This document shows, piece by piece, positions 1 through 64,000 of a stretch of 64,000 nt of DNA. Position 1 is the first letter of the stretch, and every line of letters starts with the position of its first letter. The notes beneath the pieces are model-generated. The model saw only the letters and a list, made by a program, of their open reading frames with translations, was not told the origin of the DNA and did not search any database. The stretch is from Octopus vulgaris (lineage: Eukaryota). The stretch lies in contig OX597826.1 of the NCBI GenBank assembly GCA_951406725.2, positions 37,882,001-37,946,000 on the forward strand, given 5' to 3'. A program made the position numbers and the translations under genes.

Positions 1-409
1 CATAATAGGTGAGTAGACTCGAGTTGCGGAAATGAAGTGCCTTTCTCCCGGACATAATATGTTGTCCAGTCCCGGAATTGAACGTATAGTCTTATCATCA
101 TAAACCGAACAGCTAAACATCAGGCTACGTGCCACCACTTGTAGTGTTTACCAAAAATATGAAGTTGCCTGTCCCAAAAGTTGTTTTTTTTTCTTAATAT
201 CCTGGTTAACGACGGAAGGAGACACCTCAGAGATCCCCCAAGAATATGGAAACACGGGAGAAAGTTACCTTCAAACCAAAGACCTGACCCATATTACTGT
301 AAAAAAGTAAGTCACGTTAAAGGAACCCAGAAATAAGTAGAGTTGGCTCTAAACCAAGAAAAAGATTGTGTTCAGCACAAATGGATAGCATCGCGTATTC
401 CAACCTTCG

Positions 410-530
410 CTACACAGTTTTACCAATAGGTCAATCGTAAGAATTTAGTCTGTATGGGCCACAGTAAAAGACAGCTTCCCAAGGTCCTACACTCTGGGAT
501 TGAACCCGATACCTCGTAACTGGCTGCGAT
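410..530 (-). mobile_element. Degenerate CORE-type tRNA-SINE fragment
   Basis: Diverged match (agtaaaagacagcttcccaaggt...gggattgaaccc) to the better copies at 30404 and 51038. Confidence 0.5.
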
Positions 531-891
531 CAACATACTTTAGAAGAACTTGTAAATGAATAAATTCAGAACTTAGTTTCTTGTGGTTCCATTCTGAAAT
601 AACACCATTCTATCATTCACCAGTTACCTCTTGCGTATATGTGTGTATACGCGTGTAAGTGTGTGCATGTACGCATGTATGTACGTACGTATGTATGTGT
701 GAATGTATCTATGTATGAATTTATGTAGGTATGAATGTACGTGTGCGTGTGTGTATGTGTGTATGTGTATGCGCGCGCGCTTGAAATTAGTTTCCAATGT
801 GATAGTGTCACCTATAATTTAGGAATATAGTTTTAATTTCCCTTGATATAAAAGTTATTTCAAATAACGGAGACTAAAACAAATTATGAGC

Positions 892-940
<49 letters not shown>

Positions 941-1219
941 TAATAATAATACTGACGACGACGGCGACGACGATGGTGATGAAGTGAGATTGTTATGGGA
1001 CTTTTCTATACAAATTAAGGACAGAAAAATAGAATGCGTCAACTCAGATGACATAAAAAAGAAACCATGTATTATAGTCGACTCGGCAAGGGGGCCGTTT
1101 GATACCGAAGCCAAAAGAAAGGGAAAAGAAGGGGGTAGAGTTTTATACTAACTTCAAGTGGGAAACGCTCGAATGTTAGAACACAGAAATGAACAAGTTT
1201 AAGATAATGCTGATAATTA

Positions 1220-1306
1220 TAGTAATCCCTCGACTATCGCGGGTGTTACGATTCACAACCCCCGCGATAGGTGAAAATCCGCGAAGTAGAAACAGTACCG
1301 TATATC

Positions 1307-1360
<54 letters not shown>

Positions 1361-1448
1361 TAGTTTTATTTTTATAGCGTGCTTTCACTTCACTACCGAG
1401 CGCAGCTCTGTGTGCCTTGGATATGTGCTGTGATATGTTGTGATGCTC

Positions 1449-1512
<64 letters not shown>

Positions 1513-1693
1513 CATTATTATTATTATTATTTTATAATTTCTATATATTTATTTTATTATAAATGCAAAACAACACCACAGAGGAATCAACGTAAGCTTC
1601 AATAATAGGTGAACCGCGATAGGCAAACCCTGATGGGCGAACCGCGATAGGCGAACAGTGATAGGTGAACCGCGATATGGCGAGGGATTACTA
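1220..1693. mobile_element. Tc1/mariner/pogo-type MITE
   Basis: TIRs TAGTAATCCCTCG (1220-1232) and CGAGGGATTACTA (1681-1693), flanked by TA on both sides; repeated subterminal AACCGCGATAGG motifs; no ORF. Confidence 0.8.
1357..1450 (-). mobile_element. Short retroposed 3'-end island within (TAA)n, probably the 3' UTR of an R4/Dong-type LINE
   Basis: About 93 bp of unique sequence with (TTA)n on both sides; the minus strand ends ...AAAATAAAACTACTGAATAATAAT; clade assignment is inferred from the target only. Confidence 0.45.
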
Positions 1694-1888
1694 TATTGGG
1701 ATCCTAGATACAGTGAGAAAAACAAAACTGAGAACAAACCTTTAAAAATTTGATTTTCACTTATGATTCGGTGCGATGCTGAAAACATGTCTTTAAGAAG
1801 AATTATCCAAAAAGTCTTGAAAGAAATTATATGAAGCAGAAAACAAGAACTTTAACAGAGGAGGTATAAAATTGCTCTTCTCCTTAGA

Positions 1889-2350
1889 CCAGCCATGGGC
1901 AAACTGTCACCTCCGACACTTTTTCAATGGCACAAGAAATAAATTACTTTGAATTTTTTTTAGCAGTACGGCTTTCCTGATGATGAGCGACTCGTTTCTC
2001 AAAAATGGTTGCACAAGCCTGTCCTTGAGCATGGATTGTAGTTAGACAGGACTGCTTATAAAGCGATGTGTCAAACGAAAGTATCTTGCGGTATTTATTG
2101 CTCCCAAATAGCACAGTCACTCCCTTGTCACTCGCGGAATTGGAAATACAATGATCCAAGTCCCTATTCATTGGAATCCGGTAGCAAATGATACTGTTTT
2201 TGACAAAATCGTTTTATTTCCGTTTCCTGCAACACAACACGTCAGTTGTTTGGTTACAGTTGCTTATCAGATTACCAAATACATTGTTAGTCATTTTGTA
2301 CAACCATCTTCCATTCCTAGAGGAATGTTAACAAAATATGTCACATAACA
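1889..2350 (-). mobile_element. Degenerate hAT (Charlie-like) DNA transposon 3' fragment
   Basis: CAGCCATGGGCAAACT resembles a Charlie-type TIR; minus-strand KGVTVLFGS.. resembles the hAT dimerization-domain motif; heavily frameshifted. Confidence 0.4.
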
Positions 2351-2887
2351 AAAAAAATAAATTAAATAAGTCACGATTTGTAAACGAGTCTCCAATCAAC
2401 CGATCATATATTCACAATTAGTCACCTATGACAAATCTTAAGCAGTCACAAAATGTCTTATCTCGTTAAACATCATAATTTCCATTATAAGACACAACAA
2501 CCAGTGTCAGATTATGAGTTTGTGATAATACATTCTCACTGTCTTCCTAATGAAATTATGTCTGCCAGAGTTTGTGAAAAATACAGAAAAAAACATTTCT
2601 CAAAATATTTAAGAAATACCAAGATATATCTGTGTATTGGAGTCATAGTTCTGTGATGAGATTCTTTGATGTATCTTCAGAATTTTTATATGTGCCAACT
2701 TCCTATAACACTAATTGGCAGAAAATTATGGCATTTTCTAATTTTCCAAACACAAAACAGAAAACTTCAAAAATCTTTGCATCTTTTGGAAAAAAAAATA
2801 CAGCCATTCATTCGAACATAACTAAATTCTTTTACATATAAACACTCATATTTCCTCGCTTCCTCTCTCTCTCTCTCCTTCTCACTC

Positions 2888-2935
<48 letters not shown>

Positions 2936-3135
2936 TATGCTTATATATCTATATATACGTATAGGTATATATACATATATTCTCACAAATAGATCTATAT
3001 CACAGTATACTCTCAATATACACACATACACAGACGTGCACACACCTGCGCATAGACACACACACAACAAATATCTACAGGTTCATCTATACACATACAA
3101 ACATATATATGTATATATACATATATACACAATAT

Positions 3136-3220
<85 letters not shown>

Positions 3221-3229
3221 CATACACAC

Positions 3230-3294
<65 letters not shown>

Positions 3295-4110
3295 AAAGAG
3301 CGAGTATTTATGTTACCAGGAGGGATGGTGAAGAAAAACAAAATAGATTTCATTTTTTGCAAGTGACTAAAATATTTTTATATTTTCTCCACGTTTCTTT
3401 ATGTTTAACTCCCAGCTAAGTGTAATGTGCAGGAAATTTCTAAACATCACACATCACATACACTTTCAAATTACACACACAAATAACTTTAATATTTTAT
3501 AAGCTTCTGCTAAAGAAAGGTTAAACCTTCGCTACCAACTAATATACTTAACCATGTAAATCTATATTAACATTTTTTTATATATCACCTAAACGAGAAG
3601 AGAGAATAATATGTTTTAAATAATAATTTTGAAACAGGTAATATGGGTGAAATGAGTAAAATTGGATCCTCTTTCTGCTATTTTGTCTTCTGCATATTTT
3701 TTTCTTGAAATCCTACAAGAATTTAAGCGTTTAGCATTTTATTATGGGACCCCTAATAATGCTTCACAGTTCAGTGGTTACCACTGAAAGGACTGTTCAC
3801 TCAACGGCTTTGTACTTTGCCCCTCTCTCTCTCTTTCTCCCTTTCTCGCGCGCGCGCGCGAGCGCTTTTCTTTTGGGGATTCATATTACTTGAGAATCTT
3901 GATGTACATCCGAAAACCTTCTGCTTCAGTCTGATTTGCTACAGAGTTGTGCAGTGACATTTCGTGGTCCCTTCAGTGGGTCTCCCCTTTCATCACTCAC
4001 GATATTGTTCAAGAGAAAGATAGGGGTCGAAGCACTTTGGTCCCTACGTTGTTGCAGGAATTGCCAAAACTATGCCACAGTGCCTTAGGGACTCAAGCTA
4101 ATGATTTATA

Positions 4111-4268
4111 GTTGATTGAATCAACTCCATTATGTGACTGGTACATGGACTGTTTTATCAACCTAAGAAGGATGAAAGGTAGTGCTGACCTCGGCGGGAT
4201 TCGAAGGTTGGGAAAAGATGGAACAAATTGCACAAGTCATTTTGTTCCACGCACCAACGCTTCTGCCA
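4111..4268 (-). mobile_element. Diverged copy of tRNA-SINE family A
   Basis: Core gaaggatgaaaggtagtgctgacctcggcgggattcgaa and head ...ccaacgcttctgcca. Confidence 0.65.
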
Positions 4269-4549
4269 TCAACCACCTGTGTTTCCCTCTGATATCTTAC
4301 AATCTGCTGGCTAAAAATGTTCAAATATATTTTCATTAATGTTTACTTACAAAAATAAAGCAAAAATTATTTTTATTTTCCAAAATGTTGTTGTTCTAGT
4401 TTGCTATTTTCATACTGGCTGAGGGAATTGAGCATTTTTAAAAGAAAAAATTATCATTCATATAAAATCCGAATTTTTACATAAAATATAAAAAAAGAAT
4501 TTATACGCAAAAGGAAATGGTTTACAGGCAAAATTAAATACGACAGAAA

Positions 4550-4815
4550 TATGATCCCAGTCAATGTTCTCTAGAAACTGCAACTGGTTCTTGTCACTAA
4601 TATATGACAGACTGGTTGCAAGTCCATGCAGTTGATTATGCCTGTAATTCAAAGGACAAATACATGTTACATTGTGTCACACTGATTCCTCCTGAGAATT
4701 GTATCAAGATTACACGTGTCTACGGAATACTCGGGCTCTTACCTGCTCACTCAATAAGTAGACTGTTCTTATAGCGGACAGTTAGAACACTCGTTGTCAA
4801 ATCTAAACTGAAACC
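4550..4815 (+). mobile_element. Diverged copy of the SINE family seen at 32897
   Basis: Shares tgtcacactgattcctcctgagaa...cgtgtctacggaatactc...ctcgttgtc with 33100-33240. Confidence 0.5.
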
Positions 4816-5329
4816 ATTTTCGCTCCAGATTATTTCTATAAACTCCGCGTCAGAATTAGATTTGGTCGTCGTGGCTTAGGAAACTCCTTAAATCATTATA
4901 AACAAGTAGTATTTAGGTACTACACTTTATGTTTCGAGTTGAAATCCCTAGGGACCTTTATTGTCTATCTTTCCGAATGTGGCTACAGTAAAACACTCAT
5001 CAAGACATCGAACTGATATATATATAAGGGTCGGCTGATAAGTCCAAAGGGCTAACTAAGACACTCTTGCGAAATCTAACCAAATCGCGTTTAACTTTCA
5101 TCATTGACTCCTTCGCGGTCCATACGCTTCTTCCATCGGCCTTGCAGTGCTTAGCTTTTGTGTTTTTTAATAATAAGACTCTGCAAGTATGTAAAATCCC
5201 CAAAACTGCAAATGTTTTTTCTAAGAAATAACCGATAGAATGGAACATATACAATGTAACCTATTGACTTGAGCCAATTAAAAGGGACATATACTGTGTG
5301 ATATTAGAACATTATTATGTTAGGCATTG

Positions 5330-5381
<52 letters not shown>

Positions 5382-5394
5382 GTATGTATATATG

Positions 5395-5445
<51 letters not shown>

Positions 5446-5462
5446 GTATGTATGTATGTATG

Positions 5463-5514
<52 letters not shown>

Positions 5515-5819
5515 AAAATACTTCATAATTGTGAGCCTGGAGTGAATATCAGAGATTTTATTCTTCTCTTCTCACTGGTAAGATTAAAGACTCTAATTTC
5601 AATGGTTGAACATAACTTTACTGAAATGATAGCAGCACAGTCTGTTATGCAACGTATGTGTAGTTCAAGTTTTGTAGGAAGCTCTTCTCATTTTCCCGCC
5701 CTATGCAGATTTTATCCAATATTTTGAAAGCTATTATATATGGCTATTTTAGCGTGAGAACACTTTTATAATACTGAAATCCAAATGTAAACACACGCGT
5801 ACACGCATCCACACATAGC

Positions 5820-6215
5820 TTTTATCTTTTAGTTTCCAGTTGTTTTAGTCATTAGATTGCGACCATACTGCAGCACCACCTTGAAGGGATATAGTCGAAC
5901 ACATCAAACATAGTACTTAAGCATCCCTTTGAAGTTTCTTGCTTAAGCTAGGGCATATTTTGCTGAATCGCAGAACAAACCAACACCGGTTGTCAAATAG
6001 TAGAGAACAAATACAAACATACACACAAGCGCGCGCGCACATGCTTTTGCATACGACAGCTTTTTGGATAGTTCCCACCTACTAAATTCACTTATAAGGC
6101 ATTGTTTGGCCCGGGGTGAGACTAGAAGACACCAGCTCAAGGTACCGTGTCTTGGAACTGAACCTCAGCCAACGTAGTTCCACAGCCTTCTTCATAACCA
6201 CACAATCATGCCAAG
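5820..6215 (-). mobile_element. CORE-type tRNA-SINE, near full length
   Basis: Reverse complement matches the + copy at 43340-43732 (tail agtcattagattgcgaccatactg; body agaagacaccagctcaaggt; head ...ataaccacacaatc). Confidence 0.7.
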
Positions 6216-6362
6216 CATATATCTAAAAATTAATGTTTGTTGTTTTTATATCAAACTATAAGTAAAAACAATTCAACTTGAAATTGACGGAGTACTCAAT
6301 ACATTTTAGTAGAGCATATATGCACTATTTTCCAAGGATAGAAGATACCAATGACTTCATAG

Positions 6363-6583
6363 TTATTATTTCTAATCTAGGCACAAGGCATTGACAATTT
6401 GTGGGGAAGGGAGCTAGTCGATTACATCTACTCCCGTGCGTAACTGGTACTCATTTCATCGAGCCCGAAAAGATGACAGACAAATTTGACATCGGGGGAA
6501 TTTGAACTCTGAACACAGTGGTAGACGGAATACATCTAAGCCTTTCGCCCAGCGTACTAACGATTCTGCCAGCTCGACGCCTT
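6363..6583 (-). mobile_element. tRNA-SINE family A with (ATT)n-ending tail
   Basis: Sense head AAGGCGTCGAGCTGGCAGAATCGTTAG, B-box GAGTTCAAATTCC, core TCATCTTTTCGGGCTCGATGAAATGAGTACCAG, tail CCTTGTGCCTAGATTAGAAA. Confidence 0.85.
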
Positions 6584-6854
6584 GGTGACTTCAAAGTTAT
6601 TACCAGCATTTACTTATTAAGTTATGTATAAACACTAATATCGAACGCTGAGAATGAGAACCCAACACTGCATTGGCAGATAAATATTCTTCATTTGAGG
6701 GTTTCAAACGAACCAAATCGGAATGTTGGAACTGCCCTCCATTTAGATTCGGAGTACCAAAGTTCCTAAATGGTAAACCTGAAAATTGTGAAAAGCTCAC
6801 TCTTTCTCTCTCTTTCTCTGTCCACATGGTATTCTTGTTAACCCACAAATAAAG

Positions 6855-6887
<33 letters not shown>

Positions 6888-6924
6888 CATGTGTGTGTGT
6901 GTGTGTGTGTGTAATGTGAAGAAG

Positions 6925-7190
6925 GTACGTGACCTAGAGGTTAAGGTGTGTTGAACTCACCATTACAACATCGTCGATCCAACTGGTGCTGCTCTGTTTT
7001 CTTGAGCAAAACACTTCCTTTCAAGTTGCTGCAGGCCACCCGCTTGTAACGGACTGGCGTCCTATTCAGGGAAACTTGCTACCCCTCCCCCACCCCCCGC
7101 CAAGTCAGTGCGGTGGTATGATTCCTAGAGGAATGCAAGGAAGCGCATTGTGGCCAGTGGTGTATAACAATATCTGACAATCTGGCCGAG
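6925..7190 (+). mobile_element. tRNA-SINE with V-domain-like segment
   Basis: A-box-like GTGACCTAGAGGTTAAGG; CTTGAGCAAAACACTT; CTTGTAACGGACTGGCGTCCTATTCAGGG resembles the V-SINE central domain. Confidence 0.5.
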
Positions 7191-7848
7191 AGAATGATTC
7201 ATGAGTGAGAAATGTGGAAATATCGGGCAGCTTATCAAGAAGACATGTTATCAATGTTATGTTGAAAGGATCAGAAAATAGCAAATCTTAACAACTCAAA
7301 CGAAATCCTTCATACAGAGCCCGCAACACAGATATTTGGTTTATCTCCCCCTACTTTTAAATATTTTTAAGTCACCATTTTACTTTATTTTCATTTACTT
7401 TTTTTTATCTGTGTCTAAAACTAAACATTTCTAAAATATTCAAAAAGTGAAAAACTAATTTCGTGTAAAATTTTATTTCAAAGAGTTATTTTATTTTCGA
7501 ACAGTAATTTTTAAATAAAAGAGAAAAAGGAAAGAAAAATAATATAGCTTTCATTTTTCTTTTTTCTTTTTTTTTTTTTTTGAAAGTAATATTAATATTT
7601 AAAACGACCATGATGATAACAGTTGTGGAGGGAGGTTGGGAGGTATGGCGTTGGTGATGATGCAGATGCTGATGAAGATGATGATGGTAATGATGATGAT
7701 GGTGGTGAAGATGGTGGTAATGATGAACACGACAAAGAGAATAAGTCGACGAAGAATCAAAGTTGTTAGGATGAGAGTGATGTTGCTGCAAATAATAGCA
7801 TTTATGATGATGCTGCTGCTGCTGATGATGAGGATAATGAGGATGATA

Positions 7849-7889
<41 letters not shown>

Positions 7890-8227
7890 AAAGACGACGT
7901 TGGCGACGATGACTATTAAGAAGATGCTGGTGCAGATATTTTGTTTATGTATTCAGAAATATATATTTAGGACAGGTGGATGGAATCTCTTTCTTATGCC
8001 CAAGGCACAAGAATAACGTATTTTAAGATGGATGTACCAACATACATATATGCATACATAGAGGTAGATGTGTAAACGTGTACACATATGTGTGCGTGTA
8101 TATATATATACATATATATATATGCATATATATATGCTTATATATATATGTATATATATGTGTGTGTATGACACGTAGGATGATAAATACGTTTTCATAA
8201 AAATGTAACGAAATGTTTTAAATTTTA

Positions 8228-8267
<40 letters not shown>

Positions 8268-8293
8268 CATACATACATACATACATACATACA

Positions 8294-8324
<31 letters not shown>

Positions 8325-8326
8325 TA

Positions 8327-8372
<46 letters not shown>

Positions 8373-8629
8373 TATATATATACATATATATATATATGTT
8401 AGTGTATACATATATATATACACAGACATATGAATAAAATCATGTATCTGGGGTGTATATGTATATGTATATGTGTGTGTGTGTTTGTGTGTGCGTGTAA
8501 AGAAGTATATGATAAATAACTTCGATAAAATTGTAATAGAATATATCTTAAAATTCAACAGAGAGCATATCTGTTTGATGTAAAATTGGTAAGTTTTTGC
8601 CAAAGGAACGCAAACACACACAATCAACT

Positions 8630-8669
8630 ATACATAGATAGGTAGAGAGATTGAGAGAGAGAAGGATAT

Positions 8670-8716
<47 letters not shown>

Positions 8717-8717
8717 T

Positions 8718-8750
<33 letters not shown>

Positions 8751-8898
8751 AAGATAGATAGATAGAGACAGAGACAGAGAGGGCAATATAGATAAAAAGA
8801 GAGGGAAAGAGAGATAGAGAAAGATAGAGAGAGAGGGCAATATAGATAAAGAGAGGGAAAGAGAGAGAGATAGAGAGAAAGAAAGAGAGAGAGAGATT

Positions 8899-8980
<82 letters not shown>

Positions 8981-9005
8981 GGTGGATAAATCGATAGATA
9001 GATAT

Positions 9006-9084
<79 letters not shown>

Positions 9085-9153
9085 GATAGAGAGAGAGAAA
9101 GATAGAGATAGAGCAATATAGATAAAGAGAGAGGGAAAGAGAGAGAGAGGGAG

Positions 9154-9233
<80 letters not shown>
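8630..9233. repeat. Compound (GATA)n/(GA)n microsatellite with a higher-order ~40-bp unit
   Basis: GCAATATAGATAAAGAGAG(AG)GGAAAGAGAG recurs near 8783, 8837 and 9113. Confidence 0.85.
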
Positions 9234-10663
<1,430 letters not shown>

Positions 10664-10690
10664 CCAAACAGATAGACAAATTGATAGATT

Positions 10691-10723
<33 letters not shown>

Positions 10724-11161
10724 GCATACAGGCAGGCAGGCAGACAGGCAGGCAGGCAGACAGTGATAGTGACTACGAACTCTCACCAAAGAACAGTTTG
10801 GAAATTAAGAGTTTTCAAAATGGAGTGGAGCATTGGGTTTAACGATGACGGAATTGCATCACTGGTGATGGAGACTGTCTGAAGGATTAACTTTGTAATA
10901 GTTTATTCTGTAACCGTGTGTAATTTGAACGACCCGAGTCGGTTAATGATGTTGTTATACCATCCTGTCCATTAATTACGCTAAAATGTCTATAGATTTA
11001 TCCTTGTCCGTATATCTATATTGGTTTGATAGAGAGATACGTATCTAAGTAGATAGAAAGTTAACTATATAGATAGATACATAAATACATACATACATAC
11101 ATACATACATACAAACATACATACATACATACATACATACATACATACATACATACATACA

Positions 11162-11195
<34 letters not shown>

Positions 11196-11424
11196 GAGGT
11201 AGCAACTTTCAATGAGAAGGGGAGATAATTCAACAAATTAAGAATGAATTGCATAGAAAATTGAATTTTCATGCTTGCATTCATTTAGAATGAATGGGTT
11301 TGAAATGTTGATATAGACAACATGTGTGTATGCACATGTGATTGTCTATGTGCATGTGTCTATATGAACGTGGGCATTTACGTGGGCATGTGTTTAAAAG
11401 TGAGCATGTATATGCGTGTATTTA

Positions 11425-11485
<61 letters not shown>

Positions 11486-11724
11486 CGTGGAGTAGATGAA
11501 ATTAAGGCGACTGAAGAAGGGGAATTTTCCTTGTTTTGTATGTCCTGTACTCTATTTTTTCGTTGTTTTAAAAAAATGTCAATTTCCTTGGTTTTGTGTT
11601 TATTTTTTCGTTTCTCCTTGTGTTCGACGTTTTTTTTGGTGTCATATATGCATGTATATATACATGTAGAGGTAGGTACGTACATATATGTATGTATATA
11701 TGCATATGTTTTATTTATTTATTA

Positions 11725-11764
<40 letters not shown>

Positions 11765-11894
11765 TGGGGTGTCACATACTCATTTAGATTTAGATTTATT
11801 AGTGAATTTTGAAAATATTGCATTCGGCAACATATGTGCATGCATGGGTATGCATGTAAACTTGTGTTCATGTCTGTGTATGAACACACATACA

Positions 11895-11938
<44 letters not shown>

Positions 11939-13596
11939 TATGCATACATATATATACATATATTTATATATATAAGTGTATATATAAGTGTATTTATATA
12001 TATATATGTATGTATATATATATATATATGCACATATATCTATATATGTATATTTATATATATATGCATATATATGTATATGCATATAAATATATTTGCA
12101 TATATGTATGCATATATATGTGCATATCTATATATATATGCATATATAAATGCACATATATACAAATATATTTATTTATATGCATATATATGTGCGTGCG
12201 TGTTTGGGGTGATATGTAAATTATACGTGTGCATATTTGTGTGTCCGTATATATTATACACACCTGTGGAATGGTTTACACTCCTTCCATTTTAAATATT
12301 ACAAGAGTTAAAATCTATGTGTGATCCTCTGTGTATGTATTTGCGTGTCTATATGTGTGTGTATGTTACATGTGTTTGTATATGTGAGTCTTTGTATACG
12401 TGCGTATATGTCTGTTCCTGTATGTCTCCGTGTCTCTGTGTGTTCTTTTATGTATGTGTGTGTATCTAAATGATTATGTATATGTTTCAGCGTGTTCGAG
12501 TGTATGTTCATTTACTTGTATGCGTTTACATGTGTTTGTATGTCTATATGTTCATATATCTTCTTGTGTGTTCATAGGTCTGAATATACACTGAGTTTAA
12601 ATGCATATATATGTGTGTGTTTGTGTGTGTGTATGTGTGTGTGTGTGTGTGTGCACGTCTACGAATATATCTGAGTGTGCATGAACGTGTGTGTGTGTAT
12701 GTGCGTATATATATATATATATACACACATTTACATACATACATATATATATATTATTTATATAGCTATATATATTTATATATTTATATGTGTGTATATG
12801 TGTGTGTGTGTTCCTTACTGTATTGACTGAGTAAATATGGATGTATATACAGGACGCAGTTGAAACTGATCTGTGGCAATGCGTATAGCTACATATGTAC
12901 ATATGTATGTATATAAATAAACACATTAACAGCAAACACCATGTTCGCCATTGCAGCAGCAGCAGAGATGAAATCTATTCTCTTTAAAGTTTGACACAAA
13001 CCACAGAGCATAACTTTGTTGTTCTAAAGGTACAATTAAGTAAATTGTTGAACATTGCACAAAGGAAGCTTCGGGGGTAACAGGGCAATTTGAATTCATC
13101 ACTGATTTCCTGTCCATATTCCCCCAACATCCTTCCTGCTTGGCATCACTTACCAATAATCAGAATTTTCACTCTCTTTGACGTAGTTGTTCGTTGTTAT
13201 CTGACATCACATAGCAACATCATCAATACTATCACCATCATCCTCATCATCATTATCATCATCATCATATGACGACGACGATGACGACGACATTATTAAA
13301 ATCTACACACAGCTCCATATTAAAAGGAAATTCAGATTCCTTTCGACAACTTCCAGCAGCTTCTATGCGAAATGAATAGGATTTCTTCAAAAGTCCAAAA
13401 ATCGAAATTCCACAGTTCGTTGTTGGAGTTTCAATTTCTGAACAATAAACTTTAATGAACTCTAATTCCGATAAACATAAAATTAGAGGAAATTCTAAAT
13501 ATTTATTTTATTACGCTTTTCACCCCAACTCCTGAGGAATTTTCATCAGTTTATGATGGGAAGAAAAGGCAATATTTGCTTCTTGCTGTGAGTTTT

Positions 13597-13641
<45 letters not shown>

Positions 13642-13724
13642 AGATAAACATAGGAAGAGTACATTTTAAATGAATTAAGTTAATATATATTTAATTTTTC
13701 CTAATTTGGCTGCATTCGTTTTAT

Positions 13725-14205
13725 ACGGCTTAAGATATCTTAATTCAATTAGTTTTAAGACTTATTGCTCGGATAACTTTTACGACTTGTATTGGTTCCA
13801 GGAAAATGGACGTATTGCTGGAATTATTTTCATGACTTTAATTGGTTTTTACGACTGTAGGTTTTAATTGGTTTTATGACATTACAATTAGTTTTATAAA
13901 TGTGGTCTTAAGACTTCTTAAAGTGATTAATTTAAAAACTTTAATTAGATTTAAGTCATTAGGATATTCAATGACTTACCACTTCTATGAATTCGATTAC
14001 TTTTAACACTTTGAATAGTTTTTAAAAGTTAGTAACATAATTGGTATTATAAATTATCACCCCGATACATTTTAGGGACTTCATTAGATTTAGATAAATT
14101 TTATGTAACTGATTTATCAACTTTTATAAGTTTTAACCCATTAAAATAATTGATCTTAGAACTTATTGCATTGATCAATATCAGAGCCTTGATTAGTTCT
14201 AGAAT
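13725..14205. repeat. Highly degenerate ~18-25 bp minisatellite
   Basis: Recurrent AATT(A/G)GTTTT(A/T)(A/T)GACTT-like units. Confidence 0.55.
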
Positions 14206-14514
14206 TAATTATCGTGGTTTATTTTCAAATATTTACTAATACAAAATGGTAAAGAAGTTAGGATTTCGAAAGTAATTTCAGATTCCACTTCCCAATAACT
14301 AATCTCGCACTATTTCACTGCAACATTTCTCTCCCGCATTTTATGAATACAGAGGCTACCTCCTTATTTCTGTAGAACAGCCATATCGACAATCTATTCT
14401 CAGGAAAAAAATCCAGCATGAAGTGCTCTTTTAGCCCTTACAGACTGGTGAGGAGAATGTGAAAGAAGTTGAATTTTGAATTTATGCAGGTTAATGTTTA
14501 TGTTAATTCTAATC

Positions 14515-15060
14515 TTTATTTCTGAGGGTCGGGAACTACGGACGCATGCACACTATCCCTCCATCGATTCCTACCCTGGGTTATGGTTGTGCGTTCAGCC
14601 AGAAGCCTTCCGGTCCATTCTTCGGCATCGTCTCTTCAGCACCTCGCTTTCTCACTTTCTCGGTTCTTATTGACTCTTCGCTCTAGGATGTAGGCACTGA
14701 TGTTCTGCGCCATGATGACAAGCCCAAAGTACTGCAGCTTTCTCTTCCTGACAGTTACCAAAAAGTCTCTTTCTGTTCCGATTTCCCGGCTGATCCTCAA
14801 AACACCATGTCTCAAAGGCGTTGAGTTTGGTAGCGTTTGCTCTTAGGGTCCAACTTTCATATCCATACAATGCAACATGCCAAACTAGGATCTTCAGAAA
14901 CTTTAATCTGATACTCTTGTTAAGAGATTTGTCTTTCCAAATTATATTTAGTGGTTTTAAGTCTGATCTTGCAACCCCAAATCGTGCTTTTATTTCGTGA
15001 CTTTCGTATCTTAATTTTTCTATGACAGCCCCCAGATAGTTTAACTTTGTAACCAAATCT
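14515..15060 (-). mobile_element. RTE-clade LINE 3' fragment
   Basis: KLNYLGAVI..EIKARFGVAR..IWKDKSL..ALYGYESWTL..KLNAFETWC, then frameshifted RKLQYFG.. and ..EEWTG. Confidence 0.85.
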
Positions 15061-15749
15061 AAGGTGGGTTAATACTTGTTTGAGAATCAATATAAGGGCT
15101 GGAATATTGGTGAATTATTGCCTGGATAGGAGAATTGGACGATGCAGTGTTATTGTATGGAGATCACGAGAAGAAACAGGTAAATTTTAGCTCAGGGGTA
15201 ATCTAAAATAATTTTGATTATCATAGCTGTTTTTCGTCTGACAGCCATTTAACATTCTGGCCCTAAACAGAATTTCGCACCTTTGCATTCAGCTTTTCTC
15301 TCATATTTTAACTTTAGCTAAGATATCCATGTGTTAGCCAGTCGCTCATATTTTCGAACGTGAAATCTCAAAAGATCTCTTCTTGGAAACATCTTTTCAA
15401 AGAATATATATTGAAAGCCTATGTCTCACATTTAACACCATTAATAGCAAGACATTTATCCTTGTATATTTCTCAATGGCTTCAATGCTGCCAACATAAA
15501 TCTGTCAACGATAAAACGCCGTCAGGTTCCTTTAACGGGTTTGGTAACAGTTCTTGGAGATTTTCTTTCTTCTGTTTTTTTCTGGTTATGTCAACGTTGC
15601 TGGGATTACGTCAACTCATGAAGTTTGCTTCGCCATAATTATTCATCACTAGTTAGGTTTTTGATGAAACCTGCTGTCATGTTTATAGTAAATAGCAGTA
15701 GTAGTAGTAATAGTAGAAGAAGAAGTAGTAGTAGTAGTAGTAGTAGTAA

Positions 15750-15853
<104 letters not shown>

Positions 15854-16031
15854 GATTCGAGAATAAGATATATTTGGTGGGGTGACGTGGTTGACACTTT
15901 CCACTCCTCCATATTGTCTTATGTAACGGTTAATGGACGAAGAGCGGGAGAGAGAGAGGAGGGGGACAAGCAAAATCTGTTGAATAGAACATAACAGAAG
16001 TAAATGGTGGATTAAGAACCTAAGAGATGGT

Positions 16032-16105
<74 letters not shown>

Positions 16106-16106
16106 G

Positions 16107-16149
<43 letters not shown>

Positions 16150-16375
16150 GCCACTAAAAGAGGAAATTGCATAAACATTTGTAGGGATATTGGGAGCATT
16201 AACAGCCATGTATCAGAGATTTTTGTTGAAGGTGAGATTGATATGAGATTAAAAGATGCTCAGAAAATTGCTTTGTTGATAACAGTTAGGATTTTGAGCC
16301 TGGTATTTGGGCGTTAAGTATCGTAGAAAGAAACGTTGTGAAGGGCCCTTGAGAACAGATTGTCTGCTCTTACAG
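16150..16375 (+). mobile_element. R4/Dong-type (RLE) LINE extreme 3' fragment
   Basis: VGILGAL.. and IDMRLKDAQKIALLITVRILSLVFGR* (16237-16317); directly follows (TAA)n. Confidence 0.6.
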
Positions 16376-16399
16376 AATCAGCCAAGGCAAGTGGTGTCC

Positions 16400-16645
16400 A
16401 GAGCTCTAAGAAGTGGTTTAGCTACGATGATTTGAAGTGAGAAATACATCATGAGATATATAAAGGAAATCGGAATAGAGTGCCCAGTAGAACTGTTACA
16501 AAAGGTTTGCCTTCCAGGCACGGCGAGAATAATCAGAAAAGTATTAGAGAGCTGAAAAAACAGATAGCATGGCAGCAAGCTCGATACGCATGCACGACTT
16601 CAGGAGTTCCAACTGTACTTGAGATAAATAGAAATAATAATGATA
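16400..16645 (+). mobile_element. Second R4/Dong-type LINE 3' end
   Basis: MRYIKEIGIECPVELLQKVCLPGTARIIRKVLES* (16451-16555) matches the LQKxxLxGTARILRKVL C-terminal motif; short UTR ending in AATAATAAT. Confidence 0.75.
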
Positions 16646-16714
16646 ACAGATCATGCTTGAATAACTGGATGTTGTGGTGATTATGGTGATAAGGATGATT
16701 TGCAATAGGAATCG

Positions 16715-16830
16715 GTTTGAAGAGGAAGGGTTAATCGATAACACTGGACCCAGCGCTTGATGCTTAGTTTATTTTAAGGAGCCTGGGATGGTGAAAGGGA
16801 AAGTTGACGTCGAAACGATTTGAACTCAGA
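16715..16830 (-). mobile_element. Diverged SINE family A fragment
   Basis: ggatggtgaaagggaaagttgacgtcgaaacgatttgaactcag. Confidence 0.55.
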
Positions 16831-16841
16831 CAGAATACAAA

Positions 16842-17024
16842 GAAGAAGAAGAAGAAGAAGAAGAAGAAGAAGAAGAAGAAGAAGAAGAAGAAGAAGAAGA
16901 AGAAGAAGAAGAAGAAGAAGAAGAAGAAGAAGAAGAAGAAGAAGAAGAAGAAGAAGAAGAAGAAGAAGAAGAAGAAGAAGAAGAAGAAGAAGAAGAAGAA
17001 GAAGAAGAAGAAGAAGAAGAAGAA
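16842..17024. repeat. Long pure (GAA)n microsatellite, about 60 units
   Basis: Uninterrupted GAA run. Confidence 0.95.
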
Positions 17025-17439
17025 GGCTTCCCGAAATACACAAATCCATAAAAACACTTTGCTAGGGAAAAATTAAGTAAACTACTCAATCTTCCATCAG
17101 AAAAAGTTTTGAGAAATTATAAATAAAAGCAAGAAATATATTTTAATTTTTGAAATAACTTTCTAAGTAAACCTTCATTATCAGAAGCCTGTAATATTAG
17201 GCTAAATCTTTATTCCTTCAAACAACGGACACCTATACTTAGCTCATCATGAACACTTGTATGGCTATACGTCAATGGAAATCATTCAAGTCTCAGGTTC
17301 AAAACTAAAACATGCAATGTATGATGATGTTGCACTCCGTGTAAGGCCTGATTTAGCCAAATATTCTAAACTTAGTAGACTAATAGTTCCGTCAGTGCAA
17401 CGCATATTTTGTTAATCCTTTCCAACATGGTAGATTAGC

Positions 17440-17693
17440 TACACATACATACATACATACATACATACATACACATATACATACATACATACATACACAT
17501 ATACATACACATATACATACATACATACACATATACATACATACATACATACATACACATATACATACATACGTACATACATTCATGTATGCATGCATAC
17601 ATACATATATACATACATACATACATACATACATACATACATGCATACATACATAGATACATACATACATACATACATACATACATACATACA

Positions 17694-17725
<32 letters not shown>
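17440..17725. repeat. (TACA)n microsatellite
   Basis: Direct reading. Confidence 0.9.
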
Positions 17726-18351
17726 AGTGAGATACAAAATGAAATATATAAACATATATATGTATATATGTTTGTATATATATACACACGCACAGACACA
17801 AACACGTCAAATATATATACACGTGTGTGTGTGTACATGTTTGTATATCCACTTCGTGTATTATTGAAGTAATTTCACATGGTTGAAGAATTCTTGTACT
17901 CACGAATTTCATTCGTGGTTCTTCACTCTCCTGATTTTTTCCTATCAACTCGTTTGATCCAAATCTTTAAACCGTATCGTCATTACATATCACTCTAATG
18001 CGTGTCAAGTGAGTCTCTCAATTGCAATCATTTGTAAAGATAAGCAGTTTCCGGTTGGGAAGATTCCTCTAAGATTCTATCAATGAACATGAAAAGACAT
18101 TTCAAAGAATGAAATAATTCTCTCCTCGAATATATTCCGAAAACTCTTAAGCTTTCTCACTCAAGAACACAAATATAGTAAAAGTCCAACAAGAACAAAG
18201 AAAAAGAAATAAAGAGAAGAAAGTAGGTGAGTTGATGTCGTTGCACCGAGATGTTTTCTTTCACCTTTCGTAACTCTGCGGATTCTATCTCAACATTTCA
18301 AATTCGAACTTAAATGCGAAACAACAACAATAAACAACGACAGCAATAAGG

Positions 18352-18570
18352 ATAATTCTTTCTACTATTGGCACAAGCTCTGAAATTTTGTGGAAGGAAG
18401 TATGTCGATTACATTGATCCCAGTGCTCAACTGGTACTTGACTTATCGACTCCGGAAGGATGAAAGGCAAAGTCGACTTCAGTGGAATTTAAACGCAGAA
18501 CGTAAAGACGGATAAAATACCGCTAAACGTTTTTCCCAGTGTGCTAACGATTCTACCAGCTCAAGGCCTT
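18352..18570 (-). mobile_element. tRNA-SINE family A with (ATT) tail
   Basis: Head, core (gaaggatgaaaggcaaagtcgac) and tail (ttctactattggcacaag) all present. Confidence 0.85.
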
Positions 18571-18574
18571 TATG

Positions 18575-18611
<37 letters not shown>

Positions 18612-18615
<4 letters not shown>

Positions 18616-18751
18616 CCTCTGATCCTCTCTACTACAGGCACAAGAAGGGCTGAAATTTGAGGGGGAAGGGCTAGACGATTACATCGATACCAATGTTCAA
18701 CTGGTACTTGTTTCATCGACCTCAAAATGCCGAAAGGTGAAGCTAACTTCC
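18612..18751 (-). mobile_element. 5'-truncated SINE family A with (ATT)n tail
   Basis: tctactacaggcacaag...caactggtacttgtttcatcgacctc, adjoining (TAA)n. Confidence 0.75.
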
Positions 18752-19947
18752 ACTTTACGCACAACGAATGAACCTCGACCTTCAAGAAATAGCAACCAAT
18801 TCTCCCTCAAATTTCACCCGTAGCGTGTTACTAATGACTGGAGACGGGACTGATGATCATGACTGAGCTGGAACTAAATAACAACAGCAATCATATATGT
18901 TTGAAGACAGTGCTCCAGTTTGGCCGCTGTCGAACAATTGCGATCAATATAAGAAATATGACTGATGCCTCTCCTACGCTGAGACTCGACAGAAAAACAA
19001 TTAAAACGTTGTTATAACGTTTACTCCTGCCTCATACGAATCTTCTGCTTTCTTTCATTTATCAATATGGTAATGTTTTTATTTCATACGTATCTCAATA
19101 CGTATGTCATTAACTTGATTTATTTCTCGCATACTTGCAACGATTCTTTCATCAAAATGTGCCACGCTCTTTCATCATCAACCCATGACCTGCGGTGATT
19201 CGAAGTCTTTTCACATCGAACATTTTAAGTAATTACTTACAGTGGTTTCAGAATCACATAAATAGTGGAGTTACTTTTGTCTTAATATCAATAGTCCTTT
19301 TGATATAGACTCAATGAAACAAACAAAATGAGAATGATAAGCTCTAAGGCCTACAGAAAATAAATGTCTATAATAGATTTGCAACAGCTTCCTTCTATGC
19401 TTATCAAGAAACCATAATTATCTTGTTTACTGTGTGTTTATTTAACTAGTAACTGAAATCTACTCGTTAAATATATACATACCATAAATAGCTGAATGAA
19501 TATTAGATTCGTAACTTAAATGATTAAATTTAGATTAAAGTGAGAAAATAATTGAGTGAATAAATCAATCAATCTTGGTTTATAACGACAGAAATTGCAA
19601 CAGATTGAAGCAATTATGTCTTTTGAGCGACTAACAATAGAACTGGGTCCTCAAAGAGAACTATTTGAAACATTTCAGAAAACTAAAAAGGAATGTGACA
19701 AAAGTCTGACACAAATTTTAACTTAATTTTAAAACTGAATTACGTTTTTTGTGGAGCTTAAAAGAAAATATATTTATAAAGATTTAGATTTTGTTCGCAT
19801 TGTGTTTATTCAGTCTCAGTTCTGCTTTAATCCAGGAGATTTATCATCAACGGAGTTCTAGACATTATCACCGGAATATGTGTATATGTAATACCCCATT
19901 GCAGATACAATATAAACTAAATATCCTGCTGAATCTAAATTTAGCTG

Positions 19948-19986
<39 letters not shown>

Positions 19987-19990
19987 GCTG

Positions 19991-20055
<65 letters not shown>

Positions 20056-20197
20056 CATATGCATATATATACACATATATATATGTATGTATGTATACAT
20101 GTATATATATTTATATACATGTGTGTGTCTATGTATGCATAGATATATATAAGTGCGTGCATTTATGACATATATGTATGCACACACATACACGCAT

Positions 20198-20233
<36 letters not shown>

Positions 20234-20439
20234 AGTGATTTTTTAAAATTCAGACAGATATCGATAATGCACTCAGTTTTAAACGAATTTCATTAGCTAA
20301 ACCCTACAATCAGACACCGATAAATGCAAGTAGAATGCACACCTAAGGTAAATCCTCGTGTATGACAAATAGATCCAAATATTATTTAGAAGAATTTCAA
20401 GAAATTCAAAAACATTGACAACAAAAATGCGTATAGAGA

Positions 20440-20660
20440 ATGGAAATCCTAAATTTACTAAAAGATGTTTGATTTCTCTGGGTACATCTGACTTGCACTT
20501 TTTTTTGTTCCTCGCGGCCCGAGCTTTGGTAATTCTGAAATCAATGTCTTTTCTTGATGAACTCATCCAGCTGCCCAAATAAAAAAATTGATTTAGTATT
20601 CCCCCATCCAGTGTCACAAGATTTCCATCTTTCCGGTTTAGTGACATGGACTCTGTCTTG
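20440..20660 (-). mobile_element. RTE-type LINE RT C-terminal fragment
   Basis: VTLDGGILNQFFYLGSWM..DIDFRITKARAA..CKSDVPREIK (YLGS motif). Confidence 0.65.
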
Positions 20661-20971
20661 GTATATAAATGATGGTGATGATGATGCTGTTGATGATGAT
20701 AATGATGATGACGACGACGACGATGGTAGTTTCTTGTGGGTGCCGGAACAGCGGCACAGTGTACCACACGTCGGGTGACGAAGCCATCACAAAGTAACGT
20801 GAGATGGGGTGTTTTGCTCCAGATCACAGCACATTATCCCGTCCAGAAATTGAAACCACTATCTCACCCTCAAACACACACATATAGACACGCACACAAA
20901 TACATCTCTGTGTGTGTTTGTGCGTGTATTTGTATATATATACAGATTATACGTACATAATTATGTATATC

Positions 20972-21522
20972 TATTTCTTTATTGCCCACGGGGGTCTAAA
21001 TATAGAGAAGGAAAACAAGGACAGACAAAGGGATTAACTCGATTACATCGACTCCAGTGCGTAACTGGTACTTAATTTATCGACCCCGAAAGGATGAAAG
21101 GCAAAGTCGACCTCGGTGGAATTTGAACTCAGAACGTAAAGACAAACGAAATACCGCTAAGCATTTCGCCGCGGCGTGCTAACGTTTCTGCCAGCTCACC
21201 GCCTTCGAAAGGATGAAAGGCAAAGTCGACCTCGGCGGAATTTGAACTCAGAACGTAACGGTAGACAAAATACCGCTAATCCTTTCACCCGACGTGCTAA
21301 CGTTTCTTATTTCTTTATTGCCCACAAGGGGCTAAACATAGAGGGGACTAACAAAGACAGACAAAGGGATTAAGTCGATTAGATCGACCCCAGTACGCAA
21401 CTGGTACTTGATTTATCGGCCCCGAAAGGATGAAAGGCAAAGTCGAACTCGGCGGAATTTGAACTCAGAACATAACAGCAGACGAAATACCGCTAAGCAT
21501 TTCCCCCGGCATGCTAATGATT
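20972..21522 (-). mobile_element. Three tandem SINE family A copies, two carrying the Tx1-like AATAAAGAAA tail
   Basis: Copies at 20972-21205, 21206-21306 (tail-less) and 21308-21522; sense tail ..CCCCTTGTGGGCAATAAAGAAATA. Confidence 0.9.
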
Positions 21523-22029
21523 ATGTATATCAATAAGAATAAGTACATACATGAAATGCATAAAATAAAAAGCCAAGCCCTACACTAATATAGAGGAGAG
21601 AGACAAATATAGAGAGAGTAGTGTAAGAGAAGGAGAGTTGGAGGAGTGCGAGGAGAGAAGGAGAGGCAAAGAAGATTTAACAACAAAAAACATTTGAAGT
21701 TGATTTCTCTGTCTTTAAGGAACACAGCTTTAATAGTGTGATTTGATTAAGGTTCATTAAAGTTTCACCTCACTTCTGCTCGGTTTACTGATTGGCTATA
21801 AATAAATGCTTAATAAAGTCAATGGATCTCCGGCAGTGTCAACGGTGTCTGCTTCAGTTGTTCCATCCAGTGAACTTGGATTTCATTGAAATCATTTGTG
21901 ACTAATTGAATGATTCGCTGACACTTGCACTTCTAGTTTTAAAATTCTTATGTGTGCACTTACACACACAAACAGGTACACACACATATATATGTACATG
22001 CATATAAAATACAGTGTACATTTGAACAC

Positions 22030-22490
22030 ATTAAGTGGCTTCCATGATAGGAATCCTTTCTCCTAGAAAGAACAGCTAAAGTCCAAGCCACTAATTAGGG
22101 ATAAATTCCCGAAGGGGATGAAAAATAAAAACATTTTCCATCTCTTTCCTGGACCATGGTTTCTGACATATTTTAGCAATTAAAATAATTTACTAGGTGA
22201 AGTCTTCTTCAGCACGGACGCCAAGATTAAACATATAAACACGAGGCCAATCCAGCATGTGCCTCTTGCTTCTACATTTTAATAATTTTCAAATCCAACG
22301 CGCAAGCGCAGTTTTTTTTTTTTTTTAGTTTTTTGTCAGCAGCAAAAAGATGCCGACAAGTTCTTCGGACGAATCTACCAGAAATCATTATAGATAATTA
22401 TTGATATCAGGGTAATAAAGATTTTTGAAATTTTTACTACCAGCGACCTAGCGTATAGAAAAATTAGTCGATGGACTATATATATTATTC
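22030..22490 (-). mobile_element. Diverged non-coding PLE pLTR-like element, same family as 50309-50999
   Basis: Shared blocks ctagaaaga(a/g)cagc, gcctcgtgt and ctaccagcg..ctag..gaaaa(a)t(t)agtc; contains a hammerhead motif. Confidence 0.7.
22147..22218 (-). ncRNA. Type I hammerhead ribozyme motif with extended stem II
   Basis: TCCGTG-CTGAAGA-AGAC[..TAGTAAATTATTTTAATTGCTA..]GTCA-GAAA-CCATGG-TC-CAGGA. Confidence 0.65.
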
Positions 22491-22505
22491 ATATAAAATA
22501 CAGTG

Positions 22506-22677
22506 TTTAAATGAAGCTTATAAGCGATCATCGTGAACTGACTGAAGAAAAAAGAAGTCTAATATTGGGGTATATAAGCCCTCGACGGAAAAAAATGGAT
22601 TTCCGTATGCGTTTAAAACTCGAACCCACATCTCTGTGTCTTCACGACAAGTGAGTTACCATTACACTAACGTGTAC
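22506..22677 (-). mobile_element. Copy of the tRNA-module element seen at 29716-30352
   Basis: Sense GTTAGTGTAATGGTAAC..GTGGGTTCGAG..TTTTCCGTCGAGGGCTTATATACCCC..GATCGCTTATAAGCTT. Confidence 0.7.
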
Positions 22678-22726
22678 ATGCATACATGCATGCATACATA
22701 CATACATACATACATACATACATACA

Positions 22727-22757
<31 letters not shown>

Positions 22758-23333
22758 GTACATTGTACACAAACCTATACACGCTCACAATGATATGATA
22801 AACATACTTACACCTCTATATAAATACATATAAACAAGTAAGCACACACCTATACACGCATGCATGAACACACACACAAATACAGGCAAGCACAAGCATT
22901 CTCTCACATCAAAATCAAATGTGGAAGTCTTAAAAGAATCAAACAAAATAATGTTCTTCATTCTTATATATTTTGGTAGAATTTAGGGAGTTTTGGGAGT
23001 TGCTCAAATTAAAAATTAGTCCTTTATTTAATCAAGTATTTTTGAAAAACTTTAAAACAATATTCTAAATATTTAACCCTTAATAAATATTCCAACTACC
23101 ATTGTGAGACTATTCCTTGTTTCCTCAACAAAATATTCAAATTTGTTTTTATTTCGTTTGGATATTTTTTTTAATTAACGACTTACAAATTTCTGTCTAG
23201 GTTTTCCTAATCATGCACGCGTTTTTATTAATTTAACTAAATTAATCAACTTTTTGAGATCAAATAAAAGTATTCTTTAACAAAATTGAAGAGAAAGAAT
23301 ATATATATATGTGTGTGTGTGTATGTATATATG

Positions 23334-23369
<36 letters not shown>

Positions 23370-23375
<6 letters not shown>

Positions 23376-23860
23376 AATACCTTTGTTGTAGCGAAGAGAA
23401 TAGAGAGCTCTGCCAACTCAGCACTCACTGAAATGGTGTGATCTCAGAAATCTGCTGTTCCAAGAAATGAGAGATGAGTGGAGCCTGTTGGTGGAAAACT
23501 TCAGTAGGATATTCGCCTACCCGGCATCGCCAAAATCTCTTCTGATGTCTCTAGTAACAACATTGCTTCCACCCGATTTATCCAAGACAAGTGTCTTGGA
23601 GAAATACTGGCACAGTGTATAAGAGAGTAGATGTCCAGTAGACTGGTTCTACGAAAGTCGTGCTGGTGGTCACCACTGAGGAGAGCGAGAGTTTGTAGAC
23701 GTATCCTCCCTAGATCATATACTCACTAAAACTTGAGAATGTACTCTTATGTGCTCACCAAAAATTGATGGGAAAATTTATAATGGACGGATGAAAGAAA
23801 GGATCAACAAAAGAAAGGACCTGTGGAATGATTACAACTGATAACTGATACAGAATTATT
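23370..23860 (+). mobile_element. Possible highly degenerate RTE-like LINE 3' region
   Basis: Weak remnants (LAxxCIRE..SRLVL); GC-richer unique island. Confidence 0.25.
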
Positions 23861-24188
23861 GTTTTTGTTGTTGTACATTTACCGAAAATAGTCTTGACTG
23901 AAAATTGGGGAGACAGTTGTAGAAATGTTGGCAACAGGTTTTCCTTGTTTTGATTGTGTGTGCGTCACGATGATTGGTTTTACGCAGAAGGCTGCCTGAT
24001 CAGTTTAAAACAGCTAATTCTGTCTTACAACTGAAGATAGAAAGGTATGATAGTTAAAAATATCGCTTTATACATACATATATTTGTATATATAATTACA
24101 TATTTACACATACACACACGCATACACATACATATCTGCATACATTTATATACATGTATATACATATATATATATATATTTATATGAA

Positions 24189-24255
<67 letters not shown>

Positions 24256-24833
24256 ATATGTATACATCTGTGTCTGTGTGTGTGTGTGGTAAAGCATGAT
24301 AATTGCATTTACAGTACGTGAATATATTGACGCAAACGTATAGCCACACACAAAGAGAGAGACGAATGAGTTAAAATAGAGTTCATACAAGACCACATGA
24401 CAAGTTAAATATTCAACGATTCCGTCATTGTTTTGCAGGAATTTATTTGTCATATTTTTTTTCTGTTTGTTTGCCATCTGAAAAAGAAAAATGTTTTGCA
24501 AAAGACGTAAATGAGGATCTGTTGACATCACCGTTTTATATTCACTTCAATGCACAAACATACACCGATTTGATCTGTTTATACAAGAAGGTTAGCTCCC
24601 TTACTTCTCGCCTATCCATTTAGAAACTCCTCATCAAATTATGAATGTTACACTGGACGATTCATTGTTGCAGACATTATCCGCATGCATGGCTACCTCG
24701 AATAATTCTTATTACCAATGTCCTTATTGCAGAAAATAGCTACCTTTATATTATCAGCTGTAGGCTTTCGAGAAAAACACCAATTTCTTATGCAGATAAG
24801 TTTTACACCTTTTCACACGTTGTTATTTTTTCC

Positions 24834-24874
<41 letters not shown>

Positions 24875-24897
24875 CATCTATATATGTATTTAAACAT

Positions 24898-24937
<40 letters not shown>

Positions 24938-25314
24938 GCAGAGGCGTAAATATTTTGGTTAGGTATTATAGTTTTTTTTTTTGTATAAGTTTTGAGTGAG
25001 GAAAACAATAGGAGTGGGGTAGTATATAGATAGCATATTCTTAGCTAAAATTCAGAAATGTAGGAAAAAAATAAAAGAAATTGTAGAAACCATTTTGTTG
25101 CCGGGTCAGAGATAAATATATTTATAAGAGGTTACAGAAAAATCATGAACTTGGTTTACAATCCGAAAGGTTTTGATTCATGGATATTGGCAATAAAACA
25201 AGCATCACTTCCGCTCTTTCAATCTCTATCCCCACCTCTCTCTCCCTCTCGCTCTCTCTCTTTCTCCTTACACACACACACATACATACAAAAGCGAACA
25301 TGTACATATAGAAC

Positions 25315-25449
<135 letters not shown>

Positions 25450-26789
25450 GTCTATATATATATATGTGTATGTATGCATAAATATTTATATATATTATTA
25501 GATTCATAAATATATTACAGTTCCTTGGCGGAAGATTAACTACTATTGCTTTTAACTCGCTGTATATACATATATAATCGCGATGCGTATGTGTATACAC
25601 GCAAGACCCAAATACACCCAAGCATACATACATATGCACATACATACATGTATGTATGTTTGTGTGTGTACAAAATATATATATATATATATATATCTGA
25701 ATATCTGTATGCACGTTTCCATTTGTGGCATACAGCTCAACCCCCACTTCATCCTTTAAATAGTGTCACATGTCACATGTAAGAATGATTAGATTATAGC
25801 AAACAAACGTAAAAATAGTTATCAGTGTTTTGGGGAATTATTTACAGACACAAAGGAGAGCGTCGCAGGAAACCCTTTTATGAGGGAGGGGGGAGTGGTA
25901 GATTATCAGTTAATTCATAAAGCGGATCACGTTCCTTTAGGTTTAACCTGTCTTTTATGCTTGAAAGGATTATCTTTGTATATGTTGTTGTTGTTATGTC
26001 AATAGTATTTCTATTATTGTTCTGTTATACAAGTTTGTGTGCGTTCACTCAGTAACAGATCATTGGGGTCAAGACAACAGACTGAAGACAGTTTAAAGTT
26101 AAATCTACGCGAGTAATTACACACCTGTGCAACAAAACTCGTAGGTAAATATATTTAGATTGATACATTGGTCTCGTTCTTTTCCATCACTATTCAGGGA
26201 ACTCCAAAGCAAGAACACATAGTGACAACAACGACTATAAAGACATAACACTCTTTTTACGAAGTTTTCCGAATCTAAAATGTAAGAAGTTAGTTTGAAA
26301 ATTTGGGCATTTACTCGTAACGATGGAAACGTGTTGACCGTTCGGACACATCATTGACCAATAAACAACTTCCATTTCCCCCGTTCCGTTTTAACAATCG
26401 AAAGTATTTGTTTTTTATGCGTTAGCTCCAGGTCAACAACGAACGAACATCCCAGCCATGACAACCCCGTTTTCAGTTTCTCAGACACAGTGTATCTAGG
26501 GTCACATAATCTAATTTCTTTTTAAGCTGTTAAGAGTGATTTAAGGGAGATTCGGATTACTTTTCAAGCATGTTGAGTGGCTACATAAAACCCCTGCATT
26601 TCTTATAATATATACCCATTCCATGGTACAAGACCATCCAGGTGCTTAAATAGTTTTCTTCGACATTCCTATAGAAATTTTCAATTTTGCAAAAGGCATT
26701 TCTAACGTGCTAACAGTTAAAAACTGCCGTGAATCAGTGATGGAAGTGACAGGTCTTTTCGGAGATGTCACATTAACATATCTAATATT

Positions 26790-26950
26790 CTAACTAAATT
26801 CACAGGTTCGAATGGTACCGGTCATTCTTACTAGGTTCAAGTACCACCAGGTATCGAAACTAGGTTCGAATGTCATGAAATATTGGAACTTAATTTCGAG
26901 TCAAATACCAACAAGGAATTGTAACTGAAGTTATGATCAAAAATATCTGA
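26790..26950. repeat. Degenerate ~30-bp tandem repeat
   Basis: ACTAGGTTC(G/A)A(A/G)T recurs at roughly 30-bp spacing. Confidence 0.45.
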
Positions 26951-27520
26951 ATTCTAAAATAAGAAAAAAATTGATAATTCAAGAATTATGAATCTTAGTA
27001 ATGTTATTACTTGTAGCTTGTTTTGTCCCATTTCTTTTGGACCCTACTCTGCAGCTGGGGTGCCACAGGAGTAACTAAACATCTTGTTTATCATAGCTTT
27101 TGTATACCATCTCTCACTCTTTTCAAAAGTAACAAATAATATCTCAAAAGGCTTTAGAGACATTGTCCCAGCGGACAATATGGAAAAGGCGTCACCCCGG
27201 ATGATGGTGAGAGAAATATGCGTTGGAAAATCTATCCACAAAATTCTAAATGTAAATAAACATTTTTAAATAACTTCGAAGTTACAAAGTCCTGTTATAT
27301 AAAATAACAACTAAGTTCCGATAATATAGAACATTCTCATTAATGTCTAATTAAAAACATCACAGTAGCAATTATCATATTAAAATTCTCACGCTCTAAT
27401 CCTAGATTTATGTAAATATATGCAAAATAAATGGGTAAAACAACGTATCATGAATTAATGGGCTCCAAATAGATTTGCCTTCATTTGACTTCAAATAGAA
27501 TTAAGCAGAAGAGCTATGTT

Positions 27521-27576
<56 letters not shown>

Positions 27577-27578
27577 CA

Positions 27579-27645
<67 letters not shown>

Positions 27646-27652
27646 TACTATT

Positions 27653-27694
<42 letters not shown>

Positions 27695-27697
<3 letters not shown>

Positions 27698-27879
27698 GTT
27701 AGCACACCGGGTGAAATGCTTAGCAGTATTTCGTCTGCCGCTACGTTCTGAGCTCAAATTCAGCCGAGGTCGACTTTGCCCTTCATCCTTCTGGAGTCGA
27801 TAAAACAAGTACCAGTTTAACACTGAGGTTAATGTAATCGACTCACCCCACTCACCGAAATTGCTGGTCTTGTGCCAAA

Positions 27880-27880
<1 letters not shown>
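27695..27880 (+). mobile_element. SINE family A with (ATT)n tail
   Basis: ATCGTTAGCACACCGGGTGAAATGCTTAG..GAGGTCGACTTTGCCCTTCATCCTT..CTTGTGCCAAAA followed by (TTA)n. Confidence 0.85.
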
Positions 27881-27948
<68 letters not shown>

Positions 27949-28266
27949 TCTGCCTGATTAATCGGTGTGCATCCAAAGCAATGAATAATTGTGTTCAAGG
28001 CAATGAATACGAAACCGGTATGCTTGAATCTCTTAAACATTTCACAACAATGACTTTTATTACTTTTATTCCTACCTCAGTTCATCTAATTGTATATATC
28101 TTTCATTACTTTTCATAAAAAGCCTTTACTTTTTTGATTTACAATGTGCATTTTCGTTGATTCTTCTTATTTTCCCCCTATGTATACATATATATATATA
28201 TATATATATATATGAAAAAACAAGTCAAAAATAGAAAATGCTAAGATGATTTTATAGTGAATCTTT

Positions 28267-28304
28267 CAGTACCGGTTTCGGTCATTTTGAGACCTTTTCA
28301 ACTG
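28267..28304 (-). ncRNA. Minimal type I hammerhead, U3-A8 core variant
   Basis: CAG-TTGAAAA-GGTC-TCAAAAT-GACC-GAAA-CCGG-TA-CTG. Confidence 0.75.
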
Positions 28305-28853
28305 TAACGATTAAATAATTAAATTTTGAAAAATTTAGAAAAATTAGAAGAAAGGTTTTTTTAAAGGAATACTTCCATAGTAGTGTTCAGATATATGTGG
28401 CATTCTGCCTTTCTCTGACTCCCTTGTTTGCACTTGTGTATTCGAGGTCGTTGTGAGTTCTTGAGGGGGTGGGAGTGGGAAAATCTGGGCTGGTCAGTGG
28501 CGACCGGCAGTCGCTGCGTAGGCGTTATACTTAAATACATTAGTGGGGGTAGAAGGTGGAGAAGTAGAAGCAGAAGAAGAAGATGACGGTGCCGATGATG
28601 ATGACGATGAAGAAGAAGAAGGAGAAGGAGAAGATGACGATGATGATGGTGGTGATGACGATGACGACGATGATGATGATAACGATGATGATGAAGAAGA
28701 AGAAGAAGAAGAGGGAGAAGAAGAAAAAAAACAGAGAAGGGAGAATATGAATGGGTGAAGATATAGCTGTTTTGGGGCGATTAGTAATGGATTCTATGGA
28801 ATGTAATATTTGTGTGTGTATATATATTTCTTTTATTCTTAAGTTGAGCTATA

Positions 28854-29682
28854 TTAATTGTTTGTCGTAGACCCGTTAAGAAGTGGCCTGTATTTTATAA
28901 TAAAGAGATTTTCTTTACTTATTCGTTGTCTCGAGGTTGTATCGTCCCTAAATTGGAAGAGGGGGAAAATTCTGAAGTTTGGTGTTTTTTTGTTGGCGCA
29001 AGTATCTATGTGTTGGCTAAAAGCTATTTTTCTGTTTTGGGGAATTTTTATCTGGGATCTGTGCAGGGCCATTCGTTTACGCAAACCATTTTTTGTTTGG
29101 CCTATGTACTGCTCTTGACACCCGGAGCAGGTTAGTGAGTATATTAGGTTCTCCGAAGCACATGTGAAGTTGCTTTTCACTGTAAACCGTTGTCCCTGTT
29201 TGAAGGAGAACTCAGAACCCTCGATTAGATAGTCGCATATCCCGCAATTGGGTCTTCCACATTTTTTTACTGTCGGCTTCTGTGTTGAAGAGTGAATTCG
29301 GGCTTGTGTTAGAAGACTTTTCATGGATCTAGGCTGTCTTTTGCTTTTTATGATCGTGTGTGTTTGGAGGATTGTGTTCATTCTGTGGTCTTTTTTTAGG
29401 AGGGGTATGTTGTGGAGGATGGTGCCGAAGGCTTCGTTATTGAGAGGGTTGTGTGTGGAGATGTATGGTAAGGCTTTTGGTTGTAAGTTTTTCTTTGATT
29501 TGGGATGTCTCAGTTCCTTGATGTTAAGTTGAAGGGCACGTTGAATGCACTTGTCAATAAGTGAAGGTGGATAGTTCCTGGTGATAAGGGTATCTTTTAG
29601 TTCTTGTAGTCGTGTGTCTCTGGTGTTTGCGTTAGAGACTATAGTGCATATCCTTTTTGCTAGATTGAAGGGGATATTGAAG

Positions 29683-29687
<5 letters not shown>
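28854..29687 (-). CDS. PLE ORF C-terminal part: RT thumb/linker plus GIY-YIG endonuclease (5'-truncated, stop-free)
   Basis: Hand translation extends the 28854..29381 ORF upstream without stops: IPFNLAKRICTIVS..RLQELKDTLITRNYP..LPYISTHNP..CGRPNCGIC..NLIYSLTCSGCQEQYIGQT..RMALHR..ENLFIIKYRPLLN. Confidence 0.85.
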
Positions 29688-29715
<28 letters not shown>

Positions 29716-29718
<3 letters not shown>

Positions 29719-30348
29719 ATTGTTTTTGTTAAGCAGCGTCGATTTTTACAATTCTGTAAATAATAATAATATTTTATAAGCTTAAAGCTTATTATAAGCG
29801 ATCACCGTGTAATGTCTAAAGTAAATAGTGTAAACTATATATACACCAACGTGTAAAGTAAATATACACCAATGCACAACCTACTTCTTTCCCTCTGATT
29901 TAAATCTGATTCAATCAATGAGGTGTGGGTTCGAGTCCCAACACGTATGAGGAAACCTACTTTTTTCTGTCGAGGGCCTATATGCCCCTTTACTAAACAT
30001 TTTAGTCTTTAGTCATTAGTCATTATTTACAGAATTGCAAAAATTGATGCTGCTTAACAAACGCCGTCGCAGTAAAAGTACATGAAAGTTTGTTTACAAA
30101 AACGACACTACAAACTAATTATTGTTCTTAAATCTGACGGAAAGAAGCAGGTTGTGCGTTGGTGTAAATGGCTAGCATACTCGGCGCAAAAACGAAGAGG
30201 GTTGGGTTCGAATCCCACGCGTACGGGAAAAACCTACTATTTTCCGTCGAGGGCTTATATACACCATTATTAAACAATTTTCTTTAGTCATTGCGCAGCG
30301 ATCGACTTTACGCTTTAAGCTTATAAAATATTATTATTATTATGTACA

Positions 30349-30352
<4 letters not shown>
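29716..30352 (+). mobile_element. Non-coding element with tRNA-like module, partial tandem repeat and 5' inverted segment, in (TA)n
   Basis: 29716-29905 is a mosaic inverted copy of parts of 30025-30350; 29920-30020 directly repeats ~30197-30292. Confidence 0.7.
30154..30224 (+). other. tRNA-like Pol III module (pseudo-tRNA, not a functional tRNA)
   Basis: 71 nt; acceptor GTGCGT/GCGTAC; A-box TGGTGTAAATGGCTAGCA; T-arm TGGG-TTCGAAT-CCCA; degenerate anticodon arm. Confidence 0.6.
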
Positions 30353-30403
<51 letters not shown>

Positions 30404-30404
<1 letters not shown>

Positions 30405-30567
30405 GACGAGCTTCTTTCAGTTTCCGTCTGCCAAATGCACTCACAAGGCTTTAGTCGGCCTGAGGCTATAGTAGAAGACACTTGCCCACGGTGCCACGCA
30501 GTGGGACTGAACCCGGAACCATGTAGTTGGGAAGACGCTTCTTACCACACAGCCACTCTTGTGCCTA
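30404..30567 (-). mobile_element. CORE-type tRNA-SINE, 5' half
   Basis: Sense GTGGCTGTGTGGTAAGAAG..GGTTCAGTCCC..GGCACCGTGGGCAAGTGTCTT. Confidence 0.85.
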
Positions 30568-30640
30568 TATAATATTTGTAAACAAAAACGGAAGCTAATA
30601 AGTTACGGAGAAAAAAGCGACTGCTAATGTCTTTTATACA

Positions 30641-30672
<32 letters not shown>

Positions 30673-30673
<1 letters not shown>

Positions 30674-30865
30674 CGCGAGTGGTGCTGAAAAGTTCCTGGC
30701 TTTGGGTGAAAAAAATACAGGACGATCAGTTAAGATTTTATTCAACATACTCCCCTCTCAGATTCACACATTTATTGCAGTGGTTCTTCAGTTTTTCTAA
30801 GCCCTGGAATAGAACTCGGAAGGTTGGGCCTCCAACCAGGCCTTTCGCAATACCCCCAAAGCCAT
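30673..30865 (-). mobile_element. Mariner 3' end with TIR
   Basis: FQGLEKLKNHCNKCVNLRGEYVE* on the minus strand; TIR-like CGAGTGGTGCTGAAAAGTTCCTGGC next to TA. Confidence 0.8.
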
Positions 30866-30897
30866 GAACATTTTAGCACACACACACCCTATCTCGT

Positions 30898-30991
<94 letters not shown>

Positions 30992-30993
<2 letters not shown>

Positions 30994-31017
30994 GGGGCAA
31001 ATACCCCGAAACTAGTC
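30992..31017 (+). ncRNA. 5'-truncated hammerhead half (stem II-GAAA-stem III-UC)
   Basis: A-GGGG-CAAATA-CCCC-GAAA-CTAG-TC; the CUGA box is replaced by the (GATA)n tract. Confidence 0.5.
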
Positions 31018-31252
31018 TGTAGATGCCAGACCAGCAAGGTGAAGCGGCTGACCTCCACTGTTCGAAGGTTATAATGGACACAAGTTCGTGTGTCACATAG
31101 TTAGCTAGCTAGCTAGAGGCGACGGCCTCTTGGAGCTAATCAACGTCAGCATTCGTCCTATTTTCCTGGACTGCCATGTCAGCTTGGCGATAACAACTAA
31201 TATCCAGTACCGCTGCTGTAGTCTCCTTTAGAGAGACTTAGAAATATTAATT

Positions 31253-31311
<59 letters not shown>

Positions 31312-31924
31312 CTGTTATATAATATACACCCTAAAAATAAGCGGAACATTATTGTCTTGACAATCACAGACATATATAAGCATTATATTCCACGAGTCTT
31401 TTCACCATTATACACCAATCTATTTTATTCGATTTAATTCTACCTCAATTTAATGTACCTGTAAAATCAGTTTTAATATTTTACCTGAGGTGTGGCAAGG
31501 TTTAATGATCTGAGGAAGTTTGAATTAAAACTTCCGTATGGTAGATTCTATCACTTCAATATCCAATAAATTTCACAGACCAAAATGAATAAAATAGTTT
31601 TTTAAAAAGTTCAAAAAATTAAAAACTCCAATAATTCTTTTTTTTTTTCATTTTTATACCAAATTAAATATGGTTTATTTTGTAATGGTTCAATGTATTT
31701 GTTTGGGTGGAGTTTTGTCGCAAAACTGCAGGTTAAAACTCTTTCATTAGAGAAATGTTCATTGAAGTGATTGGAGCGGGAGAAGAAGGGATATCAAATT
31801 ATCAATTTGTATTATAATTTGCAAATTAACAGAAGCAGAGTGTGGCGGAGGGGAGTGATGAGGAAAAGAGAAAGGTGGATGCTAACTACGAGCGGCGTTA
31901 ACAAGATACTGGTCCAATTAATGA

Positions 31925-31987
<63 letters not shown>

Positions 31988-32722
31988 CGGTTCTGGGGGT
32001 CTTGGAGGTGGTGGTGGTAGTGATGGTAGTAGTTGTGGTGGTTTAGATAATGGTGATGGTGGTAGTAGCAGCAGTGGTATTGGCGGTGGGGATGGGTGTG
32101 GGTGTAGTGCTAGCAGGCGTAGTGGTGGAGATAGTGATTGAGGTAGAGATAACAGTAATGATGGTGATGCTGTTGTTGTTGTTGTTGTTGTTGTTGTTGG
32201 TAGCGGTGCTGGTGCTGGTGGTGTTGGTGCTGGTGGTGATGCTGGCACTGGTGATTGTCATCAAATATTAAAATCCGGATACAAAAGTAATGTTTGTAAA
32301 TTACCAAATAAACAGACAAACCTGAAAACGTGGTAATGAGGTTGAATATACATCATTTGTGAGTATTGTAGAGAGGTTGGGGAACGGGAGGGGGAGACGG
32401 GAAGACAAAAACAACAACAGCAACAACAGCAACAACAGCAACAACAGCGGCAGCAACAGCAGCAGCAGTACTTTGTAATTTCTGTGGAAGAATTAAATTT
32501 TTCAAACTCTGAGGTTTCGCTATAGTGTGTGGGTGTATGAGTAGGTTGTTGTACATATGTGAATACGTGTGTGTGTGTGTATATATGTTTGTGCATATTG
32601 CTGCGTATATAGCTGCTTATGTGTTCATATATTTCAATATACAAGTGGGTGTATATGTGGGCTGGTGTATATCTGTGTATACGTGTGGATATTGCTGAGT
32701 GTAGAACGATATGTATGCTTCA

Positions 32723-32771
<49 letters not shown>

Positions 32772-32795
32772 TATATTATATATATATATATGTAC

Positions 32796-32838
<43 letters not shown>

Positions 32839-32896
32839 CTGTGTGTGTGTCTGTGTGTGTATACATATATATATATATGCATATGTGGATGTTTAA

Positions 32897-33246
32897 TGGC
32901 CCAGTTGTTAGGGCAGCGGACTCGCGGTCGAAGGATCGCGATTTCGATTCCCAGATTGGGCGTTGTGAGTGTTTATTGAGCAAAAAACCCTAAAGCTCCA
33001 CGAGGCAGGGGTTGGAGTGAACCCTACTATACTCATTTGCTACAAATTTCTCTCACTCTTCCTTCCTGTTTCTGTTGTACTAGTATTTCAAAGGGGCCAA
33101 CATTGTCACACTCTGTGACACGTTCAATCTCCCCGAGAACTACGTTGTCTGTGGAGTGCTCAGCCACTTGCACGTTAATTTCACGAGCAGCCTGTTCCAT
33201 TGATCGGATCAAGTGAAACCCTCGTCGTGGAAGCCAACGGAGTGCA
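32897..33246 (+). mobile_element. tRNA-derived SINE (third family)
   Basis: A-box TGGCCCAGTTGTTAGGGC, B-box-like GATTTCGATTCCC; 3' body shared with 4550-4815. Confidence 0.75.
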
Positions 33247-33900
33247 ACGCCGATGTATATATGTATATACTTATGTATATGCATGTATATGTGTGTGTGT
33301 GTTTCTATGCGTGTGGTGTGTATGTCACTTACTGTAAATATGTGCATATGTATATGTCTATATTTATCTGAATGTTGCGTATAAAGCTCTGTAGGTCAGT
33401 AAGCATGTGTTTCAATACATATGTGTGTGTGTTGTATATATATGTATATATGTACATGTACAGATGTGTGTATGAGTGCAGCTGCCAACATATGTCACTA
33501 TCTTTGTACTTGGTTGGATATATGTATGTCTATCTGTGTATACGTATGTATATATGTAAGGTTGAGTAACAGTGTGCGTGCGTGTGTGTGTTTGTGTGTG
33601 TGTGTGAATTTGCATACGTGCTTGCATGTTTGAGTAAATGTGCATTAAAGGGGAAGTGTTGTCTTTTAATGCTGTTGTCCTTATTCCCTGTTTCGGCACC
33701 ATCAACAACACTACCTCCCACACACACACACTTTCATCATCATCATCATCATAAGCTTCATCATCATTGTAGTTGTTGTCATTAGCCTCATCAACAACAA
33801 TATCACTACAGGAATAGCTACGATATAAATATATAGAAACATACATACATACGTATACACACACATACATACATACATACATACATACATACATTCATAC

Positions 33901-34062
<162 letters not shown>

Positions 34063-34070
34063 TATATACA

Positions 34071-34331
34071 CAGAGAGAGGCTGGTGCAAAAGTAGGTATA
34101 CAGTTATGAAAAAGAAAACACGTATAATACTCATTCATTTTTATTTTTAAAAATTAAGTTACGATTAAAGTATTATGAGAGTTATGATAAATGTATATTA
34201 TGATTAACGACGCTGAAAATATCAAAAATGAGGCTAACTAATTTAATGTGCTAATAAATTAAGCATCATAATGAATTAAGTATTATAACATCGATGTGAT
34301 ACTGTATACCTACTTTTGCACCCAACATCGA
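34071..34331. mobile_element. Tc1/mariner-type MITE
   Basis: Perfect 22-bp inverted repeat GGTGCAAAAGTAGGTATACAGT (34083-34104) / ACTGTATACCTACTTTTGCACC (34301-34322); TA-rich flanks. Confidence 0.75.
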
Positions 34332-34410
34332 TATATATATATATGTATACATACATATATGTGTTTTTGTGTGAGTGAGTGTGTGTGTATGTGTGTATGT
34401 GTGTGTGTGT

Positions 34411-34452
<42 letters not shown>

Positions 34453-34558
34453 ATGCATACGCATATACACACATGTCAACTATTTCTTCATCTGTTTCTT
34501 CTGTCTTCTGTTTCTTTTCTTCTATTTTATCTTTTTCCTCTCCTTTTTTCTTTCTTCC

Positions 34559-34631
<73 letters not shown>

Positions 34632-35675
34632 TATCATCCTCATCATTACTACTGTGCTCTTCTTTCATCGTTTTTCTCCTCCAATTCTAGCAGACTTAAC
34701 AACTTCTACTTCAACATGAGATCAATCATTATTAATGGTACCTTCAATATGGACAGTAGAATTTAAGAGTTAATATAACTACAGCTCTGCCTTGCATTCT
34801 TCTTGCCATTTTTTTTTTTACTTCTTCTCTATTTCTCTCTCTCACTGACTTTCTCTCGCTCTTTCTTTTTTTATCACGTCCACACACATGCACATATATA
34901 CTCGCATACAAACTCGCCATCTTTCTTTTTTCTCTCTCACCCATCTCACACCAGCTTCGCTTCGACAAAAGCCTTGTACCAATGAAATAATCACTTCAGA
35001 TGAAAGATGAAAGAATCTAAAAGAGGAGATCAAATCATGATCTTTGAATGACATAAGACTATAATGACAGGATAGTTACAATCTGCGATTTGATTTCTTC
35101 TGACTTCCTTCTTACATTGACATTTTCTTCCTATTTTCGTTCATGTCGGCTCTAAAAGAGCAAAATGCTAAAATAAGTCAGACCAATTTTTTGCAATATT
35201 TCCATAGATTATTTTTTATAGAACTTTAATCATTTTTTGTCTCTTTTTTGATTTTTTATTTGCTGTTTTTATTTCTATTTTCTGGAACTATTCGGTAATA
35301 TTTCACGAAAATTCTTCACACTACAAATTTCTTGCAATAAAAAAAATCTCTCTTCATTTTGGATTTTTTGCTTTAATTTTTATTTTCCTTTTTATTAATA
35401 AACATAGATTTTTGAAAGTCACAGCTAAGAAAATATGTTAATGTTCGCGTCAGTATTTTCCATTTTATGAGTTAAGGGAAAAGAAATCTTGGTTTGCTTT
35501 TAAATTAAATTTTTGCTTTAATTTCACCAGTATAAATTCAGATTTATCTAAAACTTGTATTTCTTCTGCTTGACACTTTCATTCTGATCAGAATTTTCTT
35601 GACAGAAACATTGTATGCATAAAAAGAAACAGCGCCTGAGTATCATATATCTGCACTGACTCATTTCCACAGTCA

Positions 35676-35719
<44 letters not shown>

Positions 35720-35725
35720 AGATAT

Positions 35726-35786
<61 letters not shown>

Positions 35787-36389
35787 TCATATATATATAT
35801 ATACATATGCCGACTGACAACACAAAACCGATGTGTATGCGTATGTATGTGTGTCTGTCTGTCTGTGTATATGTATCTTCAGGAGAGGGCAATGTCTTCT
35901 CATGAATGTTTAAAAGTTTTGAATTTTTCAAAATATTGTTTCCGATAGCAACATGTTTAAGTTTAATGAAGAATTTCATAGAATGGTTTTCATACATTTC
36001 GAAGATTCATTAATTAGTGATTAATAACTAGATACGAACAATTACAAGTTGACTTCATGCTCAACATAAATGGTTCCGGAGGCAAGATTTCAATTTGTAT
36101 AATTATGGCAAATTGTTTGCAGAAATCTTTAGTTAGAAAGGTTGGCATGACACTATAGAGTTGACATCAATGAAAAGCCATCTTATTTATAAAGTTTTGT
36201 TCATTAAAATATTTCATGAACAAAAGTATTGAGCAGTGATTCAAAGAAACTTTGATGTTTTTATTCCGTTCTATATTTGCCATGCATGTTTTCAATCAAT
36301 AAGTCCTTAGCTTGTTTTCATTGCTTGCATTATTTTATCTCACTCTGTATATATATACACACACAAACACACACACACACACACACACC

Positions 36390-36600
36390 GCCATGCTGGT
36401 TCGTTAGTTACTGCACGCATTTTTTTTCTCACCTTCTTTCTGTGTTTTTTTCTCTCTGTGTATCTTTCTGTTGAAGAGCGTAGGCTCGAAACGTTAAAGA
36501 CTTGTTTTATTTATATTTCCTGAGCGCCATACTAATACAATTGTTTGTTTGTTTTCCACCTGCCTTCGTCTTTTGTCTATTTTCATAAAGCTTCCCGTTA
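36390..36600 (+). mobile_element. Non-coding PLE-terminus-like element with hammerhead (family B)
   Basis: Homologous to the reverse complement of 53835-54135 (gagcg..tgtttg..cacctgccttcgtcttttgt); ends in (TA)n. Confidence 0.7.
36463..36500 (+). ncRNA. Minimal type I hammerhead, A6U variant
   Basis: TCTTT-CTGTTGA-A-GAGC-GTAG-GCTC-GAAA-CG-TT-AAAGA. Confidence 0.7.
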
Positions 36601-36643
36601 TATATATACATATATATATATAATTCTTAAACACGAAAATGTT

Positions 36644-36722
36644 TGAGTAACTTCGATGTTTCGCCGGCCAATGACTCAGCTGGCCGAAATTTCGATAAGT
36701 ATAGAGAAACCCATCAGATTCA
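36644..36722 (-). ncRNA. Degenerate hammerhead-like motif
   Basis: TGAAT-CTGATGG-GTT[..GGCCAG..TTGGCC]GGC-GAAA-CATCGAAG-TT-ACTCA; core and stems carry mismatches. Confidence 0.4.
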
Positions 36723-37076
36723 TGTTTTCTTATACCCGAACATATATACATATTCTTTAAAAACTCTTATGTTTTTCAAAAAAAATTTTCAATTAATTCT
36801 TTTCTAAATCCTCTTAAATTACCTCAGATGAGAGAAATGTAGATGATTGTTATGATTGGAAACAACTCACCCATCTCAACCTACATATTCTCGAAACGGC
36901 CGTCTTCTTAAAATCATCTTCTACTACAATTTCATCTCTTTGGATTCCTGCCTTACATTCATCTTCTAATATCCTCTTGATTTCTTATACGGAGATACTA
37001 CCTCATATGATCTCATGCAAGTACATTTATGATTTATATGTGTTTATATATTTATATATTTGTATATTGTTATATC

Positions 37077-37126
<50 letters not shown>

Positions 37127-37128
<2 letters not shown>

Positions 37129-38097
37129 AAAAAAGGCAAGATAGAAAATGCTAAAATAATTTTATAAAAAACATTTCAGTACCGGTTTCAGTCATTGAGA
37201 CTTTTTCAACTGTAACAATTAGATAATTAAATTTAGAAAAATTAAAAGATAAGTTTTTTAAAAGAATATTTGTATAGTGTTCAAATACAAGTGGCATTTT
37301 CCTTGTTTCTGCCTGTCTCTGTCTCTCTTGTTTACTCTTGTGGGTTCGAGGTCGTTGTGAATTCTTGGTAGGGAAGAAGAAGAAGAAGAAGAAGAAGAAG
37401 AAGAAGAAGAAGAAGGAAAAGAAGGGGGAGAAGGAGGAGGAGGAGGAGGAGGAGGAGGAGGAGGAGGAGGAAGAGAAGAAAAATGTGGGAGTACCATGAC
37501 AGTAGTATTTTGAATGATCAACAAATGACCCACAGTGGATGGTAGCAGTTGCTGTTCAGTTCATGAAAATATGTCTTTTGAATGTCTTGTTTATAGAATT
37601 TGCGTAGGTGTTATTCTAAACAGCATTAGTGATAAAGTTAGGAAGGAGAAGGAATGAGAAGAAGAAGAAGAAGAAGAAGAAGAAGAAGAAGAAGAAGAAG
37701 AAGAAGAAGAAGAAAGGAGAATAAGAGGGAATGTAGATAGTGTGAAAGTTGTAAGGTGTTAAATGACTTAAAATTGGCACGTTATGGATTCTAGCAGTGA
37801 TTGAGACTGTTTTTTAATGAATTCTTGGCAATCTCTTGAGTGTATCATTTTAAATATTTGCGTGTGTATTTGTGTTATTCTAAGGCCGAGGTGGATATGT
37901 CGTTTGCCGTAGACGTGTTCAGAAGAGGCCTGTATTTTGTAATAAAGAGAGTTTCTTTACTAATTCGTTTCAATCATTGAGACTTTTTCAACTGTAACAA
38001 TTAAATAATTAAATTTAGAAAAATTAAAAGAAAAGTTTTTTTTAAAGGAATATTTGTATAGTGTTCAAATACAAGTGGCATTTTCCTTGTTTCTGCC
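37127..38097 (-). mobile_element. PLE 3' region with partial tandem pseudo-LTR (family of 28214)
   Basis: 37185-37313 is repeated at 37967-38097; degenerate GIY-YIG end at 37895-37965. Confidence 0.85.
37177..37212 (-). ncRNA. Minimal hammerhead, U3-A8 variant
   Basis: CAG-TTGAAAA-AGTC-TCAAT-GACT-GAAA-CCGG-TA-CTG. Confidence 0.75.
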
Positions 38098-38879
38098 ATA
38101 ACAACAGGTGCCTTTCGAATGGGGACGAATTGAATTCAGCTGAGTTCAAATTAATGTTTGGGTTATATTTCTTTGAATTTTTAATCTATTTGATTTCTTG
38201 CTTCTTTATGCTTTTTTATTTTATTTATCTTGTAACAACAAAAGCAAGAATATGGTGGAATTACCTGGAATTTCTTGTTAAGAGAAGAGAGTTCTACTTA
38301 AAGGGAGATAATTGCTTCTATGTTTATGTTTCATATGTTGAGTAATCATTATCAAAGAGTAAAGAGCATACATGTATACCTGTATAATTATTTTTTTCTC
38401 TCTGTTATTTCCATGCGATAAGGTCTTTAAAGTCAGTGGAATTGCACCATTTCATCCGTTTTCTAGATTTGTCAGCATTATATATAATTCGGGATTTAGA
38501 ATTAAGATAAATGCAATTAAAAACGATCTTTTTCTTTCTTTCTCTTTTACTCTTTCGTCTTCTAAAAGAGGAGAAAAGATGAGGGTGATAGAGATAGAGA
38601 GAAAATAGCAAGAATATGAAGAAGAAGAAGAAGAAGAAGAAGAAGAAGAAGAAGAAGAAGAAGAAGAAGAAGAAGGAGGAGGAGGAGGAGGAGGAAGAGG
38701 GAAGAATGAGATGTATGAGAATTGTCTAAACTTAAACTAACATATAACGGAGAGCAAATGAACTCGACAGAGTACAACTGACCCAAACGAAAGAAAAGTT
38801 TACAAACATAAGATTAAATATTAAAACAAAGCTAGATGCAAGAAAAGTAAATAAACATGAAAAGACTAGCTACTGTGGT

Positions 38880-39120
38880 AATAATTTCTAGTTGCATTAT
38901 ATTCGCTGTTTGACATTAAGTAAATTAACCAGACTAGACAGGAAAACAAGAGAGCATAATGACTGCTTTTAGACTACATTTAGAATATACCATCCAACCA
39001 CAGATAGATCTGTTACATTCCCGGAAAGAGTCGGAAATAATTATGAAATATCTACTATCGGACTACAAAAGTATTTAGAAACGAATGAAGTGGAACTAAA
39101 AAAATATAGCTAAAAGACAT
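38880..39120 (+). mobile_element. Degenerate R4/Dong-type LINE internal fragment
   Basis: LTRLDRKTR..HPTTD..YIP, homologous to the LDRTTRK..LHPKANVHRLY segment at 59400-59495. Confidence 0.5.
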
Positions 39121-40879
39121 GGAGAGTAAAAACAAAAATTAAGTGAGCTGTGATCGAGAGACTCGGTGTTCGTAGTTGATGAAGCGTAACGACTCACAAA
39201 CTTGTGTCCTACGGTCCAGTCATTTATAGCTCAGTGACACAAGTAATTCATAAGGAATATTATCTCTCCCGAGAAAATTTCCGCGGTGATGGCTTTTCCA
39301 TGTCCAAGTGTACTTATAATCGTACATGCGTGTTAAATGTAGTTGTACACAGCTAAATATAAAGCAGTTTTCTGTCTTCAAGGAAAGCATTGTGTATACG
39401 TGAGATATGGCTGAAGTAGTTGATAGTTGGGAGATGAACGGAGAGAGTCACACAAAAGTGAAAACAGGGGGTGTGATAATTATAATGATGAAAAGAAAAA
39501 CTTGAATATGGGCAACACCAAAGACTACAGGCCAAAGGTTGATGGAGTGGGTATATTTTTTTCTATTTTTTATAACGGAAAATCAAACCTTCTCCGAGAA
39601 TTTTCAATAACATAGAAAATGGCAATATTCAAAGGGTAACAGCAAAATTGACGGAGAGAGAAGAAACGATTAATGACATTGTTTCTGGCCGCCCAATTTT
39701 AACCAATGATATTCACAGAGAAATAAGTACAAAGGACAATTGGGATACTGGTAACAATGAAAATGTATGTCTCCTGCTCAATATATCACTCCTAATAGAT
39801 GTCAGATGATGTCTAAAAGAAATACAGTCATTATACCATCACAAATATTTGCAAATAGAGGCAACCAGTGTCGTCTACATGCTTTGAACTATCCTCTCAC
39901 CCGAAACGACAGCCATTTTTCTACCTCTCATAACAAATTTATTGACACACAACTTTTCTTTGAAAAATATCCAGATAGGGTATAAAAACTAACCAGGCTG
40001 GGAATAAATTTATATACGAATTTGAAACAGTATTATAGGAAAATACCGGTATGTATAACATTTATGGTGTATATACAAACATAGAACAACACTAGCTGTA
40101 ATGCTTTTTGTCACGGAGAAACTTCAAAGAGACCTGTGTGTTAGAAAATAGAGTTCTTCGCTCAGAATGGCGCCGAATCAGCGAACACGTTGTTTCGACG
40201 TAATTCTTGCTTGGTTATCTTTCACACAAATTAGTTAAAATTTCGTCTACGGATTTCTATATCAGCATGGGTCACAGTATGCGTCACGGAGGAGTCCAAA
40301 ATCAGATCGACACACTATATTTGGCGATCCCCTACCATTCTGAGCAAAGCATTGTGTCTTTTAATGCGTAAGTCTCTTTGAGAATTTTCTCTGAGACAAA
40401 ATATTATATCTAATGCTGTTCTTTACACATATATACATACACACACATATATACACATACATATACATACAAACATATACACACACATATATACTCATTT
40501 ATCAAAATGTATGTGTGGGTATATATACATATATATACATACATATATATACATAGATATATACATACATATATACATATACATATATACATACATATAT
40601 ATACATATATACATATATATATATACATATATACATACTTATATATGTATATACATATATACATATATATACATATATATATATACATATATATATACAT
40701 ATATATACATATATATACATATATATATATATGTATGTATGTATGCATGTATGTATGTATGTATGTATGTATATACAAAGAGAGAAAGAGAAAAGACGAC
40801 ATTCATACACTATATAGATGTTTTTAAATAGAGAACCAAAGATAAATGATTTTATTGTTGTCTTCTTTAACCGTTGATT

Positions 40880-41400
40880 CAAAGAAAGTTGGTGAATGTT
40901 TTTTTTCTTTCGTTTGTCTGATGAAGAAATTAGTTGCTAGGTGAGAGAAAAAGTGGCTGATATTTGCAGGAAGTTAGTATGACATGAAGAGTTGGAATAT
41001 GCAAGCTATTTCATTTCTCCGACAAACCTATTGAAAGTTAACTGGACACTGGTCTTTTCTTTCTCTTTGCATACCACTCAATAACGCAGCTTGCATATCA
41101 GCAACCGTTTGTGAAGAATTTTACAAGAAAAGGGTGACATTACATCCATCATCTCCCAAACATATCATTGTTAATGGATTCTCATGGAGAACAAGTGTCA
41201 TCTCTTTTATGAAGAACCATTGTAACTATTTTTCTTGTTCTTCAATTGCCTTAGTTTGAATGACCTCTCTGACATTGACTGTTCCTAATTCAATAAGGTC
41301 TTCACTCTATAATACTTCCTCGTCACATTAATTCTTCTATGTCATTCACATCAAACTTTAATTCAAGTTGCTCAGCAAGCTCCGACATTCTAGATGCCAA
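40880..41400 (-). mobile_element. Highly degenerate mariner transposase fragment
   Basis: Remnants resembling the HxxYSPDLAPSD (~40960-41005) and TGDEKW regions; many indels. Confidence 0.45.
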
Positions 41401-42214
41401 CAGTATAATTCTTTATGGAGGCAGAAATAGGGTGGTTCGTTGGCAATGAAATTGGTCGCAGAATCTTAGAATTGCAAATTTAATTTCTGTTACGATTAAT
41501 ATCACTCTACAGCATTGATTCTATAGCTAATAAAATGAGTATCAAAACTTAACAAGAGACAAAATCTGAAAATAAACACGAACAACATTGTAATGAATCC
41601 TTAAACACGAATAACATTTTCCAAAAAACCCAAACTTAGATTCCTATAATATTCTGTATATGCAAACACTATATTGTAGTTATTCACAATATAAAGTTCA
41701 TAATAGATGGGAATAAAACCTTACATAGCAAGGTTAAAAGACAGCAACTTTCAAGGTCGCATAGTAAAAAATGTCAAGGTTATATAACATCAAATGCCAA
41801 GTTTACAAAATTGTCACATGTCAAAATTACTCCAACAACAATTGAAACAAACTCCAGGTCAATAGAATACGGTAATTCGATCTGCTACACAAACAACAGC
41901 GAAATCTCACCCCACCCCCCATCACCCCACCCCCACCCCCCACTTCACAATACACTCACAGTGTTTTAGAAAATGCAGCTCTTGATACACTATGTCTGAA
42001 TAAAAGACAACATGGTCATGGCTGGAGTGCATTTAACCATAGTCCTGCTCTATGAGAGCTGAGAAAAATCTAAAAAGCGAAAGATTTCAATGAAATCCTA
42101 ACTGATCTATGTCAGTTAGGAGATATATATTTATACAGAACGTTGCAGAAGATTGTGACATTTCGGATCTAAAATTCGTTTGATACCTATATGTATATAT
42201 GTATGTGTATGCAT

Positions 42215-42362
42215 GTAGGTAGGTAGGTAGGTAGGTAGGTAGGTAGGTAGGTAGGTAGGTAGGTAGGACGTATGTAGTAGGTAAGTAGGTAGGTAGGTAG
42301 GTAGGTAGGTAGGTAGTAGGTACGTAGGTAGGTAGGTAGGTAGGTAGGTAGGTAGTAGGTAG
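42215..42362. repeat. (GTAG)n microsatellite
   Basis: Direct reading. Confidence 0.9.
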
Positions 42363-43339
42363 CTATATGTATAGATATGTATATATGTAATATATTCACA
42401 TATATATGCACATCCACATACATATACACACGCATATACATCAAAATATGAATATATATATGTGTGTAGGTGGGTGTATGTGTGTGTGTACGTGTGCATA
42501 TGTTATGTGTGTATGTATGCGTGTGTAAGTATGTGATATACGATACATATGAAATTGTTTGAACTTTTCCCAATTTCAAAATTATTTGTAAATGTTCTTC
42601 AATGGTTGACTCTTCTCTCCAAATAAATATTTGATATTGGAATAATTTATGTTGTAAAATTGAAATCAGGAAAATAGATATCCTGTTTTGATCTTTAATT
42701 TCTGAAATTTGCTCTATATTCTCTGCAGTATTTACTTAACTTTATCCGTCGAGTTTACTGTAATAGACAACACTACATGATGCCAATGTAGGAATCTTTC
42801 TAATGAAGAAATATGGATCAATATATAGCAGTATGGCCAAACACTTCACTGAGATAACAATTTGCTGTCTTTTCATCGCCAGGCAATGATATATTTATTT
42901 TCCAAGATAATTCCATCCAATTCTTCTCTCCAAGACAAATGGTTGCAAAATGCAACCAATATTTCAGAGTCGAATAGAATTAAACTAATTTACTCTATTA
43001 GTTTAGGAATAACTGAAAATTTTCTGTATCACATCACTTTACTTCTCGTAACATTTTGTATTTCATTGTAAATAAATTAAAACTTGTTGACTTAGAAATC
43101 TTAATTCATCTTTCAAAAGAATCAATTACAAACAGTAAAATAGTTAATCTGTGGATTCCGAGCTACTAATCTAAAATCATATTCTCTCATGCTGAATTTA
43201 TTCTGATTTAATTTTTATAAATCTCACATATTGCCATTTAACAATAGTATCACGTGGTAATAGTATATGCGATTTGTTCATTAAAGCGAGAATGACAAAT
43301 AATATCGTAGAACACAACTGGCGAACGTTTAATATCCAC

Positions 43340-43732
43340 AATGCGTGGCTCTGTGGCAAGAACCTTGCCTTCCAGCCGCGTGGTTTGGGGTTCAGTCTGA
43401 ATGCATGGCAGTTTAGAAGAGTCTGTAAGTATATTCGCGGGGGATACCAAAGCCCTCTGAGTGGATATGATAAACAGAAACTGAAAGAAGCCCGTGGTAT
43501 GTGTGCGTGTGTGTACGTGTGTGTGTGCGCGCGTGTGTGTCTTCATGTCTGTGTTTGTCTCCCACACCGCTTGACAACCAGTGTTGGTGTGTTTACGTCC
43601 ACAAGAACCGATGCAATAAGTTCCAGGCTTAAAGAAATAATGACTGGGGTAGATTCATTCGACTAAACTCCTTCAAGGTGGTGCCCCAGCATGACCGCAG
43701 TCTAATGACTGAAACAAATAAAAGATAAAGCA
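43340..43732 (+). mobile_element. CORE-type tRNA-SINE, full length with internal (GT)n
   Basis: GCGTGGCTCTGTGGCAAG..GGTTCAGTC..AAACTGAAAGAAGCCCGT..GGTGGTGCCCCAGCATGACCGCAGTCTAATGACTGAAACAAATAAAAGATAAA. Confidence 0.8.
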
Positions 43733-43734
43733 TA

Positions 43735-44100
43735 ATGAAGAACTGTTCCTACATCTGGGACGATGATGCATGTTTGGACAGAGACACCCAACACAGCATC
43801 CAGAGAAAAGCCATGTCACTACTCAAGATGAAGTCGATCCGATCCCCAGCAGATTACACCAAGTCTCTGTCTTTTAAACCACGACTACAAAGGATTCTGC
43901 TCTGTGGCGCTGACTGATTTTCATTCATTTCCCTTCAGGAACCCACTTATCTCTGCTTCCCCCCATCACCTATACTGTGACCAAACCTACGTTAATAATA
44001 CTCACAAGCCTTTCAGCCCTTCACGCTGATTCTCTTGACTATCCCCTTCACAGCTCTTTCCAGCAGACGCCAGTTTAAGTGAAATGCTAGCGTTATCAAT
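43735..44100 (+). mobile_element. CR1/Jockey-group LINE 3' fragment
   Basis: CSYIWD..SIQRKAMSLL..SLSF..GFCS; typical post-RT region, frameshifted. Confidence 0.55.
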
Positions 44101-44413
44101 TACATTCGCTCAAACACACACACACATTTGACACAAGTCAAATGTATAGCGCGTACATTCTACAATTTCAGAATCAGATCACTGAACAGTTTCGATCTTC
44201 AATTTTCATCTGTTTATTTAAATTCGACTTAATATGATGCAAAGAAGAAACAGCGCATGATATGCATGTGCGTGCGCGTGTGTGTGTGTGTGTGTGTGTG
44301 TGTGCAAAAAGAACAGCTTATAATTATATATGCAAATATATATACACACACATACACACACAAACACATATCTGATAATATATACCTGTATAATATATAT
44401 ATATATATATATA

Positions 44414-44605
44414 CACCGGAGTAAGCACATAAATGTGAAACAAGATGGAAAAAATGGTACTCGAATACCAGAGGTAGAGTAATATGCTTTTTTTAAAAAG
44501 CAGCAGAAATATCACAAAAACTGTTACTCGTTCACGGTCCCGCTCCGACGAACGAGAACGTGAAACTGAGTAACAGTTTTTGTGATATTTCTGCTGCTTT
44601 TTAAT
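44414..44605. mobile_element. PLE-terminus fold-back element centred on a hammerhead
   Basis: Inverted arms 44493-44529 / 44568-44604; centre CCGACGA-ACG-AGAA-CGT-GAAA-CTGAG-TA-ACAG; in (TA)n. Confidence 0.65.
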
Positions 44606-44710
44606 ATAGTATATATATATATATAGTAGGTTTATATATATATATATATATATAGTAGGTTTATATAAATGTATGTATAAAGACCCATATACAGCCGAAA
44701 TATGTATATG

Positions 44711-44764
<54 letters not shown>

Positions 44765-45712
44765 AGAGAAGTGATTGCTGTTTAAGACTGTTAATTTCAT
44801 TCTAAATGTACTGGAAAATATCTCCCATGCGCAAACTTAATTTTATATTTTGCCGTATACATAGGAAAACACACGCACACTCACACTTCCATGCGCACAC
44901 ATATATTTACATATCCCTACATGCACGAATATCCATCCACATTTGCTCACATATACACACGCGCATTTAGATGTGTGTGTATGTATAAATGTCAACGTCG
45001 CACTCATTGTCTGTATATGTATGTAGTTGAATGATGATGCATGTGTGTATACATCAAAATGCAGGAATGCGATAATGTTGTGAAGCTGCAGTCTATTTAA
45101 AATGAATGTAAGTTTACAAATGAAATTTTTCAAATTTATTGCTTCAAAAACAAAAACAATTAATTTGGAAAGCAAAAGTTGAAGACAGCAATATGGAGTT
45201 CACTTTGAAATGAAATTAAATATTATTCAAGACGAATCCATTAATTTTTGTTTTGCAATGAAATCTATAGAAAGAGACAATTTATGGCAAATATTTAGTT
45301 ATAAAGCACCTGTTTTCTCCATAGTAAATTCCAAAATTAGTTTATTCAGTTTTAGAGTGGAGAATTCATCATAGAAAAGTTCGTATTTTCTTTTAATATT
45401 TCTTATATTTCCTTCGAACTAAACCTTACTAATGTAAGTTTATATTAAATAAACATGGAGAAGTACAAATATACTTAATATTATAGAAATATACGTATAA
45501 AACTTATTCTATTAAAGTAATAAGCAAAAGTTTATTCTCTTAAGGAATCATTTTATGTAATTACTTCAGGAATGGTTACATTATTCCAATAAAGATATAA
45601 GATATATTCTAAATAATTTACTGCGGTACTGGGTTAGTGCGTTACTTCCAAACTATTCATATTACTACAATTTCTGCCAAGGTGCATACATACACACGCA
45701 CACATATATATA

Positions 45713-45718
45713 TGTGTG

Positions 45719-45766
<48 letters not shown>

Positions 45767-45831
45767 TACATACATACATATATATACGCATATATATATA
45801 TATACATATATACATGTATATATATATATAC

Positions 45832-45884
<53 letters not shown>

Positions 45885-45952
45885 TGATAGAAATGGTAAG
45901 ACAACAAAAGAATGAAAGAGACCTCGATATTATATAGAGGTCTCTTTGTGTG

Positions 45953-46019
<67 letters not shown>

Positions 46020-46070
46020 TCATACATGCATACATATATATACGCATATATATATATACATATATACATG

Positions 46071-46159
<89 letters not shown>

Positions 46160-46215
46160 TGATAGAAATGGTAAGACAACAAAAGAATGAAAGAGACCTC
46201 GATATTATATAGAGG
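45713..46215 (+). repeat. Tandem duplication of a microsatellite-rich block plus a unique 55-bp segment
   Basis: 45713-45940 and 45947-46215 both end in TTGATAGAAATGGTAAGACAACAAAAGAATGAAAGAGACCTCGATATTATATAGAGG. Confidence 0.85.
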
Positions 46216-46364
46216 AATTTATCTGTAAATATATGTGACAATTATTCGGTAGCCATGATAAAACTCCGAGTTTTATATACATAATCTTTTACTTGTTTCA
46301 GTCATTAGACTGCGACCAACTATTTTTGATTCTAGTGCAGGGACAGCATTTTGCACTCAGGCTA

Positions 46365-46479
46365 TGAGACGTTTTGGCGCAGCCGTTTTGGCGTCGCTGA
46401 TTCGACACTAACTTATTTGACATAAGACATTTTAATGTTTCTCTCATTCTCTCCCTTGACCTTCCTCTCCTTCCTCTTC

Positions 46480-46514
<35 letters not shown>

Positions 46515-46805
46515 CTCTCTTTTACTTTCTATTTTACGCAATACATTTCTTTGATCCATATTCTATTTATGCGTATTATGAGAGAGAAAGTGCTTATGTC
46601 AATTGTATTCAGTTAATAAATTGTAATGCCCCCTTCTCTCTCACACTCTTTGTATCTGCCTAAAGATAGTCTGCGCGCGTGTGTGTGCATGTGGTTGTCT
46701 GTTTGTGTGTGCATGCGTGTGTGTGTATGTGTGTGTTTATGTGTGTGTGTATGTGTGTGGTTGTTACCAGTGTCTAAAATGACCGTCACCAAAGCAGTCT
46801 CAACG
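46365..46805. mobile_element. Possible degenerate MITE with subterminal repeats
   Basis: GAGACGTTTTGGCGCAGCCGTTTTGGCG vs GTCTAAAATGACCGTCACCAAAGCAGTCTC. Confidence 0.35.
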
Positions 46806-47679
46806 TCCAGTCAACTACGTCAAATCGCCTGCGTCCACACAGCTGCTCCAACTAGCCTCATTCCTTTGTCTTCGTGTATTTTCATGCAAACGCGATTTGC
46901 TACCAGTGTTTAATGATGCGTCACTCCATCTAACATCGGAAGTCTATCACCGTAAGCTAAGCCTTGCGAAACACGTTTATGTCTTCTTGCAAGACACTAA
47001 TGCAAGACAAACTTTGTTACTGTTCCTTTCATTCTGATTTTAAATTCTGGAACAGCACTCCGTTTAACACTGATATTCCTACACGCTGCATTGGTTCATT
47101 ATAGACGCCGAATAGATGAACAGTGAAACTGACCTTGCTAAGGTTTGAACTCACAGTGTAAAGATTCAGAACAATAACAACTCTATTAATGCATTGTCTT
47201 TGTCTAATATTACAGCACTACTTATATAGTTACACTAATTATGGACAATAGGGTCGAAGTGTAGCAGGCACATGTGATATATTCGGCTATAAATGTGTTG
47301 GCATTGGTTCGTAGTTTCACCTCTGAAGAGTCCCTCATCATTGTTTGGCCTCACTCCATATTTTGACCTTGATTTTTTCAATCAACATTGCTGGAATATG
47401 CCATTATCTAGAGAATCCCAAGTCTGCTTTGATGCAGCCTGTTTTCGTTTTGATAAGTATAGCATAGTAGAGCCTAGTTCAATGTGTGGACAGCCGAGAC
47501 ACTTCTGAACGCTGTGAGGCTTTTTTCTGGCTTTTCTGGTTCTCATTTGTCCAACATTATGTTCTTTTTTTTTTTTTTGAGAACGAGGTTTCGCCATTTG
47601 TGTCATTCAAACTGGCAGTACGAACAAGCCACAAACACACTTGGGGAAAAATTCGAAACTTAGACTCAGCACTTATACT

Positions 47680-48998
<1,319 letters not shown>

Positions 48999-49364
48999 AT
49001 GGCATGGTTTGGCTTGGCTTGGCTTGGTTTGGCTGTTTTGGACGATTTATTCTTTTGACTTCAAATTCCACAAGTCCTCCTATCCTAACAGCAATGTTTT
49101 TACCATTTCCAAAGTTAATGGCATCTGATATTGGTAGCGTTAGTGTTGATTCAACTGTCCAAGAAACAGGTTTGGAGTTAATTCGAAGATGTTTTGTTGT
49201 TGCTATTAATGTGAGTCCAGGAGCAACAATCTTTATCTCTCCACATCACCACACCACATCGCACCACCCTGCACACACTAGCATTGACCACTCCCCAGCA
49301 CCCACACCACACACCACACCACATCACACCACCTTGCACTGAACGCTTCCCATCACCCACACCA

Positions 49365-50276
49365 TCTTTTTGATCCCATTTCAGTCAACCTTTGTTGATT
49401 CCTTTTCGCTGTGTGGCATGGAACCCCATCTTCCATGAATATAAACTCAATTTTCGTTATTTTATCGTGTGGATATATCGGAACTAGTCCTTAATTAAGT
49501 GTGTTTTTCAGAGTTTACGGTTCCAACACATTCGATCAGGTCAGAACGACCATTGCTGGTGACAGCTCCCCATACCATTACAAAGATACCGCCATGTTTC
49601 ACAGTTGGTTGGAGTCGTTTCAAATCAAATTCTTGATTGGGAAACCTCCAGATCCAAACACGTCCACTGTCTAAAAATAATGCAAATCTGGATTAATCTG
49701 AGAAAATCACTCGATCTCAAAATGAACTGGATTTTTCTGACATCTCTTTAGCCCATTTCTTTCTTTTCATGATATTAATTGGTTGAAGGAGATGGTTTTC
49801 TTCTAGCTGCTCGTCCATAATACCCAAACTTATGCAGATATGTAACACACGTTCTTGGATTAACTTCTAGCTGTTTTGCAATGTCAGAAGCCTTCGAACG
49901 GGGTTCGTTTTCCACAATTCTCTTCAAACAGCGAAGCTTCCTTTCCGGGACGAGAATCTGCTGATTTTTTCCTTGGCTTTTGGATTGCACTATAATTCTA
50001 TTCACAGTAGCAAGAGGAATTTGAAGATTTTCGGCAATTTTTCGCTGGTTAAGACCAACCTCAGATTGCCCAACAATACGACCTCTTTGAAAATCTGACA
50101 GTTCTGCTGAATTTTTTGTGCGTGGCATGGTTACTCTTCGCAAATGTTTAATATAATGCCACCTGGAATGAAAAAGAATAATTACATTGTAAATTCTACA
50201 CCACTGAAAACCTAGTAAGACGCTTAGATCAGAAATTGTGAAAATCAAAGGTGTCTATTTACTTCCTGCATGCCTG
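49365..50276 (-). mobile_element. Tc1-family DNA transposon, 3'-truncated, with a pseudogenized transposase
   Basis: [20 protein letters not shown] (paired-like HTH), [42 protein letters not shown]; 5' TIR-like CAGGCATGCAGGAAGTAAATAGACAC. Confidence 0.9.
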
Positions 50277-50308
<32 letters not shown>

Positions 50309-50312
<4 letters not shown>

Positions 50313-50994
50313 ACAATTAAGGAATGGCCTTAATAGGCCATTCGTCCACTAGAAAGAGCAGCCAGGACTCAAACCGCTAAGTAGTAGTAATTCAGAAATT
50401 AGGTGAAAATTTAAAAACGTTTACCCTGTTAAATTTATATATTTAGTCTTTGACTATTTTCTCTTTCCCACTAGACCGCTGGTAGCGATAAATTTCTATT
50501 GAATTTTTTGCTACCCTAAATTGATTAATTGATGATTTTCTGACTAATTCTGAGATTGAATCGGCAGTTTATATTTACTGCAGATAAGTTGGCGCGAATA
50601 CGATGGTCTTGAAAATTTTAAGGCAGATATTCCGAGGGCATTGATACAGACGCCTCGTGTATATCCGTCTCTCCTGGTTTCTTTACTGATGAAGTGTAAC
50701 CTATGGTAGATTGACTTAATTTAATTTAATTAAGCTGGTTTACCATTAAAAACACTGAAACGATGCATCGTCTAAAGATGAATTAGGGTAAACGTTTTTA
50801 AATTTTCACCTAATTTCTGAATTACTACTACTTAGCGGTTTGAGTCCTAGCTGCTCTTTCTAGTGGACGAATGGCCTATTAAGGCCATTCCTTAATTGTT
50901 AAATTTATATATTTAGTCTTTGTCTATTTTCTCTTTCCCACTAGACCGCTGGTAGCGATAAATTTCTATTGAATTTTTTGCTACCCTAAATTGA

Positions 50995-50999
<5 letters not shown>
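50309..50999 (+). mobile_element. Non-coding PLE pLTR-type element: inverted segment plus partial tandem, with hammerhead
   Basis: 50309-50427 is the reverse complement of ~50785-50903; 50428-50529 directly repeats 50898-50999; (TA)n on both sides. Confidence 0.85.
50680..50778 (+). ncRNA. Canonical type I hammerhead ribozyme with long stem II
   Basis: TCTTTA-CTGATGA-AGTGT[54 nt]ACACT-GAAA-CGATGCATCG-TC-TAAAGA; all core bases canonical, GUC site at 50770-50772. Confidence 0.88.
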
Positions 51000-51037
<38 letters not shown>

Positions 51038-51039
<2 letters not shown>

Positions 51040-51197
51040 GACGTGATTCTTTCGGTTTCCGTCTACTAAATCCACTCACAAGGCTTTGGTCAGCCCGAGG
51101 CTATAGTAGAAGACACTGACCCAAGCTGCCACGCAGTGGGACCGAACCCGGAAACATGTGGTTGGTAAGTAAGCTACTTACCACACAGCCATGCCTA
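51038..51197 (-). mobile_element. CORE-type tRNA-SINE, 5' half
   Basis: Similar to 30404-30567. Confidence 0.85.
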
Positions 51198-51209
51198 TAT
51201 ATATATATA

Positions 51210-52032
51210 CTAGCTGACGTACCCAGTAATTCCCAGAAAATCGGGGCTTATCCCTTGGTTCCGTTCTAATAATTGTTTCGCTAATCCAATAACAACAATA
51301 TAAAGTATGTACCTCTTAAAACGGTTTTTCTGCATTTACAGAGAATACCGAAGTGTCTTACACAAGATCTTGTTTTTAGGAATTTCCAATAAATTATGAA
51401 TACCCAAATTGTGAAGTCATTTATGTAATAACATGGAATTAGCAAGAAGTCAAATAAAGTAGCCCTGAAAAGGCTTTAATACGTTCCCAGAATATATATA
51501 ACATAGTAAGAAATACTAATAAAGTATGTATACCAAAATCGTGAAGCATGTTATGTAATAACAGTCTAATCAGATATGGGATAGTAGCAATTCAAAGTAA
51601 ATAACTCTGAAAAGGGCGTTCCCAGAGAATATTACCCTCAGGAGCGCTAGTGTTGGTATATTCGTGAATAAGTTACTAACCGAAATAACCGGCTCTATTG
51701 TTTACTTAAATACTATTTACTCGTTTAAGGGTTGTATAGGATGAATTGCAAAAATAACTCTTACAGTTCAAATGCTAAGAAATAAGCATACTCAATTTCA
51801 TTTTTATCAAATAATTTAGGAAAATGAATGGGTTATTTCTCTTCGCTATATATAAGGTTCCCTTTCAGGGGCCCTATTATCGATTTTCTACAATCTAAGT
51901 ATGCCGTGAGGTTTCCAGGCTTGAGTTCTACTCACGCGTCAAGTTTCATCAAAATCGATAAAACGATGTAGGAGGAGTTAGCTAACAACTCCAAAAACAC
52001 ACACACACAGAATTTCCTACATATGTAGGAGA
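51210..52032 (-). mobile_element. Non-autonomous Helitron-like element
   Basis: The minus strand starts TC and ends CTAG between host A and T; degenerate GC hairpin near the 3' end; CAAGTTTCATCAAAATCG..GGAGGAGTT..(CA)n block typical of such families. Confidence 0.65.
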
Positions 52033-53625
52033 TATATGTACACATATATAAATAGGTGTTTATATTTTTAACATATTGTTATTTCACTATCTACATTTTC
52101 CTCTCTAGTAATATATGTATGTGCATGTATACGAACGTGTGTGTATATATATATATATATATACACACACGTTTGTATGTGTGTGTGTGATGTGTGTGTG
52201 TTTAAATTTATAAAGCAATAAGCTGGATTGAACAGGCTTTGATTACAAATCACAACATTTTCTTCTGTGCAGTAGTAACAGCTGTGAGTTGCTGGACTTT
52301 CGATATTGTACATATTATTATATGACTTTTAAATAAATATGATCCACCGACAGCTGTGTAGCCGCACATCATCAGGTGGGTGGCTTTGAGAGCACTGCTG
52401 GATTACGACCTGTTTCTCATTGCTTTATACCTAAAATATTCTATTTTAGCACTCCCTCGAAAAACTCTTACACTAAGATGACATATGGTTGCCGATAGCA
52501 GTAGCTATAGAGGAGCTTTGAAATGCACGTTATGCGGTTATTACTCTGTTGATATTAAATATGTATACACACACACACACGTACACACAGATATAAATAT
52601 ATATATATATATAAACGTTGAGAGATCAGGTGAGAATCTGTATATTGCACATAGAATGCAGGTAGGTCAAGGACAAATGTAATGAGTAAAGTTAAAAGTT
52701 TTAAAATATGAAGTCTGAATAGTAAATTAAAGGGTTTTCCAAGGAATTCAATTAAAATCTTCAACTGTTAAATCTGTCTTCCCCACCCCTCTCCATCTCG
52801 TCATTTCTTACACATTTGATAAATTATTACAATCATAAAACTAAAATCAATTTAAGTAAAATGACTCTGGGGACAGTTTTATTTATTACTTAGTGTAAAT
52901 TACATTTCAGTACACACACACACACACACACACACACTGATAGTTCTCAATTCAGTTTTCTTGTTTCATTTTCTTGGAATTGCAGAGATGGAAGGAGACA
53001 GTGCTGAAGCCATTCTATCTTTCTATATATTTGATAGAAATGTTTGCAACAACTCTCTTTAAATGAGAATCTAATTTATATATTTCATTTTGATTTCTAT
53101 CTCAGATTTATTAATGCTGTTGTTGTTGTTGTTGTTGTTTCTGATGTTGTTCTCATAGAGAGAATTGCTGCTACTAAATTTCTCCTTTTACCATTCGAAC
53201 TGCCAAAAAATATTGCCAACATTTACCAAAGAACTAACAGATATATTCCTCGCCTTTGCAATGAGAAGATTTTTCTGGAGTTTATTTCTTTCTGTTTGTT
53301 TTTTTTTAATAAATTCTCAGAACTAATTACAATTTTATGTACAATAATCTTTTGCAGTCATCTCCTACTGTCCCCCATCCTGTGTGCGTGTGTGTGTGTG
53401 TGATTTTCTAATAATTTATTTTCTGCTAGTGTAATTAAAAATTCTAAGTTATATATACAGGCTCTGATGAGTGTCTTAAAACAATATGTCTGTAGCAGTG
53501 TGTGGTGTAGCAGAGCTACTGGACCAAGGAGAAGAGAGAACGTTAATTAGTATCATCATCATCATCACTAAAGTAGCAGGCATTTACATTGGATGTAATG
53601 ACTGAGGCAGCATCGACAGACAGAC

Positions 53626-53801
<176 letters not shown>

Positions 53802-53834
53802 GTGCGTGCGTTTGTGTGTAAATAAATATATATA

Positions 53835-54135
53835 TGTAGTTGGAATTTACAAAAAAAAAACAAAAGACGAAGGCAAGTGTAAAACAGGCAAAGGCAGGTG
53901 TAAAAAAAACAGGAGACGAAGATGGGTGTGTAAACAACAAACAGGTGTAATAATTTAACGCTCGGTAAGGTGAGAAAGTATTTTATGTTTCGAACCTAAG
54001 CTCTTCAAAAGAAAGGAACACGATGAAATAAACAGAGAGAATAAAAAGCATTAGTGGATAGCAGTCAGTCATGGCGATGGCCGGACAGGGGTGGTCAGAC
54101 AGGAGAGCTAGGAAGAAGGTGAGATAATAAAGTTG
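53835..54135 (-). mobile_element. Family B PLE-terminus element with decayed hammerhead (53980-54016)
   Basis: Sense CCTTT-CTTTTGA-A-GAGC-TTAG-GTTC-GAAA-CA-TA-AAAT. Confidence 0.6.
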
Positions 54136-54144
54136 ATATGTATA

Positions 54145-55322
54145 AGGAAAACAGGACAAGGTAGAAAATGCTAAAATAATTTTATCATGAAGAACATTTT
54201 AGTACCGGTTTCAGACTTTGTGACGTTTTCAACTTAGAGTAAAGTATGTGAAACAATTAAATTGTGGAAAAATTAAATTAAATGTTTTTTAAAAAAATAT
54301 AGTCCATAGTCTTTAAATAGGTGGAGCATTTTCCTTCACTCTCTCTCTATTACTCTTACTTTTGTAAAGGCTCTGTAGGCACGTAGGTAGGTAGGTAGGT
54401 AGGTACGTACGTACGTACGTACGTACGTAGGTAGGTACGTAGGTACGTAGGTAGGTACGTAGGTAGGTACGTAGGTAGGTAGGTAGGTAGGTAGGTAGAT
54501 ATGTAGGTAGCAGATCTGAAGAAATATTTAATATGAGTGATGTTGTTTCTAGATTTTGATTGTTTAAGTAGCAGTGGCCGAGTAAGGAGACAGCGAAGAA
54601 GAAGAAGAAGAAGAAGAAGAAGAAGAAGAAGAAGAAGAAGAAGAAGAAGAAGAAGAAGAAGAAGAAGAAGAAGAAGAAGAAGAAAACGGGTGTGGTATGA
54701 CAGTAGTAGACTACTCATAGAGTCTTCTTAAGTTACTTAAAAGTGACCTATTGTGGTTATAGATTCATGGGTAGCAAATGTTCTGAATATATCGTTTTTA
54801 ATATTTGCGTGTGTATTATTCTAAGACCTTTGTAGTAGTGTCATTTGTGGTGGACACATTCAAAAGGGGTTTACATTTTGTGATAAAATATGACTCTTTG
54901 CTAATGCGCTGATAGTGGTTGCGTCGTCCCTGAATTTATAGAGGGGGAAAATCCTGAAGTTGGGTTGTTAGTGGCGCAAATGTCGATGTGTTTGCTGAAT
55001 GCTATTTTTCTGTATTCCCGGATTTTAATCTAGGGTCTATGTAGAGTCACTCTTTGGTGTAGAATGTTTTTGGTTTGGCCTATATATTGCTCTCGACACT
55101 CTGAGCAAGTTAATACATATATTAGATTTTCCGAAGCACATGTGAAGTTGTTTTCACTGTAAAACGTTGATCTTGTTTGAAGGAGAACTCTGATCCTTCA
55201 ATTAAATTGACGCATATATTGAGGGATCGGAGTTCTTCAAATAAGGTCAACGTTTTACAGAGAAAAACAACTTCACATATGCCTCAGAAAACCTAATATA
55301 TATATTAACTTGCTCAGGGTGT
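54145..55322 (-). mobile_element. Degenerate PLE (family of 28214) with 5' inversion
   Basis: GIY-YIG remnant at 54835-55215 aligns with 28860-29240; 55218-55322 is an inverted copy of ~55096-55203; U3-A8 hammerhead remnant at 54200-54235. Confidence 0.85.
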
Positions 55323-55355
55323 AAATTTGCATTATACTAAATTATAGGCCAGCCA

Positions 55356-55730
55356 ATCAGATTAAAGTAAAATTGTTTTTATTATAACTGAACATAAAAA
55401 CAAACTTCAAGATGAAAGAGATCCGAGGACCGATGGTCGCTTTGTTTACAATATTTTGCTGGCTGGAGCGGACCCTGGCTATCGCTCCGGCGGTCAGGTG
55501 CTCGTGACTGACGATGAGCCAAACAGCTCGAAACTGAGTCAGTCTCGCGATCTTGTTGTGTGCTAAAGGGTGGTATGGGTTAGCTCACCCTGCTAGCATT
55601 ATATAGGATGCAACGCAGCACCGATAACCAGCTGGCGGAGTTAAACTAGAAATAAAAGGAACAACCACTATGATGTGGCGTTTAACTTTACTTGTTAGTA
55701 TAATTACTACTCGGATCTCTTCAAATTTTA

Positions 55731-55785
<55 letters not shown>

Positions 55786-55836
55786 GTTTTGTTTTTATAT
55801 TCAGTTATAATAAAAACAATTTTATATTAATCTGAT
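55356..55836 (+). mobile_element. Non-coding PLE-type element with inverted ends and a hammerhead remnant
   Basis: 55356-55404 is inverted at 55788-55836; CTGACGA-T-GAGC-CAAACA-GCTC-GAAA-CTGAG-TC-AGTC at 55508-55544. Confidence 0.6.
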
Positions 55837-58395
55837 GAGTTACTCCATGTTTTTATTGAGTTCAAATTTCTTATTCTTGTACAAGAATGTTCTTGACAGT
55901 GACTACGAAGTCACTGTCAAGAATATTCTATTCCCATCGCTAGTGTCTTACGTTCATTGGTTGTCACGACTCCTCTGCCCTGTCATGCTTAACATTTAAC
56001 TAAACTTCAACATGTAATTCTCTACAATACATCTCATCTGGTGAAATAAAAGCAGATTACGTTACAAAGACAATGATGAATAACATGAACATGTATGGCT
56101 TTGTGCTTAGGAAAAATATTTCAAATCCTTGTGGTTCCAGGTTATATCCTAATGCATCAACCGTCTTCTATTGCGTCGGGTTATAGCTTGTTAATGGAAT
56201 TTGTTAAAAAGAAACTGCGGAATCTCGTCAGAAACGAACACATACAAACACACACACACACACAATATATATATAGATATGTATGCATGTGTGTGTGCGC
56301 TTGCACCTGTGTATGCATGGATTTAGTGACTAGCCACACCTAGATTCACATAAAGCTCACAAGGCACATCTTAATCCGTCTAATTGAGACATGCGTCCGG
56401 CTGAACTTTCCTTTTGTCTGCATAGTGTTGTATATAAATACAAAGTGTTTATATCTATCTGCACATATGTTGGTTAAATTTTTTTAGATATGTTCTGTAG
56501 TTCAGCAGAGAATTGAATCAAAGCAGTCCTAATGCACCAGTGACTTACAGTTTAGTGATTTACTAAATTTCCTCACACAACTACAACCTAACCACTGACA
56601 CAATTGTAAAGTAATATATAAAAATATTTGACAGTTCTGAAGCAGACAAATTATGGTCACATGGATGAGATAAATGTAAAATTATGAGGAAATAATGATT
56701 TCCTGATGAACTGATACCGAATTTGCTCTTAGTTTATGCAGACATTTCATAGGAGCCGAGCATTAAGACATCGCTTTGAAATTCTGCATCTCACGACTAA
56801 CCTTTCTAACCTCAGAGTTGAATCGTATATTCTGAGTGAGTAAAGAAAAAGAAGCAATATTTAAGAATCATTTTTATATTGACCTGACGATAACCTTTGA
56901 CTCGAAGTTGCTGACACTAATATGTTTCAGATTAAGAGGAATAAAATCCAAATAAAATATTTTCATGACCACTTTTAATGAAATAAGCAGCATCTACGAA
57001 AGTAATCTATTTGGACATTTGCGAACGGACAAAACTATCTGCTTCTCCTTGTGTATGAACAGTGTGTAAGTGATGTTGGACGGTAGATAATTTTGGTTTA
57101 TGACACTAGAATGAATGGTGTTTTCACTATTCAACAAACAAAATCGATATGTTTGATTTGAGCGAACAGACCAATGAACTGCGTACATATTTTGATTCCT
57201 AATTTGCTGAAGAAGCATTGCTGTCATTTAGTTAGAAAATTCTTGCTTGCTGCACAACCTGATAAAGCGAGTGATACATCATACAATCAACTCGATTAAT
57301 TGTATTTCAACCCAGTGAACTGGAAATAATCCTTTTGGTGTATGTAACTGCCAAAAATATTCTGTTTGTATTCTTCCAATATTTTCGTGTTATAAATATC
57401 AAAATTTACATTAGAATAGTTGCTAATTTACTTTCTTTCTCCAAGAATTACCTATTAATCAACATTCTTATAATTTTAACAAATTAACCAAATGATCTCA
57501 GTTTTATCACGAGCTGTCGTTTAAAGTTTTATCTCGACGTCGTTTTGGACTCGGTTCGGACTTCAATCCTACATTTGACTGGGATTTTAGAGAAACAACT
57601 CAGCATCATCACCATGAACAACAACAATATCATTATTGTTTTACCGCCTATATCCCGATGCTGACGTTATTAGGACGGATCAGCGAATATCATTATGGTG
57701 TCACATCACTTATTAATCCTACATCGAGGATAGCCAATATTTTCAGATAAGGTTACCACTGTGACTTCTCCTTTATTCCTTGTTCTCTCTTTTTTCTATC
57801 TCCTCTCTATCTCCCTACTCTCCCCCTCCGTCTCTCCTACAGATATTCTGTCTTGCTAAACCATAGCTACACTGAAAGCCTTTCATACGAATCCGGGGCG
57901 ATTTACAAGAAGATCAGTGAATACGGTTATATATATGAAAGTACAATTCGTTCGAATGTCTAGCAACAGACCAAACTATAAATCAGCAATAGGTACAGAA
58001 TCGACTCAAACTTGTCGTTGATATTTTTTTTATCTGAGGAAAAGAAGAAAGAGAAAATGTCTCGCCCAAAGCCACACCTGTCACCGCTCTCAACGGGCCT
58101 TTTTTTTATATAAAGCAATCCACTTAGAGTACAAATAGAATCAGAAAATCCACGATATTATTTCTTTTTATCACGGGTTTTGTTGGAACTCCTATAGTCT
58201 TGTATGCGTAGCGGGCTTGCTACCTGCAGCCCACGGTACCATGCTATCCGTTCTTTACAACTATCTAATACTTTCCTGATTATTCTGGCCGTGCCAAATG
58301 AGGCAAAACTTTTGTAACAATTCTGCTGGGATCTCTATTTCAATTTCCTTTACATTCCTCTTGATGCCTCTGATATTGCCCCCAAGAACCCAACA

Positions 58396-58471
<76 letters not shown>

Positions 58472-58493
58472 CATCATCATCATTATTACCATT

Positions 58494-58659
58494 AAGGTGG
58501 CGAGCTGGCAGAATTGTTAGCCGAACAAAATGCTTAACGGCATTTCGTCCTTTCGGGTTCAATCAAATGAGTTCCAGTATAGCGCTGGGGTCGATATCAT
58601 TGATTAGCACCAATCCCAAAATTTCAGACCTGGCACCTATAATAGAAATGATTATTATT
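58494..58659 (+). mobile_element. SINE family A, internally deleted, (ATT) tail
   Basis: AAGGTGGCGAGCTGGCAGAATTGTTAG..CTGGGGTCGAT..TTTCAGACCTGGCACCTATAATAGAAATGATTATTATT. Confidence 0.75.
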
Positions 58660-59500
58660 TTGGTTTGGCTCAGGTTCGGTCTTATTCTGGTAGGATTTTT
58701 GTGGATAGCGGGTTACTCCTTAGAACCTTAGGTATCCATAGGTTTTAAGCTGTCTTTCAAGTACTTAGAATCATGTTTGTCCCTCCTAAAGGTTACTATA
58801 TCCGGCCTTCGGTGCTCTAATACTTTGTCTGTCTGTCTGGAAGTCAAAGTCCCAGAAGATTTTTGCCTTCCCCTTTTTGTCCATTACTTTTCCTGTGTAT
58901 GTTGGTACCAAGCACCTGTTACCTCGTATCCATACTTCTAGGATAGTAGCCAATAAAGGTTTTGGGTTACCTTGTCGTATCTGCGCTTGTACTCTTTCTG
59001 CGCAAGACTTTCACAAGCACTAACAATGTGAATCACGCTTTCTACCCTCTTCCCATACACTCTGCAGTTGGTATTCAATGCCTGATCCTGGGCAGCGATG
59101 ATTAGACTTTCAGCATTCTTTATTAGATTACTCTTGCTGAGGCACCTCCATTATGCTTCCTGGTCTTTTAATTTGTTAGTTTCACAGTGGAACTGACCGT
59201 GTAATTCCATGCGGAGTAGGGTTTCTTCTCTCTCGTTGGCTGTTCGCGATCGGAATTCAAGTCCATTTTTGGTAAATCCTTCTGCATTAGCAGCATACTG
59301 TAGCAGGTTTTGTCTGGTGTTTAGCAGATATATTCTGCATATCTTTTCTTTTATTGTTGATGCACTCCCGTACGCTAATCAGACCACGTTAACCGTTACG
59401 CTTCTTCATGTAGAGCCTGTGTACATTCGCCTTAGGGTGGAGGGCACCAGGCAATGCCATTTTCTTTCGGGTAGTGCGATCGAGACGGCTAATCTCCGCA
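58660..59500 (-). mobile_element. R4/Dong-clade (restriction-like endonuclease) LINE 3' part
   Basis: LDRTTRKKM..LHPKANVHRLYM; ESLIIAAQDQALNT; CRVY..ESVIHIVSAC..LAQKEYKRRYDKV; KIFWDFDFQTD..HRRPDIV; ends AATAATAAT; 5' junction in (TAA)n. Confidence 0.88.
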
Positions 59501-59542
59501 TGTGTATTATGATTGTTATTGTTATTATTATTATTATTCTTG

Positions 59543-59634
<92 letters not shown>

Positions 59635-61079
59635 GACAGTAGCACGTCTATATAGGGCCTTTGTAATCACTTGAGCCTCGTTCCTGACAAATAAATCTCT
59701 GTTAATTCTTTTTCGGTTTTCTCTAATTTCCAATGAAGGCGACAGAGTAGAAAGAGAGTTTCTTTTCTCTCTGTCAGCAGACGAGCAAGAAGACATTACA
59801 AGTGAGAGGGGTCAGCTGTCGCAATCAATCAATCAATATTTATTTACTGCGAAAATGAATCAGTCTCCACAATATTATTGTTAAACATCGTTAATGGAAA
59901 ATATCGGATAAGTTGTTAAGATAAAATTATATAAAATATTAATTTCGTATTTAAATAGAAATCAAATTTCAGTTTTAAATGTAAACTCTATTTCTCAGAC
60001 TTAACACAATAAATAATAAACAGAATAGAAAGCAATTAAAGCTCTGATGGAAAATGTTGCGAGATAGTTCAGCAATGAGTTGAAAAGTTTCGTGAATGAT
60101 TGGCTAGACTGATTGATGTCTTTATGAGTAGACATGTTAATAAAACTGATCAAACTATAATAATTAGAAATGGTCGGACTCGAAAAGAGGAGGGTAAAAA
60201 AGAGATGACATTTTATTGATGATGTAGGAAGAGTAAAATAGTTCCTGAAAGGTTTCCTAAGATGTTGTCTGGCAGTGGCAGGATTAGTATGCCTGAGACA
60301 ATAGCGCTAATTTTGATGAAAGAGACAATCACTGGAAGAATGTTAATGTGAACAGCTTTGAATTGAGTGACCTTCTGATCTACATGTAATGGATATTTAG
60401 TACGGCAAAGAAAAGCGAGAAGAATCTCAATCGATGTTAGCAACAGAAAGAAAGATAAGGTAGGTTATTAATACATTGAATGTAGTCTCTAAGTCTATCA
60501 CAAAGTTGGTCACAGTTCTCAATCCAACTATTTATCCTTCATCCACAACCCAAGATGCCTTCAAGCTGACATTAACACTGTTATTATCTTCTAGATTATA
60601 ATGTATGGGTTTGATTTAATGCGGAGAAAGATAGTTTTTTTGTTCCAGCTATAGAATGTAGTCTATAAAGATGTCGTTATTGTGGTGTAAGAAAAAGAAA
60701 TTTGATCCAATTCAAAATCAACAAAAAGTACAACAAATATACAGGCAATAGTTTAGAATAATCTATGGCAGTTGTCCGCTCTTAATTTTCTTCATTTTCG
60801 TTGCGAAAATTACATTTTTGTAAACTTTTTATATCACATTAGTGAACAATAAAGTCGTAAGTTAGAGAATGTTTATGATAGGAAGCCGCACACCGATTCG
60901 ATTTTTCCTGCAGTAACAATGACAAGGGAGAGCTTTTAGCTCAGCGCAGAACAAATACCACAAAGTTCTAAATCTTCGCTTTCTAATACTTGTTTACATC
61001 CTTGGCTAATGCACATCAGTAAAACATATGAATATATACACAGACACATTTGCAGAAAAAGCACACGTACATACAGGCA

Positions 61080-61122
<43 letters not shown>

Positions 61123-61454
61123 ACACCACGCACACATATATATACAGAGAGAGAGAAGGATGTGTCGTTCCTAGAATAGAAGGTACTGCAGCAGAATGCT
61201 AGCTAAGGGCTAAGATCACGACTTTATCTTTCATAACGTGTGGTACAAAAGCGTAAATACCCCGTTACGGCTAATTATGGCGTATCCTGGGGTGTATACT
61301 TTTATTATTACTGAATTCGTATGCCGTTAGGAAGTTTATCTTCGTAAGATCGTCTCATCCAGTTGCATTTAGAAGTGTCGTTTGGCACTATCATCAGTTC
61401 CAAGTCGTTTTACACTAAACTCCTGAGGCTTCTGGTCACAGTCAGATTCCATCA

Positions 61455-61502
61455 TTTTTACACTACCTGATGAGAAATATAGTTCCCGAAACAGATGGAA
61501 GA
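61455..61502 (+). ncRNA. Degenerate hammerhead-like motif
   Basis: TTACACTAC-CTGATGA-GAAATATAGTTCCC-GAAA-CAGATG-GAAG; stems imperfect and no intact UH. Confidence 0.35.
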
Positions 61503-61731
61503 TTAGCAAGATCATGCATATTTCGTTTATATGATGATTCAGAAGTTAGTTCTCAGAGTCTATCCTTCCATTCAACACATTCATGTCGAATTCGCAAATA
61601 ATTCGAAATCTTTATAAGATTTGCCGTGCATTTTTGGTGAAAGTACTTCCGTAACCGTGAAGACAATTACATTGACGTATGGGGAGTATATGCCTCATAA
61701 CCAAGTGCATGAATGTGTGTTTGTATGTGTA

Positions 61732-61770
<39 letters not shown>

Positions 61771-61993
61771 TCACACTCACATATATATACACACACACTC
61801 ACACATATATATATATACACACACACTCACATGTATATATATATATATACATATACATTATACGTATAGGAGGGAGGATCTATCGATCCATCGATGGATC
61901 GATGGATGGGTGAATGGATGGATCGATGGACGGACTGGCAGACAGACAGGCAGACAAACAGACACAGACAGACAAACAGACAGATAGACAGAC

Positions 61994-62091
<98 letters not shown>

Positions 62092-63078
62092 TGATAGGTA
62101 GATACCGTTGATATCTTAAATGCGTCTAGCCAGACAGGATGAAAATTGCAAAGAAATGCAAAGAAACGAAAGACGTCTTGCAAGAATAGGAGATTATAAG
62201 AATAGCAGCAATCTTTAGCGGGAACAATTGAAAGACATTAGCTGCAGAGATACGCTTCAGTGATTTCAGACAAGCAGCTTGTCACCTTGCAACATTTGTG
62301 CAACAGAGACAGAAGCAGATAACGACACAAAGACTTGTAGACTGTTTCTGTTTTTAAGATTCTTCGATGTCGCCTCCACTTCCCGAAAATTCTATTTTCA
62401 ATGAGCTGAAGAAAGTTGTTTCGACAATAAAGAAAAAGAAAAGAAGCAAAATCTTCAGGAATTGGTGGGTGGGGGTGGGGTGGTGAGAGGATAATGAAAG
62501 TCTCTCTCTGTCTTTGAATAGAAACTTCTAGAAACGATTGCTGCAATGATTTCTTCCCAAATTCTTAAAAACTTGACATCTTACGTCTTCTTCTACCGCC
62601 TCTTTTCCACCCCACCCTTCACCGACACCATTCTTTTTATTGAATGATTAAAAACCTTTTTGCGTCTCCATTTTCTCTCCTTTTTATCTTACTCTCTCTC
62701 TCTCTCTCTTTCAGTCTCTCTCTCTCACCCTCTTACCCTCTTTCTTCGCCACTCACCCCTCCTACACTCCCTTCAACCACCACTTATTGGTATTTTTTTA
62801 TTTCCTCTTCATTCTGCACTAAGTGTGTATTTGTGAATGTATGTATGAAAACATACATGTATACACAGAAGTAGTCATACGCAAATACACATATGTATAC
62901 TTACATCTATATACACACTCACGCAGTATTAAGCACATGTGTGTATACATATATACATGCACATGTATATACATATATGAATATATATACACATACACTA
63001 ATATACATATTATATATATATATTAATATATATACATACACACACAAATATGCATATATATTAATATATATATATGCT

Positions 63079-63153
<75 letters not shown>

Positions 63154-63528
63154 ATATATATATATATGTAGATACAAGTATATATTTAAGAACTTGATTA
63201 TTACAACTATTAGTTTCACCATTTCCGGTTTTTCAGGTAGAGATTTTTATATTTTAGTTGATTGGTGGTGTAGTAATGGCGAAAACATTTTTTGCCTGCA
63301 TTGTTCAAAGTGTCTGCTTCGCGTTTCTGTTATGTATCACACGCAATATTTATATTTATTTTTAGAATTCTTCTCAGAATCGAGAAGCTTGTTTCTAACA
63401 AAGAAAGAAAACTTCATCGCTGTAAATTTCAATAACAACAAGGATAAAATATGTATGGTGAACTTTAGTAAAGTCTTGCATATTTTCATTGTTCTGCCTA
63501 TAGACCGCGTCTCAGCCGATCACTTGCG

Positions 63529-63562
<34 letters not shown>

Positions 63563-64000
63563 TGTATGTATCAATCTATCTATCTATCTATCTATCTACT
63601 CCTCTGTTTTTAATTGTCTAAATTCTTCCTCTGAAGAAGGAGCTGGTTTCTAGCAAAGATACAAAGTCCGTCATTAGAATGTAGATAGCAAAAACAATGT
63701 CACATTATAAACTTGAATAAAGTCTTGAATACTTTTACTGTTCCGCTTACAGATTGTATTGGTAATAGGCGAGTTAGATGTTTGATTTCTTTTTCTGAAA
63801 ACACTAACTGATCCAATTTACCACTTTGGACATTTATCACAAAACCAAGTGCACCAATTGTTATTTCTATAAATGTAAATATATTAATCTGGATATAGAA
63901 ACTGGAGGTATACATGTATGTACCTGTGTAAGTATGCATGTATATCTGTATAAATGTTTTTATAACCTTGTCGTATATCTCTGCTGTACTGAGTTCATGT

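Follow-up and report, generated by a model that had tools for sequence, protein, structure and literature searches.

A minimal type I hammerhead motif with a U3-A8 core in the pseudo-LTRs of Penelope-like elements of Octopus vulgaris

The window analysed here is a 64,000-nucleotide stretch of the Octopus vulgaris genome (assembly GCA_951406725.2, contig OX597826.1, positions 37,882,001 to 37,946,000). At 28267..28304, its minus strand carries a predicted minimal type I hammerhead in which the 3-8 pair is U3-A8, and thus still Watson-Crick, while the remaining core bases are canonical; the stem III palindrome, ACCGGU, is followed by A17, giving an NUH cut site (Table 1). An earlier note on this DNA, made from its letters, had placed the motif at these coordinates and had described a second copy, at 37177-37212, with an identical core and a stem II of AGUC/GACU. 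Both descriptions hold, and the remnants that it listed at 37967-37994 and 54200-54235 are indeed further copies, each of them damaged. All four motifs belong to one clade of Penelope-like elements (PLEs), composed of families A and B, and all four lie on the minus strand within 64 kb; genome-wide, such motifs occur at about 2 per Mb.

Table 1. Hammerhead motifs, their parts and the elements that contain them in the window
Feature	Position	Strand	Remarks
Minimal type I hammerhead, subfamily A1, U3-A8 core	28267..28304	minus	predicted cut between 28270 and 28269
Core box, positions 3-9	28295..28301	minus	U3 = 28301, A8 = 28296; aligned to Rfam HH9 core
Stem II, GGUC/GACC	28280..28294	minus	4 bp, 7-nt loop
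Stem I strands	CAG 28304-28302; CUG 28269-28267	minus	
G12-A14; A17	28279-28277; 28270	minus	
Palindrome ACCGGU, six bases	28271..28276	minus	predicted intermolecular stem III of dimer; co-fold pair probabilities 0.91-0.99
5'-truncated Penelope-like copy, subfamily A1	28206..29690	minus	TA microsatellite at both ends
3' part of ORF2	28854..29690	minus	RT thumb end, CX4CX2C linker, GIY-YIG endonuclease with CCHH
Hammerhead, subfamily A2	37177..37212	minus	A10.1-U11.1, 5-nt loop II, stem II AGUC/GACU, same core
Older A2 copy, partial tandem	37108..38095	minus	pLTR piece, ORF2 end, full pLTR
Hammerhead ending inside stem III	37967..37994	minus	joined to endonuclease end of next piece
Hammerhead, old subfamily A3	54200..54235	minus	core and stem III intact, stem II damaged
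Decayed A3 copy	54130..55325	minus	short 5' inversion (55218-55325)

About 550 bases upstream of the hammerhead at 28267..28304 lies the stop of a reading frame (28854-29801). This frame ends with a GIY-YIG domain, a match that narrowly misses the curated cut-off (Pfam E 3.5e-4), and a longer copy has an RT+EN protein to which the frame is 94% identical. The element protein matches RVT_1 (E 2.9e-8) and GIY-YIG (E 1.5e-4) and contains a CX4CX2C linker and CCHH. As had been proposed, the motif is attached to a GIY-YIG PLE: it sits in the 3' pseudo-LTR (pLTR) of an element whose protein runs from RT to GIY-YIG with CCHH. The 3' end of this copy is found 64 bases past the predicted cut, inside the TA microsatellite. 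Longer copies are built as is usual for Penelope elements, with inverted 5' pLTRs, with units in direct tandem, with TA targets and with a 3' end that is either short or tailed. From motif to motif, a tandem unit spans 4,423 bases. Two neighbouring units agree at 4,409 of the 4,412 bases aligned, so subfamily A1 is young. Contigs of four runs guessed to be RNA cover the region, such contigs showing neither ends nor strand. The predicted scissile bond would come 5 bases after the junction at 37967, where there is a short sequence overlap with the endonuclease end; the junction has the look of a template switch. MicroRNA-like hairpin matches of Rfam at 55098-55325 are accounted for by the inverted 5' part of the A3 copy.

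Full A1 units contain two open reading frames. ORF1 encodes 411 residues from an AUG; ORF2 spans 784 codons counted from a stop, and its first Met falls well inside the conserved region. ORF2 is in the -1 frame relative to ORF1, with which it shares 61 bases, and a U UUU UUA heptamer lies in the ORF1 frame. B1 and B3 units share this two-ORF layout and its -1 slippery heptamer, and U UUU UU(A/G) is present at the ORF junction in 8 of the 20 related loci examined; these eight are all of the rows of the same tree branch (support 99) that have an intact ORF2 start. Three more distant rows that were examined have one long frame and no ORF split. The loci with two ORFs and heptamer are L166-L170, L037, L269, L171-L174, L179-L181 and L251. 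ORF1 of A1 is homologous to that of B3, L172, L173 and L181 (24-35% identity, E 1e-75 to 1e-23); searches with ORF1 gave no Pfam family below E 0.1 and no usable Atlas match. The C-terminal part of ORF1 is low-complexity and basic. When the 70 bases downstream of the heptamer were folded without pseudoknots in 11 elements, no consistent hairpin that might stimulate frameshifting emerged (z +1.3 to -2.4). The frameshift layout of the A/B clade may already be known to science. The abstract of Craig et al. (2021) presents canonical EN+ elements as single-ORF, and the legend to its Fig. 1 mentions an ORF1 set apart by a frameshift plus pseudoknot, in a clade that cannot be told from the text (PMC8557442; this and the other papers are cited for the parts of their text that were available). 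Beyond that legend, no description of a two-ORF layout was found in the literature searched, outside of which the Terminon paper lies.

Rfam Hammerhead_HH9 (RF02275) aligns to the motif at 28267..28304 with 22.9 bits (E 0.0013 on 241 bases), compared with a gathering score of 52, and is absent among the best 150 of the 415 Rfam rows for the whole window. Because the score is under the gathering threshold, standard annotation overlooks the motif. The expectation that searches for CUGAnGA would miss it is likewise correct. Within the 64-kb window, a loose motif pattern gives 9 matches where 2.0 are expected, a number that none of 100 shuffles reaches; four of the nine are the copies described above. 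The genome-wide search that the earlier note had called for, with its own U3-A8 pattern, returns 5,612 matches in 2.8 Gb versus 10 for the reversed control; the motif is family-wide. A C3-G8 core on the same stem III gives 25 matches genome-wide (control, 9). Canonical cores in other families give 19,776 matches versus 1,546 in the control, or roughly 18,000 C3-G8 minimal hammerheads in several families, counted by pattern irrespective of PLE ORFs. C3-A8 single mutants number 89 (control, 6), and U3-G8 motifs outside subfamily B3 about 66-85, a hand estimate based on the first 100 of 194 rows and the exact count of B3. An excess of C3-G8 double revertants was considered and rejected, as 3 family-A motifs among the 25 matches, with 1.0-1.3 expected from the single mutants, is not significant (P = 0.08-0.13). 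A-to-I editing as a source of A8G changes was rejected as well: sporadic changes of A to G at position 8 do not outnumber those of U to C at position 3, and so there is no footprint of it.

The U3-A8 matches split into family A (subfamilies A1 to A4), in which 2-3 bp of stem I adjoin the core and stem II has 4 bp, and family B (719 U3-A8 matches), in which stem I has 7 bp and stem II has 2 bp. RT-EN proteins of the two families are 52-61% identical. The earlier note had staked its reading on the core box and the stems being better conserved than the flanking pLTR sequence, and so they are. The 7-base core box and the next 10 bases do not differ between A and B, which have all 17 bases of core and stem III in common, whereas the flanks align no better than shuffles: between A1 and B1, flank similarity is 0.64 versus 0.66 for shuffles upstream and 0.57 versus 0.62 downstream, by a gapped measure that inflates real and shuffled values alike. 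The stem changes, moreover, are compensatory, as had been claimed for stem II. Pair 2.1:1.1 is G-C or U-A, depending on the subfamily; 2.3:1.3 is C-G, U-A or A-U; 10.1:11.1 is G-C or A-U; and 10.2:11.2 is G-C or C-G, with U-A in B2. G10.1-C11.1 is present in 27 of 32 cases in A1 and in 30 of 30 in B1, and A-U in 9 of 12 in A2; no base intervenes between 9 and 10.1, and helix II has 2-4 bp. Since most loci were chosen by their core, core counts in them are circular; in five array loci that were picked by ORF DNA (two of which overlap), and for which the count is non-circular, all 12 motif matches are U3-A8.

Related elements came from an alignment-based scan, which gave 80 metagenome and 18 genome-contig loci; a single-protein scan of metagenomes gave no matches. 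Genome-contig loci L251-L268 are probably animal or host DNA that contaminates bacterial genome bins. Hammerheads in the relatives were assigned by descriptor and by eye, with the assignments for L181 and L255 being less sure. The RT tree, a quick search with SH-aLRT support only and no named reference PLE, holds 47 of 49 rows (L177 and L178 were dropped as too short). In this tree, A and B form one branch (support 100) within a group (support 97) whose other six motif-bearing rows are all C3-G8. Because the nearest motif-bearing relatives are C3-G8, U3-A8 is derived in A+B. L172, L173, L174 and L177 carry the same ACCGGU stem III, and the swap would have arisen once in the A/B ancestor, from a C3-G8 motif with that stem III, as the relatives suggest. 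Mapped on the whole tree, U3-A8 requires six changes, of which five or more are forced by well-supported branches; the swap has thus arisen repeatedly in PLEs. Independent U3-A8 cores are seen in the distant PLEs L189, L208, L233, L255 and perhaps L181, three of which have the seven-base core box of the octopus motif. In the close C3-G8 relatives L173, L174, L175 and L252, stem II is closed by a U-U mismatch at 10.1-11.1.

Subfamily B3 has a core with a U3-G8 wobble. A U3-G8 search gives 194 matches, and some two thirds of the first 100 are B3; 106 B3 copies are exact over 35 bases, and the first 100 rows distribute the subfamily over at least 21 contigs. B3 is the sister of B1, with proteins that are 94-98% identical and flank similarities of 0.83 and 0.92, and G8 is therefore derived in B3. 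Between GU and stem I, a base is missing from all 25 B3 copies listed but from only 1 of 28 B1 copies; this exceptional B1-type copy, L312, has lost the base and kept A8. As a result, stem I in B3 either takes in A17 or has a bulged U2.1. B3 insertions end in the same way as those of B1, one copy is a tandem, and one has an open 775-codon ORF2. The B3 loci are L269-L284, L287 and L288; in L270, for example, the motif lies on the minus strand, near 5890 on that strand. At L269, a full-length A1 unit directly abuts a B3 pLTR, so an element of one family must have landed in or next to one of the other. B3 is young and its motif looks disabled, yet the subfamily has spread, making it a possible natural knockout. 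This spread may mean that cutting is dispensable for jumping; B3 may also be moved in trans by the B1 protein.

Folding bears on how the motif could act. The co-fold of two window copies has an energy of -26.1 kcal/mol, and the helices of the dimeric hammerhead have probabilities above 0.9. A monomer with a one-pair stem III reaches -0.2 kcal/mol versus a monomer minimum of -9.3, placing the active fold about 9 kcal/mol above. For the window copy of A2, the dimer helices have probabilities of only 0.13-0.16, and stem II of B2 has a probability of 0.1. The suggestion that the palindromic stem III permits a dimer is supported in that the fold is favoured in silico, though it is weak for A2 and B2. 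In the proposed mechanism, a transcript running through two pLTRs would pair both ACCGGU palindromes to form a shared 6-bp stem III, and the dimer would exchange stem I strands and cut after GUA. Cutting, possibly assisted by the element protein, would release a unit-length RNA that starts 123 bases before the ORF1 AUG. Genomic copies extend 64 or more bases beyond an intact cut site. Because copies run past the intact site, the template that was reverse transcribed must have been uncut or re-ligated there, and cutting is therefore probably a modest, non-essential processing step. A search for copies that end right after GUA gave 112 matches, and the 30 that were inspected include no clean end at the cut site; most are an unrelated short repeat, and those of family A are small indels. 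The motif is probably a minimal type I U3-A8 hammerhead in the pLTR of a large EN+ PLE clade, likely to self-cut slowly and only as a dimer.

The U3-A8 core is not the novelty that the earlier note had implied. In 2011, Perreault et al. already described U3-A8 covariation in natural hammerheads and stated that U3-A8 ribozymes are active in vitro (PMC3088659), and in Schistosoma mansoni PLEs the variant has its own descriptor, with about 1,300 matches (Cervera and de la Pena 2014, PMC4209133). Minimal hammerheads of Schistosoma cut weakly as dimers and not at all as monomers, the available text not stating that the tested motif was U3-A8 (PMC4209133). A scan of a type III hammerhead found low activity in all 3-8 double mutants except G3-C8 (Roberts et al., PMC9901934), and the published data on U3-A8 activity are in conflict. 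In the Anolis element PAc, cutting depended on protein, insertion in vitro was unimpaired by catalytic mutations, and none of the RNA reads had an end at the cut site (Frangieh et al. 2024, PMC11167929). The literature searched holds no report of U3-A8 for the A/B clade, although the variant catalogue of Lunse et al. (2017) may include it; the motif adds a host and a clade to the known U3-A8 list.

Like the U3-A8 hammerheads of the Schistosoma Cercyon PLEs, the octopus motifs are type I and located in the pLTR, retain a palindromic stem III remnant and follow the logic of a dimer; both also show U3-A8 covariation and thousands of mostly solitary copies (PMC4209133). Unlike the described metazoan PLE hammerheads, they have a helix II of 2-4 rather than 7-8 bp, no extra base between A9 and 10.1, and A10.1-U11.1 in A2 and A3, and the host and element clade are different; the extra base, G10.1-C11.1 and a long helix II are described as typical, not universal, and the available text mentions no U3-G8 subfamily (PMC4209133). 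The U3-A8 pair and a 2-bp stem II were noted among the natural hammerheads of Perreault et al., but as scattered examples rather than in a retrotransposon clade (PMC3088659). Rfam HH9 has the type I topology, an alignable core and a similar loop II, but the octopus motif differs by its short stem I, its lack of a stem III loop and its U3-A8 pair. The element itself resembles the EN+ PLEs Neptune and Nematis in its C-terminal GIY-YIG with CCHH, CX4CX2C linker, GxKF and DKG motifs, TA targets, tails, inverted 5' pLTRs and tandems, and departs from canonical single-ORF EN+ PLEs in having two ORFs with a -1 slippery site (PMC8557442). Its RT-EN linker agrees with the CX2-5CxxC of Neptune, a feature that is common to Nematis and so non-diagnostic alone. 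With PAc, a Poseidon element of Anolis, it shares a pLTR hammerhead and internal RT start sites that yield two 3' ends; PAc, however, has a C3-G8 core and a single ORF that begins inside the ribozyme (PMC11167929).

The reading that comes closest to rivalling a slow dimeric ribozyme, though we think it unlikely, is that the fold has been retained as a signal, structural or for the binding of protein (pLTR dimerisation, RT-EN loading), with cutting negligible or vestigial and U3-A8 a tolerated step of decay under weak constraint. Such a signal would agree with the spread of B3 with a disrupted motif, with L312, in which loss of the base would have come first and core decay later, and with the fact that copies always contain the intact site; the PAc result (PMC11167929) and the low activity of U3-A8 in one scan (PMC9901934) point in the same direction. 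However, every catalytic position (G5, A6, A9, G12, A13, A14, A15.1-U16.1 and H17) is the same in A and B against randomised flanks, and a scaffold would not obviously need positions 3 and 8 to change as a pair, as they do at five or more places in the tree. Movement of B3 in trans would weaken its testimony, and the subfamily is small (106 copies versus 719 B-type U3-A8 matches).

It is very improbable that the A1 motif works as a fast monomeric hammerhead through contacts between loops I and II. A GUUAC stretch and a CAAAA loop common to A1 and the Rfam HH9 consensus would speak for this idea, as would a stem I that can be extended across an internal loop, but only 3 bp of stem I adjoin the core versus 6 in HH9 (4-base gaps in the alignment), no room exists for a stem III hairpin, and family B is without both HH9-like elements. 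Least credible of all is a chance resemblance multiplied by the copying of one repeat. The motif is indeed short and A-rich, and identity within a family is uninformative on selection; nevertheless, conservation across families with unrelated flanks and different stems refutes it, and the position and architecture of the motif match those of the C3-G8 hammerheads of related elements.

With a slow, dimeric hammerhead as the preferred reading, the clade can tentatively be viewed as a natural mutagenesis series that extends from C3-G8 relatives through the U3-A8 core of A and B to an apparently dead B3 motif with more than 100 normal insertions. Such a series would suggest that cleavage is dispensable for Penelope retrotransposition, in elements whose RT-endonuclease would be made through a conserved -1 frameshift from a separate ORF1. 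For annotation, searches with CUGAnGA undercount hammerheads, since this genome contains about 5,600 U3-A8 motifs in addition to roughly 18,000 canonical ones. The near-identical B1 and B3, one with an intact and the other with a disrupted motif, together with intact-looking ORFs and young arrays, make the role of cutting in the spread of these elements directly testable.
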